Shown here: positions 1-64,000 of the stretch, in pieces
Position numbering within the stretch: position 1 is the stretch's first letter
How the letters are laid out: the number at the start of each line of letters is the position of its first letter
Source of the DNA: Candidatus Campbellbacteria bacterium
GTDB lineage: Bacteria > Patescibacteriota > Minisyncoccia > Phycocordibacterales > GCA-2747955
Direction of reading: 5' to 3'
Assembly: GCA_947311625.1 (NCBI GenBank)
Contig: CAMZKW010000002.1
Span: 19,013 to 83,012 of the forward strand
Length of the DNA stretch: 64,000 nt
Position numbers and translations under genes: made by a program
The notes under the pieces: model-generated
The model's input: only the letters and a program-made list of their open reading frames with translations
What the model was told of the DNA's origin: nothing
Databases searched by the model: none

Positions 1-885
1 CTATGGAAGCCAATTCTTCCAAAGCCACAAAATTAGAAATAATTGCTTTTTTCTTTGCTAAAAGATGTGCTCCAATAGCCATGGTGACTGAAAGTACAGT
101 TGATAAAGCAACGGGGATTGAAGCAATTGCTAAAACCAAAGAAAAACTAAGAGTATCCACAAAAGATTTTCCTTCTATAAAATATAGATAAATAAAAGTT
201 ATAACTACCAAAACAGAAGATAAAATAATTAAAAACCTTCCAATGGATAAAATCGCTTTTTGAAAATGACTTTCTTCTAAATTTTCTGCTTTGGCAACAA
301 GGTGAGCTGCATTACCAATAAATGTGTCTTTTCCTATTTTAGTAACTTCCATAACCACAAGTCCTTTTTCTAAAATAGAAGATGCAAAAACTTCATCACC
401 TTTTTTTTTTCTACCGGAAGTGATTCTCCTGTAATAGTTGATTGATTAAAAAGAGTATCTTTTAATTCTAAAATCTTTCCATCTGCTGGAGCTATATCCC
501 CTATTGATAATTTTACAATATCTCCCGGAACCAACTCTCTAGCATCAATTTCAGAAAATTTTCCATTTCTTAAAACTATAGCCGTGGGGGCTAGATTTTC
601 TTTCAAAACATCAAGAGCTTTTTTTGCTTTTCTTTCTTGAAAAAAATCAACAGATAAATTTACTAAAAGTAAAATCAAAATTATTCAAAAATCAGACCAG
701 TGAGAAACTACGGCTGATAATAAAAGAGCAGTTTCTATCATTAAAGGTATTGGAGAAAATATTTTTTTAAATAATTTTCCTAAAAAAGTTTTTTCTTTTT
801 CTTTAATTTCATTGAAACCAAATTTTTTTTGAAGTTCTTTAACTTTCTCTGAATTTAATCCTTGATATTCTTTTTCATTAAACAT
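1..885 (-). CDS. P-type cation-transporting ATPase, N-terminal ~295 codons. It runs off the left edge and its frame is broken in an A10 homopolymer.
   Basis: ATG at 885-883 (MFNEKEYQGL...). N-terminal TM helices and the actuator motif TGESLPVEKK are present. There is one in-frame TGA (687-685). After the T10/A10 run at 401-410 the family-typical continuation GDEVFASSILEKG...IASIPVALSTVLSVTMAIGA reads in a shifted frame: the run has 10 A, and 11 or 8 would keep the frame. Confidence 0.8.
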
Positions 886-918
886 AAAATATATTATATC
901 ATTTTTAAATAAAAAAAA

Positions 919-1180
919 TTAAAATAAATTTTTTAGAAATTTTAATCTTTTTTTTTCTGGCATTTTTTTAATAGCGTAACGGAGAGCGATACGAGGAATT
1001 TTTTTATAGTTAGTGTGCAAAAATTCTTCGCAATTTTCCGCAAATCCGGAACACTTACACTAATAAAAATATCTCCTTTTCCGTATTCTCCCTTTCCAGT
1101 TTTAAAAAATCTTTCGTTAGCCTTTTTCTTTCTGGAGAGGAATATTTTTTTAGTTCTTTTTTAATTTTTTTAATTAACAT
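919..1180 (-). pseudogene. Remnant of a second AlkD-like DNA alkylation repair gene, with an N-terminal piece fused to a C-terminal piece plus a frameshift.
   Basis: The DNA is clearly homologous to both ends of the 3020-3751 gene. N-terminal side: ...ANERFFKTGKGEYGKGDIFISVSVPDLRKIA. C-terminal side, in another frame: EEFLHTNYKKIPRIALRYAIKKMPEKK. The middle ~150 codons are missing and there is a 1-nt deletion in an A run. Confidence 0.6.
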
Positions 1181-1360
1181 AAAATAATCTTAACATTATA
1201 AAAAAATATCTTAAACCTAAATTAATAAAATATTAATTTTATGTAAAAAAAAAACTTAACCGATATTTTTTTGATTTTCTTTATCACTCTCCAACAACAC
1301 TATTTTTAATCCTGTAAATCTATCATACAAATCATCTTTTTTAATAAAAACAAAATACAA

Positions 1361-1753
1361 CTCTATCAAAAAATAAATTATACATAAAGGAAATAGAAAA
1401 CACAAACCAAATAAAACTGATCCATATTTTAATCAAAATCTAAAAAATAAATTTCTATATACAATTATTTTTTTCTCATCTTCTTTTATACTAACTATTT
1501 TTAGCTTAACAAGCTTATAACCCAATGTTTGACCATCTTTAAAATAAAAAAATGTTTGAATCATAAAAATTATTATTGTTAATAACAAAGAAAAATAATA
1601 AATCATTGTAGATGTTTTAGAAGGTCCACTATTTGACAACCCACTTCCATCTAAAAACAAGCTTGAAATAATTAATATTATAAGAATAATAAAATATGGA
1701 GTAAAATCTATTAATCCGGCTTTTAATCTTTTTTTTAAAAAACTCTTTTTCAT
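1361..1753 (-). CDS. RDD-family small membrane protein
   Basis: ATG at 1753. The N-terminus RLKAGLIDF and the motif DGQTLGYKLVKLKIV resemble RDD domain proteins. Merged across TGA at 1435-1433 and 1366-1364; TAG stop at 1363-1361. Confidence 0.55.
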
Positions 1754-1815
1754 AAAAATATATTAACATAAAATACTCTATAATAAAAATTAAACCTTCT
1801 AATAAAATAAAATCC

Positions 1816-1838
1816 GAAATTTTGCTTCGCAAAATTTC
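1816..1838. terminator. GC-cored hairpin GAAATTTTGC-TTC-GCAAAATTTC (family 1)
   Basis: Perfect 10-bp stem directly 3' of the minus-strand gene 1867-2904, with a T-rich tract following on the minus strand. Confidence 0.7.
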
Positions 1839-1866
1839 TGCTTTTCAGATTTCCTATCCTAAAAAA

Positions 1867-2904
1867 TTATTTTATTTCCCCTTTTTCAATCAATAATTTT
1901 TTACCAACTGTGTTTTTTATTTTTGTATCCGTTGTATCTCCATGTTTTTTCAAAAATGTTTCTTCAAATTTTACAGTCCCACAAAATTGTGCAATTTTTT
2001 TAACTCCTCCTGGGTGAATAGGTAAGAACTTTGTAACATCATAAACATTTCCTTTATAAACCACTCAACAATCTGATTCGGAATTATGTTTTTTCAATTC
2101 ATCCTTAGTAATTACTCCATCTATTTCAGCTAACATTTCTTTTGCTTTTTTTCCTCCACCCATAGCCTCTTCTTCCATATGTTTTTTACCAGAATTAACT
2201 GCCTCTAACAACTGTGCCTCTGTGATATATTTTGGATTAAAATCACCACCAACTCTTTTTAGATTTCTATAAAATGCAGACATGTGATGTTTAGATTGTT
2301 TTAGCAAAGTACTATATGCTAACTTTAAATCTTTTTTATCAGTTACATTTCCATATTTTATTAAATTAGCCATATTTATATCTTCCACCATTGCTCCAAC
2401 TTCAAAAGCATCTTTATCTGATTTTTTACCTTTTTCTGTTAATTCTTTGTATAATTTTGTAAATTTAGTATTTGTAAAGACACCCTGTTCTGATTCATCT
2501 TTTACAGGATCTTCTAAATCATACCTATCAATCAACTGATCAAAAACATCCATGTGTCTATTTTCAGAAACTGGAATATTTACAAAAGCTTTTGATTTTG
2601 TAGTTTTTGATAATTCCCTATAAATATCTCTTGCCATTTTTTCTTCCTCTCTCATGTGAATAATAGCTAACTTTTCATCTTCTGTTAAAATTCCTTTTTT
2701 GAAAGTTGAAAAATCAACTGTATGTTCATCACCATGTTTATCTTTTTTTTCAAACATTTCCTCATGTTTTTCCATTGTTTCTATAGACACTTCTTTTATT
2801 TCTTCTTTTACAGAATCTACAAATTTTCCTTTGTAAGTTGAATTTCCAAAATACAATGCCGCCAAAGCAACTAAAACCACTACTACTAATATTAATTTTT
2901 TCAT
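1867..2904 (-). CDS. Membrane-anchored fusion of a DUF2202 (ferritin-like) domain and a C-terminal cytochrome b5-like heme-binding domain
   Basis: N-terminal hydrophobic anchor (LILVVVVLVALAALYF). The middle section resembles DUF2202 (EEEKMARDIY...ENRHMDVF...EVGAMVEDINM...KHHMSAFYRNL). The C-terminus HNSESDC[TGA]VVYKGNVYDVTKFLPIHPGG matches the cytochrome b5 signature (DCW...VYDVT.F...HPGG). Merged at TGA 2067-2065. Confidence 0.75.
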
Positions 2905-3019
2905 AATCTTTTTATTTAATTTATTTTTAATTTCTATTATTATAACATTTTTTTAAAAAAAATAAAATTTCTTAATATTAAAAAAACTAAATTTTTTTTT
3001 ATAAAAATTTTAGTCTTTT

Positions 3020-3751
3020 TTATTTTGGCATTTTTTCAATGGCATAGCGTAAAGTTGTTCTGGGAATTTTATTATAATTGATGTGCAAAAATGCTTCGCA
3101 TTTTTGTGCACTCCTTTCAGCTCTCTTCCAAACCCCTCTCAACATCCAACCAACTGCCTTATGAATTAAATCTTCTTTGTCTTCCAAAAGAATTTTTGAA
3201 ATTTTCAAAGTTTCTGAAAGTTTATTTTCCCTGATAAAAGCAAATGTTGAAATAATGGCAATTCTGCGATATCAAAGTTTTTTTGATTTTGCTAATTTTT
3301 CTAAAATTTCTTTTTTTTTCAAACCATCCAAAATAGCCTGTCCTAAAATCTTATGGGCCGAAATATCAACCAAATCTAAATTATTTACAAAAATTTTATT
3401 TTTCAAATAAAATTTCAAAATTCTTCTCTGATTTTTTAAATACAATGATTCCGGTGATACTCGGTATCTTGCAAAAAGATTTACAAGAAAAATAAGAGAT
3501 AAAAGTCGTTCCTCGCGTATCTTTGATGAAACTAATTTTTCTAAAACTGAAAAATCATTTTTTTTAATTTGAGAAAAAACCTCCGCGGAAAATTGATTTC
3601 CAATTTTCCGCAAATCCGGCACCCTAACCCTAACAAAAACATCCCCTTCTCCATATTATCCTTTTCCTAACTTAAAAAATATTTCGTTGGCCTTTTTTCT
3701 TTTAAGAGAAGAATATTTTTTTAGTTCTTTTTTAATCTTTTTTAATAGCAT
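3020..3751 (-). pseudogene. AlkD-like DNA alkylation repair protein (HEAT-repeat glycosylase family) with an in-frame TAA
   Basis: Full-length frame from ATG 3751: MLLKKIKKELKKYSSLKRKKANEIFFKLGKG*YGEGDVFVRVRVPDLRKIG...KAVGWMLRGVWKR...RYAIEKMPK. The TAA at 3658-3656 occupies the position where the paralog remnant at 919-1180 has GAA (GKGEYG). One TGA (Trp) lies at 3274-3272. Confidence 0.7.
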
Positions 3752-3784
3752 TGAATAATTTTAACAGATTTAAAAACAAAAATC

Positions 3785-3807
3785 GAAATTTTGCTCCGCA
3801 AAATTTC
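3785..3807. terminator. Hairpin GAAATTTTGC-TCC-GCAAAATTTC (family 1)
   Basis: Same stem as 1816-1838. It lies 3' of minus-strand gene 3890-4312 and a T run follows on the minus strand. Confidence 0.7.
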
Positions 3808-3889
3808 TACTTTTTTTTAATTTCCCTAAAATATTATTTTTTTAACTTTTTATCCTCACAAATAAACAAAAGACTTTCTTATTTTTTTT

Positions 3890-4312
3890 TTATTTTTTAT
3901 CCTTTATTAAACAAGCACAAGGACAATTTAGACCTTCAATTTTTCCAATTAATTCTCCATCATAATTTGTTTCGCCGAGAGTATTAAAAACTTCTCCACC
4001 TTTAGCTGCACAATCTTTTTCTTTTATTACATTTGTTGGCAATTCTATTGTATTACTTTTTATTGGTATAAAATCTAACTTTGGTTTAGACTCTGGACAT
4101 TTTGCAAATTTACAATTTGGACCAGTTCTACCTACAAAAGTACCATTGACACATAATTTTACTTCCTGTGTGCAAATTTTACCATTTCTTTGATTATCAT
4201 AACTGGTCTCATTATTATTAATAATTGGTTCTATCTGGTTATTATTTTTATAAATTAAATATCCGCTAATCAAAATTACCAATGCCACTAGTCCTAAAAT
4301 TATTTTTTTCAT
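3890..4312 (-). CDS. Small secreted or anchored Cys-rich protein (hypothetical)
   Basis: 140-aa uninterrupted ORF with an N-terminal hydrophobic segment and 9 Cys. An extended -10-like AGTTATAAT (4327-4319) sits 6 nt upstream of the ATG. Confidence 0.5.
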   Translation of the reverse strand: MKKIILGLVALVILISGYLIYKNNNQIEPIINNNETSYDNQRNGKICTQEVKLCVNGTFVGRTGPNCKFAKCPESKPKLDFIPIKSNTIELPTNVIKEKDCAAKGGEVFNTLGETNYDGELIGKIEGLNCPCACLIKDKK

Positions 4313-4350
4313 AAATTTATTATAACTTTTTTTAATTAAAAAACAAAAGC

Positions 4351-4402
4351 AGAAATTTTGCCCCCTGTCTGCATGTGACGCACAGGCAGGAGCAAAATTT
4401 CT
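4351..4402. repeat. Family-1 hairpin whose loop is replaced by a ~30-nt GC-rich imperfect palindrome
   Basis: Outer stem AGAAATTTTGC / GCAAAATTTCT. The insert CCTGTCTGCATGTGACGCACAGGCAGG shares ACAGGCAGG and CCTGTC with the hairpin beside the RAYT gene (13631-13647). Confidence 0.6.
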
Positions 4403-4411
4403 ACTTTTATT

Positions 4412-5050
4412 TTATTTTAAATCTAAATAAGATATTTTTTGAAATCCGTCTCTATTTTTATCAATAAAATCATTCAACAAAATGATATTTTCTACATCTT
4501 TTTCTCTATCTTTATTAAAACTTGATTTAGAATTTTTATCAAATTTACCAGGATGGAACAAAATAGTAACACTACCATCATCTAATTTAGAAACTAGCTC
4601 TTTAATTTCTTCAAAAGTTTTAAAGCTTCCAGTTATCTTTTTATGAGTAGTTGTTAATTTATTTTTATCACCATCCAGATTTCTATAAAAAATATTATTT
4701 TTTATAGAAAATTCTTTTATGGATTTTTGACCTTCCTCTCTATAAGAATATTTATGCATATCTAAAAATACTGGCTCAAAATCAAAGATTTCTATAAATT
4801 TTTTATATTGTCTTTCAATTTCGGAATAAAAACTTGTTTTTTTTAAATCAATATTTTCAAAATCAACATGTAACCCCAATCTGTTTGGATATTTTTTAAT
4901 TTTTTTAATCTGTTCTTTTTGATTATCTTGTATATAATCAATCATGATGGATACGCTATCAATTTTATTATCTTCTAATAAAAATAATATACTTTCATTA
5001 AATACTTTTGAATAACCAAAATCATCAGCGTTAATAATTATTTTTTTCAT
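4412..5050 (-). CDS. YdjC/ChbG-like carbohydrate deacetylase family protein
   Basis: The N-terminus MKKIIINADDFGYSKVFNESI matches the YdjC family start (iiNADDfG.s..vn). 212-aa intact ORF. TGTTATAAT (5065-5057) lies 6 nt upstream of the ATG. Confidence 0.65.
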   Translation of the reverse strand: MKKIIINADDFGYSKVFNESILFLLEDNKIDSVSIMIDYIQDNQKEQIKKIKKYPNRLGLHVDFENIDLKKTSFYSEIERQYKKFIEIFDFEPVFLDMHKYSYREEGQKSIKEFSIKNNIFYRNLDGDKNKLTTTHKKITGSFKTFEEIKELVSKLDDGSVTILFHPGKFDKNSKSSFNKDREKDVENIILLNDFIDKNRDGFQKISYLDLK

Positions 5051-5071
5051 ACTTTAATTATAACACTTAAA

Positions 5072-5100
5072 AAAAACAAAAGCATAAATTTTGCTCCGCA
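5072..5100. terminator. Hairpin GCATAAATTTTGC-TCC-GCAAATTTTATGC (family-1 variant)
   Basis: 13-bp stem with one mismatch, immediately 3' of the 5S rRNA on the minus strand. Confidence 0.65.
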
Positions 5101-5181
5101 AATTTTATGCTTTTCATATCTTTTATCTTTTCAAAGTTAATCATAATTTTTATTTTAATATAAAAATAAAAAAAAGCGACT

Positions 5182-5295
5182 TTGTGTCGGCGAATAGTTA
5201 CTTTCCCAATAAATAGTATCATCACCAGTACTGGACTTAACTTCTGTGTGCGAAATGAGAACAGGTGTACCCCCAGTCTCTAATCACCAACACAA
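5182..5295 (-). rRNA. rrf: 5S rRNA
   Basis: The terminal helix pairs TTGTGTTGGTGA with TCGCCGACACAA. An internal block CACACAGAAGTTAAGTCCAGTACTGG resembles the conserved 5S loop region. It lies ~150 nt downstream of the 23S 3' end. Confidence 0.85.
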
Positions 5296-5449
5296 AATAT
5301 CTTTTTTTTGAATCTATTGACTCAATGGTAAACTCAAATAAAATTTAAATTTACCATTGAATCAACAATTAAATATAACAAGTGCAGTTTGTATTCCAAC
5401 AAAAAGGTTACCAGAAAGTGAATCACTTTCTTGAAACTTTCTAATGAAA

Positions 5450-8856
<3,407 letters not shown>

Positions 8857-9186
8857 TTTCATCAGAAAATTTCAAAAATATGATTCTCAGTTTTAATAAA
8901 TTAAAACTGAATTAATAAGCCATCTAATCCGAAACCTGTATCAACTAAATAAATTTAATTGATAAGTTCTCTTACTTAAATGTTTATGTTTTTTTACGAG
9001 TAACCTTTTTGTTTTTTTTAACTGTTTTTTTTACTGTATGTAAAAATAATAATTATTTTTTCAAGTGTCCAATATATAAAATATATTATAATTAGACTCA
9101 ATGAAAATACAAATTGTTACCTGTTATATTCAATTGTCAAAGTTCAATACTCCAAATAAGAATTACTTCAAATTTGCAGTGGGAGT

Positions 9187-9215
9187 ATTATATATTTTTT
9201 CATTTTAAAAGTCAA
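9187..9215 (-). promoter_or_regulatory. Canonical sigma70-type promoter TTGACT-N17-TATAAT upstream of the 23S-5S unit
   Basis: Minus strand: TTGACT (9215-9210), a 17-nt spacer, then TATAAT (9192-9187). It lies about 330 nt upstream of the mature 23S 5' end with no gene in between. Confidence 0.6.
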
Positions 9216-9294
9216 ACATTTTTTAAATATTTTTTTTTAAATTGGGGATAACTTGTTAATACAAAATAATAAAATAGCACAGATGTCAACTGTA

Positions 9295-9936
9295 CTATTT
9301 TTCAATTTTTTTTATCCTGTAATGGCCCACTAATTCTGTTGGTCATATATCTATAATATCTGCTAATTGAACACCTCTGCCATGATTAGATATAACATAG
9401 GGAATGCCGTCACTTCTTCTCAGGGAGGATATAACTGCGATGTGATCTTTTCAAATAATCAAATCACCACCCTTTCATTCTTTTAAATATTTTTTGTCAA
9501 ATGATAAAGGTAAACTTTTTTCAAATCTTTTAAAATAAATATTTAAATTTTTTGCTCTTCTAAAATTTATATTTATATCTGGACTGTCTCTATATAATTT
9601 AGGATGTTTTTTAATATCATTAAAAACTTTTTTTCTTAAATCATAGCCTAAGGATTTTAATGCATCTCCAACTACATCTGTGCATACCCCAGTACTTTTA
9701 TCCAGTGGCCTACCGGAGTTATAATATCTCTGAGAAAAATCATAGGTTATAACTTTTCCAATTTGTTTCTTTGCTTCTCTTTCTAAAATATTTTTTGGTT
9801 CATTTTTGTATCTTATTTCTGTAAAATAGTTTATTATTTTATTTATTTTTTGTGGTTTTATATTAAAATAAGCAAAAGTAAGGACCCCGAATAATAAAAC
9901 AAATAAACCAATCATAAATAAAAATATTTTTTTCAT
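9295..9936 (-). CDS. DUF1287-like secreted or anchored protein
   Basis: N-terminal TM segment. Family-like blocks are GVCTDVVGDALKSLGYDL, INFRRAKNL and GDLII[TGA]KDHIAVIS...SNHGRG. Merged at TGA 9477-9475 and 9453-9451; TAG stop at 9297-9295. TGTTAAAAT (9951-9943) lies 6 nt upstream of the ATG. Confidence 0.6.
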
Positions 9937-10008
9937 AAAATAATTTTAACATATTAAAAAATATTTTTTAATAAAAAAAACATATATATGTTTTTTTTAT
10001 ATTTTTTG

Positions 10009-10090
10009 TACCCGCGAGAGGGCTCGAACCTCCATGGATTGCTCCACTGGTTCCTAAGACCAGCGCGTCTACCAATTCCGCCACACGGGC
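10009..10090 (-). tRNA. tRNA-Leu (anticodon UAG), long variable arm, no encoded CCA
   Basis: GCCCGTGTGGCGGAATTGGTAGACGCGCTGGTCTTAGGAACCAG...GGTTCGAGCCCTCTCGCGGGTA folds as a cloverleaf with anticodon loop CTTAGGA. Confidence 0.9.
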
Positions 10091-10152
10091 ATACAAAGTA
10101 AAAAGATTATAACATTAAATATTTAAAAATCAATATATGTTAAAATTACCTT

Positions 10153-10833
10153 ATGAATAAAAATATATTACATTCTGGAATTATATGAATAGCTTCAGGA
10201 ATATTATTTATAATCTATGAATTTTTAAATATATATTTCGATCTAAATATTCCTGGATTAAAAGAGATTATAAATTTACTTAATAACTCACCTGATTATT
10301 TAATTTTTATAATATCTTTTTTGGTTATGTTTATTGAAGGACTCTATATATTGGGAAACTTTTTTCCAGGCTCAAGTATTATTATTACAATAACATCTCT
10401 TAGTCAATACGATGGAAATGGAAAATTTATTTTAATAATTTTTATAATATTCCTATCATGAACATCGTCTGGCATAATAAATATGTGGATAGCTAAAAAA
10501 TATAAATATATTTTAGAAAAAAGATACCCTCCTAAAAAAAATAAAATATTTATGGTAAAAGATAATATTTTGGGTACATGGTTTCCATCATTTCGTTCTA
10601 ACTACGAGGTATCCCAAATACTTGAAGGCGGTATATTTTCTGAAGTATTAAAATCTTCTCTTCGTGTAAAGTTTTTTATTAGTATTATTATGGGTTTAAT
10701 ATCTTATTCCATTGCTATATTATGAGATGTGAAAAAAATTGATGATAATGAAGGATTAATTTTTACCATATTTATCTCTATAATTATGATAATCGTTGGG
10801 GTAAAAAAAATTAAAGATTATAAAAAATCTTAA
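10153..10833 (+). CDS. DedA/VTT-like polytopic membrane protein
   Basis: ATG at 10153. FIEGLYILGNFFPGSSII resembles the DedA motif. Merged at three in-frame TGAs (10186, 10459, 10723); TAA at 10831. Confidence 0.5.
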
Positions 10834-10871
10834 TTTTTTTATGGCAAAATAATTTTAGAATAAGAATAAAA

Positions 10872-11065
10872 TTTAGTTTTTTTCTTTGATGGAAAAATGC
10901 TCAAAAAGTTGAAGAGTTTATTTCACAGCCAGAGAAATATTTGATTTTAAAATCACCGCATCCATCACCCCTTGGAGATTACAGAGGTTTTTTTTTAGAA
11001 ATAAATATTTTTCTAAGACTAATGATTACTTAAAAAGTAAAAATAAAAAAATTATCAACTGATAG
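10872..11065 (+). pseudogene. ung: C-terminal remnant of uracil-DNA glycosylase (family 1 UNG), truncated and frameshifted
   Basis: FFL[TGA][35 protein letters not shown] aligns with E. coli VFLLWGSHAQKK...VLKAPHPSPLSAHRGFF. After a T9 run (10988-10996) the rest ([20 protein letters not shown][TGA]) continues in another frame, matching NHF..AN.WL......IDW. The catalytic N-terminal ~150 aa are absent. Confidence 0.7.
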
Positions 11066-11135
11066 TTTTTTATTTATTAATTTCATACTTAACTAGTAAA
11101 TCTAAATATTTTTTCTGAATATTATCTTTAAAATA

Positions 11136-11537
11136 TTAATTTTTTAATTTATCTATTTTTTTATCTTTTACAATGTCTTTCACTTCTCCAAGATAAAAAC
11201 CATCTGGTGTTGCAATAAATAATTTTGCAGTCCCTCAATATCCCTGTATTTCCCTAGCCACTGAAACTACTCCTCTTAGGTCAAGTCTATACTTTACCTC
11301 AATCAAACAAACTTCATGGGTCTTATTATTGACAACAACAAAATCAGGAGATTTTCTTAACAAATCTAATGTTTCTGTTTGTATTTTATTATCTGTTTTT
11401 AGAACCTCTGGTGTTGTGTGTTCGTAACCAAAACGTAAAACATTAAATAAGTATTTATTATCAAATTTTGCATTTCTAAACATTTGTTCAAATATTGTTT
11501 CTGCTATCCTACCTTTTATTAACATATCTGTATTCAC
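11136..11537 (-). CDS. Small PD-(D/E)XK nuclease-fold protein (hypothetical)
   Basis: 133 aa merged at TGA 11237-11235. The motif SPDFVVVNNKTHEVCLIEVKYR fits D...E-x-K of the restriction-endonuclease-like fold. Confidence 0.45.
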
Positions 11538-11653
11538 CCCTAAATTATATCAAAAAAGATGGGGTTTTTGAAGTAAAGACCTGATTTTTTTATCCTATAT
11601 TTTTATTATAAAACTGATAAGTTTAAAAAAAATAAATTTTAAATAAAAAACTA

Positions 11654-11740
11654 GAAAAATTTTATGCTGAGTGAGGAGAGAAAGTGAAATGTATAAATAT
11701 ACTTTGAACTTTCTCGACAAAACTCAGCTTAAAATTTTTC
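11654..11740. terminator. Long (87 nt) AT-rich compound hairpin 3' of lepA
   Basis: Outer stem GAAAAATTTTATGCTGAGT / ACTCAGCTTAAAATTTTTC (19 bp, 1 mismatch). Inner stem GAGAAAGT / ACTTTCTC. T runs lie on both sides. Confidence 0.5.
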
Positions 11741-11755
11741 GGTTTTTTGTTAAAA

Positions 11756-13555
11756 TTAATCATTTTTCATCATTTTAAGAAATACATCCTGTCCGATATC
11801 AACCTTACCCATCCCTTTCATCTTCTTTTTTCCTTTCTTTTGTTTTTCCAAAAGTTTTTTCTTCCTTGTAATATCTCCCCCGTAAAGTTTTCCCGTTACA
11901 TCCTTTCTATATGCCTTAACAGTTTTTGAAGATAAAATTCTACCAGAGACTTTTGCTTGAACTTTCATAACAAAGTTTTGTCTCGGTAAAACTGAATGAA
12001 GTTTTTCTACAGCTTTTTCCGCTTCTTCTTGCATTCTAACTGATGAAACAATTTTTGCAAAAGCTACAACTATTTCATCTGCTACTAAAATATCCATTCT
12101 TGTGACATCAGCCTTTCTGTAACCATCGGGTTCATAGGATAAAGAGGCATAGCCAGAAGTTTCTGATTTTAATTCATCAAAAAATCCTCTCATCAATTCT
12201 CTCAAAGGAACCTCTGCAATAATTTCAACTCTACCATCACCAAAATCTAAATTTGAAATCACTTGACCTTCGTGTCTATAAAATAATTGTGAAATTGTAC
12301 CAGAATAATCTCCCGGAGAAATTATTTTAGCCTTTACCCAAGGTTCCTCCACCACAGAAACATCTCCATGGTCTGGAAACAATGATGGATTATAAATTAT
12401 TTGTTCTTCCCCAGATTTTAATTTAATTTTATAAACAATGGTGGGCTGAGTAATTATTAAATTCATATCGTGCTCCCTTCTTAACCTTTCGGTGATAATT
12501 TCTAAATGAAGCATTCCTAAAAAACCACATCTATAGCCGCGACCAAGAGAACCAGAAGTTTCTTCTTCAAATGTTAAAGATGAGTCAGATAATTTTAATC
12601 TTAAAAGAGCCTGTCTTAAATTATCAAATTCATCTTGAGATTCTGGATAAAGAGAAGCTCAAACAACTGGTTTTGGTTTTTCGTATCCTTCCGTTGATTC
12701 CACTGGATTTTTAAAAGAAGTAATAATATCACCCACGGAAGCAATTCCTGGTTTTTTAATACCAGTTACTATATATCCAATTTCACCGGGACCTAATTTA
12801 TTAACTTCTTTTTCAAATGGGGTAAAAATACCAACTTCTCCAGATTTAAATTTTTGATTAGCAACTTTAAATAAAAGTTCTTCATTTTTTTTCACTTCTC
12901 CAGAAAAAATTCTAACAAAAACTATAATACCTTTATTATCATGGTAGGAAAAATCAAAAATCAAGGAATCTAATTTATCATCATTTTTTATTTCTGGTGC
13001 TGGGACTGACTTTATTATTTCACTAATTAAATCAGGGATACCTTCTCCAGTTTTTCCAGAAGTCTCAATTATATCTTCCATTTCTACATCAAGTAAAATT
13101 GCAATTTCTTCTTTTACTTCATCAACTCTTGCTATTGGAGAATCAACTTTTGACAAAGCTGGGATAATTTTTAATCCAGCTTTTTTTGCCATATCTAATG
13201 TTGTTAAAGTTTGAGCCTGAACCCCTTGAGTTGCATCCACCAAAAGAACTGCTCCTTCAACTGCTTTCATGGCTCTCGAAACTTCGTAGGAAAAATCAAT
13301 GTGCCCTGGAGTATCGATTAAATTTAAAATATAATCTTCACCATTTTCTTTATGCTCCATCCTTACTGGTTGCATTTTTATGGTTATACCTCTCTCCTGT
13401 TCCAATTCCATTGTATCTAAAACTTGGTCATGCATTTTTCTTTTTTCAACGGTATTTGTAGCGTCCAACATTCTATCGGATAAAGTAGATTTTCCGTGAT
13501 CAATATGGGCAATTATAGAAAAGTTTCTAATATTTTTAATATTCATATTTTTCAT
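11756..13555 (-). CDS. lepA: Elongation factor 4 (LepA)
   Basis: N-terminus IRNFSIIAHIDHGKSTLSDR, then DTPGHIDF and the C-terminal LepA domain (GYRCGFLGMLHLEII...GKLYGGDITRKKKLLEKQKKGKKKMK). Pieces 12659-13555 and 11756-12514 are in one frame, joined through TGA 12661-12659. Confidence 0.95.
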
Positions 13556-13622
13556 ACTATCATTTTTTATTTAAATTTACAATGAATAGTTTTTTTTAAA
13601 AAAACTAATTTTTTAATTTCCA

Positions 13623-13687
13623 AATTTTCAACAGGCAGGGCCTGTCCTTTTTTAATAAAAAAGGACAGGTCCTGCCTGTTGAAAATT
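13623..13687. repeat. 65-nt near-perfect hairpin (31-bp stem) abutting the RAYT stop codon
   Basis: AATTTTCAAC-AGGCAGGGCCT-GTCCTTTTTT / AAAAAAGGAC-AGGTCCTGCCT-GTTGAAAATT, with one G-T wobble and a 3-nt loop. Each arm also contains its own small palindrome (ACAGG..CCTGT). Confidence 0.85.
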
Positions 13688-14357
13688 ACCTTTCTAATTC
13701 GTTAAATTTTAAGTTATTGAAATCTTGATTATGTTTTTCAGAAAAATATTTTGATTTATTTTTTAAAAATTCTTTATACTCTTTAATCCCACCAATAGTA
13801 TCTAAGATATATTTAATTTCTTTTTGAGAGCAAATTTTATCCCCTTCTTCTTCTCCTAAAAATTCAAATAAAGATGTTTTTACTAAATCTTTTTTTATAT
13901 CATGATTATGATGTTTATAATTTAGATTTATATAAGCGGAAACAATTTCTCTACCCAATTCTCCATCAATATCTTTCGATTTAAATCTTCCTTGAAATAA
14001 AACACCGCTTCTTTCATATTTTTTATTAAAATATTTTGTATAAGAATTTGATATTTTAGACATAAATTTAGAAATACCATTTTCAACCTTCTGTTTTAGA
14101 ATAAAATGAAAATGATTTGGGAGTAAAGAGTAAGCAATAATTTCAACAAGTTTTTCATTATCTTTTTTATTTTCTTTTAAGATTCTTCTTTTTTTATTTC
14201 TTTCATTTGAATTCAAAGCCTCAACGGAATTAGCAATTTGAATTGCATCAAAAAAATAATACAAATCCCCCTTATCTTGAAAAATTATTCTTTTATCTAC
14301 ACCTCGATTATAAATGTGATAATATTTATTACTATAAAATTCTCTTTTTGTTGCCAT
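13686..14357 (-). CDS. IS200/IS605-like Y1 (HUH) transposase of the REP-associated (RAYT) type
   Basis: 223-aa intact ORF. YHIYNRGVDKRIIF, HUH motif LLPNHFHFILKQ and GVLFQGRFKSKDI are typical of COG1943/Y1_Tnp proteins. It is a single gene with no tnpB and is bracketed by hairpins at 13623-13687 and 14384-14448. Confidence 0.75.
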   Translation of the reverse strand: MATKREFYSNKYYHIYNRGVDKRIIFQDKGDLYYFFDAIQIANSVEALNSNERNKKRRILKENKKDNEKLVEIIAYSLLPNHFHFILKQKVENGISKFMSKISNSYTKYFNKKYERSGVLFQGRFKSKDIDGELGREIVSAYINLNYKHHNHDIKKDLVKTSLFEFLGEEEGDKICSQKEIKYILDTIGGIKEYKEFLKNKSKYFSEKHNQDFNNLKFNELER

Positions 14358-14383
14358 AGAAAAATCTTATCATATTTTTTCTA

Positions 14384-14448
14384 AATTTTCAACACCTTGA
14401 AGGTGTCCTTTTTATTTTAAAAAGGACACCTTCAAGGTGTTGAAAATT
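14384..14448. repeat. 65-nt perfect hairpin (30-bp stem) upstream of the RAYT gene, overlapping the stop codon of the tail-fibre-like gene
   Basis: AATTTTCAAC-ACCTTGAAGGT-GTCCTTTTT / AAAAAGGAC-ACCTTCAAGGT-GTTGAAAATT. The outer and inner stem segments match those of 13623-13687, while the 11-nt core is different and is compensated on both arms. Confidence 0.85.
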
Positions 14449-16336
14449 ATTTTTCTAATTTTTCTAATCTTCTTTCTAAATCGTTTAACCTTTTTTCCTG
14501 TTCCTTAATCTTTTTATCTTGTTCTTGTAAAAGATTTATCATTGGCACTGCTAATTTTGGATAATCAACAGCTAAAATTCCTTTATCATCTTTCTTTACA
14601 AATTCTGGGAAATATTTTTGAACTTCTTGGGCAATAATACCCACATCAGCTTTTCCATCTTTCTTTCAATTAAATCTTACAGCATTGATTTTTAAAATAT
14701 CTCTGTAATTTTCTAATTTTTTAATATTTTTCTTTAATCTTCTATCTGAATTATATACAAAAGAATCTGCTTTTACATTTCCATTAACTTGTAATTTTTC
14801 TCCTGGTGAAGTTGTTCCAATTCCGACATTATTAGACATATAAACATTTCCACCTGTAATATCTAATCTTGAAGCATTGTCTAAATGCAAATCAACTGTT
14901 GAAGAACCATTACCATAACCTAAATAAAAACCTCTCTTTCCATCATCCCTTCTTCCTTCAAAAATTCCATAATGATTATTGACTGTTGATTGAGCAGTAT
15001 GTCAATACCCGTCACCATTTATCATAGTTCTTCCATCAACTTGAAAACCACCATCTGCTCTTAGCATTTTATTTATATAAACATCCTTATTTCCAAAAGA
15101 TCTAATTCAAGTATTATCAGACATATTTCATCCACCACCATGATCTTGGAAATATAATCCATTACTCCCTTTTGTTCTAATTCATCCTGTGCTTTGGATA
15201 TCACCTATAACATCAAGTTTTTGAGATGGTGAAGTTGTTCCGATTCCGACATTACCACTAAAATAACTTTTATCAGAATAAATATTTAAATAAGTTAAAT
15301 TACCACCACCATAATTATATAAATTTAAATTACCCTTTCCTCCATTGGGGTGACCCGCACCTATAAATGTTCTCCCATCTGAATATTGAAAAAATGCACT
15401 GGCACTTCAATCAGAACTTGGGTTATCACTAAAAATATATTGTCCTTTTATATCTCCTGATACATCCAACTTCGCTGTTGGTGAAGTTGTTCCAATTCCA
15501 ACTTTACCATCTGTATAAACTGCATCAGCGGTACTTGTTCCATCAACAAATTTTCCACCTTTAAATAAAGAACCATTTTTGTATAGATCCCCTGAGAAAC
15601 TTATATTTCCATTTACATCCAACTTCGCTGTTGGTGAAGTTGTTCCGATTCCAACGTTACCATCTATATAAACTGCATCAGCGATATTTGTTCCATCGAC
15701 GAATTTACCTCCAAAATCAAGAAGAACCCCTGATTTATATAAATCTCCTGAGAAATTAATATCCCCTAAAACATCTAATTTTTTAGTTGGTGAAGTTGTT
15801 CCGATTCCCACTCTCTTTGTCCCCATATCAATAGTCATATTAAAATCATAACCATTAGCTAACCTATCTTTATCATAACCAAAGAAACCAAAATCATCAC
15901 CAAGACCACCAAGGTTAATAACATGTCCACTTGATGTTTTTTGCCTAATTAATGAATGATATCCACTAGTTGTTAACTGCGTTGACGATGTTATACCACC
16001 TGTTCCAGTTTTACCAGCAATTCACATACTTCCTGGAGCTGTAACTTTTAAATTACCATTAACATCCAATTTCGCTGATGGTGAAGTTGTTCCAATTCCA
16101 ACTTTAGAAGAACCAGAAGCATTACCTTGAAGTAGAATATCTGTTCCCACAAGTAAATTCTTCACACCGATACTACCATCTTTTGTTTGGGTTGATGTAG
16201 ATGTGTTTATGGGCGCTGAAACATTATTATTTGGAGCTGTCCCCGTAGGACCAACTCAGTTTTCGGCCATAGTTATACCTGCAAAAGTTGCCAAAACTGA
16301 AACCAAGATTATACTTATTATATTTTTTGTATTCAT
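14447..16336 (-). CDS. Secreted tail-fibre-like protein (629 aa) with repeated VGIGTTSPxxKLDV motifs and a C-terminal peptidase-S74-type intramolecular chaperone domain
   Basis: ATG at 16336 and a signal-like N-terminus (IISIILVSVLATFAGITMA). There are six copies of (V/R)GIGTTSP(S/T/G)xKL(D/Q)V. The C-terminus NSDRRLKKNIKKLENYRDILKINAVRFN[TGA]KKDGKADVGIIAQEVQKYFPEFV...AVDYPKLAVPMINLLQEQ plus a coiled coil matches the endosialidase/tail-fibre chaperone domain. I translated 15409-14888 by hand: only TGA interruptions. Confidence 0.8.
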
Positions 16337-16457
16337 ATTATTTTTGTTAGTTGCGAAGTTAAAAATAGGGAGCGAATGCGACCATATTTTTTTGAGCAAC
16401 GGATTATTTTTAATAACTTTATTTTAGCAAAAAAAGAAAAAAAAGAAAAGGGAAAAA

Positions 16458-16949
16458 TTAGTCGATTATTTCTCTATAGGGATCAACTATTCTTTCTTCT
16501 GCTTTTTTAACTATCACCTTATTAAATTTATCTTTAAATGATAGATTATCATCAGCTCTTTTTTCTATATCATCAATTAACTTTACAACTTCTTTATCAT
16601 CAACTTCTTTTTCTAAATTATCTATAAGTGCATGGCCTTCATCACTTACAACAATTTCTCTCACTTTTTTAAAAATTAATTCATCAACTTTTTTTGATAT
16701 TGTTGTAGCATTAGAATGACTAACTTGTAACTCTTCTTCTACGACTTTTACAAAATTATTTATAGAAATAATATTTAATAATGTTAATCCAACTATCCTA
16801 ATTAAATTATCTATTTTATCAATTCTTAAATTCAAATCTTTACCAATTTCACCACAACTATTCGCTACTCACACATCATCTAATATATCTCTTATATTAG
16901 CTGAACTTTTTTCATATGCTTTTTCTATTTCTTCCACTGTATATTCCAT
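16458..16949 (-). CDS. Acidic, probably helical 163-aa protein (hypothetical)
   Basis: ATG at 16949 (MEYTVEEIEKAYEK...). One TGA. It sits between the giant ORF and the tail-fibre-like gene on the same strand. Confidence 0.45.
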
Positions 16950-16989
16950 ACTTCCATTATAACAAATTTAAAAATAAAAAAATAGATTT

Positions 16990-19900
16990 TTAATCTACTT
17001 TTTCAGTATTAATATTAACAACGGTTGTATCTTTCTCTCTCGTATATAAGACAGAATCATTTTTTCATTTCTTATATTTTTCACTATCTTTATCAAAATC
17101 AATATAATAAAGAATATCAATCTTTGTTTTTTCAGTTAATCTTTTTCCCAGAGCGTTATTATCTTTAATAATATCGAAATATAATCAACCGCCACTAATT
17201 GGAACATATTTAGAAATAATATCTTCTCCAAAAACAACCCCCATATTATTTATTCCTGGTTCTAATTCATCCCCAATATCTCCCGTATAATCTGTAATAT
17301 TTACTAAAGCTGTTTTTTCATTTTCAAATAATTCTTTTAAAGAAGAATATTTTTCATCATTTTCAGGTTTTAAAACATCTACATATTTTAAAGATTTAAC
17401 ATCTTTATGGTTTACTTTCTCCCCAAAAGTCAAATGCATTCTATATAAGTAATTCTTATATTTATCATCAGTGCCTTTAAACAGTAAAGCAACTTTTTTA
17501 GCAAATGGAGGTATATAAACCTTATATGATTCTCATGATTTTCCATCTGATTCTACAGTTGTCTTATATTGTCCCTGTCCTTTTATACCATTGACAACAT
17601 TATCTCCCAATCCATCTGGATAAACAGCATAATGGTCCACGGATAAATTATAAGTATCATAGCTATATCAATCAAAATTACTTTGTTTATCGGGGTTGTA
17701 ATCAGTATGCTTTTCTACAGAACTAACATATGGCAAATAATATTTTCCCGTTTCTACATCCTTTTGACGATCTCTATCTAAAATAATTTCTGAACTTGAA
17801 ATAAAGAAATCTTTTCAATTATCAGTATTTGCATCGGGAGAAGCAGAAGGTGTATCTTCGGTCAAAATACTATTATATAGTTTATCAATATCTACTATAT
17901 TCATATCATTATCTGAACTAGAAGTATTAAAGTTTGTTGCTGTATAATTATAATCTTCTATAAGTTCATTTATCTCATAAGTCTTATTATTATCTAAAAT
18001 TAAAATATTTTCATAATCAAAGGCAAGAGATGCAATTCCATATCAACTTAAAGAATCTTCTATTTCCCCTTCTGTTACTCCAATAATTCCTCCATCATAA
18101 TCCCTTTTCGTTAATTCACCTCTACTTTTATTAAATTGTGTTAAATATATTTCAGCAGAAATCAAACCTCCTTTTTTTATTGGTTTTTCTAACGAGTAAT
18201 CAGTAATATGTCCATTTATAGTTTTTTCCATTTTTCTTGATTTAGACATATATATACCGAAAGCATCTCCTATCTTAGATGGCTCAAGAGCCCCCTCACC
18301 TTCAAAAATGGCAGATAAATCTTTTTGACTCTTTGCTTCTTCGATTAATTTAACTGCAGCTTCAGCTTTTTTCTTTCTTTCGGAGACATTCTTTAAACTC
18401 TTCTCTGCACTAGACATCCCCTTTACTGCTTGTTCATACTTACTTTCAATTTTTGAAATTACCGAATCCATAGTATCTTTTGTCAAGACAGAATATTTTG
18501 GATCATCTTCTGATTGTCGTCATTTTTTAGAATCTGATTCTAAATCATTTTTTCTTATGATTCACTTATCCTTTAGATCTAAAATGTAATTCAAAAATCT
18601 CTTATGTACTTCTACATTTTCTTTTCTAATTTTTTCTTCTATTACGAATGCTTCTGGATTATACATTTTTAATAATGATAATTTCTCAACATCTATATTT
18701 TTATCTTTTTCTTCCAAATCACTAGAATCAACACCTGCTAATCCCCCCTCAAAAGCATTAAATATTTTTTCCATTAATTGTGTTACCAAGGCACTTATTA
18801 ATTCATCAAACTCATCGGCTAAAAGCAAGTTTTCATTCTCCATACCTAGAACATCAGATACCTGATCTGAAATTACCTTACCCGGTGTAACATATTTACA
18901 TTTTTTCTTTCCCAAAGAAGAACTGGCACAACTTTTTGCACTTCTATTACAGGATTTTTTTGCAGAATCAGTTGTCGCTAATTTTAAACAATTCTTTAAT
19001 TTCTCTGCGCAAATTTTATTAGAAGATTTTTGTGAATATGTACCACTTTTTTCTCCTTCACATTTCTCAATGGACATAAATCCTTCACCTCTTTGAATAT
19101 CTTCTTTTTTATCAGCATTTTTTTTATCTATTGCTTTTTCTAAATCAGAAGATAATTTTATATAAGATCCATAAACATTATTATTTGAATTTGTTGTTTT
19201 CTTTAAAAAAGTATTTCAATATTTATTTGTATCAACCTTTCCATCACTAGTATAAAAATTTTTCACATCACCGAGGGCATTTTTTATATTTTGTTCTGCA
19301 CTAGAAAGTGTACACTCTGGAGCTTTAACATCTTCTGTTTTTAGTTTGCTTCCTTTTCCATAAAATTTCAAATTGATAGCAAATTTTAATGGTATTTTAA
19401 AATTTGAACATAAAAATTTAGTACTTTCACTATGAGAAATTATATCTCCTACAAATTTGTCAGTAGCATCTTGTAAAAACTGATTTGGATCAGAAATAAA
19501 AGTTGGCTTCCCTTCAAACCCCCCCTTTACTCATTCTGTGGTACTTTTCAAAATTCCATGAATTAAAGAATTTTTTAATTGATTTGCAGCATAGTCAAGA
19601 CCGCACTCTTTTGCTTGTCCTGCCCCATTAACCATTTTACTTCCAATATTGTTTACAGGGACTGATGCAATGTCAATTGCTTGAGCGGGGCCGGAAAATA
19701 TCGCACCCTGAGCAAAACAAACAGCGAATCCTATCGTAGCATTTTTTAAGATAGATCCTCAATCAATACCCGTATCATCATTGTTATAATCTTCTTGTCC
19801 ACCACTAATAGTTATGGAAAACTCTTTTATAAAATCAAATTTCCCGTCATTAACCCTAACCTTTACATTATACTGACCGTTAACAACACCTTCCTCATCT

Positions 19901-20535
19901 TTAACAATAAGTTTATCTTTTGATATTAAAAATGGTTGCATTACTTGAGCAACATCTGCAGTATTGTTATTCCCATCACCGCTGGTAGCTGTTGTATTAT
20001 CATCACCTAAGGTGTTACTAGGTTCACTTTCTTCATCTTTCACAATATTATATGTATAGACCCCATCTTCCCCATCATCTTCAACAATAAAATTACCAAC
20101 AATCCTATCTATGTCTTTCGACAAATCCACCTTTGTGGAGGTAATTTTTAAGTTTTTAACTTTTTCATTCAAATCATTAACATTTATATTTAGTATTTTT
20201 TCTTTATTAGTTGATTTTTCTATTACTTTTATTGAATAAATGCTTACTCTTTCAAAATCTATACTTGGAGTATTAACAATTAAATCTTTTTTATCTTTTA
20301 TTTTAAATCTGAAATTATCTACGAAACCATCTTCTAAAACAAACTCAGCTCCTACATTTCCCATATCTGAAAAAGTTCCGATTTTTGTCCCATTCTCAAC
20401 ATTTTCATTAACTGAATTATTATCTAATACAATACCATTATCAACATCTTCAGCGTATATAAAACCTGTAAAAATACCTGTAAATAACAATAAGGCAAAG
20501 AACAAAGATTTTTTTTTTTTAATTTTTTTTTTCAT
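16990..20535 (-). CDS. Giant secreted or surface protein (1181 aa). It has an N-terminal signal, cadherin-like repeat region, a hydrophobic segment, a Cys-rich region and a long uncharacterised C-terminal part.
   Basis: The four listed ORF pieces (19759-20535, 18562-19077, 18043-18486, 17185-17439) share one frame. I translated every gap by hand and found only TGA codons. The stop is TAA at 16992-16990. The N-terminus is KKKSLFFALLLFTGIFTGFIYA. Cadherin-like blocks include ENGTKIGTFSD...FRFKIKDKKDLIVNTPSIDFERVSIYSIKV. Confidence 0.8.
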
Positions 20536-20539
20536 ATTT

Positions 20540-21451
20540 TTATTTAATTTTTGATATTAAATTCAATAAAGAACTATAAAATATTGAATCTATTTCTTTA
20601 TAAACACCTAAAGCGATAACGAGAGATACTGGGTCTTTATCCACCTTGGAGTAATAATTCATAACTTCTATTTCTGCATTATAGGAATTAAGGTATTTTA
20701 AATAAATATCTGCCAAACTATCTGGAACCTCTATATTTTTTAATTCATCGAGATACTTTTTATGAATTTTTAAATTCTTTTCTATTTGAACTAAATATTT
20801 TGGATCTTTTCCTTCATTAAGATATTTATTTAGTAAAATAACCTCTTCTATTAATTTTTCATCCTTTAGTAGTTGTCACTTCCCCATCAGATCTTGTTTA
20901 AATTCTTTTCTATTGACATCTTTAATATTAAGATCTTTTTTACTAAATTTAGTCAAATCTATATCCACCTGACTCTCACCTATAATGGAATCTACTAGCT
21001 GATCTCTATTTCCTTTATTCAAACTCATATTAGAATTTTTTAATTTAACGCCTTCCTCTAAAAATCTATAAGTCACTCTGTCGGTATTTGTTAAATTAGG
21101 GTCGAATCTATAATCATAATTTAAGTGATCTATATTTTTAACAAGATCAATCTTCTTTTTTGCTTTATTTAAAGGGTCTAGAGGGTCACTTCCAGTTTTT
21201 ACTTCTAAAGCATCGGAAAATCCATCTCCATCAGTATCTTTTTTTGTTTTATCTGTTCCTGCTAATTCCTCTTCTCAATCTTCAAGACCATCCCCATCAG
21301 TATCAATTTTTTTGTTAATAATATCTGAAAATAAATCATTATTTTTTGATGTATTAAAAAAATTATTAAATACAAAATATAATATTATTGTGACTATCGG
21401 AATTATTAATATAGCAACAACTTTTTTACTCGGTAAATATTCTTTTCACAT
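20540..21451 (-). CDS. Membrane-anchored protein with thrombospondin-type-3-like Ca-binding repeats (303 aa)
   Basis: ATG at 21451 and a TM anchor (VVAILIIPIVTIILYFVF). DTDGDGLED[TGA]EEELAGTDKTKKDTDGDGFSDALEVKTGSDPLDP is a TSP3-like repeat. TAA stop at 20542-20540, 4 nt before the giant ORF start. Confidence 0.7.
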
Positions 21452-21487
21452 AAATTTATTTTACCTTATTTATAAAAAAAAACAAAA

Positions 21488-22267
21488 TTATTTTTTATAA
21501 TCTTGTTGTTTTTTTCATTCATACATTGCAATGGCACCCGCTACTGAAACATTCAGAGATTCCACCCCATTTTCCATTGGAATTGGAGTGATAAAATCAC
21601 ATTTTTCTAAAATCTTTTCTGAAATTCCATTCCCCTCTGACCCTAGAACAATAGCAGTATTTCCAGAAAAATTTTGTTCAAAAATATTACCTGCTGGATA
21701 TTCTCTTGTATCATCCATATCTATTCCATAAACTCAAAAATCATTTTTTTGTAAGTCTTCAATAATCCTATTTAAATTTAAATTATTTATAATATTGACT
21801 TTATTAGCATTTCCAGCAGAAGTTTTAAAAACCGTTCCATTAACTGGTGCTTGATTATTTTCTGGAACAAAAATTGCAGAAACACCAACAGCTGCCGCTG
21901 TTCTTATAATAGCTCCAAAATTTCCAACATCTTCAATTTTATCTAAAATTAAAACTAAATTTGATTCATTCTTTTTTAAATCTTGATTTAATCAATCATT
22001 ATATTTTTTGTATTGATATTTTTTTATTTTTGCTAAAATACCCTGAGAATTAACATCTCCAATTAAAAGTTTTGCCTTTTTTTCTTCAATAAAAGATACT
22101 CTTATTTTTTTTTCTGAAGATAAAGACTTCAAATCCCTCATATCTTTTGACATTCCGCCTTCTTGGTGAATAAAAATTATCTCTTCTATATTATTATAAT
22201 TTTCTTTAATTTGCTCTTCAACGGGTCTTTTTCCAAAAATTATTATTTCATTTTTTTCTTTTTTCAT
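21488..22267 (-). CDS. TrmH/SpoU-family RNA 2'-O-methyltransferase (RlmB-like)
   Basis: Family blocks are VGNFGAIIRTAAAVGV, IVLGSEGNGIS and IPMENGVESLNVSVAGAIAMYE. Pieces 21992-22267 and 21515-21718 are in one frame and merged across TGAs. Confidence 0.8.
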
Positions 22268-22325
22268 TTACAAATTATATCATATATTTATAAAAGAAAA
22301 ATTTATAAATTTTTTTTCTATATTT

Positions 22326-22334
22326 TGTTATAAT
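22326..22334 (+). promoter_or_regulatory. Extended -10 TGTTATAAT, 9 nt upstream of the recG ATG
   Basis: Sequence match. Part of the window-wide pattern described in the findings. Confidence 0.5.
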
Positions 22335-22343
22335 TAAAATATT

Positions 22344-24596
22344 ATGTTATTAGAAACTCCAATCTTAGAAACTGGTAGATTTACAGAGCATCAAAAAAAA
22401 GCACTGAAAAAACTAAAAATAGAAACTGTTGAAGATTTACTTTATCATTTCCCTGTTAGATATGGAGATTTCAACGAATTTACTTATATAAAAAATTTAA
22501 AATCTGGAGAACATGCCATTATCTACGGAAAAATTAAATCCATATCTGCAAAAAAAACCTTTAAAACAGGGTTGGCGATTACCGAGGCAATTCTAGAAGA
22601 ATCGACTGGAGATAATATAAAACTCATCTGGTTTTCCCAACCATATATTTCTAAAATTTTATCAACTGGTAGTTCAGCAAGATTTTCTGGAATAATTTCT
22701 GAAAGAAGTGGTAAATTATATATGACAAACCCAGAATTTGATGAAGTTGGAAAAAAAATACCATTAGAAAAAAGCGGTTCTCTTTTTGAGACCAACTCAT
22801 CGGAAGAATCACAAATTATCTTTCCAGTTTATAAAGAATCAAAAGGTATAACTTCAAAATGAATTTTTCATAAAATTAAAAAAATATTATCTGATAAAGA
22901 ATTTTTAGAAAAAACTAAAGATCCTATACCAAAAAATATTTTAAAAAAATACAATCTACCATCTTTTATATCTTCACTTATTTTTATTCATCTTCCTAAA
23001 AAAAAATCTGACTATCAATCTGCAAAAAAAAGATTTTCCTATGAAGAAATATTTTATATTCAACTCGTGAGAGGGATTGAAAAAAAAGAATATTCAAAAT
23101 CTGGGGCATATATTTTTGAACCAACAAAAATTAAAGAAGATAAAATAAAAAAGCAACTAGGATTTGAATTAACTTCGGCACAGAAAAAAGTTATGGAATC
23201 TATAAAAAAAGATTTAAAATCTAATATTCCAATGTCTAGGCTTTTGGAGGGAGATGTAGGTTCTGGAAAAACTGTCATAGCGGCTTTAACATCTTATTTT
23301 GCCGCAAGCACAAAACCAAAGGGGCAAAATTTTGGTCATAGCCAGGTTGCCTATATGGCTCCTACGGAAATTTTAGCAAAACAAATATTTTCTGAATTTA
23401 AAAAAATATTGGGACCTTTGGGTATATCTTTAGGATTATTAACTTCTAAAGATGTCAGAAAATTTCCATCAAAAATTTCCAATGAAGAAACTAAAATTTC
23501 TAAAAAAAAACTTTTGGACTGAATCTTAAATGGAGAAATACAAATAACAATTGGGACCCATGCTCTTATTTCAAAAAATGTTTTTTTTGAAAATCTTGGA
23601 TTAATTATAATTGATGAGCAACATAGGTTTGGTAAAAAGCAAAGAGCAACTCTGAGACAAAAATCTCAAGAGAAAAAAGATTCAGAAAAAATTCAGAAAA
23701 ATAAATCAAAAAAGATTCAGAAAAAAGGCCTCGTGGAAAATGATAATATACTCCCCCACATGCTATCTATGACGGCAACGCCAATACCAAGAACACTAGC
23801 CCTTACTATCTATGGAGATTTAGATATATCTGTTATGGACGAACTCCCCCCTGGGAGAAAAAAAATAGATACACAGGTTTATATAGATAATGAGGGGGAA
23901 AGAAAAAAAGTTTATTTTGAAGTTGAAAAAGAGCTAAAAAAAGAAAGGCAAATGTATGTAATCTGTCCTAGAATAGATGATCCAGACCCCGATAAAAAGA
24001 TGTCTTTAAATTTAAAGTCTGCTGTTTCTACCCAAAAACATTTTCAAAAACATCCATTGTTTAAAAAATACAATATAGGGCTCCTTCATTCAAAATTAAG
24101 TAAAGATGAAAAAAATAAAGTTATGGAGGATTTTGAAAAAGGAAAAATTGATATTTTAGTCTCCACTTCTGTGGTTGAAGTTGGAGTTTCAGTCGCAAAT
24201 GCTACGGTTATGATTATTGAAGGTGGAGAAAGATTTGGGTTATCACAGCTTCATCAATTTAGAGGTCGTGTTATGCGTTCCTCTCATCAACCATATTGTT
24301 ATATTTTTGCAAATACAAAAAATGAAAAATCCCTGGAAAGACTCTCGGCTTTAAAAAAAAGCTCCAATGGTTTTGAATTAGCAGAATATGATTTAAAATT
24401 CAGAGGGTCTGGAGAGATAATGGGAAATAAACAATCTGGAATATCTGATTTAGCCATGGAGGCAATATCTAATATAAAATTAGTTGAACTTGCGAGGAAT
24501 GAGGCTCAAAATTTAATAGAGGGTGATAAATGAAAAAAAGAAAAAAAAGTTGTTTTAAAATTAGAAAAAATTTCCAGAAAAGTTCATATGGAATAA
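22344..24596 (+). CDS. recG: ATP-dependent DNA helicase RecG
   Basis: Wedge-domain N-terminus, Walker A (GDVGSGKTVIAAL), DEQHRFG, and helicase motifs SMTATPIPRTL, VEVGVSVANATVMII and QLHQFRGRVMRS. Three pieces are in one frame joined at TGAs. It continues past TGA 24531 to TAA 24594. Confidence 0.93.
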
Positions 24597-24602
24597 AAAA
24601 AA

Positions 24603-24621
24603 TGGCGCGCTTCGCGCGCCA
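24603..24621. terminator. GC hairpin TGGCGCGC-TTC-GCGCGCCA (family 2), bidirectional context
   Basis: An A run lies before it and a T run after it. It sits between convergent recG and the 24627-25199 gene. Confidence 0.8.
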
Positions 24622-24626
24622 CTTTT

Positions 24627-25199
24627 TTATTCCAAGATAATACCATCAACTTTTAATAATTTATTTTCTAAAATATCTTCGTTAATTTCTCAAGAAAAAT
24701 TATTTTTTAAAAGAATTTTTATTTTTTCTGCATCTTTTTTATTTAAAACTTTAATAAGTATTTTTTTAATATAAACTATTTTTTTAAAAATATATTCTTC
24801 AGAATATTCTTCTATATTTAAATTTAAAAAAATATTTTTTAAAAACTTCTGAAAATCTTTTTCGGAAATATTTTTATCTTTTTTAAAAATAGTTTTTAAT
24901 TCTTTTTCATAATTTTCTTCACCACCAAAAGAATAAATTATTTTTTTATTTTTTTTTATAAAATCAAAAATATTTTTTGTATCTTTATTTACAAAAATAA
25001 ATTTTACATCTTTTAAATCTTTAAATTCTGGTTTTTCAAAATTATTTAAATTTCTAAAATCAAGGGATATCTCCAAACCTTTTTTTTTAGAAAAATTTCA
25101 TAATTTTGAAAGAAAAATCTTTTGATATTTTATTTTTTCTTTTTTAAAAAACTGAAAAGATTTTTCATCAGATTCAATTTTTATAATAAATTTTTTCAT
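24627..25199 (-). CDS. Lys-rich 190-aa hypothetical protein
   Basis: ATG at 25199 (MKKFIIKIESDEK...). Merged at TGA 25100-25098 and 24692-24690; TAA at 24629-24627. Confidence 0.4.
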
Positions 25200-25260
25200 A
25201 AAAGTATTATAGCAAAAAAATAAAAATGGTTAAAATTTTAAATATTTTTTAATAAAAAAA

Positions 25261-25281
25261 GTGGCGCGCTCCGCGCGCCAC
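25261..25281. terminator. GC hairpin GTGGCGCGC-TCC-GCGCGCCAC (family 2)
   Basis: 9-bp perfect stem. A T run follows on the minus strand, 3' of the 921-aa gene. It is the exact reverse complement of the hairpin at 60693-60713. Confidence 0.8.
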
Positions 25282-25320
25282 CACCAAACAAAAAATAAAT
25301 ATTTAAAATTATTATTTATA

Positions 25321-28086
25321 TTAACTATCAACACTTTCCGTATTAACAGATCTTGGAATATTATCTTTAGTTGGGTGTCTATTTTCTCTACCAGCAGCAA
25401 TATCCTCCAACCCTTCTTTTTCTTGTTGTTTATTTGCTTCAATTTTAGAATCAATTTTTTTCTTTGCTCCTTCGTAATCTTCTCTAACAGATTCAATCTC
25501 TTTATTCGCTTTAGCTTTAATTTCTGACATTCCAACCTCAGCCATCTCTTTAAATACTTTAGTAATTCTTTTAACATTAGAAGAATTCTGAATATCTTTA
25601 ATCTGATCATTAGTTAATTTAATCTGTTTTTCTAACAATCCAGCTTGTTTTTCGTCACCCTTTTTCAGAGCTTCCTTCAAACTTAATCTTTGTCCTTCTA
25701 TCTCATCTGTTAAAACATTAATAGTATTCATAGCTTTATTATATTCACTAACACCTTCTATTTTATTTGCTATTTTTTGAATTTCTGGAGCAATCCTGTT
25801 GTCAGTTTTTAGTTGTTCAATTAATGGATTAATATCAACAGATCCATTTTTCTTTAATATCTGACTCAAATCTAATTGTCCATTGTGATCTTTGTCTCAC
25901 ATTTTATTTCCTTTGGTAATCAAATTTTTAATATCAATTAAAGTTCCTTGAGTTTTTACAAACTCTTTTACTGGGTGCATATCTTTGTCTCTCTTAATTT
26001 CAACCTCTTGTTTCTTTTCTTGATACTTTTTAAACTCTTCTTTTTTATCAAGATCATAATCTTTTCTTTCTCCTTTTGATCGAGAAATAATCTTCTCTTT
26101 TTCTGCTAATTGTCTATTAGCTTCAATATTTTCATAAAATGGTAATTTAGCTCCCGCACCTCCGATAGCGGCCCCTGCTGCAGCTCCTATAGGACCAGCA
26201 ACGACACCACCTATAGCAGCTCCTACAGCAGCCCCAGAGCCATGTGATAAAAGTGAATTCATAACACTATTTTTTATTGATTTTTCATTCAAATAACCAA
26301 CATTATTTGTCAGATATTCTGCTTTTTTTACCGATCTTTTTTCATTCCATTTATTTTTTTTGTATTTCTGCTTATCTCCATCTGACAATTCTTGATATTT
26401 TTTATCTTTTTCCAAATCTTTTTCTATATCTTTAATGTCTTCTGGTGTAAGAGCAGCAAGGTTTTTATAAGCTTCATTCATTTTTTCATCTTTAAAAGGC
26501 TTAAAATGTTTTATATTTCCATCCGTATCTTTTTTATCTTTGTTAAAGTTAGTGCTAATATCTTGTGACCTCTTTAAAGTTCTTTCTTCCTTTGATAATC
26601 TTGCTTTTAACGACTCATCTTCTTTTCTTGCTCTTTCCACCTCTTCACTAAAAGACTGGCCAAATATTTTCTTTTCATAAAGAGAATCTTCACCTCTATG
26701 AGCAAGCTTAGCCCCATAATCTTTTATATGTTTAATTCCTCATGTATTCGCCCCTCATCCTTTTGGATTGTAAAGTGCCTTACCTATTCTCCCCGTTACT
26801 CTACTTCCAACACCAAGAGCCCCTCTTGCAGTTGTTCCCGTAAAAGTTTTCGCCGCTAATTTTGCTACACCAAACCCACTGGCAAAAGAAGCAACTTTTC
26901 CAAAAGTTCCAACTATACCTTTTCCTAAATCTCCATTTTCACACTGCTTTGATGAGTATTCTGTCAACATATTTAAAGCCTTATAAACGATGTAGGTTTT
27001 TATAAATAAAATAGTGATTAATTTTAATATGGTATCATCGGCTACACCATTTAATATAGTATTCATAGTTTCACTCGATAGAAAAGCTAATAATACTCAA
27101 ATACCCAATAGATAAGAAGTCATACAAAAAGCTTTTCCCGATATATCTCCTGCCCATTTATATAAATGTTGCCCACCGCCGGGTAAAAAATATAAAGCAA
27201 AATATGCCGGAGCTGTTATGATTAATTTTATTAGATGTATTGTTCTTGATACAAAATTAAAAGATCCTTTAAGGAGAGCTATAGACATCATTACCATAGT
27301 AATTATAAAAACTATATTCAATATAATTAGAGATTTTTTTATATAAATATCTTCAAGATTTTTATCTTTGATTTTTTCCTTAAAAGCTTTTTCACTATAA
27401 ATGTGATCTGGGTTAACAAAAAATATAAGAGCACTAGCTATGGATCTGTTTCCAAAATAAGGTTCTCAGTCTTTATTTTTTCCTAAAACAGCCTTAGAAA
27501 CTATCCATCTATCTACTAAACCTTCAACTTTTAAGTCATCTTTTGTAGCATCTCCTCTTTTTTCTGCTTCTTTTCCAGTTTTTACCGATGACATTGTATA
27601 AAATATAGCTGTGGTAAAATTACCAGCATCAATTATGACTCTAGCAAAAAACATAGAAAAATTCATTACAAAAGCAATTATAATTAAATGTCCCAGCATT
27701 GTTTTTCACTGGGTTCTACCAATGATCATAAAAATACCAATTATAATAATTCCAAAAATAAAAGCAATATTTGCCACATCTCTTATTATGGCCCAGCCTA
27801 ACTTTACCCAATCTGCATTATATAAATTAGTATAAATACTTATAGTTAATAAATTATCAAAGATGACACCTGTAATATAAACAAGATAGCTTGAAAGGTC
27901 TTTGAATACTCCTGTGATAAATATTATCACAGATAAAAATCCACTATAAACCATATCACCTAAACCAGCAAATACAAATAACGAAGGAAAAAATAAAAAT
28001 AAAGAAAATATTAAAACAAACTTTTTTGGATTTTTCCTCAAGTTAATTTTTAAAAAATTTGATATTTTTTTGATAGAATTATTCAT
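25321..28086 (-). CDS. 921-aa polytopic membrane protein. It has about 10 N-terminal TM helices, a Gly/Ala-zipper segment and a long Lys/Glu coiled-coil C-terminus.
   Basis: Six listed pieces (27706-28158, 27466-27699, 27097-27321, 26755-27066, 25897-26640, 25321-25869) share one frame. I translated all gaps by hand and found only TGA codons. The likely start is ATG 28086 (MNNSIKK), after the hairpin at 28137-28161. The Gly-zipper is GSGAAVGAAIGGVVAGPIGAAAGAAIGGAGA. Confidence 0.75.
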
Positions 28087-28136
28087 AATATATAAATAAA
28101 TAATATCATAGAAAAAATTCTTTTGCAAAGAAAAAA

Positions 28137-28161
28137 GGGGTGGCGGCTGCGCCGCCACCCC
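28137..28161. terminator. GC hairpin GGGGTGGCGGC-TGC-GCCGCCACCCC (family 3)
   Basis: 11-bp stem. A T run follows on the minus strand, 3' of rnhA. Confidence 0.8.
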
Positions 28162-28176
28162 AATTATTTAAAAAAA

Positions 28177-28680
28177 CTAAATCAAATAATTTTCTTTCAA
28201 ACCATTAAATAACTCCACGTCTCCACCTTCGGCAAAACCTCTCGCTATATCATCAACCCTCTCATTGAATTCTTCTCCATTGTGAGCTTTTACATGGGTA
28301 AAAATAAATTTATTTTTTTCTTCTAAAATTTTCTTTGGATTATAAATTCCTTCCCATAATTCTTTATTTAAAACTGGTTTTTTATCGGATTTTTTCCAAC
28401 CATTTTTTATCCAACCATAAATTCATTTTTCAGTTCCATCGATAACATATTTTGAATCAATCATAAATTCAATTTCATAATTTTCCACATTCTTTTTAGC
28501 CAATGTCTCCATGGCAATTTTTACAGCCATAAGCTCCATCTGATTATTTGTAACATCTTCATATTTTTTTCCCATCTCTAAAATTTTACCATTGCTTATA
28601 AAAATAATTCCTCAACCACCTTTTCCGGGATTCCCTAAGGAAGAACCATCTGTATAAATTTTCATTTTTTTTAATTTCAT
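28177..28680 (-). CDS. rnhA: Ribonuclease HI
   Basis: MKIYTDGSSLGNPGKGG[TGA]G..., NNQMELMAV, IDSKYVIDGTEK[TGA]IYGWIKNGWKKSDKKPVLNKELW and HVKAHNGEEFNERVDDIA align with E. coli RNase HI. It is not in the ORF track because of three TGAs. Confidence 0.9.
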
Positions 28681-28686
28681 ACTCAA

Positions 28687-28695
28687 ATTATAACA
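28687..28695 (-). promoter_or_regulatory. Extended -10 TGTTATAAT, 6 nt upstream of the rnhA ATG
   Basis: Reverse complement of ATTATAACA; the spacer TTGAGT is followed by the ATG at 28680. Confidence 0.5.
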
Positions 28696-28732
28696 AAAAT
28701 AAAAAAAACACCCTATATTTTATAAAGTATTT
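28694..28732. repeat. Left copy of a perfect 39-bp direct repeat flanking the R-M cassette
   Basis: CAAAAATAAAAAAAACACCCTATATTTTATAAAGTATTT is identical to 31897-31935. Confidence 0.9.
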
Positions 28733-28735
28733 CTA

Positions 28736-29764
28736 TTATTTTTTCTTCTCCACATACAACACCAAATCTTTCATAATAATTTTCTGAATCGCAGAAATTA
28801 AAATTTCCATTTTTTCATAATCTGGTTGAAAGTTTTTGGTTGGGAGGGAGATGTTATATTTTCTCAGTCGAGAAGCCGTATTTTTACCATACTCTACTTC
28901 TCTAATATTTGTATTTATAGAAGAGATAATAAACTTTGAATTTTGTTTATTTAAAAAATCACTTTTTAAAGTATAAACATTACTTCCTTGCTTTGAATAA
29001 AATGGTTTTTCTTGGTAATAAACTTTATTTAGGTGTGTAAATGCTGATATTGAATTTTCAGGAATTAAATTAAAATTATTTCCAATTTGTTCAGGAACTT
29101 TTTCAACAACCCCATTATTATCTTGATTTTGCATTACAAAATTATATTTCAAATCTCCTTTTTTTTGTAAATCTTCTTTGGAACGCTGTTTTCCATAATG
29201 TTGAATTTTAAATAAATCACCAATTATATACTCGCCCCACTCAAATTTCCCACTCTCAAAATCTTCCAGAATTTTCTGCTCTTTTTCAGTTAAAACATAA
29301 TCTTTTAAATTATTTTCTTCTAAATATTCATCAAGATTTTTTATTTTTTCTGCTTCCACCTCATCAATAAAATTTTCCATAAAATCAAAATCTATTTCTC
29401 CGTTTTTTGTTGGGAGAGATATTTTTGTTTCATCAAAACTCCCCATTCGGTATTGTTTTCCATAATTAAATTTATCACCAAGTCTTTTATTAATTAAACT
29501 CGTAACAAACTTCTTTACAGATACAGAAATTTCTTCTTTTTCAAATAAAACTAAAATATTATCATCTGCGGAATATATATAATCACGAAAAAATGTATTG
29601 CCAAACATATCTATAGTTATAGTATTTTCCGGAAAAATTTCTTGTTCCTGGTTTCCAATAAACTCTGCAACTCCAGTATTTTCATATCCTGCAGTAATTA
29701 AAGGTCTCCCACCTTTTATTCTTTTTTCTACCGTTAATCTTTTTCCTCTTTTTATATCAAACAA
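28736..29764 (-). CDS. Specificity (S/TRD) subunit of the R-M system; HsdS-like and similar in size to BcgI subunit B
   Basis: 342 aa with two target-recognition-like halves and conserved helical spacers (...KIKNLDEYLEE..., ...EKMEILISAIQKIIMKDLVLYVEKKK). There is no ATG. The frame is open back to 29848, so the start could be TTG 29764 or ATA at 29830/29827, overlapping the upstream stop. Confidence 0.75.
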   Translation of the reverse strand: MFDIKRGKRLTVEKRIKGGRPLITAGYENTGVAEFIGNQEQEIFPENTITIDMFGNTFFRDYIYSADDNILVLFEKEEISVSVKKFVTSLINKRLGDKFNYGKQYRMGSFDETKISLPTKNGEIDFDFMENFIDEVEAEKIKNLDEYLEENNLKDYVLTEKEQKILEDFESGKFEWGEYIIGDLFKIQHYGKQRSKEDLQKKGDLKYNFVMQNQDNNGVVEKVPEQIGNNFNLIPENSISAFTHLNKVYYQEKPFYSKQGSNVYTLKSDFLNKQNSKFIISSINTNIREVEYGKNTASRLRKYNISLPTKNFQPDYEKMEILISAIQKIIMKDLVLYVEKKK

Positions 29765-29826
29765 ATCTTTAAGAAAAATCTCTTCGCCCCACTCAACATT
29801 TTCTAACTTTTTATTGAGTGGGGCTA

Positions 29827-31869
29827 TTATTTTCCCAAGTCATCTGGGTTATCATTTCCTTTTAAAATATTCGTTACTTCCCAAGAAAGATAATCACTTA
29901 CTGTTTTTTTGAAATCTTTGAGTGTTGGTTTCGTGTCAATTGGCGCGGATTGATTCCAATCTGCCCCATTTTTTGGATCAATGGTGTTTTCATAAAATTC
30001 TTTTTCAGAAAAAATATTTAATTTACTTTTTCCAAATCGTACGAGATTTACGATTTCTTCATATCGTTCTTTTGCTTTATTAGTGTCTTTTAAATTATTA
30101 CTGGCTTTTTTACGACTGGTTCGCGTATATCCATCTTCAGAAAAATCTATAAATTTTACCATTTCTTCTGGATGATGTTTTTCTCCCACCTTAAAAACAT
30201 AAATATTTGTTTGCACACTCGACTTCCCAATAAAAATATCTATCGGCATTTTTATACTTGCCACCAGCGTATTTTTTTCTAAAATTCTTTGGTTAAAATC
30301 TTTGGCTTTTCCACTCCCCGCAGAGTTTTGAATGATAATTGCTGCATATCCTTTGTGCATCATTTCCAGTGCTTTTTCTACAAAAACCATTCCGTTTCCA
30401 TCGGCAGAATATGGCGGATTTAAAATAAAAGCGTCCGCGGGAAATTTTTCATCAGTTTTTCCAAATCCGTAATTTCCATCAAAATCAGTTAAAGAATCTT
30501 TATTCAAGATATTAGAGCTTCCATCTCCCATTAAAATCATATTAAGAATGGCAAGCATATAAACACTTGAAAGTAGCTCCAAACCAAGCAACTGTTCGGC
30601 TTTAATCTTAATTTGTTTTTGAGTAAGTTCTTCCGGTGATTTGATAGTCTTTTTTGCATCAATAAGCATTTCATTCATCGCTGCCACCAAAAGTCCTGCC
30701 GAACCAGTAGCAAAATCCCATACATAGGAATCCTTATTTACTCGTGAAAGCTTTACTAATAAATTTGAAACATAAGATGGAGTAAGCACCACATCATTTA
30801 GTTTATCTTGAGAAAAACCAAGTCAACCATACATTTCATTAAAAAGTTTTCCTGTAAAATCAGTGGTAAGCCCAATTTTATAATAAATTCCGATATCATC
30901 AATAATTTTAGAAAAAACTCTTTTTAGTTGTGTCTCTCCATCTTGTATTTTATTTATATTTTCTGCCAAAATTGTATTTGATAAAGTTCTTATGATTAAA
31001 TCTTTTTTATCTGTTGGAAGCTTTTTCTCTTCTAAAAAATCTTCAATTTTTCTAATAATTATTTTTCCATCAGTATTATTTCCTGTTTCATTTTCAGATT
31101 TTAAATCATCTTTTTCAAGAGGCTTTACTTTTCCAGCAACCCCCAAGGTTGCAATGATAGCAGCCGCTACGAGATAAACTCTGTCATTTTCTCCAAGCCC
31201 TTTTTCATTTTCATAAATATCATTATTTAATTTTGTAAGACTAACATCTATCTCTCTTTCTTTTTGATCTTTTATCCTCTCCAACTCTTCTTGAGATAAC
31301 TTTAAGTTTTTTACGGTTTCAATAAAAGAATCAAAATTTTCTGGTGCTAAAAAAGAAAAATCCGAAAATTCTCCCACTTTTTGTCCCACTCCGAAGTTAT
31401 CTTTTGAAACAAAATAGACTCCAATTTGATGATGTACTTTCCCAGAAATATCCTTATACCCCGTCATACCAATAGCGATAATATCGGCATAACTCGTATG
31501 GTGAAGAATTGCATTTGCATAATGAACTGCTCCATTTACAGCAAAATCTTTTATATTTTTATAATTGAGTTCATTTTTTGATGTTTTATTTTCTACTTCT
31601 TCATCTGTATTCAATTTTTCCAACTTCCCCTTAACTCCTTTATACTCAATAAGTATTGGAAAATCATTTAAATTTTTATCTCGCAATAATAATTTTGCAT
31701 CGGGACGATTTCCACCTTTCCCCCCTCCTTTTGATTCATAATCTTTAAGTGCTTTGTCTATTTCAGTATTTAAAGATTCTTGCTCTAATTTATAATCTAA
31801 TCCATAAGATTTCATCCATCCATTTGCAAGATCTGCGATATTTGGCTCTATTGATTTTATTTTATTCAT
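29827..31869 (-). CDS. Fused endonuclease-methyltransferase subunit (680 aa). It combines an N-terminal PD-ExK nuclease-like domain with a gamma-class N6-adenine DNA methyltransferase, like BcgI subunit A (Type IIB).
   Basis: Motif I is VWDFATGSAGLLVAA and motif IV is FILNPPYS. The N-terminus carries GNRPDAKLLLRD...FPILIEYKG (PD...ExK). The two pieces are in one frame joined at TGA 30825-30823. No separate HsdR is present. Confidence 0.75.
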
Positions 31870-31875
31870 AAAAAT

Positions 31876-31884
31876 ATTATATCA
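31876..31884 (-). promoter_or_regulatory. Extended -10 TGATATAAT, 6 nt upstream of the R-M subunit A ATG
   Basis: Reverse complement of ATTATATCA; the spacer ATTTTT is followed by the ATG at 31869. Confidence 0.5.
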
Positions 31885-31896
31885 TAAAGATAAATT

Positions 31897-31935
31897 CAAA
31901 AATAAAAAAAACACCCTATATTTTATAAAGTATTT
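31897..31935. repeat. Right copy of the perfect 39-bp direct repeat
   Basis: Identical to 28694-28732. It is contiguous with the duplicated tRNA-Glu 3' fragment. Confidence 0.9.
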
Positions 31936-31937
31936 TA

Positions 31938-31968
31938 TTGTTGTGACTTCACGGAGAATCGAACTCCG
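31938..31968 (-). repeat. Duplicated 3' fragment of tRNA-Glu (T arm plus acceptor 3' strand plus 5 nt of flank)
   Basis: TTGTTGTGACTTCACGGAGAATCGAACTCCG is identical to 32058-32088. No matching 5' half is adjacent. Confidence 0.85.
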
Positions 31969-32063
31969 CTTATGAGGCAACGAGCTGAATAAAAGAAGGA
32001 ATAAATTCCTGAAATTAAATTCAAACAAAAACACTTCATAAAATACAAAGTGTTCTGTTGTTG

Positions 32064-32135
32064 TGACTTCACGGAGAATCGAACTCCGATTTCAGGAATG
32101 AGAATCCCGCGTCCTAGCCGTTAGACGATGAAGCC
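32064..32135 (-). tRNA. tRNA-Glu (anticodon CUC), no encoded CCA
   Basis: GGCTTCA TC GTCT AACGGCT AGGAC G CGGGA TTCTCAT TCCTG AAAT CGGAG TTCGATT CTCCG TGAAGTC A folds as a cloverleaf. The D loop is of the Glu type. Confidence 0.85.
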
Positions 32136-32218
32136 ATGTTTATTCTCATCGCTAACGGCTAGGACAGATGAGTTGCAAGCAACACCAAATAGGCATTTTT
32201 CGCAAGCTCAAAAATCCA

Positions 32219-32248
32219 TAGCCGTTAGACGATGAAGCCATGTTATTT
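32219..32248 (-). repeat. Duplicated 5' fragment of tRNA-Glu (about 5 nt of upstream flank plus acceptor 5' strand plus D arm start)
   Basis: TAGCCGTTAGACGATGAAGCCATGTT is identical to 32115-32140. It is separated from the intact gene by an 84-nt structured spacer. Confidence 0.85.
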
Positions 32249-32292
32249 TTTTAATAAAAATATTTTAAAATTATATCATAAAAAAATAAAAA

Positions 32293-32301
32293 TGTTATAA
32301 T
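32293..32301 (+). promoter_or_regulatory. Extended -10 TGTTATAAT, 6 nt upstream of the ATG at 32308
   Basis: Sequence match; the spacer is AGCCAT. Confidence 0.5.
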
Positions 32302-32307
32302 AGCCAT

Positions 32308-33627
32308 ATGAAAAAAATAAAAAGCTCTGGAAAAATTTACGATTTAGCCATTATTGGTGCTGGTCCATCGGGGATGATGGCCGGGATAATTGCTGCAAAA
32401 AATGGAGCTTCCGTGGTTATTTTAGAAAAAAATGACAAAGTTGGAAATAAATTAAGAATTACCGGAGGTGGAAGATGTAATATAACAAATGCAACTTTTG
32501 ACAATAGAAAGTTTTTAGATAATTTCCCCGAAGCAAAAAAATTCTTATTTTCCCCTTTTTCAAAATTTTCAGCTCAAGATACATTTAATTTTTTTGAGTC
32601 AGTAGGTCTAGATTTGGTGACCGAAGCAAGAAATAGAGTCTTTCCAAAATCTCAAAAGGCTCTTGATGTGGTAAAAGCTTTAGAGAAAGAATTAAAAAAT
32701 AATGGAGTTGAAATTAGAACAAAATCAGAAGTTATTGATATGAGAAAAACATCCTGCGATAACGAAGAAGAAGATTGTAGCGATGGAAAAAGAGAAATAT
32801 CATCTGTTATTTTAAAATCCGGGGAAAAAATTTTAGCAAAAAATTTTGCCATTGCTACGGGAGGAATGGCTTCACCAAAAACTGGTTCTACGGGGGATGG
32901 TTTTAGATGATTAAAAAAATTAGGATTTAAAATAAAATCTCCAAATCCAAATATTGTTCCTCTAAAAACTGACTCGAAAATATTGCATAATATTTCTGGA
33001 ACAACCTGGTCGTTTATGAGAATAAAATTTATTCAGGATGGAAAAGTAAAATTAAAAAAGTTAGGTAAAATTCTTTTTACTCATTTTGGACTTTCCGCAC
33101 CATTAATTTTAAATTCATCTTTTGAAGTTAAAAAATTATTAAACCAAGGCAGAGTTTTTGCATCCATTGATTTATTTCCGGATACAGAAGAAAATGATTT
33201 AGACAAAAGAATATTAAAATTATTTGAAAAAAATAAGAATAAAAAACTGAAAAATATTTTACCAGAATTATTACAACAAAAATTATCTATTGCTATTTTA
33301 GAACACTATCCAAAAGTTTTTAAAGATAGAGAAGTCAACTCCATAACCAAAGAAGAAAGAAAAGATTTGGTTAAGTTAATAAAACAAATACCAATGGAAA
33401 TAACTGGTACTCTAGGTATGGACAAAGCAGTTATTGCTGACGGAGGTGCTCTCCTTGAAGATATAGATTTTTCCTCAATGGCTTCAAAAAAATATTCTAA
33501 CTTGTACTTGCTAGGAGATATTTTAAATATCAATAGACCTTCCGGTGGATACTCTTTACAAATGTGTTGAACTACAGGGTTTGTAGCTGGAGAAGACATT
33601 GCAAAAAAGATTAAAAAAGAAAAATAA
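32308..33627 (+). CDS. HI0933/BaiN-like FAD-dependent oxidoreductase
   Basis: N-terminal Rossmann motif YDLAIIGAGPSGMMAG and NKLRITGGGRCNITN are typical of the HI0933 family. Merged at TGA 32908 and 33568; TAA at 33625. Confidence 0.8.
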
Positions 33628-33643
33628 AAAACTAATTTTAAAA

Positions 33644-34096
33644 TTAGTCTTTTTTTTCTTCAGCAGCTTCTTCAGTGCTTGGTTCTTCAGTTTCAGTTTT
33701 TTCTTCTTCTTCAGCTTCTTCAGATTTTGCAGCTTCTTCTGCAGCAGCTTTTTCCTCTGCTTCTTTTGCAGCTTTAGCTTCAGCTTCTTCTTTAGCTTTT
33801 GCAATAGCCTCTTCATCAATTATTGGTGATTTTTTAGGTAAAACATTTTTCTTTTTACCTTCAATAATACCTTCTTTAACAAATAGATTAAATACTGAAT
33901 CAGTTGGTTGAGCACCCATTGATATTCAATGCTTTATTCTATCTTCTTTTAATTGTTTAGTTTTTCTAATAGCATCATAGTGTCCTAAAATTTCAACATG
34001 TTTGTTTGATTTTGGTCCAGTTCTTCTATCTGTAACTACAACTCTATATGATGGGTCGTGTTTTCTACCCACTCTTTGTAATTTAATTTTTAACAT
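33644..34096 (-). CDS. rpsP: Ribosomal protein S16 with a ~70-aa Ala/Glu/Lys-rich C-terminal extension
   Basis: MLKIKLQRVGRKHDPSYRVVVTDRR...IKH[TGA]ISMGAQPTDSV is the S16 core. The tail is ...AKEEAEAKAAKEAEEK...EEEKTETEEPSTEEAAEEKKD. Confidence 0.9.
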
Positions 34097-34279
34097 AAGT
34101 GTGAGTATTTTACTAAAAAATTATAAAAAAGTCAATTTTTTTATAAAAAATTATGTGTAATATTTGTGGAATAAATTTTTAATTAAAAACATTGCAAACT
34201 TGAAAAAATATTATTTTGTGGTATCATTCTTTTTATATTATTCTTTAATTTTAAGAGCAGTTTTTAAAGAAAAATATAT

Positions 34280-34351
34280 CCTCCCGTAGTTCAATGGATA
34301 GAACAAGAGACTTCTAATCTCTAGATCTAGGTTCGATCCCTGGCGGGAGGA
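34280..34351 (+). tRNA. tRNA-Arg (anticodon UCU)
   Basis: CCTCCCG TA GTTC AATGGATA GAAC A AGAGA CTTCTAA TCTCT AGAT CTAGG TTCGATC CCTGG CGGGAGG A. The acceptor stem is perfect. Confidence 0.85.
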
Positions 34352-34366
34352 CAAAAATAAAAAAGG

Positions 34367-34383
34367 TTGGCGCTACGCGCCAA
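34367..34383 (+). terminator. GC hairpin TTGGCGC-TAC-GCGCCAA followed by a T run
   Basis: Immediately 3' of tRNA-Arg. Confidence 0.75.
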
Positions 34384-34400
34384 TCTTTTTTTTTAATTAA

Positions 34401-36929
34401 TTAATAGGTAATTATTTCTTTTTTATTTTCAAAATAAATTTTTCCCATTTCATCACCATTTTTTAAATTAAAAACCCTATCTTTTTCATTGGAAATTGTA
34501 TGAATTACATCTCCTATTCTTAATGCTCGTTTTGCTTTTTCCTCTCACCCTTTTTCACTTTCTAAAAGAGAAATCTTTGAAATATTATTTTTTTCTAAAT
34601 TTAACAATATAACTCCTGTTTTATTATCTCTATAGTACAAGTTATCTGATTTACTTTTTTGATATAGAGTAACGGGGAAAGCCATAATATTTTTATTTTC
34701 AGAAATTAAAATTGCTTTATGGTTATTTAGAGCTTCTGAATAAGAATTATTACCACCTAAAACTATTGACTTTATTTCTCTAGGATTATCTCGAGAAATA
34801 TCAAAGAGAGTAACTTTTAAACCTCCATTTCTCTGATTACCATATTTATCTACATAAACATCCCTACCCAATCCAATCAATCTATCCTTAAAAACTGGAT
34901 GTAAATATTGTGAAAATCCATCTATCTTTAATTCCCCCAATAATTTTAACCTTTTTGGATTTGAAATATTAATATTAAATAAAGGGTCTGTTTGTTTAAA
35001 TGTAACCAAATATGCATGGTCTTTTACAAATCTAACTGATTTTATTCTTTCGCCTTTTGCTATTCCTTCAATTGAATCAAGATTTTTTAAATTTTTATCT
35101 AAAGAATATAAATTATTTTCAGATTTATTTACAGAAAAATTATTACCAATAAATCCTCTTAATTGTCATGGTAATCAATTCTCATTTTTAGTAGTTGCTA
35201 TAAAAAAGTTTTTATCACTATCTTCATGCATTGAAAATTGATTGAGTGTCAAACCTGAAACCTCTCCACTTGCTGTAGCTAAAATTTTTCCGTCATTCAA
35301 AGAAAATTTTTCAATTTTTGTTTTTTCAAAATTATCTTTATTTTTTATATAAAATTCTTTAACTACAACTTTTAATTCTTTTTTAAAATCTTCATCAATT
35401 TTATTTTTCTTACTTAATAGATTTTTTAAATTTTTGTCTTTTTCTTTTTGAGTATATTTTCTCACCGAACTATTTACAACAGATGAATTAAAGTTTTTGT
35501 CAATAATAATTTCTACCTCGTCAATTTCTGAATCATCAATAGTATATTCAATTTTACCATTACTTAAAATTTTTATATTTTCATTATCAAGTTTTTTTTC
35601 TCTATCCAAAAGTAAAGATGAAACTTTTTCATCTAATTTTTCATAAATTATATTTGTATTTATAAATTTATTATAAGTTAGATATAAATTATCTTTAGAT
35701 ATATAAATACTTCCTAAATTTGGCATTAAAATTCTTTTTGATGATATTTTAGATAAATCATCTAAATTTAAAGATGTAATTGAAGTTAAATTTTTATTAA
35801 TAAATGGTGTATCAATATAATAAAAACTATTCCCAAAATTATTTGTTGAAATTTTATTATCAATTCTTACCATTGGTAAAATAGAAATATTATCATTAAT
35901 TCATTTATTACTTACAAAGTATAAATGGTTTTTTATAATCCTGCTTTCTTTTAAAGAACCTTCAAAATCAACCTTTTTTACTTTGACAGGCCTCTTTGGG
36001 TCTGATATATCATAAACTTCAACTCTAGTAAAATAATCATTTATTATATACGGATGGGCTAATATTCTTTTTTTAAAATTATTGGAATTTTCTCAGTAAT
36101 TAGAAATTAAAATTAATTTATTTTTATGAAGATATATTTCTCTCATTGATTCATTTTTACTTGCATTTATTTTTGATACCACCCTCATACCCTTTGGATT
36201 TAATGCATCAAAGATAAATAATTTTTTTGATTTTGAAATAGTATATATATATTTTCCATCGGTTTTTGAAATATCTGATTCATCAACTCCATCTACCTGA
36301 TTATTTGTTCTTGAAAAATCTGATGAGCTTATTCCTTCCAATGAAATTTTATCTGAACTTCTTAATGAAGTATTTCTTTTTAAATAATTTTGTGGAGCAC
36401 TAATATTTTCTAAAATATTATCCCCTATTCCAAATACCAGATTATCACCAAAAGATAGTTTATTGTAATTTTTTGTTTTTTGAATAAAATCTATTAATGA
36501 TTTCTCGCCATAGGCAACTTTCAAATTTCCAGAAAATTTTTCATTTTTTTCAGAAGTTGATATTTTACTTCCACAAGAATCATTCAATAAAGCTCTAGTT
36601 TTAGGACCAACATAACCATCTTGAGTTGTTCCCAAAAACTTTTGTAATCTTAGAATGGCCCCTCTGGTTTTAGGTCCAATTATTCCATCCACTTTTCCAG
36701 CATTAAAGCCTAGTCTATTTAAATGTTTTTGAAGTATGTGAGCTTCTCTTACAATAGATTTTGTATACCCATTATATTTACCATTTTTGATATATCTTTC
36801 TCCTATTTTTGGAGCTTTTAAGTTTTGATGTAATATTAAATCATTAGAGCAAGAACCTTTTTTTAATTCTTCCGCTGAAACCCCTGTAAATATTAAACTT
36901 AAAATTATTATTTTTATTATTGTTTTCAT
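34401..36929 (-). CDS. Secreted protein (842 aa) with an N-terminal peptidoglycan-binding domain and a beta-propeller domain (COG4880/PF09826-like)
   Basis: The signal is MKTIIKIIILSLIFTGVSA. The PG_binding_1-like repeats are GKVDGIIGPKTRGAILRLQKFLG and DGYVGPKTRALLN. The beta-propeller family block is RTNNQVDGVDESDISKTDGKYIYT. Three pieces are in one frame; I translated both gaps by hand and found TGA only. TAA at 34403-34401. Confidence 0.8.
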
Positions 36930-36936
36930 TTTTTTA

Positions 36937-37197
36937 TTATAGCATTTTATTTTTAGAAAATTTTTCTTCTTCATCTTTAATTTTAGATTTTAAAAATTTA
37001 ATCTGTTCTTCTGTAATATTTTTAAATTTTGCAATTTTAATTAAATGTTTTCTTTTACATTGCTTACAATAGAGAGGCCCTTTCATTCCGTTATATAGAT
37101 GAAAGATTCTAAAATCTCCGGGTTCTATTTCTATGGATGGTGAAAAATCATATACATTACCTTTGTATCCACAACCAGGACAGGTTCTTTTTAACAT
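36937..37197 (-). CDS. Small zinc-ribbon protein (hypothetical)
   Basis: 86-aa intact ORF with CPGC...CKQC. Confidence 0.45.
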   Translation of the reverse strand: MLKRTCPGCGYKGNVYDFSPSIEIEPGDFRIFHLYNGMKGPLYCKQCKRKHLIKIAKFKNITEEQIKFLKSKIKDEEEKFSKNKML

Positions 37198-37267
37198 TAT
37201 TTTATTATAATAAAAAATATGCTAAAATAAAAGTAGGATATATAATTATCCTAATAATATAAAAAAT

Positions 37268-37702
37268 ATGAAAAATACAAATACAAGAAATATAATTTTA
37301 GTGATTTTAGGGATTGCAGTTATTGGTGCCGGAACACTATATTTCTCTTCAAATGATGCAGAAGAATTAAAAGAAAAAACTAGTGATGTTAAAATGGAAA
37401 AAGTTTTACCAGAATTTGGAGATTTAACTAATTTTGTTAAAAAAGATTTAGGCGTTGAAGAAAAAGAAAATTTAAAAATTATTTTAGAACAGAGAAAAGA
37501 TAGACAATTACAAATTAAAGAAATTTTAGATGAAGCTTATAAAAATGGAGATATGGAGAATGCTTGAATTGAGGTTGCTGCAATGAGAGAAAAATGTAAG
37601 GGAAGAATAACTCCTTATATATCTGAAGAAGCTAAAAATGATTTTGATAATTATTGTGCATCTTTGGGTGAAAAACTAGAATCAAACTATGTTCAAAAAT
37701 AG
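37268..37702 (+). CDS. Small anchored or secreted hypothetical protein (144 aa)
   Basis: N-terminal TM segment. Merged at TGA 37565; TAG at 37700. Confidence 0.45.
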
Positions 37703-37941
37703 TTTTTTTTAATAGAAAAAAGAGGGTGAACTAAGTATCATTTTTTTATTATCAATTTTTATATATTCGAATTTAGTTTTTTAAATTTTATATTTATTAG
37801 GCTATCTAGTTATTAAAATTTTTTTCTCAACTTATTTAAAATTAAAATTTCTTTTTAAGATAGTTATTCTATAAAAAATTCTAATGACAAAAAATATTAG
37901 TTAATTATTTATATTTTTGACCCATATGATATAATTAAAAA

Positions 37942-39186
37942 ATGGATTTATCAGTTTTAATAATTTATTTTGCTCTTTTTATTTCCTTGTATTTTGAGAT
38001 ATATCTACTTTTAACTTTTTTTGAACATAGAAAAGAGATAAAAGCTAAAAAAAATAAAAAAAATATTGATTTTTTTCCATCCACTACAATTATTGTTCCT
38101 TGTTGAAATGAAGAGGATACCATAGAAGGAACATTAAAATCTCTTTTAAATTTAGATTATCCAAAAGATAAATTAAAAATTATAGTAGTTGATGATGGTT
38201 CTACGGATAGCACAGCAGATAAGGTTGAAAAATTTTTACCTCATTCTCAGATAAATTTTATTCAAAAAGAGAATGGTGGAAAACATACGGCTATGAATAG
38301 AGCTTTAAAAGAGATAGATACAGTTTTAGTAGGTTCTTTGGATGCGGATTCATTTGTGGATAAAAATGCTTTAAAATTTGTGGCCGAACATTTTAAAAAT
38401 AAAAATATATCAGCTGTTACTTCAGTTATTAAATCTTTAGATAATAAAAATATTTGAGCTCAAATTCAAAAATCTGAATTTTTATTGTCAGCTAAGGTCA
38501 GAAAAATATTTGCTTTGTCAGGTTCTATTTTTATAACACCGGGTCCATTTTCTATAATGAGAGCTTTGGTGGTTAAAGAATTAGGTGGGTGAAAAAAGGC
38601 TCATAATACAGAGGATATGGAAATTGGTATTAGAATGCAAAGCCATAATTATATTATTGAAAATGAAGAGATGTCTATAATCTATACAAAACCTTTAACA
38701 ACTTTCAAGGCTCTGTATAAGCAGAGACTGAGGTGATTATATGGATTTTTAAGAAATACCTGAGATTATAGATTTATGTTTTTTAATAAAAAATATGGGA
38801 ATTTAGGGATATTTATTTTACCCTATTCTCTAATGGCTGTGGTGAGTGTGGTGATATTATTTTTGTTAATGATTTTTAAAATATATCTGTCGATTATCGA
38901 TTGAATTATTAAAATATCTGTAGTTGGTTTTAATTTTGATTGAGGTTGACCTAATTTAAAATGATTTTTTATAGATACTGGTCCTATTTTATGAATTATT
39001 TTTGTTATAATTATAATTACAATTGCAATTTTAATTTTTTCAAAAAAGATGGTAAATGAAGAAAAAGTTTATACAAAAGATATTCCAATATATTTAATCA
39101 TTTATGGTTTGATTGCACCATTATGATTATTGGCTGCTTTTTGAAAAGCTTTGTTTAAAATAGAATCAAAATGAGAAGATAATTAA
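37942..39186 (+). CDS. Family-2 glycosyltransferase of the processive synthase type (PgaC/NodC/cellulose-synthase-like), 414 aa with C-terminal TM helices
   Basis: It is absent from the ORF track because of 12 in-frame TGAs. Family blocks are IIVPC[TGA]NEE, VVDDGSTD, SLDADS, GG[TGA]KKAHNTEDMEIGIRMQ and the signature QRLR[TGA] (38722-38736). An extended -10 TGATATAAT (37927-37935) lies 6 nt upstream of the ATG. Confidence 0.8.
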
Positions 39187-39196
39187 TAATAAAAAT

Positions 39197-40144
39197 ATGA
39201 CAAAAATAAAAGAAACAAATAAAAGAAAAATTAATCTAAGAAAATATTTTTTAGTATTTTTAATAACTTTAACAATTTTTTTAATTGGTTTTTATATAGC
39301 AAATCAATTTAATAAAAAAAGAATTATTGATATAAAAGAAGTAGAGAATACTATGTCCACAGATATTCTTTCATCTGAAATACAATTTAGTCTTTTAGAA
39401 GAAGCAAGTTGTAAGGGAATTAACGAAAAAACAACTTTATCTCAGGAATTAAAAGATTTAGCAAAAAAACTTTCCTATATGGAAAAAAAAATGGGTTCTA
39501 AAAATAAAGAGGTTGAAGCTTTAAAGAAGAAATATACTTTATTACAAATTAAGGATATTCTTTTGATGAAAAAGATTTCTAAAAAATGTAAATTAAAACC
39601 AATAAATATTTTATATTTTTACTCTAATGATAAAAATGATGATGATTGTAAAAAAGAAGGCTATGTTTTGACAAGACTTTCTCAGGATAATCCTAGATTA
39701 AGAGTTTATACTTTTGATTATGATTTAGATTTAGGTGCTTTAAAAACTCTTATGTCTATTAAAAAAGTAAAAGGGGATAAATTACCAGTTTTAGTCATCG
39801 AAGATGAGGTTTATTCTGGTTTTCAATCTATTGAAAAAATTCAGAAATTACTTCCAAAGTTAAAAATTATTGATAAAAAATATTTAAAATATAGCAATGG
39901 AGATAATTCTGATATTGAAATTCAATGTGCAGAAAAAAAACAATGTAAGCTTGAAGAAAATATTATATCTTGTTATCCAACTGCAATGAATATAGAAAAT
40001 TCAAAAGAAAAAGTGGAAAAATATAATAAAAAAGAATCAATTATTTTAGAGACTATTGATAAAAATTGTGTATCTTTAAAAGAATTTGGAGATAAAGCTT
40101 TTTGTAACAAAGATAATATCTGTGAAGTTGAAGAAATAAAATAA
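39197..40144 (+). CDS. Membrane-anchored Cys-containing hypothetical protein (315 aa), 10 nt downstream of the GT2 gene
   Basis: Intact ORF with an N-terminal TM segment and no recognisable motif. Confidence 0.45.
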   Translation: MTKIKETNKRKINLRKYFLVFLITLTIFLIGFYIANQFNKKRIIDIKEVENTMSTDILSSEIQFSLLEEASCKGINEKTTLSQELKDLAKKLSYMEKKMGSKNKEVEALKKKYTLLQIKDILLMKKISKKCKLKPINILYFYSNDKNDDDCKKEGYVLTRLSQDNPRLRVYTFDYDLDLGALKTLMSIKKVKGDKLPVLVIEDEVYSGFQSIEKIQKLLPKLKIIDKKYLKYSNGDNSDIEIQCAEKKQCKLEENIISCYPTAMNIENSKEKVEKYNKKESIILETIDKNCVSLKEFGDKAFCNKDNICEVEEIK

Positions 40145-40174
40145 TTTTTTTATAAAAGTTATTTTTTAAAAATA

Positions 40175-40183
40175 TGTTAAAAT
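40175..40183 (+). promoter_or_regulatory. Extended -10 TGTTAAAAT, 6 nt upstream of the ATG at 40190
   Basis: ATATGTTAAAAT is identical to the element upstream of lysS. Confidence 0.5.
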
Positions 40184-40189
40184 AGAAAA

Positions 40190-40816
40190 ATGAATGAACA
40201 AATAATTTTAATTATAATTTTAATTTTTTCTGTAGTTATCCATGAAGTTTCTCATGGATTGGCAGCATATTTTCAAGGAGACAAAACGGCAGAGAATGCT
40301 GGGAGATTAACTTTAAATCCAATACCACATATTGATTTATTTGGATCTATAATTTTGCCAGGAATATTTTTACTTTCTGGAACCAATGCTTTTTTGGCTT
40401 GAGCTAAACCAGTACCCTACAATCCTAATAATTTAAAAAATAAAAAATGAGGGGAATTAATTGTTGCATTGGCCGGACCAATTTCAAATTTTATTTTAAT
40501 GTTGATATTTCTTCTCTTATTGGCTATAGTTAATTATTTTAATATATCTAATGAATTTATAATTGAAATATTAAAAATAGGGGGGTTTTTAAATCTATTT
40601 TTGGGTATTTTTAATCTACTCCCAATTGTCCCCTTAGATGGTTCAAAAATTCTTTTTGCTATTTTACCCAAAAATATTTCTTATAAAATGAGCAATTTTA
40701 TGGAAAAAAATTATCTTTATATTTTTATAATATTTTTATTATTTATTTTTAATACAAATTATATTTTTAATTTTGTATTTTTGATATTTAATCAAATTAC
40801 AAAATTTTTATTATAA
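40190..40816 (+). CDS. Site-2 protease family (M50) membrane metalloprotease
   Basis: The HExxH motif is VIHEVSHGLAAY. LA[TGA]AKPVPYNP matches the family GWAKPVP block, and ALAGPISNF is present. Merged at TGA 40400 and 40448. Confidence 0.8.
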
Positions 40817-40937
40817 TATATAATATAAATATAGATTTAAAATTTAATCCAAGAATATAAAAAAGTTATAAAAATAGCTTGAATTATATAGTAGAAGAAA
40901 AAGAAAAAATATTAATAATTAAAAAATATTTTTTTTC

Positions 40938-40966
40938 TTGCAAAAGTCTTATTTTTTTGGTAAAAT
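40938..40966 (+). promoter_or_regulatory. Sigma70-type promoter TTGCAA-N17-TAAAAT (with TGg extension) for rplS
   Basis: Exact 17-nt spacing. It predicts a leader of about 17-18 nt, unlike most genes here. Confidence 0.55.
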
Positions 40967-40990
40967 ACAGCAACTTAATTTAAAAATATT

Positions 40991-41521
40991 ATGAAAAAAA
41001 ATGTAATTAACACTCCCGTTGCAGATTTTACTTCTGTAAACACTGAGGAAAGAAAAGCTTTACAAATTAGAGCTGGTGATACTGTAAAAGTATGAGTAAA
41101 AATAAAAGAAAAAGATAATAAAGGGAAGGAGAAGTTTAGATTACAAGCTTTTGAAGGTCTTGTTGTTGGAACAAAACACGGAAATGAAGCAGGGGCAACA
41201 TTTACCGTTAGAAAAATTTCCTATGGTGTTGGTATGGAAAGAATATTTCCATTATTTTCACCAATGATTGATAAAATTGAAGTTTTGAAAAAAGGTTCAG
41301 TTAGAAAATCAAAATTATATTTTGTAAGAGAAAAAGTTACAAAAGAGATCAAGAGATTAACAAGAAGGGCAAAATTAGTTGGATTAACAACATCTTCAGA
41401 TATCGAAGAAACAGAAAAAAAAATTAGAGAGGCTGAAGAAGCTGCTAAAAAAGCTGAAGAAGAAGTAAAAGAAGGAGTTTCTGAAGAAAAAACTGAAACA
41501 ACTGAAGAAAAAAAAGACTAA
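40991..41521 (+). CDS. rplS: Ribosomal protein L19 with an acidic C-terminal extension
   Basis: RAGDTVKV[TGA]VKIKE...[11 protein letters not shown]...[41 protein letters not shown] is the L19 core. The tail is ...[30 protein letters not shown]. Confidence 0.9.
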
Positions 41522-41570
41522 TTTTTTAGTTTTTTTTTAAAAATAATTTTGTATTAAATAAGAGTGTGAT

Positions 41571-42230
41571 TAATTTTTAGATTAAAAATCAATAAAATAA
41601 ATAAGAGGATATGATTGGTAAAAATAAGTTATCAAAACCAAAAATTAGAATTATTTCAAAAAAGGTTAATAATAAACTTATTAAACTAAATTTAAATAGA
41701 GCAAATTTATCTGAAAAAATTCAAAAAATAATAAAAGTAGAAATAAAGTAAGAGAAAGAACCTAAAATAGTCTTTTGACTTCAGGGAAGTTTTTTCTTTC
41801 CTCATAACTTGCCAAAAATAGCAGCTAAGGCATCTGAGAAGGTTAAAACTAGCATTCCTACTAAAAATGGTAATATATTTTCTGGTAGTCAAATTCAAGA
41901 CATAATTCCAAGGGAAATTGGTGTTAATCATATTCCATAGGAAATTCTTTTTATGGAAAATACAGATTTAAAAAAAGGTGAATATTTACCAAGCCAAACT
42001 CCAATAAATAAAATTATTGCTGAAATTATTATTTCATTTTTTGTCATAAAAATTGGAGAAAGAGAAAAAATAACTCCAATTATGATATGAGGGACTTTTC
42101 TCAAAATTTCTTGATTGGTTTTTTTATTTTTATATTTTAAAAAATCAGAAATAAAAAGTGAGAAAATAACCAATAGAATTAAAATTATAATTTCTAAAAA
42201 ATTATTTTCTTGAAAAAAATTTTTTAACAT
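41571..42230 (-). CDS. Polytopic membrane protein of the CTP-transferase/polyprenol (dolichol/phytol) kinase-like superfamily
   Basis: FSDALAAIFGKL[TGA]GKKKLP[TGA]SQKTILGS resembles the gD..A...G...Gk.k....KT.eGs block. I translated it by hand from 42230 to TAA 41573-41571, with several TGAs. Confidence 0.5.
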
Positions 42231-42284
42231 AAAATAATTTTAACATATTTTTGATTAAATAATTTTCCTTGCCAGTTGAAAATA

Positions 42285-42293
42285 TGTTAAAAT
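42285..42293 (+). promoter_or_regulatory. Extended -10 TGTTAAAAT, 6 nt upstream of the lysS ATG
   Basis: Sequence match; the spacer is ATTAAA. Confidence 0.5.
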
Positions 42294-42299
42294 ATTAAA

Positions 42300-43988
42300 A
42301 TGAATGAAAAAATAACAAGGGAACAGGAGATAAAAAAATTAAGAATTGATAAAATTCAAAGATTAAAGGAAGTGGGGATGGAAGCCTATCCTGACCCGGC
42401 AGAAACAAAACCAAGTGCTACTTTAAAAGAGGTTGTGGATAATTTTTCTGATTGGGAAAAAGAAGAAAAAGAGTTGAATCTTGTGGGGAGGATCATTACA
42501 AAAAGAGGTGCGGGTAAAATTTCTTTCGCAAATATTTTTGATGGTACAGAAAATTTTCAAGTTGTTTTACAGGCAGATATTTTAGGTAAAGATAAAATGA
42601 AAATTTTTGATAAGTTATTTGATATGGGTGATTTTGCTAATTTTTCAGGAACTCTTTTTAAAACTCAAAAAGGTCAGGAATCATTAAAAGTTTCAGATTT
42701 TAAAATGGCTGGAAAAACTCTTTTACCAATGCCTGAAAAATGACATGGTCTTTCTGACAAAGAAGAAAAATATAGAAAAAGATATTTAGATTTAATTTCT
42801 GACAAGAGTACTTTTAAAAGATTTAAACTTAGAGCAAGTATTATTTCTGAAATTAGAAAAATTTTAGATGAAAAAGGGTTTTTGGAGGTTGAAACACCGA
42901 TTTTGCAAAGTCAGGCTTCGGGAGCAATGGCTGAAACTTTTAATACTCATCATAATGATTATAATATGGATATGGTTTTGAGAATTTCTCTGGAAGCTGA
43001 ACATAAAATGATTATGGCCGGTGGCTATCCTGCAGTTTATGAGATTGGAAAGAATTTTAGAAATGAAGGTTCTGATTCAACCCATATGCAGGAATTTACG
43101 ATGATTGAGTGGTATAAAGCATATGAGGGTTTAGAATATAATATGGATTTAACAGAAAAAATGTTAAAACAAATTGCTGAAAATGTCGTTGGAAAAACTA
43201 TTTTTAAAATGGAATCTGCCGGTGGAGATGAGGTTGAAGTTGATTTTGGTAAAACTTGAGAGAGATTAGAATTTAATGATTTAATAAGGGAATATGCAAA
43301 CATTAACCCAGAAACTGCCACAAGGGGAGAATTAGAAAATAAAGCCATTGAATTAGGTGAGGATAAAAATAATATTTCAAAGATGTCTGTTGGGAATATT
43401 TTAGATTCCATATGAAAAAAATCTGCTCGTAGAAAAATTATTCAGCCAACTTGAATTATGCATTACCCAGGTTCTTTAAAACCTTTGGCAATTCAAAATG
43501 AAAATGGAACTTCTGAAGTTGCTCAGCCGGTGGTAGCTGGATTTGAGCTTTCAAATCATTATGCTGAATTAGTTAATCCAATTAAACAAAGAGAACTCTT
43601 GGAGGAACAAGTTATGGCAAAAGAGGGTGGTGATGCTGAAGCTATGGATATGAATAATGAGTTCATAACTGCAATGGAGCATGGAATGCCACCAATGACT
43701 GGAACAGGTATTGGAATTGATAGGTTAGTGGGGATTTTTACTGAACAGGGAAATTTGAGAGATGCAGTATTTTTTCCAATTATGAAACCTATTGAGGAAA
43801 AATTATCAAAAAATAAATTGAAAAAGATGAGAGAACAGGAAAAAAAGAAAAAAGAAAATAATTTTTTAGATGAAAAACAAGATTTTGAAATTAATGAAAA
43901 TGGAGAAAAAATTGTTATCGAAAGAATGCCAGAGCCTGATAAATTAGATAGGGAAATTTTTAAAGAAGATAAAGCTGCTCTTGGGTAG
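42300..43988 (+). CDS. lysS: Lysyl-tRNA synthetase, class II, with a Lys/Glu-rich C-terminal extension
   Basis: OB-fold N-terminus, then PEK[TGA]HGLSDKEEKYRKRYLDL. Class II motifs are present (EVETPILQ, YEIGKNFRNEG, GIGIDRLV). Three pieces are in one frame. Confidence 0.93.
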
Positions 43989-44076
43989 TTTTTTAAATTT
44001 TAGATTAGTTAATAATAATTGATATTAATATAAAAAAATAAAATAATTTCTTTTTTTAAGAAATTATTTTATTTTA

Positions 44077-44085
44077 TGTTAAAAT
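44077..44085 (+). promoter_or_regulatory. Extended -10 TGTTAAAAT, 6 nt upstream of the gpmI ATG
   Basis: Sequence match; the spacer is TATTTT. Confidence 0.5.
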
Positions 44086-44091
44086 TATTTT

Positions 44092-45582
44092 ATGAAAAAA
44101 AATAAGGTAATTTTAGTTGTTCGTGATGGTTGAGGCCACAGAGAAGAATTAGAGAAAAATTTTGTTAAATTAGCTTTAACTCCGAATACCGATGAATTAG
44201 AAAAAAAATATCTAACTTTGTATATTGGAGCTTCCGAGGAATATGTAGGACTTCCAAAAGGCTTTGTTGGTAATTCAGAAGTTGGTCATATGACTTTAGG
44301 AGCTGGAGAAATTCTTTTTCAATCTCTTTCAAAAATAAATAAATCAATAGAAGGTGGTGATTTTTTTCAAAATAGAGAGATTTTAAAATCAATTCAGAAT
44401 GTAAAAAAGAATAAATCAAAACTTCATTTGATGATTTTAATGCAAGATGCTGGAGTTCATTCCCATATTTCTCATCTTTTTGCCATGATGGAATATGCTA
44501 AAAAGGAAGGTTTGGAAGGGGATGATATTTATTTACATTTAATTACCGATGGAAGAGATGAAAATCCAAAATCAGGAATTGAATTTTTAATTGAAGTTTC
44601 TGAAAAAATGTCTGAATTAAAACTTGGTAGGGTGGCAACTATTTCTGGAAGGTATTATGCCATGGATAGAAATAAAAATTGAGAGAGGACAGAGAAATAT
44701 TATGATGCTGTTGTTTCTGGGGTTTCCGATGAAATTTTTACTTGTGGAAAAGAAACAATCTTTAACTCATATGAAAATGATATCAGTGATGAATTTATTA
44801 TTCCAAGGGTTAAAGAAGGTTATGAAGGATTAAAAGATAACGACTCTTTAATATTTTTAAATTTTAGAAAGGATAGACCAAGACAAATAACTAAATCTTT
44901 AAATGAAGATAATTTTAATGGTTTTTTAAGAAAAGAAAAAAAAGAAATATATTTTCTTTCAATGACAAGATATTATAAGGAACAAAAAAGTCCAGTGATT
45001 TTTGAAGATGAGATTGTGGAAAATACCTTGGGTGAAATTTTGGAAAAGGATGGAAAGACTCAGTTGAGAATTGCAGAAACAGAAAAATTTGCCCATGTAA
45101 CTTTCTTTTTTGATGGTGGGGTAAAAAAAGATTTTCCTCATAAAAAAGAAATTATTATTCCTTCGCCGGATGTGGCAACTTATGATTTGAAGCCGGAAAT
45201 GTCAGCTTACGAGGTGGTAGAAAGACTTTTAAAAGAGATTGAAGAGAATGAACCAGATTTTATTTTGGTAAATTTTGCTAATACGGACATGGTTGGGCAC
45301 ACAGGAAAATTTGATGCTATTAAAAAGGCGGTGGAAGTAGTTGATGATTGTGTTGGAAAAGTTGTTGAAGATGGAGAAAAGAAAAATTATTCAATTATTC
45401 TAACTGCTGACCATGGAAATGTTGATGATAAGAGAGATGATACCTTAACAACCCATACCGTTAATAAAGTTCCTTTGACAATTATCACCGATAAAGAAAA
45501 TCTAGAAAAAATTGATTTGGATAAAATTAAGGGTTTATCGGACATAAAGGATATTATTTTGAAATTTATGGATTTGAAATAG
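44092..45582 (+). CDS. gpmI: 2,3-bisphosphoglycerate-independent phosphoglycerate mutase
   Basis: Family blocks are VRDG[TGA]GH, GNSEVGHMTLGAGE, SGRYYAMDRNKN[TGA]ER, ETEKFAHVTFFFDGG and NFANTDMVGHTG...TADHGN. Confidence 0.92.
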
Positions 45583-45644
45583 TTTTTTTTTTTGTTATAC
45601 TAATAATATATGTACAAAAAATACATAATATAGTTTTATAAAAT

Positions 45645-47096
45645 ATGAAAAGAATAACAATATACATAAGTATGATTTTAATTATACTTTTTGGAGTTGG
45701 ATTATTTTTTATGCAAGACATAATAAATTATTTAACAAAAGAGCCAGTAAAAGTTCAAAAATCAGATTTAACAAAGGATGATTTATATTCAGAAATTATT
45801 TCTGATAATTTATCAATTCAATTAAATAAGAAAGATTTTTTAGAAGGTTTTTGATATGAGGGACCAGATGGTTTAGTGTATTTTGATATTAATGCACTTT
45901 TAAAGTTTGGTTATTCTATGGATGAAATCAAGGCAATGATTAAAAAAATCAAAAAAGAAAAGATGTACAAAAAAGATAATATAGAAATATTATCGGAGGA
46001 TGAGTTGGATGATGATATAAAATTTTCCAATGTAATTTATGATTCGTCGCCTTTATTAAAAAATAATTATACTAAAATTAAAAAATCGTTGGAAGGAAAA
46101 AAACCTAAAAAATCTATAGATTATTATAGACTTTCAGAAATATATTCATTTGAAGGGGATTACAAAAAAAGTTCTAAATATCTAGATATCGCATGTAAAA
46201 AAGATAAGAAATATTGTAAAAAAAATAAAGTAGTAGTTTCTGGTGTAGTTGTTGGTTTAGATGGAAATTCACTAAAAGATGTAAAAGTTACCCTTTTGTC
46301 TTCCAATAAATCGACTTTTGTTGATAAAAATGGTAAATATCATTTGAATTTAAGTTTAGTGAAGTTAAAAAAAGAAAGACTTTCTTTTGAAAAAGAAGGG
46401 TATTCAACTGCATTTATATCTTTTTCAAATAATTCTGATTTGCAAAAAAAGATAACTGGTCTCAATGTTGAAATGGCAAAAGAGGATAAGGGATTTCTAC
46501 TAAATCTTAAAACTGGAGAAATTAAAAATGGACAAGGGGAATACAAGAATAATAAATTTATTTTAAAAACTAATCGTTCAATCTATTATATTCCTAAAAA
46601 TTCTTTTGTAGATGAAAATAATAGAAAATATGATGGAATTGTAAAAGCTTCTTTGTTTGAATTTAATGAAAAGAATGTTCCACAAAATTTATTGCATTTG
46701 GATTCATTTTCAAATGATAAAAACTTTTTAGGGACTTCTATGAAAACCTACGGGATGCCCTATATAATTTTTACTAAAGAAAAAGGAGAAAGATTGTATA
46801 TTAGGTCTTCAAATCCAATGATTTTAGAAACCAGGATTGATTATTTGAAAGTGTTATTTGCTTCCGAACGTTTAAGTAAAGATAAAAAAGAAGAAATTAT
46901 TTCTAAATCAAATAAAAATAAATTTTATTACAATATTGATAAAATAGATAAAGAATACACCCAATTAATACCTTATTGAGTTTTAGATCAAAAAACAGGA
47001 GTTTGAGCTAATGTAGGTTTTGATGTCGTAGATCCCATTAAAGGATTGATTAGAACTCAATTTTATACAACAAAATAGACTTAAAATTAAAATTTA
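45645..47096 (+). CDS. Membrane-anchored hypothetical protein (483 aa) with a carboxypeptidase-regulatory-like beta-sandwich segment
   Basis: N-terminal TM segment. VVVSGVVVGLDGNSLKDVKVTLLSSNKSTFVDKNGKYHL resembles a CarboxypepD_reg domain. Merged across TGAs at 45852, 46977, 47004 and 47046. Confidence 0.5.
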
Positions 47097-47128
47097 AAAA
47101 GTATAAAATATAAATATTATAAATTTAA

Positions 47129-47151
47129 GGGTGGCGGCTACGCCGCCACCC
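47129..47151. terminator. GC hairpin GGGTGGCGGC-TAC-GCCGCCACCC (family 3)
   Basis: Identical to 62807-62829. Confidence 0.75.
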
Positions 47152-47167
47152 ACTAACAAAAAACAAA

Positions 47168-48625
47168 ATGCAAAAAATTAAAAATTTTTTTAGTAAGAAA
47201 ATAAATATATTCGCTCTAGTCATTATTATAGCCGCACTATCTTTTGGTGGTTATAAATACATGACCAAGGCAAATGGAGATGATTATTGTTCCTATAATA
47301 CAAGAGTGTATGATTTATTGAGAGACCAGATAGTGACATCCTGTGCTGATATTAGTTGAGATAGCTGAGAATTAGATAAATCTACTAAGAATAAACCAAT
47401 TAGCGAACAAAAAATGGTTAGAAAAGGGACGGGAACAAAAACCATTATTGATTATAGAAAAAAGAAATTAGTTTATTCAAAGACTGAAAGTAGGTATGTT
47501 GGCGATGGACAGGCTTTTAATTTTTGTTTTGAACCTGTGGATGAAAATTGTAAAGGATTACCAGGTACATTGAATAACTATGATAAGGTAGGTAGTGACA
47601 GCTATAAGATATATGAAAAACATGCTGCATGTTATAATACTTTTGGATATATTGCTTACCTAAATTCTAGAAGAATAACTATAAAAGAAACTAAAGTTAA
47701 TAAAAAGACAGATCGAAATTTAAGAAATGATTCAACCGCCAATGTTTATCGAACAAATAAAGTTTGTCAAGTAAGGCAGACAGATGATCTTTGTAAAATT
47801 AAGCCGGAGACTGAAGGTTGTAATAGATGTAAAGCCGGTCCTTGAAGTCCTGACCCATCAACAAAATGTAAAGGAATCAAATTTACTCAAGATAATGATT
47901 GTGAAAAAAGAGATGCTATAGGAGCAAAAAAATGTGAACCTAATTATTGTAAATTATACCCAACAGCTTCAGAATGTGTTGTATGTAAAGCCGGTCCTTG
48001 AAGTCCTAACCCATCAACAAAATGTAAAGGAATCAAATTTACTCAAGATAATGATTGTGAAAAAAGATTTGATGTAGAAGGAACTAAAGAATGTGGTAAT
48101 AATTTCTGTGATTATCATCCAACCGATGAATCTTGTCAAAGCGATGATACAACTATTACAGAAGATGATGATGAAACAGCTGGAGATGATTTTGTAGAGA
48201 CAGATGCTGATGCTCAGGAAGAAAGTCATGAGAGAGTGCAAATTGATGCAGGTTTGGCATGATCTAAATCAAAATCAGGACCATGATCTACTGACTTTGA
48301 TAAATTAATTTTACTAAAAAGTAAAAAAGATTATATTTATATTAAAGTAACTCCGGAAGAGGGTGTAACATGTAATTGAGGTCCAAGTGATATATTTCCG
48401 TTATATGATTCCTCAATAGATATTCTTGGGATAAAAGAATATCTTGGAATTGATACAATAAAAACTAATACATCTGAAAATTTAATTTATATAAAACCAA
48501 CAAATAATGTCGAAAATGGAAAAGTGTATAAAGATGGAATAAAAGTTAATTATTGTGCTAGTCCAAATGATAATGAAAAAACTTTAAAATTTAAGGTTGT
48601 TGATATCGTTCAACAAGAAATTTAA
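47168..48625 (+). CDS. Secreted Cys-rich protein (485 aa) with an internally duplicated 52-aa module and an acidic linker
   Basis: N-terminal TM or signal segment and about 30 Cys. The repeat CKAGP[TGA]SP(D/N)PSTKCKGIKFTQDNDCEKR occurs twice. The GP[TGA] motif recurs. I read it through in one frame to TAA 48623. Confidence 0.65.
47827..48067 (+). repeat. Two 85-bp copies (47827-47911 and 47983-48067) differing at one base, with a 156-nt period
   Basis: Direct comparison: ATGTAAAGCCGGTCCTTGAAGTCCT(G/A)ACCCATCAACAAAATGTAAAGGAATCAAATTTACTCAAGATAATGATTGTGAAAAAAGA. Confidence 0.9.
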
Positions 48626-48722
48626 GAAAAAGTTTTTAAAAAATTGATTTTTATTGAAGAAAAATAAATTATTAAAAAAAATAACCTTTGGTTATTTTTT
48701 TTAATAATTTCATCCTATTTTG

Positions 48723-48807
48723 CGGTGGAGACAGGATTTGAACCTGCGGTACAATAATGTACACATCGTTTCCAACGATGCACCTTAAACCACTCAGACA
48801 CTCCACC
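48723..48807 (-). tRNA. tRNA-Ser (anticodon GGA), long variable arm
   Basis: GGTGGAGTGTCTGAGTGGTTTAAGGTGCATCGTTGGAAACGATG...GCAGGTTCAAATCCTGTCTCCACCG folds as a cloverleaf. Confidence 0.9.
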
Positions 48808-48854
48808 AATTAAAGAATTATATATAAAATAATAAAAAAAAACAAGAAAAAAAA

Positions 48855-50417
48855 TTAATTTAAATTAATTTTTTTCTTTTTTTCAAAATAAGCTTTAATT
48901 TTTCTTTTTGCAGTATTTGTTTTTACAAAATCTAATCACTTTATATTTGGAAGTGCATCTTTTTTTGATTGTATTTCTACGATATCACCATTTTCTAATT
49001 TTGTACTCAATGATTTAAAATCATTATTTATTAAAGCTCCTGTGATTTTAAAACCTAAATCAGTATGAACCATGAAGGCAAAATCTATCGGAGTTGATTC
49101 TTCTGGTAAATCTATAACATCTCCATTTGGTGTAAAAACAAAAATTCTATGGGTAAAGAAATCTTCTCCAAGTTCTGATTCAATTCTTTTCAAATCTGTG
49201 TCTAAATCATTTTCACTCGTTTCTGCTAGTTCAGATATTCATTGATGATTATTATTTTTAGAATTATTATTGCAACAATCTTTTTTTAATTTATTATCAT
49301 CTTCTTTTGTATTTTTAAAAATATTAATTAATTTATCAAATCAATCTTTTTCTCTAGATTTATTGTTTTCAGATTCATCTTTATATCCTATATGAGAAGC
49401 GGCTCCAAGTTCTGCTTCTTCATGCATTTCTTCAGTTCTTATTTGTATTTCTATAATATTTCCATCTCCAGTAAAAACTGTTGTGTGAATAGATTTATAG
49501 CCATTTGGTTTAGGGAAGGCAATATAATCTTTAATTCTTCCAGGCATCGGTCTATAATTCTGATGTATAATACCAAGAACTTCATAGCAATTTTTTATAT
49601 CCTTAACGACTATTCTCACGGCTGCGACATCATAAACCTTATTTAAATCCCATTTTTTTCTTTTTAGTTTTTTATATAAAGAATAAACTCCTTTTATTCT
49701 GTAGGTACTTTTGAAATCTATAATATTTGATTCTCCCAGTTTTCTCTTTATGGATTTGATTACTTTCTCTAATTTATTTAAAGTTTGTTTTTTTCTAATT
49801 TTTAAAATTTCATTAGTTTTTTTATATGCTTCTGGATAGACATGGGGGAATGATAAGTCTTCTAGTTTTTTAGAAAAAGTGGTTATTCCGAGTCTGTAGG
49901 CTAGAGGTGCATAAATATCTAGAGTTTCTGTAGCAATCCTCAATCTTTTTTCAGGACTAACGTATTTTAAAGTTTCCATATTGTGAATTCTATCGGCAAA
50001 TTTAATTATTGCCACTCTAATATCTTTTGATGTGGCAATAAAAAGTTTTTTTAAAGATTCGTTATGCCTCTTCATTCCTTGATATCTAACTTTTCCAAGC
50101 TTAGTGACTCCATCAACTAAAAAAGCAATTTCATCACTAAACTTTTCTTTTAATTCTTTCTCAGTGGCCACACCATCTTCTACAGAATCATGTAATATTC
50201 CAGCAGCAATGGTGGGTGCATCCATTTTTATTTCTGCCAAGTTTTTTGCAGTAGCAACAAGGTGTATAAAGTAAGGTTCTCCTGATTTCCTTTTTTGTTC
50301 TTTATGTGCCTCCTTGGCAAAAAAATAAGCTTTTTCAATGATTTTTTTATCTTCATTTTTTAAGTAAGATGCTATGGAAAAAATAGAATCTAAATCTTTT
50401 TCATTTTTAATTAACAT
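48855..50417 (-). CDS. RelA/SpoT-homolog (p)ppGpp synthetase/hydrolase: HD domain, synthetase domain and TGS domain
   Basis: The HD domain carries HLVATA...GILHDSVED. The synthetase domain carries YRIKGVYSLYKKL...DVAAVRIVV...GYKSIHTTV...EIQIRTEEMH. The TGS-like domain carries IFVFTPNGDVIDLPEESTPIDFAF. Pieces are in one frame across TGAs; TAA at 48857-48855. Confidence 0.88.
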
Positions 50418-50529
50418 ATATTTATAATAACAAAAATATTATAAAATTAAAAATAAAAATTTAGTTGATTTTTTTATTAAAATAAAGTATAATATGCACA
50501 CTATTTTAATAGATATTAAATAAAAATAT

Positions 50530-50796
50530 ATGGCAATTACAAAATCAGCAAAAAAAAGAATAAGATCTTCTGAAAAGAAAAGAGTTTTTAATTTGAGAAA
50601 ACTTAGATCAATGAAAGAATCTATAACTTCTTTTTTAAAAGATATAAAAGAAAAAAAAGTGGAGGATGCAGAAAAAAAATTACCAACTGTTTACAAAGCA
50701 ATTGATAAAGCTGCTCAAAGAGGTGTTATTAAAAAAAATAATGCTGCTAGAAAAAAATCAAGACTTACAAAAAAAGTTGTTGATTTAAAAAAATAA
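50530..50796 (+). CDS. rpsT: Ribosomal protein S20
   Basis: MAITKSAKKRIRSSEKKRVFN... is an S20-type N-terminus. 88 aa, intact. Confidence 0.88.
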   Translation: MAITKSAKKRIRSSEKKRVFNLRKLRSMKESITSFLKDIKEKKVEDAEKKLPTVYKAIDKAAQRGVIKKNNAARKKSRLTKKVVDLKK

Positions 50797-50810
50797 TCTT
50801 TTTAAAAAGA

Positions 50811-51026
50811 TTATTTTTTTTTCAAAAATTCTGTTTTTATAAAAATTTTTGCTTTTCCTTCTCTTACTTCTACATGGTCTTCATTGTCTTCATCTACTGA
50901 AATATTTTTAAATGATTTACCTTTTTTAAAATTAAGAGCTCCTTTTCCTTTTACTTTTAAATCTCTCGTTAATTGAACAGAATCTCCGTTAAAAAGTTCT
51001 GTTCCATTTGAATCTTTTACTGTCAT
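50811..51026 (-). CDS. PhnA/YjdM C-terminal-domain-like small protein
   Basis: VKDSNGTELFNGDSVQLTRDLKVKGKGALNFKKGKSFKNI resembles the YjdM C-terminal domain. The N-terminal zinc ribbon is absent. Confidence 0.6.
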   Translation of the reverse strand: MTVKDSNGTELFNGDSVQLTRDLKVKGKGALNFKKGKSFKNISVDEDNEDHVEVREGKAKIFIKTEFLKKK

Positions 51027-51065
51027 AATAATTTAATTATATCACATTATGATATAATTTATTAT

Positions 51066-51749
51066 ATGATTGACGATTTAAGTAATAAAAAAATTTTAAT
51101 ATTTTCTGACACTCATTTAAAATGTAAATTTGATAAAAAATGATTTGATAAAATTAAGTCTTTAATTATGGAAGCTGATAAAATTATTATTAATGGTGAT
51201 TTTTGAGAAAATATATCTTGTCCTTTTGATAAATTTATTAAAACAGAATATAGGGAAAAGCTTTTTCCTTTGTTAAAAAATAAAACTATTTTAATTCACG
51301 GTAATCATGATAGTGATAAGTATATAAAAAATAATGAGGATTTAAAATTATTTAGCTTAGAAAACTATAATTATTATGAATTTAAATCTGGTGATAAAAT
51401 ATTTCATTTAAGGCATGGACATATTTTAACTAAAAATTTTAAATCTTGAAGAAATGATATTATACTTTTTTTAAAATACAGGATTAAATGATTATATTTT
51501 TTCATTAAGAAAAGAGAAGGGTATTTTAGTTGGTTTTTAAATAAAATTGGATTGAAAGTAATAAATATATTTAAAAAATTCTCTTTAAAAAATTATCATA
51601 AAAATAAAATTTTTATTTTTGGTCATATTCATTTACCAAAACATAATTTAGATGATAATTTTTTAGTTTTAGGATCTTTTAAGTCTGGAGAGGCAAGATA
51701 TATCTTTATAGATAATGGAAAAGTAGAATTTCATAATGAAAAATATTAA
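51066..51749 (+). CDS. Calcineurin-like metallophosphoesterase
   Basis: Family blocks are ILIFSDTHL, INGDF[TGA]E, IHGNHD and GHIHLP. Merged across several TGAs. TGATATAAT (51050-51058) lies 7 nt upstream of the ATG. Confidence 0.75.
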
Positions 51750-51766
51750 AAAAATCTCAAATGAGA

Positions 51767-53011
51767 TTATTTATTTTTTTCTAAAATTCTATCAATGGCA
51801 ATTTTATGAGCGGCTAACCTTCAAGGAAGTTGTCTTTCTTCAGCTAAACTCTTTACTTCAAAATAAGCCTTCAAAATTTTATCCTTTAATTTTTGATTAA
51901 CTTCTTCCAGGCTTCAATGTTCATTTTTTAAATTCTGTTCTCATTCAAAAACAGAAACAATAACCCCTCCAGCATTAGCTAAAAGGTCTGGAATTATGGA
52001 AATATTTTTTTCTAATAAAATTTCCTCAGCTCTTGGACTAACTGGTCCATTAGCTAATTCTACAATTTCCTTTGTCTTAATTCTCTCTGCATTTTCAAAA
52101 GTTATAACATCTCCCAGAGCAGCTGGAATTAAAATATCAACTTCTAATTCCAATAATTTTTCATTGGAAATTTTTTCTTCATCTTGAATTTCTGAAAGTC
52201 TTTTTTTTCTTTCTTCTCTATAAACAAAATTATAAATTTTTTCAATATCTAAACCTTCTGAATTATAAATTCCAGTTTTTGAGTCTGAAACTGCAATAAC
52301 TGTGTATCCAATATTGTGTAAAAGTAGAGCAATGGTTCCGCCAGCATTTCCAAAACCCTGAACTGCAATTTTAATTTCTTGTTTATTTTTAACCTCTTTA
52401 TATTTTTCTTGAATAATATAAAATGCCCCCATAGCAGTGGATTTATCTCTTCCTTCTGAACCACCATCTTCAATTTTCTTTCCTGTAATAAATGCAGGGT
52501 TTTTACTTTCAGTAATTTTATCATATTCATCCATCATTCAACCCATTATTTCAGGGGTGGTATTAACATCGGGAGCTGGGACATCAATTTGTGGTCCTAA
52601 ATAATTAAAGAATTCTTTAACATAGCCACGGGATATTTTTTCTAATTCTGTTTTTGAATAATCTCTTGGGTTGATTTTAACTCCACCTTTAGCACCACCA
52701 AAATTCAAATCAGCCAAAGAATTTTTTAGAGACATAATAAAGGCTAATTCTGAAACTTCTGACAAATTTACATCCTGGTGGAAACGAATTCCTCCTTTTC
52801 CTGGTCCTCGGTTTCCATTGTAAAGAACTCTAAAAGCTTCAATAATTTCAATTTTTCCATCATCTCTAATAATAGGAAAATGAGCTTCTAAAATTCTACG
52901 AGGATTTTTAAAAATTTTTAATTTTTCTTCATCAACTAAATTTGTATTGTGTAATTTTTCTAATTCACTTTTGCAAGCAGGACAAATTACTTTATCTTTT
53001 TCTGTGTACAT
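51767..53011 (-). CDS. gdh: Glutamate dehydrogenase (Glu/Leu/Phe/Val dehydrogenase family)
   Basis: Family blocks are GPGKGGIRFH, GGAKGGV, PDVNTTPEIMG[TGA]MMDEY, VQGFGNAGG, NAGGVIVSVFE[TGA]EQN and H[TGA]SLEEV. Confidence 0.92.
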
Positions 53012-53065
53012 AATTTTTATATTATATACTTTTTTTTAAAAAAAAAATAGTATAATAATATTATT

Positions 53066-53872
53066 ATGAAAAATTTAAGTATAAAAGAAATCTTTTCTGT
53101 AGCTTGAAAAGATACTAAAAAAAATTGATTATTCTTTTTAGGTTTTTTGGTAGTTTATGTGATTATAGGTATTATAGATGGTATTTTTGGATATAGAATA
53201 GATCCTGTTACAAATATAAGTTATGGATCATCAATTTTAAGTATATTAATTCAGTTAATAATGGTCTATATAAGTGTGGGGTTAATATTAGAAACTTTAA
53301 AAATTGTTGATGGTAAAAGACCTTCTGTGAAGAATATTTTTAATTGACCAAAAGATTGAAAGCATTTATTAAGATATTTTGGAGGATATATTGTATATTC
53401 TTTAATTATTATCCTACCCATTATAATTTTATTGATTACTTTATTTAGTAAATTAAATTTTACAAAAGTAATCCCCGTAATGTTTATCGTTGGTGGTATT
53501 ATTTCTATAATAATTTCTGTGTATATGGGATTTGCTTATTATCTGATGGCTGAAAACAGAAATGGAATATTTTCAAATATTTTAAAATCTTTTAAAATGG
53601 TATCTGATAATTTATGAAAAGTTGTAAAATGATATATCTCTGCTATTTTAATATTTATACTGCCTCTAATTACTATCGGTGTAATTTCAGGGGGAATAAT
53701 ATCACTAACAGGTGGTTTTGGAAGATATCCATCATATTCTGAGATAGGAGTATTTCTTGTAGGCGGATTATTAATTTTGGTTTTATTTATAATTACTATT
53801 CCATGAATTATAGTTTCATTTGGTCATTTATATAGGAATATTGATTCAGAAGTAAAAAGAGTTGATGAATAG
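53066..53872 (+). CDS. Polytopic membrane protein (DUF975-like architecture), hypothetical
   Basis: 268 aa merged across about 9 TGAs. It has multiple TM helices and no catalytic motif that I recognise. Confidence 0.4.
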
Positions 53873-53880
53873 GCTTTTTT

Positions 53881-53942
53881 TTTTTGGAATTTTTTATGGA
53901 GGTGGTGGCTTCACCACCACCTCCATAAAAAATTCCCAAAAA
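53881..53942. terminator. 62-nt long hairpin (about 29 bp, one bulge) with GC core GGAGGTGGTGG / CCACCACCTCC
   Basis: TTTTTGGAATTTTTTATGGAGGTGGTGG-CTTCA-CCACCACCTCCATAAAAAATTCCCAAAAA, between two plus-strand genes. Confidence 0.7.
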
Positions 53943-53968
53943 GAAAAAAAAATGGTATAATTCTGACT

Positions 53969-55324
53969 ATGTTAAAAGAAAGAATTTTTAGTTTTTTGGC
54001 AATTATTCTAATTCTAATGTTAGGTTGATTTTATCTAGCAAAACCAGAAATAGATGCCAGAAAGGATTCTGTGATAACACAGGACGAAAAACCTCAATTA
54101 TTTAAATTAGGTTTAGATTTAGTTGGAGGTAGTCAATTAACCTACGATGCCGACATTTCAAAATTAGCAAAAGCCGATGTTTCAGATTCTATGAATGCTC
54201 TCAAGGAAACATTATCAAAAAGATTAAATCCTTTTGGTACTTCAGAGGTTTCAATAACCATCGAGGATGAATCTTTATTTTCAGAAAATAAAAACTCCAC
54301 AAAAAGAGTAATTATACAAATTCCAGGTGAATCAAATCCCGATGAAGCAAAAAAGAAAATTGGTAAATTACCAATAATGGAGTTTAAAATGCTTAGAAAA
54401 AAAGTTGATAAGGATGGTAAAGTAGCTTCTGAATGGGAAAATACTAAATTAACTGGAGCAAATATAGAAACAGCAAATTTAGTTTTTGATAATCAGACAA
54501 GTGAACCTGTAACCCAAGTTAAATTTAACGAAGAAGGGAAAAATATTTTTGCTGATTTAACAAAAAATAATATTGGGGAAGTTATCGGAATATTTTTGGA
54601 TGGAAGACTTATTTCAGATCCAGTTATCAGGAGTTCAATTCCAGGAGGAACAACAATTATTTCTTTTGGTTCAGAATCAGAACAAAAAAAATTAGAAGAA
54701 GCTAAAGATTTAGCAAAAAATTTAAAATATGGTGCTCTTCCAGTATCATTAACCCCTGTTTCTTCTAATGTGATTTCTGCATCTTTAGGTAAGGATATTT
54801 TAGAAAAAGGTTTGGTGGCAGGTTTTTGAGGATTAATAACCGTTATGTTATTTTTGATTTTATTTTATAGAGCCTCTGGTGTTTTAGCATCTATTGCTTT
54901 AATATCATATACAATATTAACTTTATCATTATTTAAATTATTTGGATTTGTATTTACCGCAGCAGGAATTGCTGGGTTTATAATTTCCATAGGTATGGCT
55001 GTAGATGCAAATGTTCTAATTTTTGAGATGGTAAAAGATGAATTAAGAAGCGGTTCAAAAATTCTTGAAGCTGTAAAAAATGGTTTTTCAAGAGCTTGAT
55101 TATCCATTAGAGACGGGAATATCTCTTCAATTTTAACAGCAATAATTTTATTCTACATGACTACATCATTGGTCCAAGGATTTGCTTTAACTTTTGGATT
55201 TGGAGTTTTGATATCTATGTTTTCAGCTATAGTACTTACCAGAACATTTTTGTTATCAATAGTTGGTAAAAAAAATACAGACAGAAGAAAAAAAATATTA
55301 TTAGGTAATTATAAAAAATATTAA
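53969..55324 (+). CDS. secD: Protein translocase subunit SecD
   Basis: Family blocks are LGLDLVGGSQLTY, GIFLDGRLISDPVI, YGALPV and GIAGFIISIGMAVDANVLIFE. Merged across TGAs. TGGTATAAT (53953-53961) lies 7 nt upstream of the ATG. Confidence 0.9.
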
Positions 55325-55325
55325 T

Positions 55326-56297
55326 ATGAAGATTTTAGAATATAAAAGAATATTTATAACTATTTCAACTATTGTTGTTATGGCTTCAATTGCAACTATT
55401 TTATTTTTTGGATTTAATTTAGGTATTGATTTTAAAGGTGGAACTGTTTATGAAATAAAATATAACGAATCAGCACCATTGATATCTTCTATAAAGAAAT
55501 CAGTCTTTGATGCTGGCATAGGAACTTCATCAGTTCAAAAACTTGGTGAAAGTTCATTTGTTATAAAAATACCAGAATTAGGAGATAATTTAAAAAATAC
55601 TCTTGATGATAAATTATCAATGAATGGAAAATATACTTTTAATGAAATTCAATTAAAAACAATTTCACCATCTGTTTCATCAGAATTTATAAATAAATCT
55701 ATTTGAGCAATTATTCTAGTATCTATAATAATAGTATTATTTATTGCTTATGTATTCTCAGGGGTTTCTAGACCCGTTAGCTCTTATAAATATGGTTTGA
55801 TTGCTATTATTGCATTAATTCACGATACCGTTCTTCCAACAGCTGTTTTTGCTGTTTTAGGTTCTATGTTTGTCGAATTTCAAATAGATGTATTATTTGT
55901 AACGGCAATATTGGCTATTTTAGGATACTCAGTTAATGACACAATAGTTGTTTTTGATAGAATTAGAGAAAATCTTAAAAAAGCTGGAAAAAATATTAAA
56001 GGAGTAAAGTTTGAGGAAGTTGTAGAGAAGTCTTTGAAGCAAACAATTAGAAGATCAGTTTTTACATCGATAACTACTTTAATAGTAATAGGCTTCTTGT
56101 ATTTTATGGGGGGAGAAAATACAAAACCTTTTGCTCTTGTTCTAGGGGTTGGTGTTATAGCAGGAACTTACTCATCAATATTTTTAGCATCTCCACTTTT
56201 GGTTTATGTTGAAAAATTTTGAAAATCAGCTCATAAAAAAGATAGGTCAGAAATGAATGAAGAGGAATTACAAAAAGAACTAACAAGGTTAGACTAA
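55326..56297 (+). CDS. secF: Protein translocase subunit SecF
   Basis: GIDFKGGTVYE and LGYSVNDTIVVFDRIREN are present, with C-terminal TM helices. It starts 1 nt after the secD stop. Confidence 0.9.
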
Positions 56298-56373
56298 AAG
56301 ACTTTGTTTTTTAAAAAATATATTAAAGAATATAATTTATAAAGTAAATTATTTTACTATTTTTAAATAAAAA

Positions 56374-56388
56374 ACCTAACTGTTAGGT
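56374..56388. terminator. Short hairpin ACCTAA-CTG-TTAGGT between an A run and a T run (bidirectional)
   Basis: Lies between convergent secF and dprA. Confidence 0.6.
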
Positions 56389-56394
56389 GTTTTT

Positions 56395-57267
56395 TTAAAA
56401 ATTTTTATAAATTTTTCCTAAAGATTCTTTTATCAATCCTTTAATTTCTAGAATTGAAATTTCTATTCCAAAAGTTCCTACATCTAAACCGCTTTCTTCT
56501 AGAAGTTCATTTTTTGTTTTTGGTTCTCCAAGTTTTTTTAAAATAATTTTTTGATTTTCCGATAAATCATCAAAATTTAATTTTTCCTGTTTTACTTCTC
56601 CCGTTAAATTTAAAATTTCTAAGATATCTTTACCAGAAAAAATTGGAATAGCACCTTCTTTCAAAAGTTTATTTGAACCAGCAGAATATTCTGAAAAAAT
56701 TGAATTGGGAATAACTGCTAAATCTTTGTTGTAATCTAGGGCTAAACGAGCAGTAATTAAAGTTCCAGATTTTTCCTGAGCTTCCACCACTAAAACCAAA
56801 TCAGCTATTCCGGCCATGAGTCTATTTCTTTGAGGAAAGAAGTAGGGCATTGTTTTGGCTGAATTTTCAAATTCTGAAACTAAAATCCCATCGTTTTCTA
56901 AAATATTTTTAGCTAAATTAAAATTTGATTTAGGGTATAAAACTTCTGGATTTAAACCGGAACCTGGAAAAGCGATGGTTTTTAAATTATTTTCCATGGC
57001 TTTTTCATGAGCCAATGTATCAATTCCCAAAGCTAAACCGGAAATAATAACAATAGGTTGGCCTGAAATTTCTTTAAAAATTTTTTCTAATGCATTTTTT
57101 GAATAGGAGGAGTGTCTTCTGGAACCAACAACGACAATAAATTTAAAATCATTTTTATTAAAAAGTTTTCCATTAAAATTTATTTTTTTTGGTAAGTCAG
57201 GTATTTCCAAAAGTGGTTCAAAAATAGTGTTTTTAAATTCTTCTTTTTTGATTTCTTGAATTTCCAT
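56395..57267 (-). CDS. dprA: DNA processing protein DprA
   Basis: Family blocks are VVGSRRHSSY, ISGLALGIDTLAHEKA and AQEKSGTLITARLALDYNKDLAVIPN. TGATATAAT (57282-57274) lies 6 nt upstream of the ATG. Confidence 0.88.
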   Translation of the reverse strand: MEIQEIKKEEFKNTIFEPLLEIPDLPKKINFNGKLFNKNDFKFIVVVGSRRHSSYSKNALEKIFKEISGQPIVIISGLALGIDTLAHEKAMENNLKTIAFPGSGLNPEVLYPKSNFNLAKNILENDGILVSEFENSAKTMPYFFPQRNRLMAGIADLVLVVEAQEKSGTLITARLALDYNKDLAVIPNSIFSEYSAGSNKLLKEGAIPIFSGKDILEILNLTGEVKQEKLNFDDLSENQKIILKKLGEPKTKNELLEESGLDVGTFGIEISILEIKGLIKESLGKIYKNF

Positions 57268-57365
57268 AAAAAAATTATATCATAAATATGCTATAATTTT
57301 TTTATGAAAAAAGAAAATTATATTATTTGGGTTTGTTTAGAATTAAAGCTTTATAAAAAAGAATT

Positions 57366-57824
57366 ATGAGAGAAGTAGGTAAAAAATTTATGAGTTTAGC
57401 TATAAAAGAAGCTGGGAAATCAATTTATCCATTTGGTGCAGTTTTAGTTAAAGATGGAAAGATAGTTACTAAATCAGGTTCTGGTGAAAATAATGAATTT
57501 GAGCCAGCAAATCATGCTGAAATTAATGTAATACGCAAAGCATTTCAAAAAAACAAGAATAGAGATTTAAAAGGGAGTATTTTGTATACAACTTGTGAGC
57601 CTTGTCCTATGTGTTTTTCAGCTTCTTGATATGCTGATATTGACAAAATAATTTATTTATTATCTATAGAAGAATCATCTAAATTGTTTTATCCAGAGAT
57701 AAAAATTAGTATTAATGAACTTAACAAAAAAGGAGATAATAAAATTAAAATTGAAAAATGCGGAGATCCTAATTTGAAAAAAGAAATTATAAAAATATAT
57801 AAAAAAGAATTATGGAAGAAATAG
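57366..57824 (+). CDS. CMP/dCMP-type zinc deaminase family protein (TadA- or guanine-deaminase-like)
   Basis: HAEINVI and TCEPCPMCFSAS[TGA]Y are present. The start is uncertain (57366 or 57390). Confidence 0.7.
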
Positions 57825-58468
57825 TAGAAAAAAAAATGGAAAAATTAAAAGATATAAAAAATATTATTTTTGATTTTGATGGAGTGATTTGTGAGAGCCA
57901 GAAATATCATTTGAATAAATTAAATGAAGTTTTTAATTTGGGATTTACAATGGAAGAATATGCAGGAGCTCATCATGAAAATGCTAACGAGGTGATGTTA
58001 GTTCAAGAAAAATGAAAAAAGGTTGATTGGAATAAATATCACGAAAAAATTGAAAAAGATTTTCCTTTGAAAAAAATCAGACCAGAGGTTAAAAAAACTT
58101 TGCAAGAATTAGGTCAAAAATACAATTTGTTTATAATTTCTTCTGGTCATAATCAGCATATTATTGATTTTTTGAAAAATAATGAAGTTTGAACTTTATT
58201 TAAAAAATCTTTATTTTTAGAAGATGCAAAATTGAAAGTAGATAAATTTAAAATGTTAGAAAATGAGTTTGGAGTTAGTCCAAAAGACACAGTTTTTATT
58301 ACTGACACCATTGGAGATGTTAGGGAGGCAAGGGGTACTGGTTATAAAAATTTAATTGGAATCACAACCGGTCATCATGATGAAGAAATTTTAACCTCTG
58401 ATGATAATAAAGAAAATGGAGAAGTAAAAATTATTCATTCACTTAAAGAATTAGAAAAATTTTTATAA
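57812..58468 (+). CDS. HAD-superfamily hydrolase
   Basis: Motif I is IIFDFDGVI; motifs III/IV are ...ITDTIGDVREA. Merged at two TGAs. It overlaps the upstream gene by 13 nt. Confidence 0.7.
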
Positions 58469-58502
58469 AAAAAATACCAAATGGTATTTTTTTTACAAAA
58501 GA

Positions 58503-58700
58503 TTAAGCTTTTGTAACTTCTACAGCTGATGGTCCTTTTTCACCATCTACAACTTTAAAATTAAGTGCATCACCTTCTTTTAAAGCTTCAAAGTCTCCAT
58601 CAAATTCATTGATGTGGAAGAATAAATCTTTATCTTCTCCTTCTCTAGAAATAAATCCAAAACCTCTATCTGTAATTTTTGCTACTGTTCCTGTTTCCAT
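58503..58700 (-). CDS. cspA: Cold-shock protein (CspA family)
   Basis: METGTVAKITDRGFGFISREGEDKDLFFH carries the RNP1/RNP2 motifs. Confidence 0.9.
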   Translation of the reverse strand: METGTVAKITDRGFGFISREGEDKDLFFHINEFDGDFEALKEGDALNFKVVDGEKGPSAVEVTKA

Positions 58701-58844
58701 ATTTTTATGTAATTAGGTTGATAATTTATCAAAACCAAATTATATAAAAAAGTAAAAAACAAGTTTATAAATTCAATTCGATAAACAAAGTATAACACAT
58801 ATTTTATATAAATGGTAGGTTAATTATTTATAATTTTATTTTTT

Positions 58845-58853
58845 TGATATAAT
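58845..58853 (+). promoter_or_regulatory. Extended -10 TGATATAAT, 6 nt upstream of the tgt ATG
   Basis: Sequence match; the spacer is ATAAAA. Confidence 0.5.
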
Positions 58854-58859
58854 ATAAAA

Positions 58860-60140
58860 ATGATAAAAAAAAGAAAGGATTTTTTTAATTTTAAAATTGA
58901 AAAAAAATTAAGAGATAAAAATGGAAAAGAATTTTTGGGTAGAGTGGGTGGATTTGAAACTGCTCATGGAATAATTAAAACACCAGCCTTCGCCACTGTG
59001 GGAACTAAGGCAGCCATTAAAGGTTTGACCGTAGAGCAGTTGAAGGAAATTAACCCAGAAATTTTTCTTGCTAACACCTACCATCTGTTTTTAAATCCTG
59101 GTCCGGAAATTATTAAAAATCATGGAGGACTTCATAAATTTTCTCGCTGGGATGGACCAATCATGACCGACTCAGGAGGTTTTCAAGCCTTTTCTCTAGG
59201 GGCTGCTTTTGGAAAAAATATTTCTAAAATTGCCAAAGATGACACTGATTTTATTCAGACTAAAAAAAATGAAAACAAAACCGGATTTGCTAAAATAACA
59301 GAAGATGGGGTGGCTTTTAGGAATTACAAAACAGGGGAGAAACTATTTTTCTCACCGGAAAAATCAATGCAAATTCAACAGGATTTAGGAGCAGATATCG
59401 CATTTGCTTTTGATGAGTGTACTTCGCCTCAAGCAACCTATGAATACCAAAAAGAAGCCATGGAGAGAACTCACCGTTGAGCTATTCGTTCTTTGGAAGA
59501 GCATCAGAAATGAGAAAAAAAGAAGGAAAGTTTTTTGGAAAAAATAAAAAACAAAATTCAAAAAAATGAAGTTTATCCCCAGGCACTTTTTGGAATTGTT
59601 CAAGGTGGTAGATATGAAGATTTAAGAAAAGAATCAGCAGAATTTATTGGAAGTTTAGATTTTGATGGATTTGGAATTGGTGGTTCTTTTGATAAGGATG
59701 ATATGGATAAGGCCGTAAGAGTCGTCAATGAAAAACTACCAGAAAATAAACCAAGACATCTTTTGGGAATTGGTGAACCCATTGATTTATTTATGGGTGT
59801 GGAAAATGGAGTAGATTTTTTTGACTGTGTTGCTCCAACTAGAATGGCAAGACACGGAGCACTTCATACAGAAAATGGAAGGTTGAATATAAAAAATGCT
59901 CAGTATAAAAATGATATGAAACCCATTGATGAAAAATGTCAGTGTTATACCTGTCAAAATTATACTCGTTCATATGTAAATCATTTAATTAGGGAAGGGG
60001 AGATGTTAGGTATGACTTTAACTTCAATTCATAATTTATATTTTATTGTAAATTTGGTTAAAAGAATAAGACAAAGTATTTTGGAAGATAATTTTTTTGA
60101 GTTTAAGGAAGAATTTTTGAAAAATTATTATAAAAAATAG
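58860..60140 (+). CDS. tgt: Queuine tRNA-ribosyltransferase
   Basis: Family blocks are TPAFATVGT, ANTYHL, MTDSGGFQ, FAFDEC, GIVQGG, GFGIGG and the zinc site CQCYTCQNYTRSYVNHL. Two pieces are joined via TGA 59478 and 59511. Confidence 0.93.
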
Positions 60141-60174
60141 TTTTTTTCTTTTTTAATTTTGTTATAATAAAAAA

Positions 60175-60657
60175 ATGAAAGTATTAGCAATTGACCCAGG
60201 TTATGAAAGGCTTGGAGTGGCGGTTATTGAGAAAGAAAACGGAAAAGAAAAATTAATTTTTTCTGATACATTTAAAACATCAAAGGAAGATAAATTTATA
60301 GATAGAATGTTTCAAATAGGGCGGGAAGTAGAAAAAGTGATTGAAAAATATCATCCAGAGTTTTTTTCCATTGAAAAATTATTTTTTAATAATAATCAGA
60401 AAACTGCAACAAATGTTTCAGAGGTGAGAGGTTCTTTAATCTACATTGCTCTAAAAAATAAAATGAAGGTTTGCGAATATACTCCTTTACAAATTAAAGC
60501 TGCAGTTACAGGGCAAGGTAGGGCAGATAAAAAGCAGGTAATGTTTATGATAGACAGACTTATTAAAATTGAAAAAGAAATTGAATATGATGATGAATAT
60601 GATGCCATAGCCTGTGGTTTAACTTTTTTTGCAACATACAGAGAAAATAATTTATAA
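60175..60657 (+). CDS. ruvC: Crossover junction endodeoxyribonuclease RuvC
   Basis: MKVLAIDPGYERLGVAV..., FSIEKLFF and DEYDAIACGL are present. TGTTATAAT (60160-60168) lies 6 nt upstream of the ATG. Confidence 0.88.
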   Translation: MKVLAIDPGYERLGVAVIEKENGKEKLIFSDTFKTSKEDKFIDRMFQIGREVEKVIEKYHPEFFSIEKLFFNNNQKTATNVSEVRGSLIYIALKNKMKVCEYTPLQIKAAVTGQGRADKKQVMFMIDRLIKIEKEIEYDDEYDAIACGLTFFATYRENNL

Positions 60658-60692
60658 TATTATTTTGAAATTTTTTCTGTTTTTTTAAAAAA

Positions 60693-60713
60693 GTGGCGCG
60701 CGGAGCGCGCCAC
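60693..60713. terminator. GC hairpin GTGGCGCGC-GGA-GCGCGCCAC (family 2; reverse complement of 25261-25281)
   Basis: Lies between convergent ruvC and rnr. A T run follows on the minus strand. Confidence 0.8.
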
Positions 60714-60725
60714 CACAATACAATT

Positions 60726-62738
60726 TTATTTAACCCCTTTTTTAAATTTTTCAGATGATTTTTTAGATTCTAATTTTCCAGTGTATTTTAAATCAATGGC
60801 TTTCATATTTAAATCAACTTTTTCAACTTCCGTTGTTATTCTATCCCCAAGTCTAAAAACTTTTCCAGTTCTTTCTCCAACTAAAGTCATATCTTTTTCA
60901 TTATATTTAAAGTAATCATCACCAATGCTTCTTGCAGGTATTAATCCTTGAGCCATATTTTCAGTATTTTCCACAAAGATACCAAATTTTTTAATTCCAG
61001 AAATAACTCCATTAAATTTTTCTCCAATTCTTACGGAATAATATTGAGCAAATTTAAATGCAATAGATGCTCGTTCTGCATCAACGGCTTTAACTTCCAT
61101 TTCCGAAGAATGTTTTGCATCGGAAGCAATTTGTTTTAATTCAGATTGAGGAATAATTTCGCCTTTTAAATATCTCCTTAGAAGTCTGTGGGCCACAAAA
61201 TCTGGATATCTTCTAATGGGTGAAGTAAAATGAGAATAGTAATCAAATGCTAAACCAAAATGCCCTCTGGCTTCAGTTGAATATTTTGCTTTTTCCATGG
61301 ACCTTAAAAGGGTTAGTGAAATAATACCTTCCTCATCAGTTCCTTTGTATTTTTCCATGGCTGAATTTATCTCTCGAGCATTCATAGAGCCATCATGGTT
61401 TAAATCAACATCATAGCCAACTTTTTTAAGAAATTCGATGGATTCATGCATTTTATCCTGTTTTGGTTTATCGTGAATTCTATAGATAAAAGGATTTTTT
61501 GTTTTTAAACCTGCTTTTAATGATGCTCTCATGGAGACCCTTTTATTATCTAAAAGCATAAATTCCTCAATAAGTTCCATGGTTCTCACATGAGGTTTTA
61601 CATAAATTTCCGTTGGAAATTTATCTTTATCTAGTTTGAATCTAACCTCCTTTGAGTTAAATTTTATGGAACCATTTTTATATCTTTTTTCTTCAAGTTT
61701 GTCTGCCATGTCCAGAAGAATTTTTAAATCATTGTACATGTCTCCAAAACCATCATCGAGAGTTTTTTGAGCCTGCATATAGTCATATCTTTTTTTAGAT
61801 ATAATAACAGCATCACCAAATCATTCATCAACAACTTCACCATCGGGTGTCATTTCAAAAAGTGATGAGAAGGTTAATTTTTCTTCATTGGCATTTAGAG
61901 AACATAAATCATTTGATAAAACCTCGGGAAGCATTGGTATTGTTCTATCAACTAAATAAATAGAGGTAGCTCTTTCTTTAGCTTCTTTATCGATTACAGA
62001 ACCTGGCTTCACAAAAAATGAAGGGTCGGCAATATGCACTCCAATTTCAATATTTCCATTTTCTAACTTTCTAGCTGAAAGGGCATCATCAAAATCTTTA
62101 GCATCGGAAGGATCAATGGTAAAAACATTTAAATGAGTTAAATCTCGTCTAATTTTTTTTTGCTCCTCGATCATTTTTACAGAATCTTTTTTTAGTTTTG
62201 CTGCTGCTTCTTCAACTTCATGGGGAAATCCCATAACCAAACCTCTATCATATACTGCCGCTGCCATTTCAGTTTCATTGTCTCCAACTTTTCCTAAAAC
62301 TTTTTGGATAATAACTTTAGCTGGATGTTGGGCATTTTTTCATTTATCTAATTTTATTACAATTTTTTGACCCTTTAAATTTTTGAATTTATCAAAGTTT
62401 GTTATTTCAACTTCAGGATAAAAACGAGAATTATCGGGAATAAATTTTAATTCTTTAATCTTTTTTGCACCATTATCTCCTTTTTTTGGTTTAATTGATT
62501 TTTCAACTTCATCAATTCTTCCAACAAATATCATTTTATTTCTTTTTGTGATTTTTAAAACAACACCAGTTTCTTCTTTTCATTTATTTTTTCCAGTAAT
62601 GGAAATTTCAACCGTATCTCTATCGAGAGCTTTATTTAAATCTTTTTTATCTATATTTACAAAGGAACCATCAGCTTTTTCAAAAAAACCATTTCCTTTT
62701 GCATTTGTTCTAATTGAACCAGTTAATGTTTTAGTCAT
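60726..62738 (-). CDS. rnr: Ribonuclease R (RNB family 3'-5' exoribonuclease with C-terminal S1 domain)
   Basis: The RNB domain carries FTIDPSDAKDFDDALS, YLVDRTIPMLPE, HFGLAFDYYSHFTSPIRRYPD and S1-like FNGVISGIKKFGIFVE. The pieces are in one frame. ATG at 62738, with TGTTATAAT (62753-62745) 6 nt upstream. Confidence 0.92.
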
Positions 62739-62806
62739 AAAATTATTATAACATTTTGAATGATAAAAACCGAAAATATTTTTTTAAATTTTAGTTTTTT
62801 ATTAGA

Positions 62807-62829
62807 GGGTGGCGGCTACGCCGCCACCC
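62807..62829. terminator. GC hairpin GGGTGGCGGC-TAC-GCCGCCACCC (family 3)
   Basis: Identical to 47129-47151. Confidence 0.75.
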
Positions 62830-62880
62830 AAAAATAATAAATAAATTTTTTCAAAAAAAAAGTAAGTAAAGCCAAAGGCT

Positions 62881-63057
62881 TTACTTAAGATATTTAGTTA
62901 TAAAACTAAATACTTTTTTAATATTTTTAAGATTAACTTTGACGATAAGATCTCTTGCAAGATCCCTTACATGAGAATTGTAATGGTCCTGAAACCTTAC
63001 AATGCTTTCGTAATCCAGTTTTCCCACTGGGATTTTCAAAGTGATATCTCTTGCCAT
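62881..63057 (-). CDS. Possible 58-aa ORF in a GC-enriched, highly self-complementary island (alternatively an ncRNA)
   Basis: ATG at 63057 preceded by AAGGAG (only 1 nt of spacing). It encodes MARDITLKIPVGKLDYESIVRFQDHYNSHVRDLARDLIVKVNLKNIKKVFSFITKYLK, with TAA at 62883-62881. It is below the ORF-track length cutoff. Confidence 0.3.
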   Translation of the reverse strand: MARDITLKIPVGKLDYESIVRFQDHYNSHVRDLARDLIVKVNLKNIKKVFSFITKYLK

Positions 63058-63399
63058 ACTCCTTATCTTAGAACAAGAAGAATTTTGAAACTCAAAAAGA
63101 GTTTCAAAGCCATATCTCTCCGGTGAAGAAAGAAACTCTCTTTATTCTTTTTTTAAATCTAAAAAAAATATATCCTTTAATATTTTCCATTTTGTCTCCG
63201 TAGACATTTTAATTTAACTCAGAAGATTTTAAAAAATCTCCACATTTTTTCCGTCTCTTACAACAACTCCAAAATTTTTTAAGATAAATATTTAATAAAA
63301 TATTCACCTTAAAAAGCTAGTCTAAGTATATTTAACCATTTTATTGATAAAAAGTCAGACTATTTTTTAATATTTTGTGGATAATTTGATTTTAGAAAA

Positions 63400-63420
63400 G
63401 GACGGCGCGTAGTGCCGTCC
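63400..63420. terminator. GC hairpin GGACGGC-GCGTAGT-GCCGTCC, 3' of topA
   Basis: 7-bp stem. T/A runs flank it, 14 nt from the topA stop. Confidence 0.7.
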
Positions 63421-63433
63421 TTTTAAATCATTT

Positions 63434-64000
63434 TTATTTTTTATCTACAACCCCATATTCTTTTTTTTCTTCATCGGAAAGCTTGTCCGGTCTATGCATG
63501 GGACAAGTTTTTACGGAACATCTTTCGGGAATTGTTTTTGTACCTTCCATCATTAACTTCCCACAAATGGGACATTTTTTTCCAGTGGGTTTAGTCTTTA
63601 TAGCATTTTTACAATCTGGGTAATTGGAGCAAGAATAAAATTCTCCAAATCGACCCTGTCTTTTTGTCATCATACCATCAGCACAATCAGTGCATTTAAT
63701 TCCAGTGGAATTTAATTTTTTCTGTTCTTCAGATTCTTCAATATATTTACAAGTGGGATATCGAGAACAGGAAATAAATTTTCCAAATTTTCCATCTCTT
63801 TCAACTAGAACTCCTAACTTTAAGTCTTTTTCTTTAAATTCAGGAATTTCTTTTCCAGCAGCATCTGCTTTTGCTTTTTTAATTTCTCATTTTTCTCTTC
63901 TATCTTTTTCCTTTTGAATTTTTTCCAAACCTTTTTCAGATTCTGCTCCACATTTTGGACAAGTTTTTCCTATCTCCTTTGGACCTTCTAACTCTTTTCC
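63434..64000 (-). CDS. topA: DNA topoisomerase I, C-terminal zinc-ribbon region (partial; continues beyond the right edge)
   Basis: Repeated C4 topoisomerase zinc-finger modules are present: GRFGEFYSCSNYPDCKN, GKFGKFISCSRYPTCKY and CPKCG... These are interrupted only by TGA. Confidence 0.85.

What the first reader, a model, noticed from the sequence alone, without database searches (positions are those of the whole stretch)
28694..31935. The R-M cassette is bounded by perfect 39-bp direct repeats
CAAAAATAAAAAAAACACCCTATATTTTATAAAGTATTT occurs at 28694-28732, just after the S-subunit stop and overlapping the rnhA -10 box. It occurs again at 31897-31935, just upstream of the R-M promoter and contiguous with a duplicated tRNA-Glu 3' end. 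The 3.2 kb between the copies contains exactly the two R-M genes and their promoter. The repeat is itself a diverged copy of the terminator-like flank found 3' of the intact tRNA-Glu (32025-32057). The simplest reading is that the R-M pair was inserted between tRNA-Glu and rnhA with duplication of the target. It could then be lost again by recombination between the repeats. No recombinase gene is present in the cassette.
Basis: seen in the sequence. Interest (0 to 1): 0.6.

Follow-up and report, generated by a model that had tools for sequence, protein, structure and literature searches.

The report
Restriction-modification cassette between duplicated terminators
A foreign two-gene restriction-modification unit in a tiny uncultured (Patescibacteria) bacterium lies between two identical 39-base copies of a transcription terminator; this matches a known integrase-free insertion scar, but insertion could not be proven because no close relative with an empty site is available.

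Summary
The 39-mer occurs exactly twice in the 624-kb genome, at 28694-28732 and 31897-31935. The two copies bracket one 3,164-bp transcription unit holding a host-type promoter, a BcgI-like R-M fusion gene and an S gene.

The repeat is a complete intrinsic terminator. It is a diverged relative of the terminator behind the intact tRNA-Glu.

The cassette is horizontally acquired:
- Its R-M protein is 80-85% identical to proteins in several other phyla, and 67-77% to plasmid and phage copies.
- Close homologs were found in only 2 of 201 genomes of its own order.
- It uses TGG for Trp, whereas the host mostly uses TGA.

No recombinase gene is nearby. RecA, ComEC and DprA are present.

The genome also holds four other perfect 26-48-bp repeat pairs at tRNA genes. 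Perfect identity therefore does not prove recency, and insertion between pre-existing repeats remains a live rival.

Verdict: a probable new example, in Patescibacteria, of the known "R-M insertion with long target duplication". This scan has noted the same scar before on other DNA.

Side finding: the R-M/S gene junction carries a conserved -1 frameshift signal.

The parts
28694..28732 (-). Direct repeat copy 1. It is an intrinsic terminator (13-14 bp hairpin plus U-run) at the end of the R-M operon, fused to the rnhA promoter.
   Evidence: Exact match. RNA fold -11.6 kcal/mol, z -4.2. DNA homology to other R-M loci ends at 28735, 3 nt from the repeat.
31897..31935 (-). Direct repeat copy 2. 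It is the same terminator, sitting behind the duplicated tRNA-Glu 3' piece and upstream of the R-M promoter.
   Evidence: Exact match. RNA fold -8.3 kcal/mol, z -2.7. It is embedded in a longer homology with the flank of the intact tRNA.
29827..31869 (-). R-M fusion gene (A subunit, 680 aa). It has an N-terminal PD...EYK nuclease-like region plus an N6-adenine methyltransferase with an NPPY motif. There is one TGA codon, read as Trp349, at 30823-30825.
   Evidence: Pfam N6_Mtase E 3.7e-22 and weak VRR_NUC E 0.005. 76% identical to G026 and 80-85% to many phyla. W349 is invariant in 25 sequences. Foldseek hits on HsdM and BsaXI, from a low-confidence model.
28736..29836 (-). Specificity (S) gene with two target-recognition domains. 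There is no canonical start codon upstream of its conserved N-terminal motif, and the reading frame is -1 relative to the A gene.
   Evidence: Pfam Methylase_S E 1.6e-21 in two stretches. Translations.
29830..29836 (-). Slippery heptamer G_GGA_AAA at the end of the A gene, followed directly by the TAA stop. It is the predicted -1 frameshift site that joins A to S.
   Evidence: Present as GGGAAAR in all 10 DNA loci examined. 118 of 120 A homologs end in GK followed by 0-2 residues.
29786..29824 (-). Conserved 13-bp stem-loop starting 5 nt after the heptamer. It is the predicted frameshift stimulator.
   Evidence: RNAalifold on 7 loci gives -18.9 kcal/mol. Most pairs are kept through G-U-compatible one-sided changes, and 2 pairs show changes on both sides.
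31870..31896 (-). The cassette's 27-nt upstream segment, carrying a host-type extended -10 promoter (TGATATAAT at 31876-31884) 6 nt before the ATG. This implies a leaderless mRNA.
   Evidence: Sequence. The motif TGNTATAAT-N5-9-ATG occurs 189 times in the genome. There is no homology to the upstream regions of foreign homologs.
28177..28680 (-). rnhA (RNase HI), the host gene downstream of the cassette. Its promoter TGTTATAAT (28687-28695) begins inside repeat copy 1.
   Evidence: Pfam RNase_H E 2.6e-32. The junction TTTTTGTTATAAT occurs 23 times in the genome.
31938..31968 (-). Duplicated 3' part of tRNA-Glu (T-arm, acceptor strand and 5 nt beyond), identical to 32058-32088.
   Evidence: the repeat finder family D1. 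Alignment.
32063..32135 (-). Intact tRNA-Glu(CUC).
   Evidence: ARAGORN. Rfam tRNA model 55.9 bits.
32025..32057 (-). Terminator behind the intact tRNA-Glu (unit X). It is the diverged relative of the 39-bp repeat.
   Evidence: RNA fold -13.7 kcal/mol, z -3.4. Alignment.

Best explanation
The two 39-bp repeats are two copies of one host intrinsic terminator, the one that closes the tRNA-Glu(CUC) locus.

A horizontally acquired 3.16-kb BcgI-like (Type IIB) restriction-modification unit integrated at the junction between that terminator and the rnhA promoter. No recombinase of its own was involved, and the whole terminator was duplicated in the process. This is 'insertion with long target duplication', probably after DNA uptake by the competence machinery.

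The result is three insulated units in a row on the minus strand:
- the tRNA-Glu locus, ending in terminator copy 2;
- the R-M operon with its own promoter, ending in terminator copy 1;
- rnhA with its own promoter.

The repeats are long enough for rare RecA-dependent deletion of the cassette. Such deletion would be opposed by post-segregational killing by the restriction enzyme.

Shown here: the repeat, its uniqueness, its terminator character, the foreign origin of the genes, the absence of a local recombinase, and the presence of RecA, ComEC and DprA.

Inferred: that the duplication arose at insertion, and the molecular mechanism of that insertion.
For: - The repeat is exact and unique in the genome.
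- It folds as a hairpin plus U-run terminator.
- DNA homology to other R-M loci fills the interval and stops 3 nt from copy 1.
- The R-M protein is 80-85% identical to proteins of Campylobacterota, Bacteroidota, Bacillota and others, and 67-77% identical to plasmid and phage copies. Host rnhA is only about 54% identical within the genus.
- A close homolog was found in only 2 of 201 genomes of the order.
- Trp codon use in the cassette is TGA:TGG 1:6, against 1031:364 in the host, p = 0.0017. Codon-usage score for the A gene is at the 6th percentile.
- The junction of copy 1 with rnhA (TTTTTG|TTATAAT-N6-ATG) is a native architecture. It occurs 23 times in the genome and also at tRNA-Glu loci of G003 and G008.
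- No integrase or transposase lies in or near the cassette. The only tyrosine recombinase is on another contig.
- RecA, ComEC and DprA are present.
- Three of the four criteria of Furuta et al. 2010 (PMC2853133) are met.
- Contig-end overlaps of 97-129 bp show that the assembly k-mer was far longer than 39, so both junctions are spanned by single k-mers.
Against: - No empty-site allele, circular junction or conspecific genome could be examined.
- rnhA is not adjacent to tRNA-Glu in any relative, so the proposed ancestral interval is unverified.
- The two tRNA-Glu 3' units share TTTGAATTTA, which is 6 nt beyond the repeat and inside the supposed insert. I estimate the chance of this at 0.002-0.01.
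- The cassette has a host-type leaderless promoter and near-host composition, so it is not a fresh arrival from a distant donor.
- Other perfect 26-48-bp repeat pairs at tRNA genes are conserved in architecture in sister species. Perfect identity therefore does not date the event.
Confidence: 0.5

Rival explanations
1. The repeats existed before the cassette. This genome makes short modules at tRNA genes in which the tRNA end or terminator is present twice, about 100-120 bp apart. The R-M unit landed in, or replaced, the spacer of such a pair. This is the third class of Furuta et al., 'chance insertion between repeated sequences'.
For: - Four other perfect repeat pairs lie at tRNA loci of this genome: tRNA-Arg(GCG) 48 bp at 119-bp spacing, tRNA-Tyr 47 bp at 98 bp, tRNA-Glu 5' side 26 bp at 104 bp, and tRNA-Glu 3' side 31 bp at 120 bp.
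- The same module at tRNA-Arg(GCG) in species G002 has its own perfect repeat of at least 40 bp.
- Homology between units X and Y continues 6 nt past the repeat into the segment upstream of the R-M gene.
- That segment carries a host-type promoter.
Against: - The small modules carry a conserved 28-nt motif next to their second repeat. No such motif or spacer remnant is left next to copy 1, and only 3 nt separate it from the S stop.
- No other pair in the genome is a bare terminator.
- The scenario needs near-total replacement of a spacer.
Confidence: 0.2
2. The terminator was copied secondarily. The cassette first inserted without duplication. A copy of the neighbouring terminator was later placed behind the S gene by template switching or gene conversion, and was kept because it insulates rnhA.
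For: - Copy 2 sits in its original context, with extended homology to unit X on both sides. Copy 1 has novel junctions on both sides.
- The repeat equals a complete functional terminator, from the base of the hairpin to the end of the T-run.
Against: - No known mechanism copies a precise 39-bp unit across 3.2 kb without flanking homology.
- It requires two events where one suffices.
Confidence: 0.1
3. Site-specific or Campbell-type integration. A circular form carrying one copy of the 39-bp sequence recombined with the chromosomal copy, either through a recombinase supplied in trans (for example the single Xer-like enzyme) or through RecA.
For: - Direct repeats around a unit beside a tRNA gene are typical of att sites.
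- Homologs of the cassette travel with an integrase (Tenacibaculum), with a resolvase plus Tn3 transposase (Arsenophonus plasmid), or in a phage.
- One tyrosine recombinase and RecA are encoded.
Against: - There is no recombinase in or near the cassette.
- The repeat is the terminator and not the tRNA segment, and the tRNA piece is not repeated at the far end.
- The repeat's palindrome has a 3-nt centre, unlike dif or att cores.
- The locus shows no skew signature of a replication terminus.
- The donor circle would need the identical host sequence.
Confidence: 0.08
4. Assembly artefact. A separate small replicon, or DNA of another organism, was threaded into the contig through a shared 39-mer.
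For: - The genome is a 22-contig metagenome-type assembly.
- 39 is a k-mer size used by some assemblers.
Against: - Contig ends overlap by 97-129 bp, so the final k was at least about 97 and each junction is covered by single k-mers.
- The cassette carries a TGA=Trp codon at an invariant Trp, a host-type leaderless promoter and host-like GC.
- Only two copies of the repeat exist in the assembly.
Confidence: 0.04

Closest known systems
R-M gene insertion with long target duplication (Nobusato et al. 2000, Gene 259:99, cited from my own knowledge; Furuta, Abe and Kobayashi 2010, PMC2853133, read)
   Same: - The insert holds only R-M genes, is far below 20 kb, and has no mobility gene.
- It is flanked by perfect direct repeats longer than 30 bp that occur nowhere else in the genome. 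The H. influenzae cases in that paper have 46-bp repeats.
- The host has DNA-uptake genes.
   Different: - The empty site that defines the class could not be shown.
- The duplicated target is a complete intrinsic terminator fused to the next gene's promoter.
- The host is a Patescibacteria lineage with TGA=Trp.
- The system is Type IIB-like.
tRNA-linked genomic islands integrated by tyrosine integrases (attL/attR formed by the tRNA 3' segment)
   Same: It lies beside a tRNA gene that has a duplicated 3' end, and the foreign cargo is flanked by direct repeats.
   Different: - No integrase is present.
- The repeats that bracket the cargo are the terminator and not the tRNA segment.
- The tRNA duplicate brackets only 89 nt and excludes the cassette.
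BcgI / BsaXI Type IIB restriction-modification enzymes, (RM)2S assemblies (PMC3592470, PMC11997821)
   Same: - One polypeptide carries an N-terminal PD-(D/E)XK-like region and an HsdM-like N6-adenine methyltransferase.
- There is a separate S gene with two recognition domains.
- No HsdR was found in the genome.
- A phage homolog is annotated 'BcgI alpha chain-like'.
   Different: - There is no sequence-level hit to any solved structure.
- The structural match to BsaXI comes from a low-confidence model.
- Nuclease activity and bilateral cleavage are untested.
- The S gene appears to be reached by a -1 frameshift rather than by its own start codon.
Engineered EcoKI HsdM-HsdS fusion ('Type IMS', Roberts et al. 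2012, PMC3510504), and programmed -1 frameshifting of the dnaX / IS3 type. Relevant to the side finding only.
   Same: - An M-S fusion is functional but needs additional free M. A frameshift that yields both A and A-S would supply both.
- The signal is an X_XXY_YYZ heptamer, a short spacer and a stem-loop.
   Different: Here the fusion would be natural, would also include the nuclease domain, and is predicted only from comparative sequence.

Membership tests
R-M insertion with long target duplication (Furuta et al. 2010 criteria) | The inserted segment contains both restriction and modification functions. | tested here: met
   The A gene has an N6_Mtase domain and an N-terminal PD...EYK nuclease-like region. 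The S gene has two Methylase_S stretches. Nuclease function is inferred from family resemblance.
R-M insertion with long target duplication (Furuta et al. 2010 criteria) | The insert is shorter than 20 kb and has no mobility genes. | tested here: met
   3,164 bp holding two genes only. The only Phage_integrase match in the genome that passes the family cut-off is on contig C1.
R-M insertion with long target duplication (Furuta et al. 2010 criteria) | The flanking direct repeats are longer than 30 bp and are not a dispersed repeat. | tested here: met
   39 of 39 bases identical, with only two copies in 624 kb.
R-M insertion with long target duplication (Furuta et al. 2010 criteria) | A related genome shows the empty site with one copy of the repeat. 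| not testable with these tools
   The repeat is absent from the metagenome and genome collections. The closest rnhA relatives are at most 52-56% identical and not syntenic.
tRNA-targeted integrative island (site-specific recombination) | An integrase is encoded at one end of the element. | tested here: not met
   No integrase in 28.7-31.9 kb or in the neighbouring genes.
tRNA-targeted integrative island (site-specific recombination) | The flanking repeats are the tRNA 3' segment (attL/attR). | tested here: not met
   The repeat starts 7 nt after the tRNA piece. The tRNA piece is not present at the rnhA side.
Type IIB (BcgI-like) R-M system | Nuclease and gamma-class N6-adenine methyltransferase are in one polypeptide. 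| tested here: inconclusive
   The methyltransferase is clear: E 3.7e-22, with an NPPY motif at residues 484-487. The nuclease is supported only by a weak VRR_NUC match (E 0.005, below cut-off) and a visible PD...EYK motif. The fold model has pLDDT 53, with a BsaXI hit at E 6.7e-5.
Type IIB (BcgI-like) R-M system | A separate specificity subunit with two recognition domains, and no HsdR. | tested here: met
   Methylase_S in two stretches. No T1RH-like_C match in the genome, which is 92.6% complete.
Type IIB (BcgI-like) R-M system | Cleavage on both sides of a bipartite site. | not testable with these tools
   This needs enzyme assays or methylome data.

The most novel reading that the evidence does not exclude
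The duplication may have been made by the enzyme itself. [quoted passage not shown] Suppose two sister chromosomes were each cut on opposite sides of a site lying inside the terminator, and the R-M DNA was joined between them. The interval between the two cut positions would then appear as a direct repeat at both junctions, here 39 bp. That would make Type IIB cassettes self-inserting elements whose scar length reports their cleavage geometry.
Probability: 0.07. Interest if true: 0.7.

Novelty: new member of a known kind. Interest (0 to 1): 0.35.

Why it matters
It adds a clean candidate, from the little-studied Patescibacteria, to the unexplained class of R-M cassettes that enter genomes without a recombinase and duplicate 30-100 bp of target. 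Three further points follow:
- The duplicated unit can be a whole terminator, so the newcomer and both neighbours each keep a terminator-promoter pair.
- In genomes with conserved repeat modules at tRNA genes, perfect repeat identity cannot be read as recency.
- The cassette offers a natural test case for the spread of standard-code defence genes into a TGA=Trp host.

Tried and rejected
**Searches that gave nothing**
- Exact scan for the repeat core in metagenome and genome collections: none found.
- Exact-protein look-up of the S protein in public assemblies: not on record.
- rnhA-based search of metagenome contigs: the best hits are 52% identical and none has tRNA-Glu upstream.
- Synteny of 25 window proteins in same-genus loci: only rnhA itself is shared, plus one unrelated gene in G001.
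- Flanking repeats around the homologous cassettes in G026 and two metagenome contigs: none.

**Readings considered and rejected**
- The repeat as a dispersed intergenic element: rejected. One search found only short A-rich partial matches.
- Genetic code 25 (TGA=Gly), which I assumed at first: rejected in favour of TGA=Trp.
- A dif/Xer site: rejected on sequence shape and position.
- The repeat as an att site made of tRNA sequence: rejected.

**Analyses that were uninformative or weak**
- Rfam: nothing beyond the tRNA.
- Consensus fold of the 28-nt-motif elements: no structure in an ungapped alignment, so uninformative.
- Sequence search of the PDB: no hit.
- The AlphaFold model was of low confidence, so the fold matches are only weak support.
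Full report
**Observation**

There is no third copy with up to 3 mismatches in the window, and none appeared in 100 shuffles. The window's whole assembly (G000, 624 kb, 22 contigs, 92.6% complete) also holds only these two copies. A 23-nt core is absent from the public metagenome and species-representative genome collections. The repeat is therefore real, far beyond chance, and not a dispersed element.

**Anatomy, read on the minus strand**

All the genes concerned lie on the minus strand. In order:
- a structured leader;
- tRNA-Glu(CUC), 32135-32063;
- its terminator, called X here, 32057-32025;
- a spacer of about 55 nt;
- a 31-nt perfect copy of the tRNA 3' end, 31968-31938;
- 7 nt;
- repeat copy 2, 31935-31897;
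- 27 nt containing TGATATAAT, then 6 nt and the ATG;
- the 680-aa A gene, 31869-29827;
- the S gene, ending at 28736;
- 3 nt;
- repeat copy 1, 28732-28694;
- TTATAAT, then 6 nt and the ATG of rnhA, 28680-28177.

**What the repeat is**

As RNA the repeat folds into a 13-14-bp hairpin followed by U8AU5. The fold energy is -8 to -12 kcal/mol, with z -2.7 to -4.2. It is a complete intrinsic terminator, running from the base of the stem to the end of the T-run.

It is homologous to terminator X but diverged from it. The tRNA part of the two units is identical.

The junction of copy 1 with rnhA, TTTTTG|TTATAAT-N6-ATG, is a native architecture. TTTTTGTTATAAT occurs 23 times in this genome. TGNTATAAT followed by ATG within 5-9 nt occurs 189 times, which points to leaderless mRNAs. 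The tRNA-Glu loci of relatives G003 and G008 end the same way.

**The cassette is foreign**

- *Absence from relatives.* None of the 11 same-family genomes has it at DNA level. At protein level a close homolog occurs in 2 of 201 sampled genomes of the order: the window's own genome and G026, of a different family.
- *Identity to other lineages.* The A protein is 76% identical to the G026 copy. It is 80-85% identical to proteins labelled Sulfurimonas, Arcobacter, Tenacibaculum, Clostridium, Desulfonauticus and others. It is 67-77% identical to genes on Clostridium perfringens, Arsenophonus and Acinetobacter plasmids and in an Escherichia phage. By contrast, rnhA is only about 54% identical among species of the genus.
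- *Extent of DNA homology.* Homology to other R-M loci covers 31856-29750, the conserved middle of S (29433-29243) and the end of S (28846-28735). It stops 3 nt from repeat copy 1 and does not include the 27-nt promoter segment.
- *Genetic code.* The host reads TGA as Trp. Its tRNA(UCA) has the anticodon arm of the neighbouring tRNA-Trp(CCA) and G73. TGA makes up 74% of Trp codons in the host (1031 TGA to 364 TGG).
- *Trp codon use in the cassette.* The cassette has 1 TGA to 6 TGG (binomial p = 0.0017). However, 9.5% of host genes with at least 5 Trp codons are as TGA-poor. The single TGA sits at a Trp that is invariant in 25 homologs. The cassette has therefore mutated at least once inside a TGA=Trp lineage.
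- *Composition.* GC and codon use are only mildly atypical. The A gene's codon score is at the 6th percentile, and its GC3 is 0.20 against a host mean of 0.16.
- *Promoter.* It is of host type, unlike the Shine-Dalgarno-type leaders of foreign homologs.

Taken together, the unit is an acquired but partly domesticated gene pair.

The condition 'all relatives carry it at this site' is not met, and neither is 'the repeat is common at many loci'.

The positive test, an empty site, could not be done:
- No contig with the repeat exists elsewhere.
- The S protein is not on record in other assemblies.
- The nearest rnhA relatives in metagenomes are 52% identical.

In addition, rnhA is not next to tRNA-Glu in any of 6 same-genus or same-family loci or 35 metagenome loci. 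Local synteny is not conserved even within the genus. That tRNA-Glu/rnhA was the ancestral interval is therefore an assumption.

**Assembly artefact**

Many contig ends of G000 overlap other contigs by 97-129 bp. The final k-mer of the assembly was therefore far longer than 39, and each junction (flank, repeat, cassette) is contained in single k-mers. Together with the host-type code and promoter of the cassette, this makes a chimera unlikely.

**Context that changes the reading**

An all-genome repeat search found four more perfect long direct-repeat pairs, all at tRNA genes:

| Locus | Repeat length | Spacing |
|---|---|---|
| tRNA-Arg(GCG) | 48 bp | 119 bp |
| tRNA-Tyr | 47 bp | 98 bp |
| tRNA-Glu 5' part | 26 bp | 104 bp |
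| tRNA-Glu 3' part | 31 bp | 120 bp |

Three of these pairs enclose a small insert that ends in a conserved 28-nt motif, AAATAGGCATTTTTCGCAAGCTCAAAAA. The motif has 4 copies in this genome, 4 in G001 and 2 in G002, and none in the reversed-pattern controls.

The same module sits at tRNA-Arg(GCG) in G002, with that species' own perfect repeat of at least 40 bp. Repeat pairs at tRNA loci are thus a standing feature of this genus, kept identical or made repeatedly. Two things follow:
- Perfect identity of the 39-mer does not date the event.
- The cassette could have landed between pre-existing repeats.

In favour of that rival, units X and Y share TTTGAATTTA, which is 6 nt beyond the repeat and inside the supposed insert. 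I estimate the chance of this at 0.002-0.01. Against the rival, no motif or spacer remnant lies next to copy 1, and no other pair in the genome is a bare terminator.

**Mechanism**

The best-supported reading, at about 0.5, is insertion with duplication of the whole terminator, without a cassette-borne recombinase. It would have occurred in a host that encodes ComEC, DprA and RecA. Furuta et al. note that most such cases occur in naturally competent species.

- *Consequence, shown from sequence:* each of the three units keeps a terminator and a promoter.
- *Consequence, inferred:* the 39-bp identity allows rare RecA-dependent loss.

Rivals and my estimates are:
- insertion between pre-existing repeats, 0.2;
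- secondary copying of the terminator, 0.1;
- Campbell-type or site-specific integration in trans, 0.08;
- assembly artefact, 0.04.

**Comparison with known systems**

The locus meets three of the four criteria of 'R-M insertion with long target duplication' (PMC2853133). The fourth, an empty site, is untestable here.

It fails both defining features of a tRNA-integrated island. It has no integrase, and the repeats are not the tRNA segment.

The enzyme looks like a BcgI/BsaXI-type Type IIB system:
- a fused nuclease-like region and HsdM-like methyltransferase;
- a two-domain S subunit;
- no HsdR in the genome;
- a phage homolog annotated as BcgI alpha-like.

The nuclease evidence is nevertheless weak, and the fold model is poor.

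This scan has reported the same scar on other DNA several times.

**Side finding: a frameshift signal at the A/S junction**

The S frame has no ATG, GTG or TTG upstream of its conserved N-terminal motif (L..KL.NVEWGEF.L.DLF) in any of 10 loci examined. The A gene always ends in ...G-K, either directly at the stop codon or, in G026, one codon before it. This ending lies on the heptamer G_GGA_AAR.

Further evidence:
- 118 of 120 A homologs end in GK plus 0-2 residues, after an otherwise variable tail.
- A 13-bp stem-loop starts 5 nt after the heptamer. It is conserved through G-U-compatible changes and some double changes.
- In Tenacibaculum the two parts are fused in frame.

This is the canonical layout of a programmed -1 frameshift. 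It would yield A and an A-S fusion from one mRNA. That fits two published results: BcgI's A2B stoichiometry and its activation by excess A (PMC3592470), and the finding that an engineered EcoKI M-S fusion needs extra free M (PMC3510504). Three full-text searches on this theme found no description of such a signal. NCBI annotation of the Arsenophonus copy instead starts S at an ATA codon, and most homologs lack that codon.

**Verdict**

The locus is best filed as a probable new member of a known kind, of moderate to low interest in itself. The frameshift signal and the tRNA-linked repeat modules are the more novel leads.

Noticed in passing
window 29786-29836 (minus strand); also L031, L035, L036, L037, L155, L156, L171, L172: The A/S gene junction of this widespread R-M family carries a canonical -1 frameshift cassette. 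It consists of the heptamer G_GGA_AAR at the A stop, a 5-nt spacer and a conserved 13-bp stem-loop. S has no start codon upstream of its conserved N-terminus. 118 of 120 A homologs end in GK. The predicted product is an R-M-S fusion alongside free R-M. Three full-text searches on this theme found no description of it.
   Followed up: partly
L157 (Tenacibaculum dicentrarchi contig) 2501-5056: This is a natural in-frame fusion (851 aa) of the same A protein to an S-type recognition domain. That domain is nearly identical to the first recognition domain of the window's S protein. The gene lies directly downstream of a tyrosine integrase and near ArdC-type conjugative-element genes.
   Followed up: partly
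window 32141-32218 (motif at 32187-32214); G000:C15:20593-20759; G000:C6:31406-31550; G000:C1:20623-20650; L161, L163, L164, L166, L167, L169: Small elements of 51-78 nt end in a conserved 28-nt motif, AAATAGGCATTTTTCGCAAGCTCAAAAA, preceded by a short hairpin of variable sequence. In most copies a piece of a tRNA gene follows directly. In this genome three of the four copies are flanked by perfect 26-48-bp direct repeats of the tRNA end plus flank. The motif was found only in this genus among the genomes searched: 4, 4 and 2 copies in G000, G001 and G002. Its function is unknown.
   Followed up: partly
window 32136-32250 (minus strand): The roughly 100-nt leader upstream of tRNA-Glu holds a sense and an antisense copy of the tRNA 5' part. 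It can fold with the tRNA into an alternative structure (-75 kcal/mol, z -7.2). The leader is present in G001-G003, and its copies track each species' own acceptor-stem sequence. It is therefore a conserved feature and not a recent duplication.
   Followed up: partly
G000:C1:62943-63014 (tRNA-UCA) and genome-wide: The genome reads TGA as Trp, not Gly. The tRNA(UCA) has the anticodon arm of the adjacent tRNA-Trp(CCA) and G73. TGA aligns with an invariant Trp in the R-M protein and, by eye, with Trp positions of RNase H motifs. 74% of Trp codons are TGA. The nearest named relatives by ribosomal protein S16 are Paceibacteria/Parcubacteria MAGs.
   Followed up: partly
genome-wide; examples at window 28687-28695, 31876-31884, 32292-32300: Promoter architecture: an extended -10 element (TGNTATAAT) lies 5-9 nt before the ATG at 189 sites, which implies that most mRNAs are leaderless. 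Terminator T-runs are often fused directly to it; TTTTTGTTATAAT occurs 23 times.
   Followed up: partly
G000:C9:3929-9967: A second N6-adenine methyltransferase locus (829-aa ORF) has large neighbouring ORFs of 843 and 343 aa. No long flanking direct repeats were found there.
   Followed up: no
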